From positions 1 to 45,008 of the forward strand of contig JAGDCW010000144.1 in the NCBI GenBank assembly GCA_017958305.1: a stretch of 45,008 nucleotides of DNA, read 5' to 3'. The notes under the pieces are model-generated. The model saw only the letters and a list, made by a program, of their open reading frames with translations, was not told the origin of the DNA and ran no database searches. This document shows, in pieces, positions 1 to 45,008 of the stretch (position 1 is its first letter; each line of letters begins with the position of its first letter). The stretch is from Bacteroidales bacterium (GTDB lineage Bacteria; Bacteroidota; Bacteroidia; Bacteroidales; UBA1402). The position numbers and the translations under genes were made by a program.

Positions 1-1088
1 AAGCGTCCGGCACGGAGCAGGGCCTTGTCCAGGATGTCGGCACGGTTGGTGGCAGCCATGATGATGACGCCGCTGTTGGTGCCGAAGCCGTCCATCTCGG
101 TGAGCAATTGGTTGAGCGTGTTTTCCCGCTCGTCGTTGGCTCCCATGTTGGGATTCTTGCCACGGGCGCGTCCGACGGCGTCTATTTCGTCGATGAAGAT
201 GATACAGGGGGCTTTTTCCTTGGCCTGGCGGAAGAGGTCGCGCACACGCGAGGCTCCCACGCCGACGAACATCTCGACAAAGTCGGAACCCGACATTGAG
301 AAGAAAGGCACATCGGCTTCACCGGCCACGGCTTTGGCCAGCAAGGTTTTGCCGGTACCCGGAGGGCCGACCAGCAGGGCGCCCTTGGGAATCTTGCCGC
401 CCAGTTCGGTGTATTTGGCCGGGTTTTTCAGGAACGAGACGATTTCCTCGACTTCCTGCTTGGCTTCGGCCAGCCCGGCTACATCCTTGAAAGTGACGCG
501 GTTGGAGCTTCCTTTGTCGAAGAGGCGGGCCTGTGACTTGCCCACACTGAAGATGTTGCCGCCGCCCCCGCCACCGGCCGGACCGCCCGACATACGGCGC
601 ATGAGGAAGACCCAGAGCAGAATGAGCAGCACAAACGGTCCCAGGTTGACCAGCAGGCTGACGAGCAGGTTGGAGCCTTCCTTGTAGATGACTTCCATGT
701 CCAAATCGGCCTTGTCCTGCCTGACTTGCGAAACAAAACTGTTGAATTCGTCGGCCGAAGGAATCTTGACCGTCAGGGTGGGGGGATTGTTCATCTTGAC
801 ATCTTCCCCGAAGACCTCCTTGAGGGCTTCCTTGCGGACGTTGAGCTCGACCTCGTTCTTGTTGGAGATACAGGTGGCCTGCTGGATATAGCCGGCAGAG
901 ATGTATTCTTCCATCTTGGTCCAGGAAATCTCCCGGCTGCCTCCGCTTTTGCCGGAGAATAGATTGGCGGCTACCAGACCGGCCAGGATGATGGCATAGA
1001 TCCAGTAGATATTGAACTTGGGCTGTTTGCCCCGGCCCTGGCGGGGCCGGAACTCGGGCACGGGACGGTTGTGGCTGTTTTCTTCCAT
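1..1088 (-). CDS. ftsH: ATP-dependent zinc metalloprotease FtsH (3' part runs off the window; not in the ORF track)
   Basis: Manual translation from ATG at 1088: [39 protein letters not shown]..., two TM segments, Walker [21 protein letters not shown], Walker [13 protein letters not shown], then [16 protein letters not shown] and [18 protein letters not shown]. Confidence 0.97.
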
Positions 1089-1108
1089 GATACGTGTTTG
1101 ACAGGGGA

Positions 1109-1468
1109 TTAACTGAGGGAGGGTATCTCGGTCAGGGCGGCATCCGACCACAGGTGCTCCAGATCGTAGAACTGGCGGGCTTCATGGTTGAATATGTGCA
1201 CCATGATGTCTCCGTAGTCCATGGCTATCCACAGGGCGTTGCGCTGGCCTTCGCAGGAGTAGGGCTTGGCCTTGCATTGTTTGCGCACGTAGTCTTCGAT
1301 GTGGTCGGTGATGGCCAGGATCTGGGTGTTGGAGTTGCCTTCGCAAATGACGAAATAATCGCACACGGAGTTGTCGAGACCGGTCAGATCGACCAGAGTG
1401 ATCTGTTGGCCTTTGCGCTCCTGGATGGCGTCGGTGATGTGTTTGATGAGTGTCTTGTTGCTTGTCAT
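1109..1468 (-). CDS. rsfS: Ribosome silencing factor RsfS (Iojap family)
   Basis: 119 aa with motifs [24 protein letters not shown] and [13 protein letters not shown]; lies directly upstream of ftsH. Confidence 0.95.
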
Positions 1469-1487
1469 TGATAAAATCTTGGTTCGC

Positions 1488-1495
1488 CAAAGATA
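1488..1495 (-). promoter_or_regulatory. Possible internal Bacteroidetes -7 box (TATCTTTG) for rsfS-ftsH
   Basis: CAAAGATA on + reads TATCTTTG on -, 19 nt upstream of the rsfS ATG. No matching -33 TTTG at canonical spacing. Confidence 0.5.
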
Positions 1496-1501
1496 ACACT
1501 A

Positions 1502-2818
1502 TTATGACTTATATCGTATCCATTTCCACAAATCTTTGTAGGTGACTTTCTTGCCGTACATCAAAATACCCGTGCGATATATCTTGGCCGCCAGCTTGAC
1601 GCAGAGCAGGAAGGTGATCACCAGCAGCCCGAACGAGAGGGCTATCTGCCAGAAAGGCACTCCCATGGGCAAGCGAACCATCATCACCACGGGCGAGAAG
1701 AAGGGAATGAACGAACACCAGAACACCAGTGGACCGTCGGGGTTCATGGCCCCGTAGATGCCGATGTACAAGGCCAGCAGCACCGGGATGGTGATGGCCA
1801 GGGTGAACTGCTGCGAGTCCTCGTTGTTGTCGACGGCGCCTCCGATGGCGGCAAAGAGCGAGGCGTAAAGCAGGTAGCCGCCCAGGAAGAAGAGGATGAA
1901 CCAGATGATGATGCTCGTCCAGTTGAACGACTGGAAGATCTGGATGCCGTTGAGCGCCTCGGCGCTGAGGTTGACATCCATCGTCTCGACTGCCTGCGGC
2001 ATGTTGGCCGACATGAGCGTATCGACAGGCAGTCCCATGGAGGCCAGACCGATGGTGCCGAGCAGCGAGATCAGCAGGATCCACATGATGAACTGGGTGA
2101 GGCCGACCAATGCGATGCCGACGATCTTGCCCATCATCAGTTGGAAAGGCTTGACCGAGGAGACGATGATCTCGACGATGCGGTTGGATTTCTCTTCCAC
2201 CACGCCGTTCATGACCATGCTGCCGTAGGCAAAAATGAATATGTAGATGAGCATGGTGGCTACCATGCCGATGACCATCGAAATCTCGGAAGATGTCTTG
2301 ATTTCCTGGCCTTCGGCCTTGTCGGACCAAAGAATGTTTTCCGTGTGGACGGCGGGATGCGCTTCCTTCAGGATCTGTGCCAGTTCGGGGATGTCGTAGG
2401 AGGCTATCTTGTCGTCCGAAGCCATCTTCTCGAACTGGTTGCGGATGTCGCTGCCCAAGTCCATGGGAATCTGCCGGGTGGCGTAGATCTTGACCTGTCC
2501 GGTGCTGTCGGTCAGGTTGCCGCGGATGGACAGCCAGGCGTAGAAATCGTTGCGATTCTCGGGGGCCAGGGCGGAGATGTCCTCGCCGACGGCGACAAAC
2601 TGCCAGCTTTTGCTGTCCTGCAGCCGGCCGGCATACAGTCCGCTTTCGTCGTTGACGGCGACAAGCTGGGTCTTGCTGCTCTTGACGGTGGAAAGCAGCA
2701 GGGGCACCATGATGAGGGCCACCATGAGCAGAGGAGTGAGGAAGGTCATGATGATGAAGGATTTCTTGCGGACCCTCGACAAATATTCCCGTTGTATGAT
2801 GATAGACAGTTTGTTCAT
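1502..2818 (-). CDS. ABC-2 type transporter permease (NatB/YhaP-like)
   Basis: N-terminal IIQREYLSRVRKKSF plus TM, large extracytoplasmic loop, VVEEKSNRIVEIIVSSVKPFQLMMGKIVG, several C-terminal TMs, AAKIYRTGILMYGKK. Confidence 0.88.
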   Translation of the reverse strand: MNKLSIIIQREYLSRVRKKSFIIMTFLTPLLMVALIMVPLLLSTVKSSKTQLVAVNDESGLYAGRLQDSKSWQFVAVGEDISALAPENRNDFYAWLSIRGNLTDSTGQVKIYATRQIPMDLGSDIRNQFEKMASDDKIASYDIPELAQILKEAHPAVHTENILWSDKAEGQEIKTSSEISMVIGMVATMLIYIFIFAYGSMVMNGVVEEKSNRIVEIIVSSVKPFQLMMGKIVGIALVGLTQFIMWILLISLLGTIGLASMGLPVDTLMSANMPQAVETMDVNLSAEALNGIQIFQSFNWTSIIIWFILFFLGGYLLYASLFAAIGGAVDNNEDSQQFTLAITIPVLLALYIGIYGAMNPDGPLVFWCSFIPFFSPVVMMVRLPMGVPFWQIALSFGLLVITFLLCVKLAAKIYRTGILMYGKKVTYKDLWKWIRYKS

Positions 2819-2830
2819 CTTCGTGAAGCT

Positions 2831-3763
2831 TTAGTGTTGTTCGATAGTTTGTACGGTCTTGATGAAAATCTCGTTCATGTCGGGGATGAGTTCCTCGAAG
2901 GAAATCACGTCGAAACGTTCGGAGATTTGCTTGAAAACGTCGGGTATCAGGGCCTGTCCGGTTTTGCGCAGCTGCCATGTCCAGTAATGGCTGCTTTCGG
3001 TCAGGTTGTCCCACTGGTAGAGGTCGGAATCGAGCAGTTGACGACCGGCCTGCCCGTCGGCGGGACGGCGCACCTTGACCAGGTATTGGCCCTGACGGTG
3101 GTTTTCGCGGATGTCGTCCACATCGCCTTGGAGCACCAGGCGGGAGCGGTTGATCAGGCCGATTTCGTCGCAGATTTCCTCGACCGAGGCCATGTTGTGT
3201 GTGGAGAACATGATGGTGGCTCCCTGGGTCTTCAACTCCAGGATCTCGTTGCGGATGAGCTGGGCGTTGACTGGGTCGAAACCACTGAAGGGTTCGTCGA
3301 AAATGAGGAACTCGGGACGGTGCATCACCGTGATGATGAACTGCACTTTCTGCTGCATGCCCTTGGAGAGTTCGCCCAGTTTCTTGTCGGCCCAGTCCTT
3401 GATTTCGAATTTCTCGAACCAGTGTCTGAGGCTCTGCCGGGCATCGTTGCGGGTCATGCCCTTGAGTTGGGCCAGGTAGAGGGCCTGCTCGGCCACTTTC
3501 ATTTTCTTATACAGGCCGCGCTCCTCGGGCAGGTAGCCGATCTTGGCCATGTCGGCCCCGGTCATCTGGCGGCCGTTGAAGATGACTTGGCCGCTGTCGG
3601 GGGCGGTGATGTGGTTGATGATGCGGATCAGGGTGCTCTTGCCGGCTCCGTTGGGGCCGAGCAGTCCGTAGATCTTGCCTTCGTGGACCTGGATGCTGAC
3701 GTCGTCCAGGGCTTTGTGGCCGCTGTATTGCTTGACCACGTTGCGGGTTTCAAGATAGTACAT
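2831..3763 (-). CDS. ABC transporter ATP-binding protein (NatA/YhaQ-like)
   Basis: Walker A GPNGAGKS, YLPEERGLY, signature LSKGMQQK, Walker B LIFDEPFSGFDP, H-loop FSTH. Confidence 0.92.
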   Translation of the reverse strand: MYYLETRNVVKQYSGHKALDDVSIQVHEGKIYGLLGPNGAGKSTLIRIINHITAPDSGQVIFNGRQMTGADMAKIGYLPEERGLYKKMKVAEQALYLAQLKGMTRNDARQSLRHWFEKFEIKDWADKKLGELSKGMQQKVQFIITVMHRPEFLIFDEPFSGFDPVNAQLIRNEILELKTQGATIMFSTHNMASVEEICDEIGLINRSRLVLQGDVDDIRENHRQGQYLVKVRRPADGQAGRQLLDSDLYQWDNLTESSHYWTWQLRKTGQALIPDVFKQISERFDVISFEELIPDMNEIFIKTVQTIEQH

Positions 3764-3769
3764 GTGTTC

Positions 3770-5863
3770 CTATAAACTGATGATTCTTTCTCCCAAGGCC
3801 TTGGCAAACACTTTCTCGGTCTCTCGCAGGTCGCGGTAGGTGGTCATCCATTGCACGACCGCCTGGCTGTCGCCGTTCTGCTGGGCCAGTTTGATCTGCT
3901 GCATGGCCTCTTTGATCTTTTCTTTCAGTATCTTGTATTTCCAGTCTTCGATGAGGTGGGGGATGAGTTCGCCGAGCATGTCCTCCTCTTTCTTCACTTT
4001 TTTGCGGAAACTCATCGAATCGTTCTCTTCGGGCAGGTAGATCTTGCTCAATTCGTAGCGGTCGGTGACCAGTTCGGCGGCCGTCAGGCTCACTTGGCTG
4101 TCCTGGTGCCGGAGAAAGTAGCGCTCTGCTACGAAGCCCGGGTCTGAGATATGCTGGCAGGCCTCTTCGTACATCTTTCGATAGCAGGGATCGGAAAATG
4201 TAACTTGGTCAATCTGAAGCTCTTCCATGATATATTCCAGCACGGAGACTGTTCGTCCGTCTTCCTCTGTGAAAAGGCTGCGCTCGCCATAGCGGACAAT
4301 CATCCTGAGCAGGTTTTTTTCGTAGTCCTGCATGCCGTTGGAGGTCTGCCGCGGCGGCAGTTGGGGCGGGGCGCCGGCCGGCTCGTCGTCGGGGCGGGCC
4401 AGCTGCGGTATCTCGGTAGGGAAGGGAACCTCTTCGGAGGGGGAAGCCATGTCGGGCTGGCCCGTCTGGCCGCTCGGGGCCGCCTGGCCTGCCTGTTGCA
4501 GGCGGTAGTCCTGGTAGCGTTGCTGCATGTCTCGCTGCTGACGGTTGCGCTCGGCTTGCCGCCAGCGTCGTTTGTTGACCTCCTTGAGCAGCATGTCCTC
4601 GCGGGTGTCCAGCGACCGGCTGCATTCCTTGATGTATTCCGACCGGATGATTTCGTTGGGGATGAGGGCAATGCTCTCGACCAGGTCCTGGATGAGGGAG
4701 GCACGGGCCAGGGGATCGTTGCCGCAGTCCTTGAGCAGGATCTCGGTCTTGAAGCGGATAAAGTCGGTCTCGTTCTCCTTGATGTAGTCCATGAACTGCG
4801 ACGAACTGTGGCTCTGGGCGTAGGAATCGGGGTCCTCGCCCTCGGGCAGCAGCACTACCTTGATGTTGAGCCCTTCCTCGAGCAGCAGGTTGATGCCCCT
4901 GAGGGAGGCCTTGATGCCGGCGGCATCGCCGTCGTAGAGCACGGTGACGTTTTCCGTGAAACGGTGGATGAGCCTGATCTGGCCGTGGGTGAGCGAAGTG
5001 CCCGAAGAGGCGACCACGTTGCAGATGCCGGCCTGGTGCATGGAGATGACATCCAGGTAGCCTTCGACCAGGAAACAGCGGTCTTGCTTGACAATGGCCT
5101 GCTTGGCGAAATACAGGCCGTACAGCTCGGCGCTCTTGCTGTATATTTCCGATTCGGGTGAGTTGACGTATTTGGCCAGCTTGTCCGATTTCTTCAGGAT
5201 GCGGCCGCCGAAAGCCACCACTTTGCCCGAGACGGTGTGCACCGGGAAAATGACGCGTTCGCGGTAGCGGTCGTAGAGGTTGCCGCCCTCGCCCTGCAGG
5301 GAAAGGCCGGTCTTGATGAGCAAGTCTTTGCTGTAGCCCTTGCGCAGGGCGCCAAGGGTGAATTCGTCGCGCTTCTCGGGACTGAAGCCCAGTTGGAACT
5401 GCCGGATGATGTCGTCGCGGAGCCCGCGTTCCTGTTGGAGATACCTCAGGCCGATGCTGCGCCCTTCGGGGGTGTTGTGCAGGGTGTCGACAAAGAAGTC
5501 GCGGGCGAACTCGTTGATGACGAACATGCTCTCGCGGTCGTTGCGCCGCTGCTGTTCCTCCGGGCTGAGCTCCTTTTCGACGACTTCGATGTGATACTTT
5601 CTCGCCAGCCACTTGAGCGCCTCGTAGTAGGAGAGTTGCTCATGCTCCATGATGAAATGGACCACATTGCCTCCTTTGCCGCAGCTGAAGCATTTGCAGA
5701 TGCCTTTTGACGGGGACACGCTGAAGGAAGGGGTCTTTTCGTCGTGGAAAGGGCAGAGGCCCACATAGTTGGCCCCTCTCTTCCGCAAGTTGACGAAATC
5801 GCCGATCACCTCCTCGATGCGGGCGGCACTCATGATCTTGTTTATGGTCTGCGGATCAATCAT
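3770..5863 (-). CDS. dnaG: DNA primase
   Basis: CHC2 zinc finger CPFHDEKTPSF...CFSC, KYVNSPES, TOPRIM motifs VEGYLDV and YDGDAAG, EDPD. Confidence 0.98.
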   Translation of the reverse strand: MIDPQTINKIMSAARIEEVIGDFVNLRKRGANYVGLCPFHDEKTPSFSVSPSKGICKCFSCGKGGNVVHFIMEHEQLSYYEALKWLARKYHIEVVEKELSPEEQQRRNDRESMFVINEFARDFFVDTLHNTPEGRSIGLRYLQQERGLRDDIIRQFQLGFSPEKRDEFTLGALRKGYSKDLLIKTGLSLQGEGGNLYDRYRERVIFPVHTVSGKVVAFGGRILKKSDKLAKYVNSPESEIYSKSAELYGLYFAKQAIVKQDRCFLVEGYLDVISMHQAGICNVVASSGTSLTHGQIRLIHRFTENVTVLYDGDAAGIKASLRGINLLLEEGLNIKVVLLPEGEDPDSYAQSHSSSQFMDYIKENETDFIRFKTEILLKDCGNDPLARASLIQDLVESIALIPNEIIRSEYIKECSRSLDTREDMLLKEVNKRRWRQAERNRQQRDMQQRYQDYRLQQAGQAAPSGQTGQPDMASPSEEVPFPTEIPQLARPDDEPAGAPPQLPPRQTSNGMQDYEKNLLRMIVRYGERSLFTEEDGRTVSVLEYIMEELQIDQVTFSDPCYRKMYEEACQHISDPGFVAERYFLRHQDSQVSLTAAELVTDRYELSKIYLPEENDSMSFRKKVKKEEDMLGELIPHLIEDWKYKILKEKIKEAMQQIKLAQQNGDSQAVVQWMTTYRDLRETEKVFAKALGERIISL

Positions 5864-5953
5864 CTGGGTACACTTAGATTTTTTTTGAGCAGCCCTGCGC
5901 TTTTTTAATAATTATTTATCTGAAACGAATTAGGTCGAAAGAATATTTGTACC

Positions 5954-5961
5954 TATATTTG
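5954..5961 (+). promoter_or_regulatory. Bacteroidetes -7 box TATATTTG, candidate promoter of the SusCD/fasciclin cassette
   Basis: Exact TAnnTTTG followed by C. Only an imperfect -33 (TTAG, 5930-5933) at 20 nt spacing. Confidence 0.55.
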
Positions 5962-6002
5962 CGTCCAAATGCGGATGCCTTTCGCTTTCGACTGGACTGC
6001 CG

Positions 6003-6033
6003 CAAAAGTAATTGTTTTGGAGAGAAAATCAAA
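6003..6033 (-). promoter_or_regulatory. Bacteroidetes sigma-A promoter for the dnaG operon
   Basis: On -: TTTG (6033-6030), 19 nt, TACTTTTG (6010-6003); matches the TTTG-N19..21-TAnnTTTG consensus. Confidence 0.7.
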
Positions 6034-6051
6034 GACTATAACTCTATGGAT

Positions 6052-9000
6052 ATGTTGAAACGATCACAAAGCCTTTTGTCGGTGCTTGTGGCTGTGGCAC
6101 TTGTCTGTGTGTCCTCGTGTAAGGATCCGTATCATTACGACGACCGGGAGCCGGACTGGCTGGGTGCAAGCATCTATGATTATCTGAAGTCGCACCGTGA
6201 CTCGGCCGGTAATCCGGATTACTCCTATTTCGTCCGCATCATCGACTCCTGCAACTACAAGGACGTCCTCAACAGGACCGGTAGCAAGACCATGTTCGTG
6301 TGCAAGGACAAATCATTCGAAGAGTATTTCCGCAACAACGACGAGGGTGTCACCTGTTTCGAGGATTTCACCCGCTCGATGCTGAACCGCATCATGGAAT
6401 ACTCCATGGTGAACGACGCCAACCTGGTGGAAATGCTTTCCTATGAGGCCGGCTACGTCAAGGGTATGGTCATGCGCCGGGAAACTTCGCTCGACCCGCT
6501 CGACATGCTCGATTTCGAGAAGGAGAGCCTGCCGGCCAAGAATCCTTACTTCGCCCCCTACCGTGCGAAAGGCATCTATGTCCTCAACGACAACACCTCG
6601 CCCCGTCTGATTCATATCCTGCAGGAACTGGTCGATGTCCACAACATTACGGACGACGACTTTGCCGTGTTGTTCAACGGTTTGCAGCATCAGAAAGGCG
6701 ACGGCTTTGTGCTCAACCACAAGATCATAGAGAGGGACATCACTTGCAAGAACGGTTATATCCACGTCCTGGACGGCCTGTTGCTGCCGCGTGAGAACAT
6801 GGCCGCCTTCATCCGCAAGAACAGCAACCTGACAGTCTTCAATTCGCTGATGGATCGTTTCAGCGCCCCGTATCCTGATGTCAACCGTTCGAACACCTAT
6901 CGTCAGTTACATCCCGATTTCCCCCTGGAAGACACCATCTATGTCCGCCGCTATTTCGCTTCCCTGTCGCAGGGCGGCGGCAATACGCTGACTCCTGCCG
7001 GTGCCTCTGTCCCTGAATCGGAGCGCCTGATCCTGGATCCGGGCTGGAACGGATACGAGCGGAACGGCAACGGCCGCAACGACATGGCTGCCATCTTCGT
7101 GCCGAACGACCAGGCCATGCAGGAGTACTTCTCGCCCACGGGCGAAGGTTCCTACCTCTACGACCGTTATCATGTTTGGGACAGTGTGCCCAACGACATC
7201 GCCTGCAAGTTCATCAATGCACACATGAAATATTCCTTCCTGACTTCGCTGCCCAGCAAGTTCATCGGACTGAAGAACGAGCAGTGGGACGAAATCGGCG
7301 TCCGCAAGGAGCATGTCCAGGAAGCCCGTGTGACGACCAACGGTGCCGTCTATGTCACCAACAAAGTGTATCCGCCCGTTGAATATGCCTCGGTCATGGC
7401 ACCGGTGCTGGTCGGTTTGAACACCCGCGTCTTCAACAAAGGCTTGGCCGACCTGAACTTCGACATCTACCTGAAGTCGATGGAGACGGTCTATACCAAC
7501 GGCTATGTGCCCCCCTATACATTCATTGTCCCGAGCGACGAGGGAATCAGCAACTACATCTATCCTTCGTCCATGGGCCGGCCTTATCACGAAGTGCTGG
7601 ATTTCGTTTATAACGAGGACAACAATGCCGTAGAGGCAATCCGTTACCAGATCGATGAGTCCGATCCCGGCGCCCGCGTGCGTGTCGGCACGGATGATTC
7701 CCGGATGTCGGGTTCCACCATCACCGCCTTGATGAACGAGATGCTCGACTACCATATTATAATAGGTGAGTTGAAGCCCGAACAGGAATACTACCAGACC
7801 AAGGGAATGGGTTATGTCCGTGTCCAGATGACCGACGACAACAACGTGAAGGTCTGGGGTGGCGGCAACATGGAACAAAACCAGACTTGGGGCGGCAGCT
7901 CCGGTGCCTGGAACGATCCGGCCTATTCGCCCAACCTGACCAAGTTCCTGAACTTCCGCAACGGTAAGACCTACATGGTGGACAAGGTGCTGCAGCAGCC
8001 CTTCAACTCGGTTTACAAGACCTTGAGGTCTCATAGCGAGTTTACCGACTTCCTGAATGCCTGCTCCGATATTTCGGATCCCAACAAGCTGATTTTTGTC
8101 AGCTCGATCAAGAACACTTCGATGATCGACCAGAACGTCAAGTTCTACATTGCCTACCACTACACGCTCTATGTGCCCAACAACGCCGCCATGGCCAAGG
8201 CCTATGCGGCCGGTCTGCCCACCTGGACACAGATCAATGCCACTTCCGACCAGGCCAAGAAACGTCAGATGACGGCCAAGATGGTCGATTTCCTGAGATA
8301 TCACTTCCAGGATAATTCGGTCTTCATCAAGGGCTACGAGGTTGCAGACACCACCTACGAGACTTCGCTCATCAACTCCGCCACCGGTAAGTTCTACACG
8401 CTGAATGTCACCCAGGACGGCGAGAATCTGACCTTGACTCCGGCCGCATCCTTCAACACCGGACAGGAAGTGCCTTACAGCATCAACAAACGTGGTTCGG
8501 TCAAGGTGGAAAAGAGTCACAACCTGTACAACCTGATGGCCCGCGACCTGTATTTCAGCGGTGCGAATATCTCCAATGTCTCGGCATCCTTGTCGGACTA
8601 TTCGGCCCGTACCACCGTCCACGAGCTCGACACCTTCCTGACGGTGATCAAGGCTCCGAGCCTGTCGTTCAACTACACGGCCACCAACAAGGACTACATG
8701 ATTGTCCTGGCCACCACGGCGGTTGACGACAACGGCGACGGCGTGGTCTATAACGGCACGGCCGCCAACGGCAACCAGGTCATCATTGAGAAAGGTTTGA
8801 AGTATTACTGGAGTCTGGATCCGGATACAGCGTATCTCATTATCCCTTCATCGACGGAAAAGAAAGTCCATTATTGGAAGCAATGGAAGTCAGCAACTGG
8901 CACAATGTCTTCTGAAAAGATCAACTCGGTCGATGTCACGGCCACAGGTGTGGCGCTCAGCCCCGGTGATGTGGATCCTATGTACGGTCGTAAACTGTTC

Positions 9001-9231
9001 TACTACAAGGACGGCACCAAGGACTACAATTTCAATGCGGGCAGAAGGGAAATCTACGACCCCGTTAAGGATAAAATGGTGAGCGACTCCTTGCTCTATG
9101 TGCAGGCTTATGCCGTCAGCAAGTATTACGAAAACGGTACGACCACTCCGACCAATGCCACGGACGAGCACTTGCAGGCAGCCAGCAAAGTTATATGTGT
9201 AAACACCAATACCGGTTCGATAGTTAAATAG
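6052..9231 (+). CDS. Large surface lipoprotein with four fasciclin (FAS1)-like domains and a C-terminal extension
   Basis: The start is probably ATG 6052 (or 6046) rather than 5947, giving signal MLKRSQSLLSVLVAVALVCVSS-C-KDPYHYDD. H1-like motifs: KTMFVCKD, AAIFVPND, YTFIVPSD, YTLYVPNN. H2-like motifs: NGYIHVLDGLL, NGAVYVTNKV, NGKTYMVDKVL, TTVHELDTFL. Confidence 0.85.
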   Translation: MLKRSQSLLSVLVAVALVCVSSCKDPYHYDDREPDWLGASIYDYLKSHRDSAGNPDYSYFVRIIDSCNYKDVLNRTGSKTMFVCKDKSFEEYFRNNDEGVTCFEDFTRSMLNRIMEYSMVNDANLVEMLSYEAGYVKGMVMRRETSLDPLDMLDFEKESLPAKNPYFAPYRAKGIYVLNDNTSPRLIHILQELVDVHNITDDDFAVLFNGLQHQKGDGFVLNHKIIERDITCKNGYIHVLDGLLLPRENMAAFIRKNSNLTVFNSLMDRFSAPYPDVNRSNTYRQLHPDFPLEDTIYVRRYFASLSQGGGNTLTPAGASVPESERLILDPGWNGYERNGNGRNDMAAIFVPNDQAMQEYFSPTGEGSYLYDRYHVWDSVPNDIACKFINAHMKYSFLTSLPSKFIGLKNEQWDEIGVRKEHVQEARVTTNGAVYVTNKVYPPVEYASVMAPVLVGLNTRVFNKGLADLNFDIYLKSMETVYTNGYVPPYTFIVPSDEGISNYIYPSSMGRPYHEVLDFVYNEDNNAVEAIRYQIDESDPGARVRVGTDDSRMSGSTITALMNEMLDYHIIIGELKPEQEYYQTKGMGYVRVQMTDDNNVKVWGGGNMEQNQTWGGSSGAWNDPAYSPNLTKFLNFRNGKTYMVDKVLQQPFNSVYKTLRSHSEFTDFLNACSDISDPNKLIFVSSIKNTSMIDQNVKFYIAYHYTLYVPNNAAMAKAYAAGLPTWTQINATSDQAKKRQMTAKMVDFLRYHFQDNSVFIKGYEVADTTYETSLINSATGKFYTLNVTQDGENLTLTPAASFNTGQEVPYSINKRGSVKVEKSHNLYNLMARDLYFSGANISNVSASLSDYSARTTVHELDTFLTVIKAPSLSFNYTATNKDYMIVLATTAVDDNGDGVVYNGTAANGNQVIIEKGLKYYWSLDPDTAYLIIPSSTEKKVHYWKQWKSATGTMSSEKINSVDVTATGVALSPGDVDPMYGRKLFYYKDGTKDYNFNAGRREIYDPVKDKMVSDSLLYVQAYAVSKYYENGTTTPTNATDEHLQAASKVICVNTNTGSIVK

Positions 9232-9233
9232 TT

Positions 9234-12200
9234 ATGAGGAAGAGTATAGCAAAATACGGCATGATGATGTTGCTCTCATGCCTGTTCACTCTGACAGTGT
9301 CGGCTCAGACCAATACCGCCAACATTGTGCGAGGCAAGGTGACAGCCAAAGAGGACGGCGAGCCGCTGATTTCCGTCACTGTGACTGAAATCGATGCGAG
9401 CAACCGTATCTATGCCGTAACGGTGACCAACTACGACGGTGAATACGTCCTTCAGGTGAACAATCGCGCCAATAAGCTGAAGTTCAGATACATGGGATTT
9501 GAGGACCTGGAGATTCCCATCGGTGAGCAGAAAGTGATCAATGCTTCCATGGCGGAAAAGAGCACATTGATAGACGACGTCGTCATCACGGCCAAGGCCA
9601 TGACCAACACCGGTGTGTTCAACATTCCCCAGCGAGAGGTGTCCATGTCCATGCAGAAGATCGATGCCGAGGAATTCGAAGGTATCTCGGTGGCCTCCAT
9701 CGACGATGCCTTGCAAGGCCAGATCGCCGGTTTGGACATTGTCAATGTCTCGGGTGAGCCCGGTGCCGGTATGTCGATGCGTATCCGCGGTACCACTTCG
9801 CTGAATGCGACCAACGAACCGCTGATTGTGGTCAACGATGTGATTTTCAATACGCAGATTGATGCCGACTTCGACTTTGCCACGGCCAACGAAGAGCAAT
9901 ACGCCCAGTTGATCAGTGTGGCTCCGGACGATATCGCCACCATCACGGTATTGAAGGATGCCGCCGCCACGGCCATGTGGGGTACGCGAGGCGCCAACGG
10001 TGTGCTGTTGATCACCACCAAGCGTGGTAAAAAAGGACCGACCCGTGTCAGCTACTCCTATTCTTATACGCGCAAGCGCCAGCCCAAGGGCATGAACATG
10101 CTGAATGGCGACGACTACACCATGCTCATGAAGCAGTCGTATTACAACCCTGATTTGAATCCTTCGGCATCCGACATCCCGGAATTCAACTACGATACCA
10201 ACTTCACGGAATACGAGAACTACAACAACAACACCGATTGGCGTGAAGAAGTGAGCCGCATCGCCCGTGTGCACGACAACCAGCTGACTGTCTCGGGTGG
10301 TGGTGAAAGCGTCACTTTCCGTGTGTCGGCCGGCTACTACACCGAAACCGGTACGGTCATCGGCCAGTTGCTGAATCGTCTGAGTATGCGTTCCTCGATC
10401 GACTACGATGTGTCGAAACGCATCAAGTTCTCGGCCGACTTCGCCTATACCTACGCCGACAACGACAAGAACTATGAGAACCCGCTGGGTGTCGGTTACC
10501 AGAAGATGCCCAACCTGAGTGTCTATGCCCAGGACCTGGATGGCAACGACACGGATGTCTTCTATCATATCCGTACCGACTCCAAACTGGCCGATGCCCA
10601 GAAGAACTTGAGCAACCCGGTGGCCGTAGCCATGCTGGCCCGCAACAACCAGCGCAACTACCGTACTTCCCCGGCTTTCCACCTGCAGTATGAAATCCTC
10701 GATCCCCAGGTGACGGCCAGCTCTCTGAGACTGAAACTGTCGGCCTCCTTCGACATCAACGCTTCGCAAACCCGCACGTTCTTCCCCAAAGATGCCGCCA
10801 ATGCCATCTGGAGTGATGAAAGGAAGGTGAACCGCGCCGAAGGTTCCGACAGCGAGAGTACCAGCATATCGGGTGATGCCGACCTGTCGTTTGTGCCTGC
10901 CTTGAGCAATATCGACCACTCGGTACGCTTGAGTGCCAAGTTCAACATCTCGTCCGGTACGACCAACTCCATGGGTACGGCCGTGGCCGGTCTGCCTTCC
11001 CTGCTGATACAGTCTCCGTCGTCGGATGCCAACGCTGTTTCACTGAGCAACTCTTCGAAGGAGAATCCGCGTTCGCTGCGATGGAGCTGGAACTTCCACT
11101 ATGCCTACAAGGGCCGTTACATCGCCTCCGGTACGGTGGCTGTACAGAGCAGCTCCAAGTTTGGTAAGAACTTCAAGACGGGTTTGTTCCCGGCCATCTC
11201 CGGTAAGTGGATCATCAGTGACGAGCCTTTCTTCGGTTCTTTGAGAGACTTCATCTCCGAGGCCGGTTTCCGTTGGAGCTTCGGTTACAACGGTAACGAG
11301 CCGGGCGGCAGCTTCCTTTGGTTGAGCCGTTACGGCGAGTACCCCGAAAAATACATCGATATGACGGCGGTCCGTCCGTTGAACATGGTGCTGGCCAACC
11401 TGCGTTGGGAAAAGACCACCCAATTGAACGGCGGTCTCGACCTGCAGTTGCTGGACGGCAAGTACGATCTCGGTTTCGATGCCTATTACAAGCACACGAC
11501 CGATGCCTTGTTCAACAATGTGGGTATTTCCACTTACTCCGGCTACGCTGATATCAGTAGCTTGAACGACGGTACCATCGACAACCAGGGTTGGGAGTTG
11601 CACGGACGTGTCAGAGACCTGCTCCAGATTGGCAACGTCCGTATGGACCTGAGTTTCAACTTCTCCAACAACAAGAACACCATTGTTGAGTTGTCCGACG
11701 AAATCCTGGCCCGTTACAACAAGGATTACACTTACGACAATGCTTCCTATCTGACCCGTATCCAGGAAGGCAACCCGGTCGGCTCCATCTACGGTTTCGT
11801 CTATGAAGGCGTCTATGAGTACAACGAGTACGACCCGGCCCATCCCGAACACACCTGCCCCATCGTTCGCAACGAAAAGGGCGAGCCGGTGTTCGATGCC
11901 GAGGGCAATACCAAGCCGATGTATTTCGCCTATGGCAACTCGGCCGCCTATCAGTTCAAGGCCGGCGACGCCATCTATCGCGACATCAACCACGACGGCA
12001 GTATCGACGAACTGGATATTGTCTATCTGGGCAACTCCCTGCCTGTCGTCACCGGTGGCTTTGGCTTGAACTTCCGTTGGAAACGTCTTTCGTTCAACGC
12101 TTTCTTCAACTATCGTTACGGCAACAAGGTGGTCAATATGGCCCGTCTGAATGCCGAAAGCATGCGCGGCAACGACAACCAGAGTATCGCTGTCAACTGG

Positions 12201-12530
12201 CGTTGGCGTAAGGAAGGCGACCAGACGGAGATGCCTCGTGCCCTTTACAACTACGGCTACAACTCCCTGGGTAGCGACCGTTATGTGGAGGATGCTTCCT
12301 TCTTGCGCTTCAAGTATATGACGTTCAACTACACGGTACCTCGTGAAATGCTCACTCCGCTGAAGCTCAATTCCATGAGCCTGTATCTGTCTATCCAGAA
12401 CGTTGCCGTGTTCACCAAATATACGGGTGTGGATCCCGAGGTGGGTGCCGCCAGTACGTCGGTGGCCACCGACTCGAGCAAGACACCGCGTTCGAAAGAT
12501 ATATTGTTCCGTTTGAGACTGGGCTTCTAA
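9234..12530 (+). CDS. SusC/RagA family TonB-dependent transporter (copy 1)
   Basis: Signal peptide, N-terminal extension domain, plug motifs IRGTTSL...EPLIVVND and LKDAAATAMWGTRGANGVLLITTKRG, LRWEKT, YVEDASFLRFK, YTGVDPEV, C-terminal LRLGF. Confidence 0.96.
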   Translation: MRKSIAKYGMMMLLSCLFTLTVSAQTNTANIVRGKVTAKEDGEPLISVTVTEIDASNRIYAVTVTNYDGEYVLQVNNRANKLKFRYMGFEDLEIPIGEQKVINASMAEKSTLIDDVVITAKAMTNTGVFNIPQREVSMSMQKIDAEEFEGISVASIDDALQGQIAGLDIVNVSGEPGAGMSMRIRGTTSLNATNEPLIVVNDVIFNTQIDADFDFATANEEQYAQLISVAPDDIATITVLKDAAATAMWGTRGANGVLLITTKRGKKGPTRVSYSYSYTRKRQPKGMNMLNGDDYTMLMKQSYYNPDLNPSASDIPEFNYDTNFTEYENYNNNTDWREEVSRIARVHDNQLTVSGGGESVTFRVSAGYYTETGTVIGQLLNRLSMRSSIDYDVSKRIKFSADFAYTYADNDKNYENPLGVGYQKMPNLSVYAQDLDGNDTDVFYHIRTDSKLADAQKNLSNPVAVAMLARNNQRNYRTSPAFHLQYEILDPQVTASSLRLKLSASFDINASQTRTFFPKDAANAIWSDERKVNRAEGSDSESTSISGDADLSFVPALSNIDHSVRLSAKFNISSGTTNSMGTAVAGLPSLLIQSPSSDANAVSLSNSSKENPRSLRWSWNFHYAYKGRYIASGTVAVQSSSKFGKNFKTGLFPAISGKWIISDEPFFGSLRDFISEAGFRWSFGYNGNEPGGSFLWLSRYGEYPEKYIDMTAVRPLNMVLANLRWEKTTQLNGGLDLQLLDGKYDLGFDAYYKHTTDALFNNVGISTYSGYADISSLNDGTIDNQGWELHGRVRDLLQIGNVRMDLSFNFSNNKNTIVELSDEILARYNKDYTYDNASYLTRIQEGNPVGSIYGFVYEGVYEYNEYDPAHPEHTCPIVRNEKGEPVFDAEGNTKPMYFAYGNSAAYQFKAGDAIYRDINHDGSIDELDIVYLGNSLPVVTGGFGLNFRWKRLSFNAFFNYRYGNKVVNMARLNAESMRGNDNQSIAVNWRWRKEGDQTEMPRALYNYGYNSLGSDRYVEDASFLRFKYMTFNYTVPREMLTPLKLNSMSLYLSIQNVAVFTKYTGVDPEVGAASTSVATDSSKTPRSKDILFRLRLGF

Positions 12531-12542
12531 CAATCAAAGAAT

Positions 12543-14183
12543 ATGAAAAAGACATTACATAAGATTGGTTTGGCACTGTCGGCTCTGGTGCTGACCGTTG
12601 GAATGGGTTCCTGTACCGATTGGTTGCTGGTCTATCCCGAAGGCGAGACCCTTTTGGAGGATTACTGGAAAACGGGTGCGGACATTGAAAAAGTGGTGGC
12701 TGCTTGCTATAGATCCATGCAGGAGAGTGACTGGATTGTCAATTCTGTTGTTTGGGGTGAACTCCGCAGCGACAACCTGACTGCCGCCGAGACCGCCTCC
12801 GAAGACCTCAAGTCGCTGGTCGATGTCAATATCCTGACGACCAATTCCTACACGAACTGGGCCCCCTTCTATGTCACCATCAACTATGCCAATACCGTGT
12901 TGCACTATGCACCGGGTGTGATGGAGGAAGACAAGAACCTGACGCTCTCCCAGATGAATGCCTATCGTGCGGAGGCTTTGGCCATCCGGGCTTTCAGTTA
13001 TTTCTACCTGGTCCGTGCTTTCAGGGACGTCCCCTTTGTCACGCACCCCACCATTGACGACTCTGAAGGCTTCAACCTGGCCAAGACCCCCGGTCACCTG
13101 ATCCTGGACACCTTGATCATGAATCTGAAGGAGGCCAAGCTGTACGCCCGTACCTCCTTCGGTGCCAGCAAGGCCCATAACAAGGGCCGCTTCACCCAGC
13201 AGTCGATCCGCGCATTGCTGGCAGACATCTATCTTTGGCAGGCCAGTGGCATAGGTACGGATTCCCTGCCCGAGGCCAAGGCCCGTGAATATTGGGAAGC
13301 CTGTGTCAAGGAATGCCAGGAATTCCAGGATTATGAAGCCAAACTTCCGGTGACAGCGCAGTCGTATTTGGCTGAAATCGATTATGTGCTTCAAGATGTG
13401 TTCAACCGCGGCAATTCGCCGGAGTCTGTCTTCGAATTGCAATACAGTTACGATGCCGGTCTGAAGAATTCGTCTGTCACGAGTCTGTATGGCAGCAGCA
13501 GTGTAAAACCCATGGCGGTTGTCACTTCAATTTTGAATCCGTCCAATTCGGGCGTTTTCCCGATGACCACCACGGACATGAGAAAATTCTACTTTGTGCG
13601 TCCTGCCGACGGAGGTGCCTGCAATGTCGCCAAATATACCTGTAACAGTGTCACATCCACCGGCGATGGCAATTATACCTACAGCACATCCGATCAAGAG
13701 TATCTGAATTGGGTGTTCTACCGCTTGGCCGATATCTATTTGATGAAGGCCGAAGCGCTGGTGGAATTGTCCACTTCCACTTCCGATCCCAGGATGGAGG
13801 AGGCCATCGTGGAATTGAACCGCACCTACAAGCGTGCCAATCCCGATATGAACCGCAATGACACCCTGAGTCTCTCCATGTACTCTTCCGTAGAGCAAAT
13901 GCGTCAGTTGGTACTGGACGAAAGACGGCGGGAACTGATGTTCGAAGGCAAGCGCTGGTTCGACTTGGTGCGTCATTCCCGTCGTTTGAACAGCACGGAA
14001 GACCTAAAGCAGGAGCTGTACACCAAATTTGACGGCTCGGCCGACCGCACCCTGGCCTTCAGCAAGCTGACCACCCAGGATGCTTTGTACATGCCGATCA
14101 ACGAAGAGGAAGTCAAGAACAACAAGCTGCTGGAGCAGAACCCTTTCTACGGGCTTAGTTCTAATGTAACCACAAGTAATTAA
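12543..14183 (+). CDS. SusD/RagB family lipoprotein (copy 1)
   Basis: Lipobox GMGS-C, GELRSD, EALAIRAFSYFYLVRAFRDVP, YRLADIYLMKAEA, ERRRELMFEGKRWFDLVR, QNPFY. Confidence 0.95.
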   Translation: MKKTLHKIGLALSALVLTVGMGSCTDWLLVYPEGETLLEDYWKTGADIEKVVAACYRSMQESDWIVNSVVWGELRSDNLTAAETASEDLKSLVDVNILTTNSYTNWAPFYVTINYANTVLHYAPGVMEEDKNLTLSQMNAYRAEALAIRAFSYFYLVRAFRDVPFVTHPTIDDSEGFNLAKTPGHLILDTLIMNLKEAKLYARTSFGASKAHNKGRFTQQSIRALLADIYLWQASGIGTDSLPEAKAREYWEACVKECQEFQDYEAKLPVTAQSYLAEIDYVLQDVFNRGNSPESVFELQYSYDAGLKNSSVTSLYGSSSVKPMAVVTSILNPSNSGVFPMTTTDMRKFYFVRPADGGACNVAKYTCNSVTSTGDGNYTYSTSDQEYLNWVFYRLADIYLMKAEALVELSTSTSDPRMEEAIVELNRTYKRANPDMNRNDTLSLSMYSSVEQMRQLVLDERRRELMFEGKRWFDLVRHSRRLNSTEDLKQELYTKFDGSADRTLAFSKLTTQDALYMPINEEEVKNNKLLEQNPFYGLSSNVTTSN

Positions 14184-15895
14184 TGTCATCCGATATGAAG
14201 AGATTATTTCAATCCGTATTGTGTCTGTCGGTGCTGGCAGGTGTGGCAGCCTGCTCCAATCCCGACTGGAACGAGCACTATGCTTCCCATGTGGACGGTG
14301 TGTTGGAAGAAACAGTTTTGGAGGCTTTGGAGAATGAACCTTCCGTGTCTTCCTTCCTTAGTCTGCTGAAGGAAACCGGTCAGCAGGACCTGCTGTCGCG
14401 CAGCCAGAGTTTCACCGTATGGGCGCCGAACAACGCCGCCATGGCAACGGCCAATCTGACGACCGATTACGACAAGAGGGTTTTCGTATTGAACCATATT
14501 TCCCGCTTCCCCTTCACGACCACCAATATCGACAACGGAGAAGTCAAGATCCGTATGATGGACAACAAGCGTGTCGTGTTCTCTCAGCAGGGCAGTGATT
14601 TCTATTTCGGTGAGAATCGTCTGATCACCAAGGATATGGCCTTGAAAAACGGCATCCTTCACATCATTGACGGTTATGTGCCTTACAGCCGCAGCATCTG
14701 GGAATTCATCCAGTTCACCCCGGGCTTCGATTCGATCGCCACATACTTCGCCAAAGGTGACTATCGCGAATTCGACGAAGAAAACAGTGAGGTTTTGACC
14801 ATCGTCAATGGCCAGTCTGTCTATGACTCCATTTTCATTGAACGCAACGAACGTTTGCATCCGGTAGGCCAGATCAAGGACGAAGACTCGATCTACACCA
14901 TGATTGTGCCCACCAACGAGGCGTGGACCACCATCATCGACAGTCTGCGCCCCTACAACCACTACAGCCCCTATACGGTGGAGCGCAACAAGCGGACCGG
15001 AGATTATGAGTATGTCAAGGAAGATCCGGCTGTCACCGATTCTTTGGAAAAGCAGAACATCTACGACCTGGTGACCGGACGTCTCTGTTTCAAGGGCGCC
15101 TATACGGCTGCCGATCTGCAGACGGTCGAACGCATCGAGTTCGCCGGTCGCCGTGAGGGCCAGAACAGCATAGCGGCTTTGAGAAATCCCGCCTACTATT
15201 TCGAGGGAATGAACGATACAGTTGTCAGCAACGGTGTCGTGTTCATAGCCAATGAGCTCCATTTCCCCACCTCTTTCTGGCGTTCGACCTTCACCAAGGA
15301 AGCAGAAAAGGCCAACAGCAAGTTCCCGCGGAGTTACGACACGATGCAGGACGATGAAAAAGATCAGGTCACGGTCGAGCAGGATGCACGCAGTATCTAT
15401 GTGCTCAGATCGGACGGCACCAATTCCTCCTGGCTGAATGACAGGATTTCAGGCCACAGTTATATCCAGGTAGTGGGCAATTATCCCGCTGCCCGTCCGG
15501 TAATCGACTTCAATTGTCATGACAGGACCCAGCGGAGTACCTCCTATAACATCTACTGTGTATTCCTGCCACGCAATGTCTCGCGTCGGGATATGGATTC
15601 TTCGCTGCTGTTGCCCACCAAGGTGACGTTCAGGGTCTCCTATACCAACCCTGAGGACGGCAGTCCCTTCGACAAGGAATACAGAACTCCGAGAACCACC
15701 AATCCCTACGATATCGACACGATGTGTGTGACACAGGATGCCCTTGGCAATCCCCAGCCCATCACATTCCCCTATGGCACGGACAATATCTATCTTCGTG
15801 TGTCTTCGGCCGTGGGCGGTGCAGATGAACTGAGTTCGTTCATCACCGATATGTACATTGACGAGATTATTTTCCAACCTGTAGAAAACGAATAA
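14183..15895 (+). CDS. Surface lipoprotein with two fasciclin (FAS1)-like domains and a C-terminal beta-rich domain
   Basis: TAATG overlap with susD (alternative start 14195). Lipobox VAA-C-SNPDWNEHY. Motif pairs FTVWAPNNAAM/NGILHIIDGYV and YTMIVPTNEAW/NGVVFIANEL. Confidence 0.85.
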   Translation: MSSDMKRLFQSVLCLSVLAGVAACSNPDWNEHYASHVDGVLEETVLEALENEPSVSSFLSLLKETGQQDLLSRSQSFTVWAPNNAAMATANLTTDYDKRVFVLNHISRFPFTTTNIDNGEVKIRMMDNKRVVFSQQGSDFYFGENRLITKDMALKNGILHIIDGYVPYSRSIWEFIQFTPGFDSIATYFAKGDYREFDEENSEVLTIVNGQSVYDSIFIERNERLHPVGQIKDEDSIYTMIVPTNEAWTTIIDSLRPYNHYSPYTVERNKRTGDYEYVKEDPAVTDSLEKQNIYDLVTGRLCFKGAYTAADLQTVERIEFAGRREGQNSIAALRNPAYYFEGMNDTVVSNGVVFIANELHFPTSFWRSTFTKEAEKANSKFPRSYDTMQDDEKDQVTVEQDARSIYVLRSDGTNSSWLNDRISGHSYIQVVGNYPAARPVIDFNCHDRTQRSTSYNIYCVFLPRNVSRRDMDSSLLLPTKVTFRVSYTNPEDGSPFDKEYRTPRTTNPYDIDTMCVTQDALGNPQPITFPYGTDNIYLRVSSAVGGADELSSFITDMYIDEIIFQPVENE

Positions 15896-15907
15896 ATACT
15901 TTAGCAT

Positions 15908-18900
15908 ATGAAGACGATTGTACGAATGCTGGCTTTGGCTGTGTCGCTGACACTCCTGGCTTTGCCGAAGGCTCAGGCCCAAACGGCGGCTCAGGCGGAT
16001 TCTTCAGTGACCATCCGCGGTATAGTCTTGGACGAGGCCACCGGACAGCCCATCAACGCTGCTACTGTCAGAATGAAGAGCATAGCGGTCTATACCAACG
16101 AGAGCGGAGAGTTCACGTTGAAGACCAAGCAGCCTTCGACCATGATGGAAGTGACGGCTCCGGGCTATGACCGTCGGTACATTGAACGCCGTGGCCGTGA
16201 TTTTGTCCGCATCTATCTGGTGGTGGCACAGCTGTCCAACCCGATGGGCGCCAAGGGACAAGTCGAGGTGGTGACCAAGGAGCTGATTCCCGAAGGAACG
16301 GCTGTCAGTACCGTGGAGGATATATCGCTTTATACCCCTATGCAGACCATCGACCGCATTCTGGAAACCCGTTTGGGCACCATCCGTACCATCAACCGTT
16401 CCGGTTTGGATGATATCGGCTCTTTGATGTATATCCGCGGTATCAATTCGCTCAATTCCGAGTCGCAGCCCCTGGTCGTCGTCGATGGCGTCATCATGGA
16501 GTCGTACGCGGACTATGAGTCGGTTCACGACGGATACTTCGCCAATTACCTGGCCAATCTCGACATGCAGGATATCCAGACCATCACCGTCATCAAGGAT
16601 GCTTCCTCGCTCTACGGAACGAAGGCCGCCAATGGTGTGATCCTGATTGAAACCGGTCGAAGCAAGGATGTGGTGACCAAGATCCTGGTCAACGCCGTGG
16701 CCGGCACTTCGCTCAAGCCCGGCACCATTCCTACGCTCGATGCCGAACAGAGCCGTCAGTTGTTCAGTGAATTGTACAAGGATTCGCCCTATTCGGCCGA
16801 TGAGGTAAGCAAGATGCCTGTCTTTAACGAGGACCCGAATTTCCTGTATTACAACAAGTATCATAACAATACCGACTGGTCGAGCTACATTTATCGCAAC
16901 CACGGTCTCCATCAGAACTACAGCGCCCGTGCCACCGGTGGCGATGCCGTCGGTATGTATGCCTTGTCGGTGGGTTATGTCGGCAACAAAGGTACGTTGG
17001 ACGGGACGGATTTCTCCCATTTGACTTTCCGTTTCAATTCCGATCTGGAAATTGCCAAGAATGTCACCACGGCGGTGGACTTCACCATCAGCAGTATCAA
17101 TGCGGAAACCCGTAACGACGGTATGAATTCAACGACGTCTCCCTACTACCTGAGTCAGGTCAAGTCGCCTGTGTTCCACCCATATCAGTATTCGAAATCT
17201 TCCGAAGACAGAAGTACGCTCACCTCTTTCTATGAAGAGGCCGACGACTTGGGTATCAACAACCCGCTGCCGGTTCAGGAGGAGTCGGAGATGGGCTCCG
17301 ACATGACCAACTTCATGGCCCTGCTCCGTCCGAACTGGAAATTGAACAATAGCTTTACCTTGAACGGTTTGGCCGGTTACCAGTTGGATAAGATGTATGA
17401 ATACTATTTCACGCCTCATGCCGGTGTCGCTCCCTTTGTGAATATGGCCGACGGCCATTACGAAGTGTACGCGAACGAGGTCAAGGCCCAGAACATGCGT
17501 GAGATACGCTACACCTTGGAAGCCCGCCTCAATTACCAGAAGCAGTTGGACGGTCACAACATCGCCGCCTTGCTGGGTTACCGTTTTATCAACAAGGACC
17601 GTAGCTGGACCCGTGCATCGGGTTACAATACCCCGGACGATGAACAGCGTTTCCTTACCACTTCGCTGATCCGCCGCAAGATGACAGGTGAAGACTTGCA
17701 TGTCAAGAACATCTCCTGGTTTGTCAACGGCAATTGGGACTACATGCAGAAGTATTTCCTCAACGCCGCGGTGTCGATGGATGCCTCGTCGCGTTTCGGT
17801 ACTGAAATCGAAAAGGGCGCCTTGAAACTGTTCGGCGTCAATTGGGGCTTCTTCCCCTCGGTGTCGGGTGCCTGGCAGATTTCTTCGGAAGACTTCATGG
17901 CCAATGCCGAGCTGATCGAGTTGCTCAAGTTGCGTGTCAGCACCGGTATCACCGGTAACGACGACATCCCGGATTATATGTCCAAGCCCTATTTCGTTTC
18001 GCACAGTTATATTGAGAAGGCCAATGGCTTGGTTCTGGGCAATTTGGGTAATCCTGGATTGAAATGGGAAACGACCGTCAAGAACAATGTCGGTTTGGAT
18101 CTCGCCTTGCTGAAGAACCGGGTTTCCCTGTCGGCCGACTTTTATCGTCACCACACCTACGACTTGCTGGTGCTGAAATCATTGGATCCCATCGCCGGTT
18201 TCGACACTTATTGGGCCAACGACGGCGAAATGACCAATACCGGTTTTGAACTGGCTTTGAACACCCGTCTGGTCAACACCCGTGATTTCCGCTGGGAAGC
18301 CACGGCTACGGTTTCCAAATACAAGAACCAGGTGACCCGCCTGGCCGACGGCGCTTTCTCGACCACGGCCTATGATGCGGAGATCAGGACCATGGAAAAT
18401 CAGCCGATAGGCGTGTTCTACGGCTACAAGTTCAAGGGAGTCTATGCTTCCGACGCAGTGGCTTCCACCGCCTATACCAAGACCGATGGCACCCGCGACT
18501 ACTATTACAACAAGTTTGACAATGGTTCGACCGCCCCTGTCAAGGCCGGTAATGCCATCTTCGAGGATATCAACGGCCCCACGGGCACACCCGACGGTAT
18601 CATCGACGAATACGACAAGACCATCATCGGCGACCCCAATCCGGATTTTTACGGCATGCTGTCCAGTAGCCTTTCCTACAAGGATCTGACGTTGACGGCT
18701 GTATTCAACTACTCCTTGGGCAATGATGTCTATAACTACCATCGTCGCGTCATGGAGTCGATGAGTACGCTCAACAACCAGTCGTTGGCCGTGATCAACC
18801 GCTGGCGTGCCGACGGACAGGTGACCGATATGCCTCAGGCTGTCTATGGCGACCCGATGGGCAATGCCCGCTTCTCGAGCCGTTGGATAGAGGATGGTTC

Positions 18901-19129
18901 CTACATCCGTCTGAAGACGGTCCGCCTGGCTTGGGATGTTCCCTACAAGATTCCGTTCCTGAACGACCTGACGGTATGGGCTTCGGCCAACAACCTGTGG
19001 ATGTACACCAAATACCTGGGTCGGGATCCGGAGACATCCGTTTCCAACAATCCTTTGTTCCAGGGCATAGACGCTGGTCTGCATCCCCAGTGCAAGTCCT
19101 TCATTCTCGGTTTTAAACTCAATCTGTAA
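15908..19129 (+). CDS. SusC/RagA family TonB-dependent transporter (copy 2)
   Basis: Signal peptide, IRGINSL...QPLVVVDG, IKDASSLYGTKAANGVILIET, LKWETT, SSRWIEDGSYIRLK, YLGRDPE. Confidence 0.95.
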   Translation: MKTIVRMLALAVSLTLLALPKAQAQTAAQADSSVTIRGIVLDEATGQPINAATVRMKSIAVYTNESGEFTLKTKQPSTMMEVTAPGYDRRYIERRGRDFVRIYLVVAQLSNPMGAKGQVEVVTKELIPEGTAVSTVEDISLYTPMQTIDRILETRLGTIRTINRSGLDDIGSLMYIRGINSLNSESQPLVVVDGVIMESYADYESVHDGYFANYLANLDMQDIQTITVIKDASSLYGTKAANGVILIETGRSKDVVTKILVNAVAGTSLKPGTIPTLDAEQSRQLFSELYKDSPYSADEVSKMPVFNEDPNFLYYNKYHNNTDWSSYIYRNHGLHQNYSARATGGDAVGMYALSVGYVGNKGTLDGTDFSHLTFRFNSDLEIAKNVTTAVDFTISSINAETRNDGMNSTTSPYYLSQVKSPVFHPYQYSKSSEDRSTLTSFYEEADDLGINNPLPVQEESEMGSDMTNFMALLRPNWKLNNSFTLNGLAGYQLDKMYEYYFTPHAGVAPFVNMADGHYEVYANEVKAQNMREIRYTLEARLNYQKQLDGHNIAALLGYRFINKDRSWTRASGYNTPDDEQRFLTTSLIRRKMTGEDLHVKNISWFVNGNWDYMQKYFLNAAVSMDASSRFGTEIEKGALKLFGVNWGFFPSVSGAWQISSEDFMANAELIELLKLRVSTGITGNDDIPDYMSKPYFVSHSYIEKANGLVLGNLGNPGLKWETTVKNNVGLDLALLKNRVSLSADFYRHHTYDLLVLKSLDPIAGFDTYWANDGEMTNTGFELALNTRLVNTRDFRWEATATVSKYKNQVTRLADGAFSTTAYDAEIRTMENQPIGVFYGYKFKGVYASDAVASTAYTKTDGTRDYYYNKFDNGSTAPVKAGNAIFEDINGPTGTPDGIIDEYDKTIIGDPNPDFYGMLSSSLSYKDLTLTAVFNYSLGNDVYNYHRRVMESMSTLNNQSLAVINRWRADGQVTDMPQAVYGDPMGNARFSSRWIEDGSYIRLKTVRLAWDVPYKIPFLNDLTVWASANNLWMYTKYLGRDPETSVSNNPLFQGIDAGLHPQCKSFILGFKLNL

Positions 19130-19146
19130 CTTCAACCATAGAGCAT

Positions 19147-20880
19147 ATGAAATCATTGAGATATTTATTCATCGCCCTTCCTTTGCTGGCCTTTTCGCTC
19201 GTTTCGTGCGAAAAGATGCTGTCGGTGTCTTCGAACGGTTTCCTTTATGCCGAGGACAACACCTTGGACAGCCCTAACGACTCCCTGTATTCTGTGGCTG
19301 GTATCCTGGCCAAGATGCAGCTTTTGGGCGACCGCTATGTCATGCTGGGTGAGCTTCGTGCCGATATGATGGATGTAACCCACAACGCCACCGAACCCTT
19401 CCGGGAACTCTCATCCCTGCATATTTCGGCCGACAACCCCTTTGTCGAGGTGAACGACTACTACGTGGTGATCAACCACTGCAATTACGTGATCCAGCAC
19501 ATGGATACTTCCATCATGGTGGCCGGTGAACGCTACATGAAGCGTGAGTATGCCGTTGCCAAGGCTATCCGGGCCTGGACTTACCTGCAGTTGGCGCTCA
19601 ATTACGGCAAGGCCTTCTATTTTGAGGAGCCGATCCTGACCGTGGCGCAGACCCAGCAGGTTTCCAAGGATGCCTCCTTGATGAAAACCAAGGATGAAAT
19701 AATCGATTTGCTGATCGATGAACTGCTTCCTATTGAAAACGTGAATTATCCCGCCTACGGATCCATTTCAAAATACAGCAGCGGTTCGCTTTTCCTGTCT
19801 GTCCACTACCTGTTGGGCGAACTCTATCTATGGCGTAACGAGTATGCCAAGGCGGCAGCCCAGTACTATGCCTACATCAACGATGAGAGTAAGAAGGTGG
19901 ACGTCAACAACCGTTGTACACAGCATCTGTTGACAGAGAGCAACACTCGAACCAGAGGTACAAACATCTACCAGACGGAAACGGCTGTCGTCACTGCAAA
20001 GTGGCTCAGATTGTTTGATCTTGGCTCGGCGAATGAGGCATCAGCAGTGATAGCTTATTACTACACGATTGCTTTTGGTGAGTTTACGAATTGCAATCTG
20101 GTGAACTACACCAAGAACAAATTCTATGTGGCACCTTCCCAGCGGGCTCTCGATTTGTATCTCAACAAAACATACGATGCCTTCACGAGCGATGAGTCTG
20201 TCTCCACCACCGGCGATTTGAGGGGCTATCCTTGTATGATCCGCAAATTGACATCCAATGCGGAATTCATCGATCCCTGGGATTTCGACGAGGATGAATC
20301 CAAGATGGCCCAGGTGCCCTATATCGACCTCTACAAAGAGGAACTGGGCACTTATTACATCGATTTCTACGGTAGGGAAGAGCAGGATTATGTCATCCTG
20401 CAGCGTGCCACTTTGGGCTATCTCCGCTATGCCGAGGCTGTCAACCGCATGGGCAAGCCGACGCTGGCTTTGGCCGTGGTGAATCGTGGATTGAAATCTT
20501 CCACTATTTCAGACAGCCTTTATATCAACCAGAACGAAGTCGATTCGACGTTGAGGGCCCAGTGGAGCCTGGCCAAGTTTGATGACAACTGCGGTACGGT
20601 GACCCGTGGACAGGGTGCCACCCAGAGAGTCCTCTTCGGGACCGATCTGGCCACTTTGCAGGATTCCATCGAATTTGTCGAGGAAGTACTGATCGAGGAA
20701 ATGGGGCTGGAATCCGCTTTCCAGGGCAACCGTTTCCACGATTTGCAGCGCATGACCCACCATCGTCCTGAAGCCAATTACATCGGTGAGGCTTTGTCGG
20801 CCAAGTTCCCGTCGCGTCGCAGCGAGTTCATGGCCAAGGGTGAGGGCGACTGGTATCTGCCTTATCCCGGCGAAGAATAG
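19147..20880 (+). CDS. SusD/RagB family lipoprotein (copy 2, divergent)
   Basis: Lipobox LVS-C, LGELRAD, AKAIRAWTYLQLALNYG, YLRYAEAVNR, EMGLESAFQGNRFHDLQR, WYLP. Confidence 0.9.
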   Translation: MKSLRYLFIALPLLAFSLVSCEKMLSVSSNGFLYAEDNTLDSPNDSLYSVAGILAKMQLLGDRYVMLGELRADMMDVTHNATEPFRELSSLHISADNPFVEVNDYYVVINHCNYVIQHMDTSIMVAGERYMKREYAVAKAIRAWTYLQLALNYGKAFYFEEPILTVAQTQQVSKDASLMKTKDEIIDLLIDELLPIENVNYPAYGSISKYSSGSLFLSVHYLLGELYLWRNEYAKAAAQYYAYINDESKKVDVNNRCTQHLLTESNTRTRGTNIYQTETAVVTAKWLRLFDLGSANEASAVIAYYYTIAFGEFTNCNLVNYTKNKFYVAPSQRALDLYLNKTYDAFTSDESVSTTGDLRGYPCMIRKLTSNAEFIDPWDFDEDESKMAQVPYIDLYKEELGTYYIDFYGREEQDYVILQRATLGYLRYAEAVNRMGKPTLALAVVNRGLKSSTISDSLYINQNEVDSTLRAQWSLAKFDDNCGTVTRGQGATQRVLFGTDLATLQDSIEFVEEVLIEEMGLESAFQGNRFHDLQRMTHHRPEANYIGEALSAKFPSRRSEFMAKGEGDWYLPYPGEE

Positions 20881-20893
20881 CCGCTGAGCGTCC

Positions 20894-20932
20894 GGCGCCC
20901 CTTCGCGGATAGACTGTCCGGTGGGGCGTTTT
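20894..20932 (+). terminator. GC-rich hairpin with short U tract after susD2
   Basis: GGCGCCCC/GGGGCGTT outer stem, CGGATA/TGTCCG inner stem, followed by TTTT. Confidence 0.5.
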
Positions 20933-20956
20933 GGCATATCATCATACTGATTATCA

Positions 20957-21002
20957 GAGGATTTCGGAAGGATAAATATTCTTTCCGAAATCCTTTTTTT
21001 TT
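20957..21002 (+). terminator. Strong intrinsic terminator closing the SusCD cassette
   Basis: AGGATTTCGGAAGGA (20958-20972) pairs with TCTTTCCGAAATCCT (20980-20994) with one G-U; the T run continues to 21002. Confidence 0.85.
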
Positions 21003-21016
21003 GGTGGGGAATGATG

Positions 21017-21024
21017 TACTTTTG
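21017..21024 (+). promoter_or_regulatory. -7 box TACTTTTG, candidate V-ATPase operon promoter
   Basis: Exact TAnnTTTG, 38 nt before the first ATG. The -33 position falls in the terminator T run (TTTT rather than TTTG). Confidence 0.55.
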
Positions 21025-21062
21025 TACTCCCGCCGCAATGAACAAACATAAATATAATTGAT

Positions 21063-21650
21063 ATGAACACTATTCAAGACTTGACCGACCAACTGTATCG
21101 TGAGGGTGTCGAAAAAGGCAACCAGGAGGCCGAAAAAATCATTGCCTCGGCCCGCGAAAAAGAGGCTGCCATCCTTTCAGAAGCCCGTCAGCAGGCTGAC
21201 GATATCCTCTCAGCTGCCAAAAAACAAGCCGAGGAGCTTGACAAGAACACCAAGGCCGAACTCAGACTCTTTGCCGGTCAGTCGCTCGAAGCCCTGAAAT
21301 CGGAAGTGGTCAACCTGCTCAACGACAAGGTCGTTTCCGACAGCGTCAAAGAAGCCACCGCTTCGAAGGATTTCATGCCCAACCTGTTGCTGACTTTTGT
21401 CAAGAACTGGGCCGCCCAGGGCGATCTCGTCATCGAAACGGCCGATGCCAAGGCCCTGACGGCTTTCTTCCAGGCCAAGGCTGCCGACGTCCTGAAGCAA
21501 GGACTCGAAATCAAGCAGGTGAACGGCCTCGATACCGATTTTGTGCTGGCACCCGCCGACGGCTCTTACAAGATCCAGTTGGGCAAGCAGGACTTTGTCG
21601 AGTATTTCAAGGAATTCCTGCGTCCGAAACTCGTGGAAATGTTGTTCTGA
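21063..21650 (+). CDS. ntpE: V/A-type ATPase subunit E
   Basis: IQDLTDQLYREGVEKGNQEAEKII coiled coil and C-terminal YFKEFLRPKLVEMLF; first gene of the operon. Confidence 0.85.
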   Translation: MNTIQDLTDQLYREGVEKGNQEAEKIIASAREKEAAILSEARQQADDILSAAKKQAEELDKNTKAELRLFAGQSLEALKSEVVNLLNDKVVSDSVKEATASKDFMPNLLLTFVKNWAAQGDLVIETADAKALTAFFQAKAADVLKQGLEIKQVNGLDTDFVLAPADGSYKIQLGKQDFVEYFKEFLRPKLVEMLF

Positions 21651-21665
21651 TTTTCCCGGCCAGCC

Positions 21666-22496
21666 ATGAGTCAATATTACTATCTGGTATCGGGATTGCC
21701 GGATATCAGCCCTGATGACGCCAAACTCAGCCTGGGCTACACGGACTATCTCGACGAACTGATGCAGAGCCTTTCCCGCCATGATGCGCATCTGCTCTCG
21801 TATTTCCGTATGGACTACGAGAACCGCAACCTGCTCGCATGGCTCAAGGACAAGGAAGCCCCCCTGCATCCGCTGGGACTGCTTACGGCCGAGGTTTTCC
21901 AGGAGCAATTGCAGCTGATCGATTTCGAGGAGCGTGGTCCGCTGCCCGGGGTGCCGCCGTATTTTCTGACATTCCTGCGTGAGCGGGCCGAGGGTCTGGT
22001 GGCGGAAGGGCAGGAGGAGAACCGGCTGACAGCGCTTTTCCATGAACATGTGAGCCATTGCTCCAATGCCTTTGTGCGTGAGTGGTTCGCCTTCTCCCAG
22101 AACCTCAACAACCTGCTGCTTGCGCTGTCGTGCCGCAAATACGGCTGGGATGTCGAATCCCAGCTGGTGGGCGACTCGGAGATTGTACAGCAGTTGCGCA
22201 CTTCCACGGCCCGGGATTTCGGCCTGAGCCAGCTTTTCCCCCAGACCGAGGCCGTACTGCGTCTCGCCGAGGAGGAAGACCTGCTCGAAAGGGAAAAGAA
22301 GACAGACCGCATCAAGTGGGATTTCCTGGACGAACTCAGTTCGACCTGCTATTTCTCGGTCGAGGTGTTGCTGGTCTATCTCATCAAACTGCAGAGCCTC
22401 GAGCGCTGGATCGAACTCGATCCCCGCAGCGGCGAGGAAAAGTTCCGCGCCCTGATCGCTTCGATGAAAACCTCTGTTCAAACACAAGACAAATAA
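21666..22496 (+). CDS. DUF2764-type protein, probable V-ATPase subunit C equivalent
   Basis: YYYLVSGLPDI N-terminus and LLEREKKTDRIKWDFL...ERWIELD; located between subunits E and A. Confidence 0.75.
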   Translation: MSQYYYLVSGLPDISPDDAKLSLGYTDYLDELMQSLSRHDAHLLSYFRMDYENRNLLAWLKDKEAPLHPLGLLTAEVFQEQLQLIDFEERGPLPGVPPYFLTFLRERAEGLVAEGQEENRLTALFHEHVSHCSNAFVREWFAFSQNLNNLLLALSCRKYGWDVESQLVGDSEIVQQLRTSTARDFGLSQLFPQTEAVLRLAEEEDLLEREKKTDRIKWDFLDELSSTCYFSVEVLLVYLIKLQSLERWIELDPRSGEEKFRALIASMKTSVQTQDK

Positions 22497-22513
22497 TTTA
22501 AATCACACGCATA

Positions 22514-24271
22514 ATGTCAACAAAAGGAACTGTAAAAGGAATCATTTCCAACCTGGTCATTGTCACCGTCGACGGTCCGGTCAGCCAGAACGAGATCTGC
22601 TACATCATCACAGGGCAGACCCGTCTGATGGCCGAAGTGATCAAGGTGATCGGCGCCGATGCCTACGTTCAGGTATTTGAAAGCACACGTGGCCTGAAGG
22701 TGGGCAGCGAGGCCGAGTTTTCCGGCCACATGCTCGAAGTCGCCCTGGGCCCCGGTTTGCTGTCGCGCAACCTGGACGGCTTGGAAAACGACCTGGACAA
22801 AATGGAGGGCGTTTTCTTGCGCCGTGGTGAATACACTTCGCCGCTGGACGAAGAGAAACTGTGGCAATTCAAGGCTTTGGCCAAGGTGGGCGACACGGTT
22901 GCCGCAGCCGACTGGCTGGGCCAGGTGGACGAAAACTTCCAGCCTCATAAAATCATGGTGCCTTTCGTCTTCCAGGGCAGTTATACGGTGAAGAGCATCG
23001 TGCCCGACGGCGAGTACCGCATCAACGACACCATCGCCGTCCTGACCGATGCTTCGGGCAAGGATGTCAATGTGACCATGGTGCAGCGTTGGCCGGTCAA
23101 ACGCGCCATTACGGCATACAAGGAGAAACCCCGTCCTTTCCGCCTGTTGGAAACGGGTGTCCGCATCATCGACATCGCCAACCCGATTGTCGAGGGCGGT
23201 ACGGGCTTCATCCCCGGTCCTTTCGGCACAGGCAAGACGGTGCTGCAGCACGCCATTTCCAAACAGGCCGAGGCCGATATCGTCATCATGGCCGCCTGCG
23301 GTGAACGCGCCAACGAAGTGGTGGAGATCTTTACCGAGTTCCCCGAACTGGAAGATCCGCACACCGGCCGCAAGCTGATGGAACGTACCATCATCGTGGC
23401 CAACACCTCCAACATGCCGGTGGCTGCCCGTGAAGCATCGGTCTATACGGCTATGACCATCGCCGAGTATTATCGCTCGATGGGTCTCAGGGTGCTGCTG
23501 ATGGCCGACTCCACCTCGCGTTGGGCACAGGCCCTGCGTGAAATGTCCAACCGCTTGGAGGAACTGCCCGGCCAGGATGCCTTCCCGATGGACCTTTCGG
23601 CCATTATCTCCGCCTTCTACGGCCGTGCCGGCTATGTCTATCTGAACAACGGCCAGACAGGTTCCATCACCTTTATCGGTACGGTGTCGCCGGCCGGCGG
23701 TAACCTCAAGGAACCGGTCACCGAGGGCACCAAGAAAGCTGCCCGCTGCTTCTACGCCCTGGAGCAGGCCTGTGCCGACCGCAAGCGCTATCCGGCCGTC
23801 AATCCGATCGATTCCTATTCCAAATACATCGAATATCCCGAGTTCGAAGAATATATCTCGAAGCTCATCTCCCCCGACTGGATTCCGATGGTCAACGAAA
23901 TGAAGACCCTCATGCAGCGGGGCAAGGAAGTGCAGGAGCAGATCAACATCCTGGGCGACGACGGTGTGCCCCTCGACTATCACCTCACCTTCTGGAAATC
24001 GGAAGTGGTGGACTTCGTCATCTTGCAGCAGGATGCCTTCGACAAAGTGGACAGCGTATGTCCCATCGAACGCCAGCAGTATATGCTCAAGCTGGTGACT
24101 GGCATTACCCGCATGCAGTTCAAGTTCGACAACTTCACCGAAGTGATGGACTATTTCAAGCGTATGATCAACACCTTGCGCCAGATGAACTACAGCGAGT
24201 TCCAAAGCGATGATTTCAAGCGCTTCGAGCAGGAACTGGAACAGATTATCAGCGAACGTGCAATCCGATAA
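22514..24271 (+). CDS. ntpA: V/A-type ATPase catalytic subunit A
   Basis: Walker A GPFGTGKT, ACGERANE, NTSNMPVAAREAS, MADSTSRWAQALRE, VSPAGG. Confidence 0.97.
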   Translation: MSTKGTVKGIISNLVIVTVDGPVSQNEICYIITGQTRLMAEVIKVIGADAYVQVFESTRGLKVGSEAEFSGHMLEVALGPGLLSRNLDGLENDLDKMEGVFLRRGEYTSPLDEEKLWQFKALAKVGDTVAAADWLGQVDENFQPHKIMVPFVFQGSYTVKSIVPDGEYRINDTIAVLTDASGKDVNVTMVQRWPVKRAITAYKEKPRPFRLLETGVRIIDIANPIVEGGTGFIPGPFGTGKTVLQHAISKQAEADIVIMAACGERANEVVEIFTEFPELEDPHTGRKLMERTIIVANTSNMPVAAREASVYTAMTIAEYYRSMGLRVLLMADSTSRWAQALREMSNRLEELPGQDAFPMDLSAIISAFYGRAGYVYLNNGQTGSITFIGTVSPAGGNLKEPVTEGTKKAARCFYALEQACADRKRYPAVNPIDSYSKYIEYPEFEEYISKLISPDWIPMVNEMKTLMQRGKEVQEQINILGDDGVPLDYHLTFWKSEVVDFVILQQDAFDKVDSVCPIERQQYMLKLVTGITRMQFKFDNFTEVMDYFKRMINTLRQMNYSEFQSDDFKRFEQELEQIISERAIR

Positions 24272-24282
24272 AACCGACACCC

Positions 24283-25605
24283 ATGGCAACAAAAGCATTT
24301 CAAAAGATTTATACCAAGATTACCCAGATTACGAAGGCTACCTGTACGCTGAAAGCCACCAATGTGGGTTATGACGAACTGGCCACTGTCGATGGCAAGC
24401 TGGCCCAGGTGGTGAAGATCATGGGCGAGGATGTCACCTTGCAGGTGTTTGGCGGCACGGAAGGTCTGCGGACCAATGCCGAAGTGGTGTTCCTGGGCAA
24501 GGCTCCGACGCTGCGCGTCGGCGAGCAATTGTCGGGCCGTTTCTTCAATGCCTTCGGTGAACCCATCGACGGCGGCCCCGTGCCCGAGGGCAGGGAAGTG
24601 GAGATCGGCGGTCCTTCGGTCAACCCGGTACGTCGTATGCAGCCCTCCGAGCTGATTGCCACCGGTATCGCCGGTATCGACTTGAACAACACCCTTGTTT
24701 CCGGTCAGAAGATTCCTTTCTTCGCCGACCCCGACCAGCCCTACAACCAGGTGATGGCCAACGTGGCTCTGCGGGCCCAGACCGACAAGATCATCCTGGG
24801 CGGCATGGGTCTGACCAACGACGACTACCTGTATTTCAAGAATGTGTTCAGCAATGCCGGTGTGCTCGACCACATCGTCAGCTTTGTCAACACCACCGAG
24901 AACCCGCCTGTCGAGCGTCTGCTGATTCCCGACATGGCCCTGACGGCGGCCGAATACTTTGCTGTCGAGAAGCACGAGAAGGTGCTGGTGCTGCTCACCG
25001 ACATGACGCTCTATGCCGACGCCCTGTCGATTGTGTCCAACCGTATGGACCAGATTCCTTCGAAAGACTCCATGCCCGGTTCGCTCTATTCCTACCTGGC
25101 CAAGATCTACGAGAAGGCCGTGCAGTTCCCCGACGGCGGTTCCATCACCATCATCGCCGTCACCACCTTGTCGGGCGGCGATATCACCCATGCCATCCCC
25201 GACAACACGGGCTATATCACCGAAGGCCAGTTGTATCTGCGCCGTGACAGCGACGTGGGCAAGGTCATCGTCGATCCTTTCCGTTCGCTGTCCCGTCTGA
25301 AACAACTGGTGGCCGGCAAGAAGACCCGCGAGGACCATCCGCAGGTGATGAACGCAGCGGTGCGTCTGTATTCGGATGCTGCCAATGCCAAGACCAAACT
25401 GGAGAACGGTTTCGACCTGAGCGACTACGACGAGCGTGCCCTGGCCTTCGCCAAGGAGTACTCCAAGGAAATCCTGGCCGTCGATGTCAATCTGGACACC
25501 ACCGAGATGCTGGATATGACTTGGAAGATCATGGCCAAGAATTTCCGTGTCGAGGAATTGAACATCAAACAGCAGTTGGTTGACAAATATTTCCCGAAAA
25601 ACTGA
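24283..25605 (+). CDS. ntpB: V/A-type ATPase subunit B
   Basis: TGIAGID, GQKIPFF, VLLTDMTLYADAL, DITHAIPDNTGYITEGQ, SLSRLK. Confidence 0.96.
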   Translation: MATKAFQKIYTKITQITKATCTLKATNVGYDELATVDGKLAQVVKIMGEDVTLQVFGGTEGLRTNAEVVFLGKAPTLRVGEQLSGRFFNAFGEPIDGGPVPEGREVEIGGPSVNPVRRMQPSELIATGIAGIDLNNTLVSGQKIPFFADPDQPYNQVMANVALRAQTDKIILGGMGLTNDDYLYFKNVFSNAGVLDHIVSFVNTTENPPVERLLIPDMALTAAEYFAVEKHEKVLVLLTDMTLYADALSIVSNRMDQIPSKDSMPGSLYSYLAKIYEKAVQFPDGGSITIIAVTTLSGGDITHAIPDNTGYITEGQLYLRRDSDVGKVIVDPFRSLSRLKQLVAGKKTREDHPQVMNAAVRLYSDAANAKTKLENGFDLSDYDERALAFAKEYSKEILAVDVNLDTTEMLDMTWKIMAKNFRVEELNIKQQLVDKYFPKN

Positions 25606-26216
25606 TGGCAATATCGTTTCAATATAACAAAACCTCGTTGCAGGGGCTGGAAAAACAGCTCAAGATGCGGGAGCGTTCCTTGCCTACCATCAAGAACAAG
25701 GAGAGTGCCCTGCGTCTGGAGGTGAAGCGGGCCAAAGACGAAGAAAAAGCCCTGGCCCAAGCCCTGGAAGACAATATCGCCCGCTACGAGGGTATGCACG
25801 CGCTCTGGAACGAGTTTGACGGCTCACTGGTCTGCGTCAAGGATGTGGTGCTCTCCACCCGCAAGGTGGCCGGTACCCGCGTCCCGCAACTCGACGAGGT
25901 GCTGTTCAGCCTGCAGCCATACAACATGTTCAATGCGCCCAAGTGGTATGCCGACGGCATCGGCCTGTTGCAGCAGCTGGCCCGTATCGGCATCGAGCAT
26001 GATTTCTGCCTGCGTAAACTCGAACTGCTGGAGTATGCCCGCAAGAAGATCACCCAGAAGGTGAACCTCTTCGAAAAGGTGCAGATTCCCGGTTACCAGG
26101 ATGCCATAAGGAAAATCAAGCGCTATATGGAAGACGAGGAAAACCTGGCCAAATCGTCCCAGAAGATCGTCAAGAACCGTCAGAGCGCCCAAAAAGCAGA
26201 GGAGGGCAGCCTATGA
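25605..26216 (+). CDS. ntpD: V/A-type ATPase subunit D
   Basis: TGATG overlap with B; LPTIKNKESALR and RKKITQKVNLFEKVQIP. Confidence 0.93.
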   Translation: MAISFQYNKTSLQGLEKQLKMRERSLPTIKNKESALRLEVKRAKDEEKALAQALEDNIARYEGMHALWNEFDGSLVCVKDVVLSTRKVAGTRVPQLDEVLFSLQPYNMFNAPKWYADGIGLLQQLARIGIEHDFCLRKLELLEYARKKITQKVNLFEKVQIPGYQDAIRKIKRYMEDEENLAKSSQKIVKNRQSAQKAEEGSL

Positions 26217-28084
26217 TCGTTCCCATGAAGAAATATACCTTCCTGGTATATCATCGCCAATATACCTCTTTCCTGCAACAGTTGCGTGAGACAGGGGTGC
26301 TCCATGTCAAGGAACGCAAAGAGGTGGATCTCTCCGACAACGCAGAGTTGCGGCAGCGTCTCGAAGAAGGTCGCCGGCTGACAGTTGTGATCAGGCAGTT
26401 GCACGACCTGGCGCCCGCCGATGCCGTGTTTGCCCCGGTGGACAGCTCTTTGGACGGTATGTCCGCCCTGAAGCATATAGAGGATCTTATTCAGCAGCGG
26501 CAGGACCTCCAACTCAAGCAGCAGAGCTTGCAGAAGGAAATAGACGGCATGCAGCCCTGGGGCCATTTCGACTGGCAGCGGATCGGACAATTGCAGCAGG
26601 CCGGTTGCCGGGTGGATTTCTTCACCTGCAACAAGAGTGCCTTCAAACCGCAGTGGGAGGAAAAATACCGTGCGGTGATTGTCGGAGAAACCAGTGCCGC
26701 TTTTTATTTCGTCACGCTCTCGCTCGACGGACAGCGACCCGAAATCGAAGCCGACCAGGCCCGCCTGTCGGCCTCTTCGCTGAGCGAACTGCAAGACAGA
26801 ATGGCCGCATCGCAGGATGAGTTGAAGGCTTTGGACGCCGAATTGGCCGAATTGTCGATCTCCGAGCTTCGCAGTTTGGAATATGTCGAGCGTCAGGTGA
26901 ACGACAACTACCAGTTTTCCAAGGTACTCTGTGAGACCCAGCATGCCGCCGACGACCGGCTGCGTGTGCTGGAAGGCTTTGTGCCCGAAGACAAGGAAGC
27001 CGATTTGCTGGCCCTGCTGGAACAGTCGCCCGTCTGGTATCAGGCGGAGAAGGCTTCCGTCGAGGCGGCAGAAGTGCCCATCAAACTGAAAAACGGCCGC
27101 TTCGCCCGCTTGTTCGAGCCGCTGACCAAACTCTATTCATTGCCCAATTACGGGGAGTTGGATCCCACGCCGGCCTTTGCGCCCTTCTTCACGCTTTTCT
27201 TCGGCCTTTGCCTGGGCGATGGCGGCTACGGTTTGTTGGTCTTCCTGGCTTCGACCTGGGCCAAGCACAAGCTGCCCCAGCTCAAGAGCTATGCCATCAT
27301 GGGGCAGTGGCTGGGACTTTCGACCATTCTGGTGGGCTTGCTCACGGGCATGGTCTTCGGCGTCTCGCTCGATACGGTGGCCTGGCCCTGGCTGGCCAAT
27401 GTCAAGCACATGTTCGTCACCGACAACAACTACAGTATCATGGGATACAGCCCGATGATGGTCTTTGCCATCTGCATAGGCTTTCTGCAGATCCTGTTTG
27501 CCATGGGCTTCAAGGTGGTGCGTATTTCGACGCAGTTAGGCCTCAAATATGCCTTGAGCGACCTGGGCTGGCTGGTTCTGCTCATCGACTTGCTGCTCTA
27601 TCTGGTACTGACACTGGCCAAGGTGGCTGTTCCTCAGGTGGCAACCTATGTAATCTTCGGTCTGGCGGCTGTTTGCGCTGTGCTGATATTCTTCTTCAAC
27701 AGTCCGGGCAAGAACCCCTTCATCCAGTTCGGATCGGGCTTGTGGGGCACTTACAACATGGTGAGCGGCCTGCTGGGCGATGTGCTGTCGTATATTCGTC
27801 TGTTCGCCCTGGGGCTGGCAGGCGGTATTCTGGGCAGCGTGTTCAACAGCCTGGCTTTCCAGGCCGGTGGCGGACTGCCCATCTGGATAGGCTGGCTGCC
27901 GACTGCCATCATCCTGATTTTCGGCCATGGATTGAACTTCTTCCTGTGTATCATCAGTTCGATAGTCCATCCACTTCGACTCACCTATGTGGAGTTCTTC
28001 AAGAACTGCGGTTACGAGGGTGGAGGCAAGGAATACCAGCCTTTCCGTCGGACGGCGGTCGTCGAGGAGCCTGCAAATAACTGA
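26213..28084 (+). CDS. ntpI: V/A-type ATPase subunit I (a)
   Basis: Soluble coiled-coil N-half, LPNYGELDPT, FFGLCLGDGGYG, essential Arg in DVLSYIRLFALGLA, HPLRLTYVEFF. Confidence 0.95.
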   Translation: MIVPMKKYTFLVYHRQYTSFLQQLRETGVLHVKERKEVDLSDNAELRQRLEEGRRLTVVIRQLHDLAPADAVFAPVDSSLDGMSALKHIEDLIQQRQDLQLKQQSLQKEIDGMQPWGHFDWQRIGQLQQAGCRVDFFTCNKSAFKPQWEEKYRAVIVGETSAAFYFVTLSLDGQRPEIEADQARLSASSLSELQDRMAASQDELKALDAELAELSISELRSLEYVERQVNDNYQFSKVLCETQHAADDRLRVLEGFVPEDKEADLLALLEQSPVWYQAEKASVEAAEVPIKLKNGRFARLFEPLTKLYSLPNYGELDPTPAFAPFFTLFFGLCLGDGGYGLLVFLASTWAKHKLPQLKSYAIMGQWLGLSTILVGLLTGMVFGVSLDTVAWPWLANVKHMFVTDNNYSIMGYSPMMVFAICIGFLQILFAMGFKVVRISTQLGLKYALSDLGWLVLLIDLLLYLVLTLAKVAVPQVATYVIFGLAAVCAVLIFFFNSPGKNPFIQFGSGLWGTYNMVSGLLGDVLSYIRLFALGLAGGILGSVFNSLAFQAGGGLPIWIGWLPTAIILIFGHGLNFFLCIISSIVHPLRLTYVEFFKNCGYEGGGKEYQPFRRTAVVEEPANN

Positions 28085-28091
28085 CAAATGA

Positions 28092-28577
<486 letters not shown>

Positions 28578-28597
28578 TTCTGAACAGAATACCTATC

Positions 28598-28656
28598 AGC
28601 CATCACAGGGCATCCTGCTGCAGCGATTGCTGAGTGGGATGCCTTGTGTCGGCTTT
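28598..28656 (+). terminator. Long G-U-containing hairpin after ntpK (terminator or mRNA-stabilising/processing stem)
   Basis: CACAGGGCATCCTGCT (28604-28619) pairs fully with AGTGGGATGCCTTGTG (28633-28648) using three G-U pairs, capped by CAGC-GATT-GCTG and closed by AGCC/GGCT; only a very short T run follows. Confidence 0.6.
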
Positions 28657-28672
28657 CCATCCCCTTCATTGC

Positions 28673-29863
28673 ATGAAGCAGAAAGTTGTCGTCGGATTGT
28701 CGGGCGGTGTCGATTCCAGTGTCGCAGCCTGGTTGCTCAAGCAACAGGGCTACGATGTGACGGGGGTCTATATGATCAATTGGAAGGATACCGAGGGCAC
28801 GCTGTCGGGGTCCTGCCCCTACGAAGACGATGTGCTGATTGCCTCCCTGGTGGCACGCAAACTGGAGATCCCTTTCCAGGTGGTCGATTTGAGCGACACC
28901 TACCGCCGTCAGGTGGTGGACTACATGTTTGCCGAGTATGAGAAGGGTCGCACACCCAATCCCGATGTGCTTTGCAACCGGGAAATCAAATTCGATGCCT
29001 TTTGGAAGACGGCCCAGTCGCTGGGCGCCGAAAAGGTGGCAACGGGCCATTACTGCCGTTGCGACCAGGTGAGGGGAGAGGATGGACAGTCGTATTACCG
29101 CTTGCTGGCCGGTACGGACGACAACAAGGACCAGTCGTATTTCCTGTGTCAGCTGTCGCAGGAGCAGCTGTCGCATGCCATGTTCCCCATTGGGGATATG
29201 CTCAAGCCGGAGATCCGCCGCATTGCCGCTTCCCTGGGCCTGGCTACGGCCCAGAAGCGCGATTCGCAGGGCATCTGTTTTGTGGGCAAGGTGGATTTGC
29301 CGGTATTCCTGCAGCAACAACTCTCGGCCAAGGAAGGCGACATCTACGAGATTCCGGCCGATTTCAAGGCCTATGGCCGCAAATATCCCGACGACCTGCA
29401 TCTCAGGCTGCAAAAGCAGTCCACTCCCTATTACTACCGTCCCAAGGACGGCCGTCTGCTGGGCCGCCACCAAGGCGCCCATTTCTACACCGTCGGCCAG
29501 CGTAAGGGCCTGCATATCGGCGGCACGGAAAAGCCTATGTATGTGCTGGCCACCGATATCGAAAACAACTGTCTCTACATGGGTCGCGGCGACGGGCATC
29601 CCGGCCTGTACCGGCGTTCGCTGCTGGTGGCCGCCGACGAGATCCATTGGATCCGTCCCGACAAGGCCATGGCGGTGGGGGAACAGCGCGACTATGCCGT
29701 ACGCATCCGTTATCGCCAGCCTTTGCAACAAGCCCGGCTTTACGCCTTCGAGGAAGGCATCTACATCGAGTTCTCCGAACCGCAGAAAAGCATCGCCGCC
29801 GGCCAGTTTGCCGCCTGGTACGACGGAGACGAACTGGTCGGTTCGGGCGTAATCCACGCCTGA
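28673..29863 (+). CDS. mnmA: tRNA U34 2-thiouridylase MnmA
   Basis: Start at ATG 28673 (MKQKVVVGLSGGVDSSVAA); TPNPDVLCNREIKF, ATGHY, KDQSYFL, DSQGICFVG, YTVGQRKGL. Confidence 0.96.
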   Translation: MKQKVVVGLSGGVDSSVAAWLLKQQGYDVTGVYMINWKDTEGTLSGSCPYEDDVLIASLVARKLEIPFQVVDLSDTYRRQVVDYMFAEYEKGRTPNPDVLCNREIKFDAFWKTAQSLGAEKVATGHYCRCDQVRGEDGQSYYRLLAGTDDNKDQSYFLCQLSQEQLSHAMFPIGDMLKPEIRRIAASLGLATAQKRDSQGICFVGKVDLPVFLQQQLSAKEGDIYEIPADFKAYGRKYPDDLHLRLQKQSTPYYYRPKDGRLLGRHQGAHFYTVGQRKGLHIGGTEKPMYVLATDIENNCLYMGRGDGHPGLYRRSLLVAADEIHWIRPDKAMAVGEQRDYAVRIRYRQPLQQARLYAFEEGIYIEFSEPQKSIAAGQFAAWYDGDELVGSGVIHA

Positions 29864-29867
29864 GGAA

Positions 29868-31877
29868 TTACTGCGGCATTTGCAGGAATTTTAGGAAATC
29901 GTCGGGGTTTTCGCTGAAAGCAAAGGCGGGAGCCAGGGGGCGGCCGTCGGTATCGACGATGACATAGAAGGGCTGGGCGTTGGCACCGAACTTGTGGCGC
30001 TGCAGATAGCTCCATTTGTCGCCCACGGTGCGCAGCTTGCGACGCTGGCCGTATTCTTCGATGATGAGCGGAGAGGGCAGGGCGGTCTTGTCATCGACCA
30101 TCAGGGATATCAAGACATAGTGCCCGCGTATGTAGTCCTTGACGCGGGGATCCTGCCAGACGGCATTCTCCATTTTGCGGCAGTTGACACAGCCGTAGCC
30201 AGAAAAATCGACCAACACTTTTTTGCCATGTTCCCGGGCATAGGCCATGCCTTGTTCATAATCGAGGAAATCAGCTTCGAGCTGTTCGCCGAAAAGCTTG
30301 ATGGTCTGGGTGGACATGGGAGGTGCAAACGCGCTGATGGACTTGAGTGGAGCGCCCAGCAGACCGGGCACCATATAGGCAGCAAAGCCGAAGCAGAGGA
30401 GGGCCAGCGTCAGCGGCAGCGCCTTGATGCGTTTTTTGCCCTTGTCGTCGTGGGGGAAACGTATCACGCCCAACAGGTAGAGGCCGGTGCACAGGGCGAT
30501 GACAATCCACAGGGCGACAAACAGTTCGCGCGGCAGGATGCCCCAGCCATAGGCCAGATCGGCCACGGAGAGGAATTTCAGCGAAAAAGCCAGTTCGAAG
30601 AATCCCAGCACGACTTTGACCGAGTTGAGCCAACCGCCGCTCTTGGGCAGCGACTGCATCATGTTGGGAAAGACGGCAAACAAGCTGAAGGGCAGGGCCA
30701 GCGCCAGGGCAAATCCGCCCATGCCGACGGCGGGGCCGGTGAGCGAGCCTTGCGAAGCCGCTTCGACCAGCAGAGTGCCGATGATGGGACCGGTGCAGGA
30801 GAAGGAAACCAGCACCAGGGTGAAGGCCATGAAGAAGATGCTGACCAGCCCGGAGGTGCTGTCGGAACGTTTGTCCATTTTGTTGGCCCAGGAGGCGGGC
30901 AACACAATGTCGAACAGCCCGAAGAAGGACAGGGCGAAAGCCACCAGCAAAAGGAAAAACAGCAGATTGAACAAGGCGTTGGTGGCCAGGTTGTTCAAGG
31001 CACTGGCACCGAAAATGAGCGTGATGCCCAGTCCCATGAGCAAATAGATGACCACGATGGAGGCTCCATAGCAGAGAGCATCCTGGATGGCTTTGCGCCG
31101 GCTGCGGGTACGTTTCAGGAAAAAGCTGACCGTCATGGGAATGATGGGCCAGACGCAGGGGGTGAGCAGGGCCAGCAGCCCGCCCAGGAAACCCAGGGCG
31201 AACAGGCGCCAGAGCGAGCGGTCTGGGCCGGTGGCCTGTGCTCCGAAGGCTTGCAGTTCTTCGATGACGGGGGCCCATAGCTGAGGCTGGCTACTGAGCC
31301 GGTCGGAGATGTCGCCCCCGACTGCGGCTGTTGTCTCGGCTGCCGTGTCGCTATCGGACAAAAGAGATTCCCGGCCCGATCGAAAATCCAGGTTGCAGGG
31401 GGCCAGGCAGGTCTCGTCGTTGCAGACCATGAAACGTATGTATCCTTTGATGGCCAAGTGCTCCGTGTCGGTGACTTCGAGCGGCAGGAAGAAAGCGGCC
31501 GTATCCTGATGCATGCGCAGGGTCATGCCGAACACCTTGTCGTCGTAGGCGACAGGCGTGGTCAGGTTGCGGACACTGCCGCGTGGCTGAGCGCCTTGTA
31601 TTTCTTCCAAGACGAACTCCGTCGAGGTGGGCCCCCCTTGGGGCAGATCGATGTCGTACAGATGCCAGGGACGCTTGACGGCGGCTTGGAACACCAGCCC
31701 GCTGTCCGACAGCGTATGGCTCCATTGGACAACGGAGGAGGCTTCGATCTGTTGCTGCGCCTGGCCGAAGGCAAAAGGCCGGGCATTGCCCTGGGCCGAC
31801 AGGGAGGCGGGCTGCAGGGCCACTGCGAGAAGGGTCGGCAGCAAGAGCTTTTGCCATATCATACGGGGATGCTTCAT
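29868..31877 (-). CDS. dsbD: Thiol:disulfide interchange protein DsbD (three-domain)
   Basis: Start at ATG 31877 (MKHPRMIWQKLLL... signal peptide). Alpha domain CNDETC, membrane domain LTPCVWP and FSCTGP, thioredoxin domain GYGCVNCRKME. Confidence 0.92.
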   Translation of the reverse strand: MKHPRMIWQKLLLPTLLAVALQPASLSAQGNARPFAFGQAQQQIEASSVVQWSHTLSDSGLVFQAAVKRPWHLYDIDLPQGGPTSTEFVLEEIQGAQPRGSVRNLTTPVAYDDKVFGMTLRMHQDTAAFFLPLEVTDTEHLAIKGYIRFMVCNDETCLAPCNLDFRSGRESLLSDSDTAAETTAAVGGDISDRLSSQPQLWAPVIEELQAFGAQATGPDRSLWRLFALGFLGGLLALLTPCVWPIIPMTVSFFLKRTRSRRKAIQDALCYGASIVVIYLLMGLGITLIFGASALNNLATNALFNLLFFLLLVAFALSFFGLFDIVLPASWANKMDKRSDSTSGLVSIFFMAFTLVLVSFSCTGPIIGTLLVEAASQGSLTGPAVGMGGFALALALPFSLFAVFPNMMQSLPKSGGWLNSVKVVLGFFELAFSLKFLSVADLAYGWGILPRELFVALWIVIALCTGLYLLGVIRFPHDDKGKKRIKALPLTLALLCFGFAAYMVPGLLGAPLKSISAFAPPMSTQTIKLFGEQLEADFLDYEQGMAYAREHGKKVLVDFSGYGCVNCRKMENAVWQDPRVKDYIRGHYVLISLMVDDKTALPSPLIIEEYGQRRKLRTVGDKWSYLQRHKFGANAQPFYVIVDTDGRPLAPAFAFSENPDDFLKFLQMPQ

Positions 31878-31885
31878 GATGGTTC

Positions 31886-33790
31886 TCAATTGTCTGTTAT
31901 GTCTTCGGTGGGGGCAAAGGGCTCGCGCCAGGTGCAACCTTCCCGCCACCGGCTGCAACCGTAGGCGGTGCGTCCGCGGATGATGCGGCCTTGCTGGCAA
32001 AGCGGACAAAGGTCGCCGGTCTTGTCGCTCTTGACGGAAACCATCAGCTGGGACACCATTTCCTTGAGCTCGGCCAGGAAGTCGCTTGCCTGGTATTTGC
32101 CGTGCTCGATTTCGCGAAGTTTCTTTTCCCAACGGCCTGTGAGCTCGGCCGACTTGAGCAGGGCGTCGTTGATGGTATGTATCAGATCGATGCCCGTGGA
32201 GGTGGGCACCAGATTCTTGCGCTCTTTGACGATGTAGTTGCGTTTGAACAATGTCTCGATGATGGCTGCCCGCGTACTGGGCCGTCCGATGCCGTTCTCC
32301 TTGAGGGCGTCGCGCAGCGTCTCGTCTTCGACCGTCTTGCCGGCTGTTTCCATGGCCCGCAACAGGGTGGCCTCGGTATAGGGTTTGGGCGGGGTGGTCT
32401 GCTTGGCGGCCAGTTGGGGCTCGTGAGGACCGCTTTCACCCACGACAAAAGCAGGCAGGGTCTTTTCGTCTTCCTCGTTTTCGCCCTCCAGGGGGCTGTC
32501 CGATTGGAATACCACCCGCCAGCCGGGCGACAGGATCTGCTTGCCGTTCACTTTGAAGGGCACCTGGGCCGCCATGCCTTGCACCGTGGTGGTGGCTATC
32601 AGGCAGTCGGGATGGAAAGCGGCGATGAAACGACGGGCCACCAGGTCGTAAACTTTCATTTCGCGCTCGCTCAGGCCGACCGGTTTCATGCCGGTGGGGA
32701 TGATGGCGTGGTGGTCGGTGACCTTGCTGTTGTCGAACACCTTCTTGCTTTTGGGCAGTTTCTTGGCCTGGAGCAAGGGGGAAATCAGGTCGGGATAGAG
32801 ATCGCGGATGCCTTGCAGCGTGCCGGGCACCTTGGGATAGATGTCATCGCTCAGGAAGGTGGTATCGACACGGGGATAGGTGGTGGCCTTCTTTTCGTAG
32901 AGGCTCTGGATGAGTTGCAAGGTCTCGTCGGCCGAGAAGGAAAACTTCTTGTTGCATTCCACCTGCAGGGAGGTCAGGTCGAAGAGCCGGGGGGCGAATT
33001 CCTTGCCGTTCTTCTTTTCCACCCCCGTCACGACAAAGGGAGCCTCCTGTATCCCGGCCAGGCAGTCCCGGGCCTCCTCTTCCTTGTCGAAGCGGCCTTT
33101 GGCAGCCGAGAAGACGGTGTCGCGATAGGTGGTTTTCAGTTCCCAGTAGGGTTCTGGTTTGAAATGGTCGATTTCCTCCTGGCGGCGGACTATCAAGGCC
33201 AGGGTAGGGGTCTGCACCCGGCCGATGGACAGCACTTGCCGGTCTTTGCCGTAGCGCAGGGTATAGGCCCTGGTGGCGTTCATGCCCAGCAGCCAGTCGC
33301 CGATGGCCCGCATCAGACCGGCTTCATAAAGCGACTGGTAATCTTCGGCAGGTTTGAGATGGTCGAAGCCTTCCTTGATGGCTTCCGGGGTAAGCGAGGA
33401 TATCCAGAGCCGTTGCACCGGACACGGGCAATGGGCCTTCTGCAAGACCCAGCGCTGGATGAGTTCGCCCTCCTGGCCGGCATCGCCGCAGTTGATGACC
33501 AGGTCGGCCTGTGTGACCAGGGAGCGGATGATGTTGAATTGTTTCTGCACGCCGTCATCGTCGGCCACCTTGATGGAAAAGCGTTCGGGAATCATCGGCA
33601 GCCGGCTGAGCGCCCAGGGTTTCCAATAGTCGGAATATTCCTGAGGCTCGAGCAGACGGCAAAGATGGCCGAAAGTCCAGGTGACCTGGTAACCGTTGCC
33701 TTCGAGATAGCCGTCCCGGCGCCCAGTGGCTCCCAGTACAGCGGCAATGTCTCGGGCAACGGATGGTTTCTCGGCAATGCAGACAATCAT
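31886..33790 (-). CDS. topB: Type IA DNA topoisomerase III
   Basis: Start at ATG 33790 (MIVCIAEKPSVARDIA); CGDAGQEGELI, SIGRVQTPTL, catalytic TTYPRVD, GIGRPSTRA, C-terminal CPLC...GCSRWREGC. Confidence 0.95.
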   Translation of the reverse strand: MIVCIAEKPSVARDIAAVLGATGRRDGYLEGNGYQVTWTFGHLCRLLEPQEYSDYWKPWALSRLPMIPERFSIKVADDDGVQKQFNIIRSLVTQADLVINCGDAGQEGELIQRWVLQKAHCPCPVQRLWISSLTPEAIKEGFDHLKPAEDYQSLYEAGLMRAIGDWLLGMNATRAYTLRYGKDRQVLSIGRVQTPTLALIVRRQEEIDHFKPEPYWELKTTYRDTVFSAAKGRFDKEEEARDCLAGIQEAPFVVTGVEKKNGKEFAPRLFDLTSLQVECNKKFSFSADETLQLIQSLYEKKATTYPRVDTTFLSDDIYPKVPGTLQGIRDLYPDLISPLLQAKKLPKSKKVFDNSKVTDHHAIIPTGMKPVGLSEREMKVYDLVARRFIAAFHPDCLIATTTVQGMAAQVPFKVNGKQILSPGWRVVFQSDSPLEGENEEDEKTLPAFVVGESGPHEPQLAAKQTTPPKPYTEATLLRAMETAGKTVEDETLRDALKENGIGRPSTRAAIIETLFKRNYIVKERKNLVPTSTGIDLIHTINDALLKSAELTGRWEKKLREIEHGKYQASDFLAELKEMVSQLMVSVKSDKTGDLCPLCQQGRIIRGRTAYGCSRWREGCTWREPFAPTEDITDN

Positions 33791-33798
33791 TGCAGGGA

Positions 33799-33957
33799 TC
33801 AGGCCTTGTTGAAATCGTCCTTGCCTACGCCGCAGAGCGGGCAGGTCCAATCGTCGGGCAACTCTTCGAAAGGAGTGCCGGGAGCAATGCCGTTGTCGGG
33901 ATCGCCTACTGCCGGGTCGTAAGTGTAACCGCAGACGTCACATACATACTTGTCCAT
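33799..33957 (-). CDS. Rubredoxin (52 aa; not in the ORF track)
   Basis: Manual translation: [52 protein letters not shown], with two CxxCG knuckles and the classic rubredoxin spacing. Confidence 0.97.
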
Positions 33958-34012
33958 AGTTGTTTGATTTTAAGGTGAATAAAAAATATCCGCCACGCAG
34001 GCGGGTTATATG

Positions 34013-34044
34013 CAAATATAAGGCATGCTGCAGGCAGATGCAAA
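34013..34044 (-). promoter_or_regulatory. Sigma-A promoter for rubredoxin-topB-dsbD
   Basis: On -: TTTG (34044-34041), 20 nt, TATATTTG (34020-34013). Confidence 0.75.
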
Positions 34045-34070
34045 CAAATCGGCCGATAAACACAAATAAA

Positions 34071-34102
34071 TTTGTGAGTGGGAGCGAATTGCCGTATCTT
34101 TG
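34071..34102 (+). promoter_or_regulatory. Sigma-A promoter for the acyl-CoA ligase
   Basis: TTTG (34071-34074), 20 nt, TATCTTTG (34095-34102). Confidence 0.75.
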
Positions 34103-34160
34103 CGTTGTTTTGCACACATATGTCGCAAAAAAGACATCTAACCAATAGAGGAAATCTGTT

Positions 34161-35837
34161 ATGGCAGAAAACAAAAACTGGAGTCCGGTAAGGCATTTCT
34201 TTGACTACTACAACCGGACGATCCCCCAAAACTGGAACGAACTGGCATTGACCGACTACGACGGTGAACTGAACTACACTTTCGGCCAGATGGCCGCCCA
34301 AATGGCCAAGATACAGCTGTTGCTGGAGACGGCCGGCATCGGAAAAGGCGACAAAGTGGTGATTTGCAGCCGCAACTGCGCCAACTGGGCCATCTCTTTC
34401 CTGAGCATCGCCGCCAACCGCGGTGTGGTGGTTTCCGTCATGGACGCCTTCGTGGGCTCCGATATCGAGAAACTGGTCAACCACTCCGATGCCAAGGCCC
34501 TTTTTGCAGGCCCGGCAGTGTGGGACAAGATCGACATGGCCAATATGCTCGGTCTGGAACTGGTTGTCGGAACCGAGAGTTTTGAATTGCTCTACGGCAA
34601 GGGCAAGAAGCAACAGCAGGCATACGCCGCCCTGGAAGAGGCTTTCAAGGAGCGCTATCCCAAGGGCTACCAGAAGGAGGATGTCGCTTTCCCAACCGAC
34701 AACCTGGACGATCTGCTCATCATCAACTATACTTCCGGCACCACCAGCGATCCCAAGGGCGTGATGCTGTCCTACCGGGCCATTTCCGCCAATGTCCAGT
34801 TCAGCCAGGAAGCCATCCCCAACCACAGCGGCTGGACCGAAGTCTGCATGCTGCCGTTGGCCCACATGTTCGGCATGACCATCGAGTTCCTGTATCAGGT
34901 GGCCGGTGGTTGCCATGTCTATTTCCTGAGCAAGACCCCTTCGCCCTCGGTGCTGATGAAAGCCTATGCCGAGGCCAAACCCTATATGATCCTGACCGTG
35001 CCCCTGGTACTGGAAAAGATTTTCAAAGCCAAGATTTTCCCCGCATTGGAAAGACCTTTGGTAAAGATCCTGTGGCATACGCCTCTGCTGTGGAAGATCG
35101 TAGGCAAGAAGATCTACAGCCAGCTGATGGACGCTTTCGGCGGCAACCTGATCTGGTTGATCACCGGCGGTGCCGCCATCAACCAGGAAGTGGAGAAGAT
35201 TTTCCGGCGCATCAAGTTTCCCTTTGTGGTGGGTTACGGCATGACCGAATGCGGTCCGCTGATCTGCTATCAGGATTGGAACAAGGAAGTGCTGGGTTGC
35301 TGCGGTGTTGTTGTATCGCGCAACGAACTCAAGATCGACTCGGCCGATCCTTACACCATCGTCGGTGAAATCCTGGTACGCGGCGAGCATGTGATGATGG
35401 GTTACTACAAGAACGAAGAAGCCACCCGTGCCGCTTTGGACGAGGAAGGCTGGCTGCATACCGGCGACCTGGGTCTGATTGACCACGAAGGCCACCTCTT
35501 CATCAAGGGACGCAGCAAGGCCATGATTCTCAGTTCAAACGGCCAGAATATCTATCCCGAGGAAATCGAGGACAAAATCAACAACCTCTTCGGGGTGGAA
35601 GAATCGGTGGTCGTCGGCCGTGAAGGCGGCAAGCTGGTTGCCCTGGTCTATCCCGACTATTCGCTGGAGGGCAAGCCCGAACTGCAGGGCAAGACCCTGG
35701 CCGAGGTGATGGAAGAGAATCGCGAGAAACTCAACAATATGCTGCCTCATTACGCCCGCGTGAGCGAATTCGAACTGGTCAAGGAAGAATTCCAGAAAAC
35801 GCCCAAGCGCAGCATCCGCCGCTTCCTCTACAAATAA
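34161..35837 (+). CDS. Long-chain fatty acid-CoA ligase (AMP-binding family)
   Basis: INYTSGTTSDPKGVMLS, LPLAHMFG, GYGMTECGP, WLHTGDLG, NGQNIYPEEIE, KTPKRSIRR. Confidence 0.92.
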   Translation: MAENKNWSPVRHFFDYYNRTIPQNWNELALTDYDGELNYTFGQMAAQMAKIQLLLETAGIGKGDKVVICSRNCANWAISFLSIAANRGVVVSVMDAFVGSDIEKLVNHSDAKALFAGPAVWDKIDMANMLGLELVVGTESFELLYGKGKKQQQAYAALEEAFKERYPKGYQKEDVAFPTDNLDDLLIINYTSGTTSDPKGVMLSYRAISANVQFSQEAIPNHSGWTEVCMLPLAHMFGMTIEFLYQVAGGCHVYFLSKTPSPSVLMKAYAEAKPYMILTVPLVLEKIFKAKIFPALERPLVKILWHTPLLWKIVGKKIYSQLMDAFGGNLIWLITGGAAINQEVEKIFRRIKFPFVVGYGMTECGPLICYQDWNKEVLGCCGVVVSRNELKIDSADPYTIVGEILVRGEHVMMGYYKNEEATRAALDEEGWLHTGDLGLIDHEGHLFIKGRSKAMILSSNGQNIYPEEIEDKINNLFGVEESVVVGREGGKLVALVYPDYSLEGKPELQGKTLAEVMEENREKLNNMLPHYARVSEFELVKEEFQKTPKRSIRRFLYK

Positions 35838-35853
35838 GAGGTGGCGAACCGAC

Positions 35854-35896
35854 AAAAGAAAGCCGGGCAGAGACATCCTCTGTCCGGCTTTATTAT
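35854..35896. terminator. Bidirectional intrinsic terminator between convergent genes
   Basis: Stem AGCCGGGCAGAG/CTCTGTCCGGCT (35861-35889), with AAAAGAA on the left and TTATTAT on the right. Confidence 0.75.
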
Positions 35897-35920
35897 GATA
35901 TGCTTTGGGGAGGCGCTTTG

Positions 35921-37333
35921 TTACACGCCCTTGCCCAACAACAGCGGTTTGACGGTGAAAACCAGGATCTTGAGATCCATCAGCAAAGACTGTTTTTTGA
36001 GGTAAATCAAATCGTAGTCGAGGCGCTCGATCATCTTGTCGACCGAGTCGGCGTAGCCGTACTTGACTTCGCCCAGGGAGGTGACACCGGGCTTGACCTG
36101 CCAGACCAGGCGGTAGTGGGGCGCCTGCTCGAGGATCTGCCGGGCATAAAACTCCCGTTCGGGCCGGGGACCGACCAGGGTCATTTCCCCTTTCAGCACA
36201 TTGTAGAGCTGTGGCAGTTCGTCGAGGCGGTATTTGCGCATGGTGCGCCCGAAGGGCGTGATGCGGCTGTCGTTGACCGAGGAGAGCAGGGGCCCGTCGC
36301 TCTCGGCCTCCTTGTACATGGTGCGGAACTTGATAATGTTGAATGGCTTGGCATGCTTGCCCAAACGTTGTTGGCGATAGAACACGGGGCCGTCGGAGTC
36401 GCGGCGAACACGGATGGCCAGGTAGAGGAACAGCGGACTGAGCAGAATGAGGCCCAGGCTGCTGAGCAGGATGTCGCCCAGGCGCTTCAGGTGGCGCTCG
36501 GCGGCCGACATGCCGGTGGGCGTCAGACGACGGAGCGGCACGCCCGAGACGGAGTAGAGCGAGACATCCGACAGGAGGACTTCCTGGGGGTGGATGGTGG
36601 TGTGTATCTCCAGTCCATAGGCATAGAGCCGGTCGGCCACTTGACGGATACGGGCGTCATCGCGCTGGTCAATGGCGATGATCAGGCTTTCGGTGTGTTC
36701 GCGGGCGATGATCCGGTCCAGTTCTTCGAGTGTGCCCAGCACCGGGCCTTGAACCAGCACTTTCTCGTCGGGCGAGGCTTTGACAAAGCCCTGGGCCAGA
36801 TAGACGGAGCTGTTCTTGCGACGGCTCAGGTACTGGCGTATGTCCTCGGCTTCCTGTCCGCAACCGATGACCAGGGCCGATACGCCCACTTTGCCGGCGG
36901 CATGGCGGTTGAGCATCAGCGTGGTGAGCAGCAGGCGCGGCAGCAGCGTGCAGAAGAAGTGGATGAGCAGCAAGCCGGCAAAGACACTGTAGAACTGGGT
37001 GTACTGGGCCGGGTAGTCGTTGATGATGACCGTGAAGAAGATGAGCAGGCTGCCTATGATGGCACTGAAGAAGGTGGACAGCAGATCGGAACCGGTGTTC
37101 TTGCGCCGGGGTTGCCGGTAATAGCCCAGAAAGGCGTAGAGCAGCACCCACAGCAGGGGCAGGACAAGGCTCATGGCATAGGCCTTGGGATTGTTCAGGA
37201 AGGCCCATACCGTGTCGAATTCGATGGTAGAGCGGAACTCATAGAAACGGAAGGCGTTGAACAACTGCCAGGCGACCAGCGCCGACAGATAGTCAAAGCA
37301 GATATAGCGTAGTATGCGTTTGCGATCGCTCAT
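35921..37333 (-). CDS. Polyprenyl-phosphate sugar-phosphate (priming) transferase, WcaJ/WbaP-like
   Basis: N-terminal TMs, Rossmann-like ALVIGCG domain, KRLGDI, KFRTM, RITPFGRTMRKYRLDELPQLYNVLKGEMTLVGPRPE, VKPGVT. Confidence 0.92.
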   Translation of the reverse strand: MSDRKRILRYICFDYLSALVAWQLFNAFRFYEFRSTIEFDTVWAFLNNPKAYAMSLVLPLLWVLLYAFLGYYRQPRRKNTGSDLLSTFFSAIIGSLLIFFTVIINDYPAQYTQFYSVFAGLLLIHFFCTLLPRLLLTTLMLNRHAAGKVGVSALVIGCGQEAEDIRQYLSRRKNSSVYLAQGFVKASPDEKVLVQGPVLGTLEELDRIIAREHTESLIIAIDQRDDARIRQVADRLYAYGLEIHTTIHPQEVLLSDVSLYSVSGVPLRRLTPTGMSAAERHLKRLGDILLSSLGLILLSPLFLYLAIRVRRDSDGPVFYRQQRLGKHAKPFNIIKFRTMYKEAESDGPLLSSVNDSRITPFGRTMRKYRLDELPQLYNVLKGEMTLVGPRPEREFYARQILEQAPHYRLVWQVKPGVTSLGEVKYGYADSVDKMIERLDYDLIYLKKQSLLMDLKILVFTVKPLLLGKGV

Positions 37334-37344
37334 GGAAAGGGTAT

Positions 37345-37914
37345 TCAGGGTCGGATGATACGGATCTGGCCGCCTGCGCCCAACTTGACAATGGAAGAGG
37401 GAGCGGCTTTGACTTTTTCGTCCCGACGGTAATCGACTATGTAGTCCACGGACTTTCGGATTTCTTCCGAAATCTCGGCGAAACAGGCAGGCGAAGGTTC
37501 GCCGGCGATGTTGGCCGAGGTCGAGACGATGGCTTTGTGGAAGGCTTGGCAGAGCCCTTGCGAAAAGGCTTCCCGGGTGATGCGGATGCCGATGCTGCCG
37601 TCTTCGGCGATCAGGTTGGGCGCCAGGTTGCGGGCCCCGTCGTAGATGATGGTCATCGGCTTGTCGGCCAATTCGGTCAGGTCCCAGGCCAGGTCGGGCA
37701 GTTCCTGCACATAGGCGGCCACTTTCTGGATGGAATCGACCAGTACCAGCATGGCCTTGCTTTCGGCCCGGCGCTTGATCTCATAGACACGCCGCACAGC
37801 CTCGGGGTTGGTGGCGTCGCAGCCCAGCCCCCAGATGGTGTCGGTCGGGTAGAGGATCACCCCGCCCCCGATGAGCACTTCGCGTGCCTTCTTGATTTCC
37901 TGACTCAGAGACAT
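37345..37914 (-). CDS. tsaC: L-threonylcarbamoyladenylate synthase (TsaC/Sua5/YrdC)
   Basis: ILYPTDTIWGLGCDA, IKRRAESK, IVSTSAN, PSSIVK. Confidence 0.94.
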   Translation of the reverse strand: MSLSQEIKKAREVLIGGGVILYPTDTIWGLGCDATNPEAVRRVYEIKRRAESKAMLVLVDSIQKVAAYVQELPDLAWDLTELADKPMTIIYDGARNLAPNLIAEDGSIGIRITREAFSQGLCQAFHKAIVSTSANIAGEPSPACFAEISEEIRKSVDYIVDYRRDEKVKAAPSSIVKLGAGGQIRIIRP

Positions 37915-37921
37915 GGCGGTA

Positions 37922-37929
37922 CAAAGATA
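37922..37929 (-). promoter_or_regulatory. -7 box TATCTTTG only 7 nt upstream of the tsaC ATG
   Basis: On -: TATCTTTG-TACCGCC-ATG. No canonical -33 seen. Confidence 0.55.
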
Positions 37930-38002
37930 CTAAAACAGCCAGATATACTATGTAACGTGAAACGGGCTTTTTTAGTGTCCTTCCGGGGGAGAATAAAATT
38001 TA

Positions 38003-38034
38003 TTTGCGATTGGCCTTAATTTGCCGTACATTTG
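38003..38034 (+). promoter_or_regulatory. Sigma-A promoter for recJ-recQ
   Basis: TTTG (38003-38006), 20 nt, TACATTTG (38027-38034). Confidence 0.75.
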
Positions 38035-38104
38035 TGGCACTGGTTGGATTGGGTCCGGCCGGTTGCTTCTTTGAGAGAAAAGAGAAAACAAATATATAGA
38101 CTTA

Positions 38105-39823
38105 ATGAACACCAAGTGGAATTTATTAACTCTAACCCCCGAACAAGAAAAGAATAAGAAAGTATTAGCAGAAGAATTAGGAGTGAGCCCGGTATTGGCT
38201 CAGCTTCTCATACAGAGAGGCATCACGACATTTGACGAGGCTAAGAAATTTTTCCGGCCGCAACTGTCCGATTTGCACGATCCTTTTTTGATGAAGGATA
38301 TGGACAAAGCGGTGAATCGCCTGAACCAGGCGATAGCCAACAAGGAAAAGATCCTTATTTACGGGGATTACGACGTTGACGGTGCTACAGCAGTAGCGCT
38401 GGTTTACAAGTTCTTGCGCCAGTACACCACCCATCTGGACTACTACCTGCCAGACCGTTATGTGGAAGGCTACGGCGTATCGTATCAAGGCATAGATTAT
38501 GCCGCCAACAACCATTTTTCGCTGGTCATCGTCCTGGACTGCGGCATCAAGGCAGTGGAGAAGATTGCCTATGCCCAGGAAAAAGGCGTGGATTTCATCA
38601 TCTGCGACCACCACAAACCCGATGACAAACTGCCTCAGGCCGTGGCCGTGCTGGACGCCAAGCGCGAGGATTCGACCTACCCCTACGGCGAGCTGTCGGG
38701 TTGCGGAGTGGGCTTCAAACTGATGCAGGCTTTTGCCCAGAACAACGGCATTCCTTTCTCGGAGCTGATTCCCTTGCTCGACCTGGTGGCCGTGAGCATC
38801 GCTTCGGACATCGTGCCCATCACGGGCGAGAACCGCATCCTGGCTTTCCACGGACTCAAGCAATTGAATGCCAGTCCGAGCCTGGGCCTGAAATCCATCA
38901 TCCACATCTGCAGTCTCGACGACAAGGAAATCACCATCAGCGACATCGTCTTCAAGATCGGGCCGCGCCTGAATGCCTCGGGCCGTATCCAGTCGGCCGC
39001 CGAAGCCGTCGATCTGCTGGTGACCAAGGATGCCTACCTGGCCAAGGAGATCGCCATGAAGATCGATGCCTACAACCAGGAACGCAAAAACCTGGACAAG
39101 AGCATCACCGAAGAGGCGACCGGCATCCTGCAGAATTACCCCGATCTGTCCGACAAGCGGGGCATCGTGGTCTATAACGAAGAATGGCACAAGGGCGTCA
39201 TCGGCATCGTGGCTTCGCGTCTGTCGGAGGAGTATTACCGTCCGGTAGTGGTGCTGACCCGCTCGGGCAGCCTGGCCACCGGATCGGCCCGTTCTGTTCC
39301 GGGCTTCGACATCTACAAGGCCATCGAATCCTGCCGCGACCTGTTGGAGAACTTCGGCGGCCATACCTATGCGGCCGGCCTGTCGATGAAGATGGAGAAC
39401 CTGGAGGCATTCACCCGCCGCTTCGAGGACTATGTGGCCGAAAACATCCAGTTCGACCAGATGATACCGACCATCGACATCGATGCCGAGATCAAGTTCC
39501 AGGAGATTACGCCCAAGTTCTTCCGCATCCTCAAGCAGTTCAATCCCTTCGGGCCGGAAAACAACAAGCCGGTGTTCTGCACCCGCCGAGTGTTCGACTA
39601 CGGTACCAGCCGTCTGGTGGGCCGCGACCAGGAGCATCTCAAACTGGAATTGGTGGACAGCCATTCGGAAAACATCATGAACGGGATAGCCTTCGGCATG
39701 TCCGAGCACAACGACCATGTCAAGTCGTTCAATCCCTTCGACATCTGCTATCACATCGAGGAGAATACCTACAACGGCAGTACTTCGATACAGTTGCTGG
39801 TCAAGGATATCAAGAACGACTGA
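38105..39823 (+). CDS. recJ: ssDNA-specific exonuclease RecJ
   Basis: YGDYDVDG, VLDCG, CDHH, PRLNASGR, WHKGVIGIVASRL, GSARS, FGGHTYAAG, PFGPEN. Confidence 0.97.
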   Translation: MNTKWNLLTLTPEQEKNKKVLAEELGVSPVLAQLLIQRGITTFDEAKKFFRPQLSDLHDPFLMKDMDKAVNRLNQAIANKEKILIYGDYDVDGATAVALVYKFLRQYTTHLDYYLPDRYVEGYGVSYQGIDYAANNHFSLVIVLDCGIKAVEKIAYAQEKGVDFIICDHHKPDDKLPQAVAVLDAKREDSTYPYGELSGCGVGFKLMQAFAQNNGIPFSELIPLLDLVAVSIASDIVPITGENRILAFHGLKQLNASPSLGLKSIIHICSLDDKEITISDIVFKIGPRLNASGRIQSAAEAVDLLVTKDAYLAKEIAMKIDAYNQERKNLDKSITEEATGILQNYPDLSDKRGIVVYNEEWHKGVIGIVASRLSEEYYRPVVVLTRSGSLATGSARSVPGFDIYKAIESCRDLLENFGGHTYAAGLSMKMENLEAFTRRFEDYVAENIQFDQMIPTIDIDAEIKFQEITPKFFRILKQFNPFGPENNKPVFCTRRVFDYGTSRLVGRDQEHLKLELVDSHSENIMNGIAFGMSEHNDHVKSFNPFDICYHIEENTYNGSTSIQLLVKDIKND

Positions 39824-39838
39824 TTCTTTTCGGGGGCC

Positions 39839-41743
39839 ATGGATATCTATCACGAAATACTGAAGAAGTATTGGGGGTATGATGCCTTCCGGCCTCTGCA
39901 GCTGGATATCATCCAATCGGTGGCGGCCGGCCGCGACACCCTGGGTTTGATGCCTACGGGCGGCGGCAAATCGCTTACTTTCCAAGTGCCTGCCCTGGCC
40001 ATGGACGGCCTCTGTCTGGTGGTCACCCCCCTGGTGGCCCTGATGAAGGACCAGGTGGAGCGGTTGCGGGAGATGGGCATCCGGGCCGCTTGCATCCATT
40101 CGGGCTTGAGCCAGGCCGAGATCATCGAGACTTTCGACAATTGTCTCTACGGCGACTACAAGTTCCTCTATATTTCTCCCGAACGACTGGCCACCCGCCT
40201 GTTTCTGGAACGTCTTCCGGCCTATTCGGTGAGCCTGCTGGTGGTCGATGAGGCCCATTGCATTTCGCAGTGGGGCTATGATTTCCGTCCTTCCTATCTG
40301 GAAATTGCCCGCATCAGGGAGTTGCTCCCCGCAGTGCCGGTGCTGGCCGTCACGGCGACGGCTACGCCCGAAGTGGTGGCCGACATCCAGCAGCGGCTGC
40401 ATTTCCCCGAGCCCAATGTGTTCCGTGTCAGTTTCGAACGCAAGAATCTGGCCTACGTGGTGCGTCAGACCGAAGACAAGGACAAGCAGTTGCTGGGCTG
40501 GCTGCAGAACGTGCCAGGCACGGCCATTGTCTATGTGCGTATGCGCAGCCGCACCCGCGAAATCGCTTCCTTATTGAAGAAGAACGGCATTGCGGCCGAC
40601 TACTATCATGCCGGCTTGAGCGAGGAAACCAAGAACGCCCGGCAACTGGCCTGGAAGAGTGGTCAGACACGGGTCATCGTCTCGACCAATGCCTTCGGCA
40701 TGGGTATCGACAAGGCCGATGTGCGCCTGGTGCTGCACTACGACCTGCCCGATTCGCCGGAAGCCTATTTCCAGGAGGCCGGCCGCGCCGGCCGTGACGG
40801 CAAGAAAGCCTATGCTGTGCTGTTGTTCCACAAATCGGACGCCACCCAGCTCAAACGCCGCGTGGGCGACACCTTCCCCGACAAAAAATATATCCGCAAG
40901 GTCTATGACAGCCTGTGCTATTATTATGAACTGCCTGCCGGGGCAGGCGAGGGCTTGAGCCGCATTTTCGACCTGGCGGATTTCTGTACGCATTTCCACT
41001 TGAACGCCAATCAGGCTTTCGGCTCGCTCAAGATACTGCAGCAGGCCGGCTATCTGGAATATACCGACGAACAGGATACGCATTCCCGCCTGGGCATCAC
41101 CGTGGGCCGCGACGAACTGTATCAGCTGGAGCTGGACGAACCGACCGATGCCTTGCTGCAAACCCTTTTGCGCTCCTATCCGGGCCTGTTTGCCGACATG
41201 ATCCCCATCGAGGAGTCTGTGCTGGCCCAGCGCGTGGGCTGCAGCCGCGAGCAAGTGTATCACGGCCTGAAAAAACTGTCTTCCTACGGGGTGCTGAACT
41301 ACCTTCCCCGCCGTACCTCCCCGCTGGTCACTTTCACCCGCGACAGGGTGGAGGGCAAGGACCTGCGCCTGGGATCGGAGGTCTATGAGGTGCGCCGGCA
41401 GCGTTTCGAGGAACGCATCTCGGCCATGGTGGAGTATGCTTCGGACAACAGCGTCTGCCGCAGCCGCCGGCTGATGCATTATTTCGGCCAGCAAAAGGCC
41501 GCCAACTGCCACCAGTGCGACGTCTGTCTCAAAAAGCAGGGCCGGCTGCGCCATTACGAAGTGGAGGAAATCTCCGAGGCGATTCTGGCCGCCTTACGCG
41601 AAAAACCACTCTCGCTCGAGGCCCTCATTGACGGCCTTCAGTCTGATTCGGAAAAAAGCCTCGAAGTGCTCCGCCTCCTTGCTGAGCAGCACCTCGTCTG
41701 CGAAGAGAATTTCCTCTATTACCCCTGCGATAAAGATAAATAG
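39839..41743 (+). CDS. recQ: RecQ-family ATP-dependent DNA helicase (no evident HRDC)
   Basis: MPTGGGKS, YISPERL, VDEAHCISQWGYDFRP, TATAT, YHAG, TNAFGMGIDK, QEAGRAGRDG, Zn site CRSR...CHQCDVC. Confidence 0.95.
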   Translation: MDIYHEILKKYWGYDAFRPLQLDIIQSVAAGRDTLGLMPTGGGKSLTFQVPALAMDGLCLVVTPLVALMKDQVERLREMGIRAACIHSGLSQAEIIETFDNCLYGDYKFLYISPERLATRLFLERLPAYSVSLLVVDEAHCISQWGYDFRPSYLEIARIRELLPAVPVLAVTATATPEVVADIQQRLHFPEPNVFRVSFERKNLAYVVRQTEDKDKQLLGWLQNVPGTAIVYVRMRSRTREIASLLKKNGIAADYYHAGLSEETKNARQLAWKSGQTRVIVSTNAFGMGIDKADVRLVLHYDLPDSPEAYFQEAGRAGRDGKKAYAVLLFHKSDATQLKRRVGDTFPDKKYIRKVYDSLCYYYELPAGAGEGLSRIFDLADFCTHFHLNANQAFGSLKILQQAGYLEYTDEQDTHSRLGITVGRDELYQLELDEPTDALLQTLLRSYPGLFADMIPIEESVLAQRVGCSREQVYHGLKKLSSYGVLNYLPRRTSPLVTFTRDRVEGKDLRLGSEVYEVRRQRFEERISAMVEYASDNSVCRSRRLMHYFGQQKAANCHQCDVCLKKQGRLRHYEVEEISEAILAALREKPLSLEALIDGLQSDSEKSLEVLRLLAEQHLVCEENFLYYPCDKDK

Positions 41744-41812
41744 GGTTGTTGTTTCTAAGTTGTTGTAATTAATGTCCTTAGTTTGATTTTGTATGATTAT
41801 TTCAGAAATAAT

Positions 41813-41844
41813 TTTGTTATTAATACAATAATCTATTACCTTTG
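41813..41844 (+). promoter_or_regulatory. Sigma-A promoter of higBA with overlapping palindromes
   Basis: TTTG (41813-41816), 20 nt, TACCTTTG (41837-41844). Palindromes ATTATTTC-A-GAAATAAT (41796-41812) and TATTAATA (41818-41825). Confidence 0.75.
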
Positions 41845-41851
41845 CCCTTGT

Positions 41852-42145
41852 ATGAGAGTTATAGCTATTTCTACTCTTCGAGATTTTTGGATTAATCATC
41901 CGGAAACAAAGTTGCCGCTAAGCGAGTGGTATGTGAAAACGTGCAACGCTCATTGGCAATCGTTGTTAGACATGAGAAAGGATTTTAATTCTGTAGATTA
42001 TGTTGGGAATCAACATTATGTCTTCAATATTAAGGGTAACAATTATCGATTGGTAGTAGCGATCAAGTTTATGCCGGAGTTGGTGTATATACGATTTGTT
42101 GGGACTCACGCTGAGTATAGTAAAATTGATGTATCAAAGATATAG
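41852..42145 (+). CDS. higB: Type II toxin HigB (RelE superfamily mRNase)
   Basis: Start at ATG 41852: MRVIAISTLRDFW...VFNIKGNNYRLVVAIKF...YIRFVGTHAEYSKID (97 aa); toxin-first order. Confidence 0.93.
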   Translation: MRVIAISTLRDFWINHPETKLPLSEWYVKTCNAHWQSLLDMRKDFNSVDYVGNQHYVFNIKGNNYRLVVAIKFMPELVYIRFVGTHAEYSKIDVSKI

Positions 42146-42152
42146 AGAATTA

Positions 42153-42515
42153 ATGGCACAAATTAAGGACGAAAGACAGTATAAAGCGATGCTTTCAAGA
42201 ATCGACACGCTTTTTTTTGAAACCGATGAACAGACGCCTTCGGACGATCCGCGTTTATTGGAACTGGACCTTTTATCCGCGCTTGTGGAGGAATACGAAA
42301 AAGAGCATTTTCCCATTGAAACTCCTTCTCTTTCTGCAACCATGAAAGCGCGGTTGTCAGAGTATCATTTGACACAAAAGGAACTGGCTGCTATGTTGGG
42401 TATGACGGCTCCTCGGCTTAGTGCAATTCTAAGTGGTAAAGCTAATCCTACTTTTGAGCAGGCTAGGATTATTTCCTCTCGATTGAATATTGCGCCATCC
42501 ATTATTCTTTCGTGA
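42153..42515 (+). CDS. higA: Antitoxin HigA (XRE-type HTH)
   Basis: Start at ATG 42153: IKDERQY...ELDLLSALVEEYEKEHFPI, HTH LTQKELAAMLGMTAPRLSAILSGK (120 aa). Confidence 0.93.
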   Translation: MAQIKDERQYKAMLSRIDTLFFETDEQTPSDDPRLLELDLLSALVEEYEKEHFPIETPSLSATMKARLSEYHLTQKELAAMLGMTAPRLSAILSGKANPTFEQARIISSRLNIAPSIILS

Positions 42516-42598
42516 GACTTATTTGATTGAGAATTATTGAATTATAGAGTATTATTCATGCTGAAATAATAATTGTTTTGTAGCTGCGTCAGCGGGAG

Positions 42599-42633
42599 GT
42601 TTGAAGTGTCATTTGGACACTTCAAACTTTTTT
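42599..42633 (+). terminator. Intrinsic terminator of higBA
   Basis: Perfect 12-bp stem GTTTGAAGTGTC/GACACTTCAAAC, loop ATTTG, then TTTTTT. Confidence 0.85.
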
Positions 42634-42669
42634 ATTTGGGGAGTGTAAGAACAGTTTCAGATAAAACCA

Positions 42670-43362
42670 TTAGTTGGCCCAAACGAAATTGTCGGGGCCG
42701 GCGCCGATTTCGAAGTGATATTTGACGATGCCCAGATCCATTTGGGTATATCCGATCATGGAGAATCCTTTGTGGGCCATCACCAGATGGTGGCCATTTT
42801 TCATTCCCATATACTCGAAGGAGAACTTCTGCTGGTTCACGGCAGTGGGAGCCAGTAAAGCGGTTTCGACACCCTTGACAAACCAGGGTGGTGGAGCCCC
42901 ATTGGTCGAACTGCTTACTTGAGCAACGGTTTTGATTTTGTGACCTGCCCCTTGCGTCTTTCCGTAGCCTAGAGCGATGTAACAAACTATTTTTTCGCCT
43001 TCGGCCAAAACATAGGTGTCGGGTATTTTGGAATAAGTAAGTCCAACCCAGCATGTGTTCAATCCGAGTGTTTGGGCCAGCAGTACCAGTTGCTCGCCAT
43101 AGTATCCCACGCGTTCGTCCAGGTCGTAGGTCTTTGGCCCGGCCATAACGAGGTAGTTGCAGACACCGCGGAATCTTCCATACTTGGAGATGGTGCCCGA
43201 GAAAGCCTTGGGCTCGTTCAGGATCAATTGGATATGTAAGCTTCCTTCTTCATTGAGGGCTGCGATGCGTTCTTGAAGCACTTTGACAACATCATCTGTC
43301 AAAGGCTGTTCTTTGTAAGCCCTGACACTGTGTCGGGCAGCGATAGCTTCTTCTAAGGTCAT
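42670..43362 (-). CDS. Nitroreductase-family flavoprotein (TM1586-like)
   Basis: AIAARHSVRAY, GEQLVLLAQTLGLNTCWV, IALGYG, LAPTAVNQQ, DLGIVKYHFEIGA. Confidence 0.88.
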   Translation of the reverse strand: MTLEEAIAARHSVRAYKEQPLTDDVVKVLQERIAALNEEGSLHIQLILNEPKAFSGTISKYGRFRGVCNYLVMAGPKTYDLDERVGYYGEQLVLLAQTLGLNTCWVGLTYSKIPDTYVLAEGEKIVCYIALGYGKTQGAGHKIKTVAQVSSSTNGAPPPWFVKGVETALLAPTAVNQQKFSFEYMGMKNGHHLVMAHKGFSMIGYTQMDLGIVKYHFEIGAGPDNFVWAN

Positions 43363-43431
43363 AATTTTTGATCTTTGAGCTGTTTCAAGGCCCGGCAGAG
43401 CTGGTCGGGGCAGGAAGTGGGTTTGTCCTTT

Positions 43432-43947
43432 TCAGAACTTGACCTGGCGGTCTGGGGCGGAGAAGGAACTGAAGCAGGCGGTGGCGTCTGTGATGCACAG
43501 GAGGGCCATGTTGTCGTCATCGGCCTTGTACATCGACTTGAGGCCGGGGTTGCGGTCGAGGAATTCCTGCTTCATGCCGATGTCTTCGACATTGACCAGC
43601 GTGCCGCTCAAACGCATCCATTCCGTGCCCGAAGGACGCAGGGCACAGATCTCGAACTTGCCGTTTTGGGCAATCTGTTTGTAAACGTTTTTCACCTTGC
43701 CCGTCATGATGTAGAGATGACCGTCGATGATTTCGGAGACACCGAAGGGACGCACACGGGGCTGGTCGCCGTCGGCGGTGGCGATGAAGAAGGCACCGCA
43801 GTCCTTCAAGTAGGCCTGTACTTCTTGCATGTTGGCTTGTTTCATTTCTTCACTGATTGGATTGTTGTTGGGTTCTGTCGATTGTTGTTTGTTGTGGCAG
43901 GCGGTCAGCAGCAATAGTGCGGCGGCCAGGAATAATGCTTTTTTCAT
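43432..43947 (-). CDS. Pyridoxamine 5'-phosphate oxidase-like / NimC-like FMN split-barrel protein with lipoprotein signal
   Basis: MKKALFLAAALLLLTA-C signal, polar linker, then MQEVQAYLKDCGAFFIATADGDQPRVRPFG...KNVYKQI...WMRLSG. Confidence 0.82.
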   Translation of the reverse strand: MKKALFLAAALLLLTACHNKQQSTEPNNNPISEEMKQANMQEVQAYLKDCGAFFIATADGDQPRVRPFGVSEIIDGHLYIMTGKVKNVYKQIAQNGKFEICALRPSGTEWMRLSGTLVNVEDIGMKQEFLDRNPGLKSMYKADDDNMALLCITDATACFSSFSAPDRQVKF

Positions 43948-43997
43948 TGTTGTTTGTTTTGAAAATGAGGGTGTTGGCTTTACGATGCCGACAGGGA

Positions 43998-44005
43998 CAA
44001 ATATA
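43998..44005 (-). promoter_or_regulatory. -7 box TATATTTG for the split-barrel/nitroreductase genes
   Basis: CAAATATA on +, 50 nt upstream of ATG 43947. No canonical -33. Confidence 0.5.
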
Positions 44006-44065
44006 GCGAATAAATTCGTGTTATCATTTTTTTTGTCCTGTCTGCCGAAAAATATTGGATAATTG

Positions 44066-44096
44066 TTTGAGGCGGAAAAAATGTTCTCTATCTTTG
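44066..44096 (+). promoter_or_regulatory. Sigma-A promoter of the leader/aminotransferase transcript
   Basis: TTTG (44066-44069), 19 nt, TATCTTTG (44089-44096). Confidence 0.8.
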
Positions 44097-44117
44097 CACA
44101 CGCAAAACGGATCGAAA

Positions 44118-44177
44118 ATGAACAGTTTTACCTTTGCATACTTTTATTACGGCTATTACTTTAACCTCGAAGGTTAG
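44118..44177 (+). CDS. Phe/Tyr-rich attenuator leader peptide MNSFTFAYFYYGYYFNLEG
   Basis: ATG after GAAA, TAG at 44175-44177. Nine of the 12 codons from position 4 to 15 are Phe or Tyr. It lies between a promoter and a terminator. Confidence 0.88.
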   Translation: MNSFTFAYFYYGYYFNLEG

Positions 44178-44230
44178 GGCAGGCTGGCGTGTATGTGAAG
44201 GTCAAGGAGATTGCAACAACATTCAACGAT

Positions 44231-44262
44231 AAGGTCCCGCCCGAACAAGGCGGGATTTTTTT
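44231..44262 (+). terminator. Attenuator terminator
   Basis: TCCCGCC-CGAACAA-GGCGGGA followed by 7 T, immediately before the aminotransferase start. Confidence 0.9.
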
Positions 44263-44280
44263 ATGACAAATACAAGGAAT

Positions 44281-45008
44281 ATGGAAGACCCCGGAAAGGA
44301 CAACATCATGGCCGCCATCCAGCCGGCCAGTCGCTTGCAGGAACTGAGTGAATACTACTTTTCGCGCAAGCTGCGTGAAATCGCCCGGCGCAACGAAGAA
44401 GGCCAGGACATCGTCAGCCTGGGCATCGGCAGTCCCGACTGCCCGCCCTCGCCTGAGGCCGTCGGGGTGCTCTGCGAGCAGGCACGGCGCAGCGACACCC
44501 ACGGCTATCAGCCCAACAACGGCATGAAGGAGTTGAGACAGGCTTTCGCCGCCTGGTACGGACGCTGGTACGGTGTGACGCTCGATCCCGAGCGGGAAGT
44601 GCTGCCGTTGATGGGTTCCAAGGAAGGGGTGTTGCATGTGTCGATGGCCTTCCTCAATCCCGGCGATGGCGTCTTGATCCCCAATCCCGGCTATCCGACC
44701 TACCGCGCCGTGAGCAAGCTCCTTCAGGCCCGCATCGTCGAATACGACCTTGACGAACAGCAGGCTTGGTGGCCCGATTTCAAGGCCTTGGAAGCCATGG
44801 ACCTGAGCGGTGTCAAGCTGATGTGGGTCAATTACCCCAATATGCCCACCGGGGCGCCGGCCAGCCGGGAACTTTTCGCCAGGATCGTTGATTTCGGCCG
44901 CCGGCACGGCATCGTCATCGCGCACGACAATCCCTACAGCTTCATCCTGAACGATCGGCCGTTGAGCATTCTTTCGACAGAGGGTGCCAAAGATATCTGT
45001 ATCGAACT
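44281..45008 (+). CDS. PLP-dependent class I/II aminotransferase, probably aromatic amino acid pathway (runs off the window; not in the ORF track)
   Basis: Manual translation: MEDPGKDNIMAAIQPASRLQELSEYYFSRKLREI...VSLGIGSPD...HGYQPNNG...LMGSKEG...NPGYPTY...WVNYPNMPTG...HDNPYSFILN. In-frame alternative starts at 44263 and 44308. Confidence 0.9.
   Translation, partial: MEDPGKDNIMAAIQPASRLQELSEYYFSRKLREIARRNEEGQDIVSLGIGSPDCPPSPEAVGVLCEQARRSDTHGYQPNNGMKELRQAFAAWYGRWYGVTLDPEREVLPLMGSKEGVLHVSMAFLNPGDGVLIPNPGYPTYRAVSKLLQARIVEYDLDEQQAWWPDFKALEAMDLSGVKLMWVNYPNMPTGAPASRELFARIVDFGRRHGIVIAHDNPYSFILNDRPLSILSTEGAKDICIE

Follow-up and report, generated by a model that had tools for sequence, protein, structure and literature searches.

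Transcription of the E. coli pheA operon is attenuated by translation of a short leader peptide, pheL. The element analyzed here, at positions 44066-44262 on the plus strand of a 45,008-nucleotide stretch of DNA from a Bacteroidales bacterium (hereafter the window), resembles that system in several respects: a short leader frame rich in codons for end products, three overlapping helices (leader hairpin, antiterminator and intrinsic terminator), a stop codon so placed that a terminating ribosome can block the antiterminator, and an operon that serves the Phe branch. It differs from pheL, which senses through Phe codons only, and whose operon content and promoter type are unlike those of the window. 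Leaders for more than one amino acid are also known (thrL, ilvL): like the element described here they place codons for several end products of a branched pathway in one leader, and unlike it they belong to other phyla. The same likeness and the same difference apply to the Phe/Tyr-encoding upstream frames that are associated with shikimate genes according to a figure legend of PMC6429828. Passages of the review PMC11802643 mention pheL-pheA attenuation and also describe the aroR-aroF system of C. glutamicum, in which mixed Phe and Tyr control codons precede a DAHP synthase operon. The likeness of aroR to the window's element is one of description: it has an F-Y-F triplet as against nine Phe or Tyr codons, and its host belongs to the Actinobacteria.

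Closer to the window, Vitreschak et al. are said to have predicted attenuators in Bacteroidetes/Chlorobi in 2004, and the Bacteroid-trp motif precedes trp genes. This motif (RF01692; PMC2864571, Table 1) is likewise a cis-regulatory leader of an aromatic operon in the same phylum; it gives no match to the stretch of the window considered here. A putative attenuator before the B. thetaiotaomicron operon pheA > hisHb > aroA-aroQ > tyrA was listed in 2005 (PMC1173090, Table 7), the entry being taken from Merino's attenuator database. It shares the operon and the order with the window's element and, because B. finegoldii and B. rodentium carry an attenuator of the family defined below before pheA, it is very probably the same element as that of the window family. 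The attenuator structure in PMC1173090 is a prediction, given with no 'leader', Phe/Tyr frame, covariation or distribution, and the window's lineage differs from B. thetaiotaomicron in that pheA is no longer in the operon. According to passages of PMC9723704, pheA is preceded by a structured 5' element in Flavobacterium psychrophilum as well as in other Flavobacteriaceae; its authors note clues that amino acid operons are subject to leader-peptide attenuation, and they obtained no match in Rfam. The bacteria belong to the same taxonomic class as that of the window and the gene is the same, and the passages in question contain no analysis of Phe/Tyr codons.

Among the Rfam leader families, Thr_leader came closest to the stretch (E = 0.14), its 21 bits falling short of the gathering score of 55; Phe_leader and all other leader families were absent at E≤10, and nothing in the whole window reached a gathering score. 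The kind of attenuator is classical, and the window's element belongs to this known kind without having an Rfam family. An earlier note on this DNA knew of no experimentally characterized Phe/Tyr attenuator in Bacteroidetes, and our literature search likewise found no experimental study of one in Bacteroidota (the leader may be listed in the supplementary material of PMC9723704 and PMC7366714); the novelty thereby implied was overstated in view of PMC1173090, PMC9723704 and PMC6429828.

The promoter, helices and terminator that the earlier note had placed in the window were all found on reading the letters and folding the RNA. The promoter consists of a −33 element TTTG (44066-44069) separated by a 19-nt spacer from a −7 box TAtcTTTG (44089-44096, of the TAnnTTTG type), a pair which we take to be of the Bacteroidota −33/−7 type; the −7 box ends 21 nt upstream of the leader ATG, and the start site is predicted only. 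A TAnnTTTG consensus is also named in a passage of PMC9723704. A simple promoter scan recognized no sigma-70-type promoter at the site, the consensus of the scan not being that of Bacteroidota. DNA contigs from three other studies span 43950-44330 or more, with zero differences inside 44066-44262, and they bear out the junction of the leader with the aminotransferase gene; among the runs listed as containing 43950-45008, none is of RNA.

The leader frame starts with the ATG at 44118 and ends with the TAG at 44175-44177 (19 sense codons), as read from the letters and the list of open reading frames. The four Phe and five Tyr codons attributed to it were all present; only the coordinates of the frame had to be corrected, to 44118-44177. 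Phe is encoded exclusively by TTT (4 of 4 codons, compared to 30% in the long frames of the genome) and Tyr by TAC, TAT, TAC, TAT and TAC, such that 9 of the 19 codons, all within codons 4-15 (44127-44162), specify one or the other: a short frame rich in product codons thus stands at the 5' end of the predicted transcript. The 1.98-Mb assembly contains 25,464 ATG frames with 10-45 codons, and the leader comes first when these are ranked by Phe/Tyr density. A density of at least 7 Phe or Tyr in 12 residues is reached by only 2 of these frames, with the leader at the top (9 in 12). The second dense frame, on contig C88, was rejected as a chance occurrence, as it overlies the terminator of a long gene. 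That the leader frame itself might have arisen by chance, or might encode a small hydrophobic peptide with an independent function, beside an ordinary terminator is a notion invited by its length of merely 19 codons and by the T-richness of the region, but we regard it as scarcely credible: besides the rarity of such a density, neither the length of the peptide nor its residues outside the Phe/Tyr run are conserved among relatives, and the terminator lies between the promoter and the first gene of the operon. The gene upstream of the leader is divergent, and the terminator therefore cannot serve it.

The predicted structure of the region 44100-44265 is considerably more stable than expected by chance (z = −3.77; none of 200 shuffles folds equally well). 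In the minimum free energy (MFE) fold the leader hairpin is closed by a 12-bp basal helix between 44130-44141 (region 1) and 44191-44202, with 10 Watson-Crick and 2 G-U pairs and a duplex energy of −15.8 kcal/mol (shuffles: −10.0 ± 2.5; 2% of them equal it). The apical hairpin spans 44159-44179, with a helix between 44159-44167 and 44171-44179. This helix contains the local hairpin (44162-44167/44171-44176) singled out in the earlier note, which is therefore present in the fold; as an element in its own right it did not hold up, because the tip (44162-44176) varies among relatives and, on this comparison, merely forms the changeable end of the larger leader hairpin and is not conserved separately from it. 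The intrinsic terminator (44235-44262), which separates the leader from the first structural gene, comprises a 7-bp G+C-rich stem (5' arm 44235-44241, or region 3; loop 44242-44248; 3' arm 44249-44255, or region 4; −14.7 kcal/mol) followed by a T7 run (44256-44262); every aligned relative likewise has a T run after the hairpin. A simple terminator scan flagged a hairpin on the minus strand and none on the plus strand, where the T run can probably be drawn into the stem and so escape the scan. The candidate antiterminator strand (44173-44183, region 2) pairs at 9 of 11 positions with its predicted partner 44236-44246, and its core, GGGCAGG (44177-44183), overlaps the leader stop codon. In the window, where the A concerned is at 44181, and in the sister genome G006 the core contains an A-C mismatch (GGGCAGG versus CCCGCCC), while the cores of other genera are perfect or have G-U pairs only; the mismatch weighs against the reading of the element proposed below.

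On the strength of these features and of the folds described below, the element is very probably a ribosome-mediated leader-peptide transcription attenuator of the trpL/pheL type. Translation of the leader, termination in vivo and a dual response to Phe and Tyr are properties that we infer from the sequence and the folds. Transcription would start a few bases past the −7 box, and the 19-codon leader would be translated while the RNA is being synthesized. With ample charged tRNA-Phe and tRNA-Tyr, the ribosome would reach the stop at 44175-44177 and cover the antiterminator strand at 44173-44183; the 12-bp basal helix would close behind it, the terminator (44235-44255 with the T7 run) would form, and RNA polymerase would halt ahead of the aminotransferase gene. 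If either tRNA were poorly charged, the ribosome would stall within codons 4-15 and prevent the leader hairpin from closing over its 5' half; the antiterminator strand, thus released, would then pair with the 5' arm of the terminator as this emerges, such that no terminator would form and the operon would be transcribed. In the absence of a ribosome, the leader hairpin would sequester most of the antiterminator strand and termination would be favored. The most likely outcome is that the attenuator raises expression of the aromatic operon when Phe or Tyr runs short.

Folds of 44100-44265 with and without a masking ribosome, of the kind proposed in the earlier note, agree with this scheme, with the exceptions given below. 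In the window the antiterminator pairing 44173-44183/44236-44246 appears with the ribosome on codons 9-15, and with the ribosome on codons 14-15 the pairs are identical to those originally proposed; 7 bases of the terminator 5' arm are paired upstream in the stalled state versus 0 with the ribosome at the stop. The same calculation was carried out for 48 copies of the attenuator, taking the last codon of the main Phe/Tyr cluster as the stall site. At least 5 bases of the terminator 5' arm are predicted to pair upstream in 48 of 48 copies with the ribosome on this codon, and in 5 of 48 with the ribosome at the stop, in keeping with the suggestion that a ribosome at the stop blocks the antiterminator and that stalling frees it; the shuffle control for the former count is weak, as 57% of shuffles likewise pair the G+C-rich arm. 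Without a ribosome, 46 of 48 copies (mean z = −2.34) have at least 4 of 9 antiterminator bases paired to leader codons, which places the control codons in the strand that pairs with the antiterminator (helix 1:2). The homologue of the basal helix does better than shuffled sequences (p≤0.05) in 32 of the 48. When the full-length transcript of the window is folded in the stalled state the terminator still wins (−14.7 versus −13.9 kcal/mol for the antiterminator duplex), and the corresponding MFE structure keeps the terminator in 36 of 47 copies, a count in which the stall site is mis-set in 8 rows. Thus, in these models thermodynamics alone do not yield the switch, and kinetics would have to decide. 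When the transcripts are truncated ahead of the 3' arm, antiterminator pairs form without any ribosome in 35 of 47 copies: in the predictions the leader hairpin does not fully lock the antiterminator strand.

Covariation was studied with an alignment of 49 rows (A2) that had not been fitted to the antiterminator helix. Its antiterminator columns, homologous to the 9-of-11 pairing of the window, have 82.8% of their cells paired, compared to 74.5% in shuffles (0 of 500 shuffles reach the observed value), and 47 cells changed on both sides, compared to 16; controls in which the pairing was slid give 31-50%. For the terminator, 96.6% of the cells of the family alignment are paired, with 63 double changes, and all 9 pairs have compensatory changes. 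Antiterminator and terminator both covary, and they are mutually exclusive, as 44173-44183/44236-44246 occupies the 5' arm of the terminator. RNAalifold applied to the first alignment recovered the terminator only; the alternative helices were tested with named structures and alignment-free folds. In A2 the leader hairpin of the window is two columns out of register with that of other genera.

Terminator/antiterminator pairs are also known from leaders controlled by proteins and ligands, and this precedent would favor a switch that needs no translation of the short frame and responds instead to a protein, tRNA or small molecule. Such a switch appears very improbable here: none of the Rfam families, riboswitches and T-boxes included, attains its gathering score, the leader ATG is conserved just downstream of the promoter box, and the Phe/Tyr-rich frame is, besides the helices, the only feature conserved at all phylogenetic depths. 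Moreover, the position of the stop varies across the family, and yet always lets a terminating ribosome cover the antiterminator.

The distribution of the element points in the same direction as the ribosome-mediated attenuator. An orthologous aminotransferase is present in 18 relatives, of which 17 were examined at this locus (G003 was left out). A Phe/Tyr-rich leader followed by a terminator precedes the orthologous operon in all 17, directly before the aminotransferase in 5 and before a pheA that precedes the aminotransferase in 12. A covariance model (R1) with the terminator as its only structure was built from 18 sequences, including the window, which matches it at full length with 109.3 bits, a score to be read in light of that inclusion. 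R1 matches were found in 50 of 151 genomes sampled across the order (E≤0.001), and all 26 new same-order loci examined from these matches have a Phe/Tyr-rich leader. In a sample of the phylum, matches occur in 35 of 151 genomes (E≤0.01). The best 15 loci from other orders of the class all have such a leader, followed by a pheA-like gene in 14 cases and a DAHP-synthase-like gene in one; 4 of 4 weak matches examined outside the class (L099, L100, L102, L105) have none. Independent support for the family consists of the 26 and 15 loci found after the model was built, and these related genomes are kin, such that the counts of loci are not independent of each other. Of 44 related loci, 39 have a TAnnTTTG box at a distance of 14-48 nt upstream of the leader ATG, and 20 of these 39 also have TTTG in the −33 position. 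Leader, promoter box, terminator and antiterminator strand thus recur across order and class, as does the combination found in the window of an R1 match, a Phe/Tyr leader and an aromatic-pathway gene downstream. The conservation of upstream Phe/Tyr frames looked for in relatives was amply found, and on this comparative evidence the Phe/Tyr attenuator is real and widely conserved, not a chance pattern. Noviherbaspirillum and an Oscillospiraceae MAG were also seen to have Phe/Tyr leaders, again ahead of DAHP-synthase-like frames; the design therefore recurs outside the Bacteroidota.

The first structural gene under the attenuator encodes a class I/II aminotransferase (Pfam PF00155, E = 9e-31), with no NCBIfam model above its cut-off; it occupies 44263-45008 and is cut by the end of the contig. 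The remainder of the operon is on contig C123, with the C-terminus of the aminotransferase, a DAHP synthase/chorismate mutase and a prephenate dehydrogenase; the sister genome G006 has the same operon content, and in the window's lineage pheA has been relocated elsewhere. The idea that the relocated pheA has kept a Phe-only leader was discarded, as no leader is present in G006 or in 4 genomes of the neighboring genus; in G000, the contig carrying pheA begins inside the gene.

It is a separate question whether both amino acids are effectively sensed. On balance, we believe that this operon is probably under leader-peptide attenuation to which the Phe codons and the Tyr codons both genuinely contribute. 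The same attenuator might sense one amino acid only, most likely Phe, with the Tyr codons retained for pairing: UAU and UAC alternating with UUU would supply the A and C that pair to the strand after the stop. Two observations agree with this possibility. The Tyr/Phe codon run does pair, in the predicted leader hairpin, with a strand that includes the antiterminator; and the aroR leader of C. glutamicum, with its F-Y-F triplet, increased transcription when Phe was limiting and did not respond to Tyr supply (Neshat et al. 2014, as reported in a passage of PMC11802643). Nonetheless, sensing of one amino acid seems to us rather unlikely, because none of 43 leaders has fewer than 3 Phe or fewer than 2 Tyr codons, and because the genes downstream serve both Phe and Tyr synthesis, the prephenate dehydrogenase belonging to the Tyr branch. 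Furthermore, Tyr accounts for a larger share of the Phe and Tyr codons where pheA is out of the operon (0.56, 9 rows) than elsewhere (0.42, 34 rows), a comparison that involves only about 4 independent lineages and in which one row (L068) is misclassified.

A broader reading that includes sensing of both amino acids is put forward tentatively, at slightly less than even confidence: the element may represent an old family, Bacteroidia-wide and absent from Rfam, which integrates two amino acids by means of an alternating Phe/Tyr run, whose codon mix shifted toward Tyr where pheA left the operon, and which has been duplicated in some families, so that one attenuator follows another and each has a separate leader and antiterminator/terminator pair. 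If true, this would be a natural two-input and, in places, two-stage attenuator.

For the window itself the result is mainly good annotation, of one regulatory element and of one operon split over two contigs. Its wider meaning lies in the fact that the Bacteroidia are major gut and environmental bacteria in which little of the regulation of amino acid synthesis has been worked out. With a covariance model for a defined family, hundreds of genomes could be annotated, and the family would account for long 5' leaders in the transcriptomes of Bacteroides and Flavobacterium. Bacteroidia are not known to use Shine-Dalgarno-led initiation, and for this reason an attenuator that relies on coupled translation would offer a handle on transcription-translation coupling in these organisms. 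Finally, because Phe and Tyr codons are mixed in the leader and the operon serves both branches, the element would provide a clean system in which to study the integration of two signals by one leader, a matter in which the tested precedent, C. glutamicum aroR as described in that review's passages, found just one of the two amino acids to matter.

The interval 44066-44262 of the forward strand contains, on reading 43700-45008, each of the elements (promoter, leader, helices and terminator) from which the earlier note had proposed a leader-peptide attenuator sensing both Phe and Tyr. A TTTG promoter element (44066-69) is followed, after a 19-nt spacer, by the box TAtcTTTG (44089-96); the leader frame, also in the frame listing, runs for 19 codons from the ATG at 44118 to the TAG at 44175-77, and encodes four Phe (all TTT) and five Tyr. 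A 12-bp helix is read between 44130-41 and 44191-202, a local hairpin between 44162-67 and 44171-76, a candidate antiterminator between 44173-83 and 44236-46 (9 of 11 positions pairable), and a terminator between 44235-41 and 44249-55, with seven T after it. A class I/II aminotransferase (PF00155 by domain match), cut by the contig end, starts at 44263 on the same strand. The upstream gene (43432-43947; frame listing and domain match), encoding a pyridoxamine-phosphate-oxidase-like protein, is on the minus strand, and therefore the terminator is not its own. No plus-strand terminator or promoter was flagged at the leader site by a simple rule-based scan, a miss explained by the rules of that tool: the stem extends into the T run and the consensus of the scan is that of sigma-70.

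The leader stands out from the rest of its assembly (1.98 Mb, 82.5% complete, 57% G+C), of which the window is one complete contig of 45,008 bases. Among 25,464 ATG frames of 10 to 45 codons only two have at least seven Phe or Tyr (F/Y) within 12 residues, and the leader, with nine, is the densest of all; the other, which overlies a terminator, was rejected as a chance occurrence. TTT accounts for 30% of the Phe codons in the long frames of the genome versus 4/4 in the leader. DNA contigs from three other studies, spanning 43950-44330 or more, show no difference within 44066-44262, and since these independent contigs cover the region, the junction between leader and aminotransferase is not an assembly artefact. 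Farther into the aminotransferase gene (44608-44977), contigs from other samples carry more than 20 differences, mostly C/T, which represent strain variation.

The search for F/Y-rich upstream frames before orthologous operons, advised in the earlier note, found them throughout the relatives inspected. An orthologous aminotransferase occurs in 18 of 30 relatives, and a short F/Y-rich frame with a terminator after it was present in all 17 that were inspected (G003 was left out), directly before the aminotransferase in 5 and before pheA in 12. A covariance model built from 18 sequences, with the terminator as its sole structure, matched 50 of 151 genomes sampled throughout the order (E≤0.001, strict filters); all 26 new loci inspected there have an F/Y-rich leader, nearly always before a pheA-like frame. 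In the phylum sample the model matched 35 of 151 genomes at E≤0.01: the best 15 loci outside the order but within the class all have F/Y leaders, with a pheA-like frame downstream in 14 and a DAHP-synthase-like frame in one, and none of the four hits inspected from other classes has such a leader. The genomes counted are kin, so that these counts are not independent trials. A pattern scan of named genomes, with the model applied next, identified the family in Bacteroides finegoldii, B. rodentium, Phocaeicola, Paraprevotella, Tannerella, Proteiniphilum, Petrimonas and Paludibacter. In 39 of 44 loci the leader ATG is preceded, at a distance of 14-48 nt, by a TAnnTTTG box.

In six genomes belonging to other families of the order (loci L052, L055, L058, L060, L067, L068), two successive attenuators precede pheA; the two have separate F/Y-rich leaders and separate antiterminator/terminator pairs that differ in sequence. 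Two weak matches of the model in the same phylum (L098, L102) are other leader-peptide attenuators: in one, a threonine-dehydratase-like frame follows an Ile-rich leader, and in the other, a hisG-like frame follows a His-rich leader (genes named by eye from the N-terminal sequence). Three records from other phyla (L149, L181, L140) hold comparable arrangements, again with genes named by eye: an Oscillospiraceae MAG and Noviherbaspirillum galbum have F/Y-alternating leaders and terminators upstream of DAHP-synthase-like frames, and in Photorhabdus asymbiotica a pheS-like frame is preceded by a leader that is rich in F and also contains Tyr.

Covarying helices, which the earlier note had suggested looking for, are seen for both antiterminator and terminator in an alignment of 49 rows produced with the terminator-only model (one row is a spurious minus-strand terminator hit, gapped in the relevant columns). 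In the terminator 96.6% of cells are paired, with compensatory changes at 9/9 pairs. The nine antiterminator columns, which surround or closely follow the leader stop, are 82.8% paired with the terminator 5' arm versus 74.5% when shuffled, a level reached by 0 of 500 shuffles; cells altered on both sides number 47 versus 16 expected, and slid controls give 31-50% pairing. As an example, the core AGCGGGA/TCCCGCT is replaced by A-U or flipped pairs, both strands changing together. An A-C mismatch between this core and the terminator arm is found in the window (44177-44183 versus 44236-44242) and in the sister genome G006, whereas the core is matched in G007, also of this genus, and in other genera; the mismatch may lower the induced level in the lineage of the window.

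Folding of 44100-44265, also proposed in the earlier note, yields a stable structure (MFE −49.3 kcal/mol, z = −3.77, equalled by 0 of 200 shuffles), and folds with a masked ribosome footprint predict the expected switch. Ribosome-free folds from leader to terminator form one long hairpin in which the F/Y codons are paired with the strand containing the antiterminator: leader codons hold at least 4 of 9 antiterminator bases in 46 of 48 copies (mean z = −2.34), and the basal helix, the 12-bp helix of the window, is better than shuffles (p≤0.05) in 32 of 48. For the masked folds the footprint was placed on the final codon of the F/Y cluster or on the stop codon, with the RNA ending before the terminator 3' arm. 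At least five terminator 5'-arm bases are predicted to pair upstream in 48/48 copies in the former case and in 5/48 in the latter, against a weak shuffle control (57%). In the window the predicted stalled folds contain the pairs 44177-80/44239-42 and 44182-83/44236-37, with 44173-75/44244-46 in addition when the footprint is on codons 14-15; the predicted stop-codon fold has none of these pairs, and the 12-bp helix re-forms. These predicted folds agree with the classical scheme of three helices known from trpL and pheL. Antiterminator pairs still form in 35 of 47 copies in ribosome-free folds of 3'-shortened RNA. Full-leader equilibrium folds with a stalled ribosome retain the terminator (36 of 47 copies; −14.7 versus −13.9 kcal/mol in the window), and therefore any switch must be kinetic; a kinetic decision is the usual assumption for attenuators. 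Overall, the comparison of sequences supports well the interpretation of the element as a ribosome-mediated attenuator, which it very probably is.

Whether one amino acid or both are sensed is a separate matter. Each of the 43 tabulated leaders contains three or more Phe and two or more Tyr, and the operon genes act in both branches. Tyr makes up 0.42 of F+Y in the 34 rows with pheA at the head of the operon versus 0.56 in the other 9 rows (which represent only about four lineages, one row being misclassified), a shift that hints at dual sensing. Against it stand the fact that the Tyr codons belong to the pairing strand, and the case of C. glutamicum aroR (F-Y-F), whose transcription, according to a review (PMC11802643), is raised by Phe but not Tyr limitation. 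Dual sensing is plausible, and the full statement, attenuator plus dual Phe/Tyr sensing, appears moderately likely.

In G006 this leader precedes an aminotransferase (408 aa), a DAHP synthase-chorismate mutase fusion (359 aa) and prephenate dehydrogenase (257 aa). Contig C123 of the window's own assembly starts with the last 129 residues of an aminotransferase, followed by DAHP synthase/chorismate mutase (92% identity to its G006 counterpart) and prephenate dehydrogenase; synteny with G006 suggests that the two contigs join as one operon. Prephenate dehydratase (pheA), the first gene of the operon in most relatives, is located outside the attenuated operon in the genus pair of the window and in the neighbouring genus. 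No F/Y leader precedes the relocated pheA in the five genomes with upstream DNA, a count that omits the window's own assembly, where the contig begins inside pheA (C182:1-832, locus L075). The Phe-branch enzyme of this lineage is thus outside the Phe/Tyr attenuator. The relocated genes (L075, L076-L080) lie behind unrelated genes, and groES/groEL-like frames follow the copy in the window's assembly. Upstream, recQ immediately precedes the leader in the neighbouring genus, while in the window recQ (39839-41743) is separated from it by a HigB-like toxin frame (PF09907, E 3.5e-30) overlapping a helix-turn-helix antitoxin-like frame (41783-42515, plus strand) and by two minus-strand genes (nitroreductase-like and PNPOx-like).

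No Rfam family matches the element at threshold (best Thr_leader, 21 bits versus 55), and our literature search found no experimental study of a Phe/Tyr attenuator in Bacteroidota. Weinberg et al. 2010 (PMC2864571) tabulate Bacteroid-trp for this phylum and, for Actinobacteria only, a pheA motif; Song et al. 2005 (PMC1173090) take from the database of Merino a putative attenuator upstream of B. thetaiotaomicron pheA > hisHb > aroA-aroQ > tyrA, an entry that does not mention a leader; Guérin et al. 2021 (PMC9723704) describe general clues for leader-peptide attenuation and, upstream of pheA, a structured 5' element that is conserved in Flavobacteriaceae and has no Rfam hit; Ryan et al. 2020 refer, in general terms only, to some long Bacteroides 5' UTRs with leader-peptide-like short frames; and Stav et al. 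2019 (PMC6429828) report F/Y upstream frames with shikimate genes in other bacteria. The family spans the class Bacteroidia and has no curated model, and earlier publications have briefly touched on it; the element in the window is a well-defined representative of the classical attenuator type.
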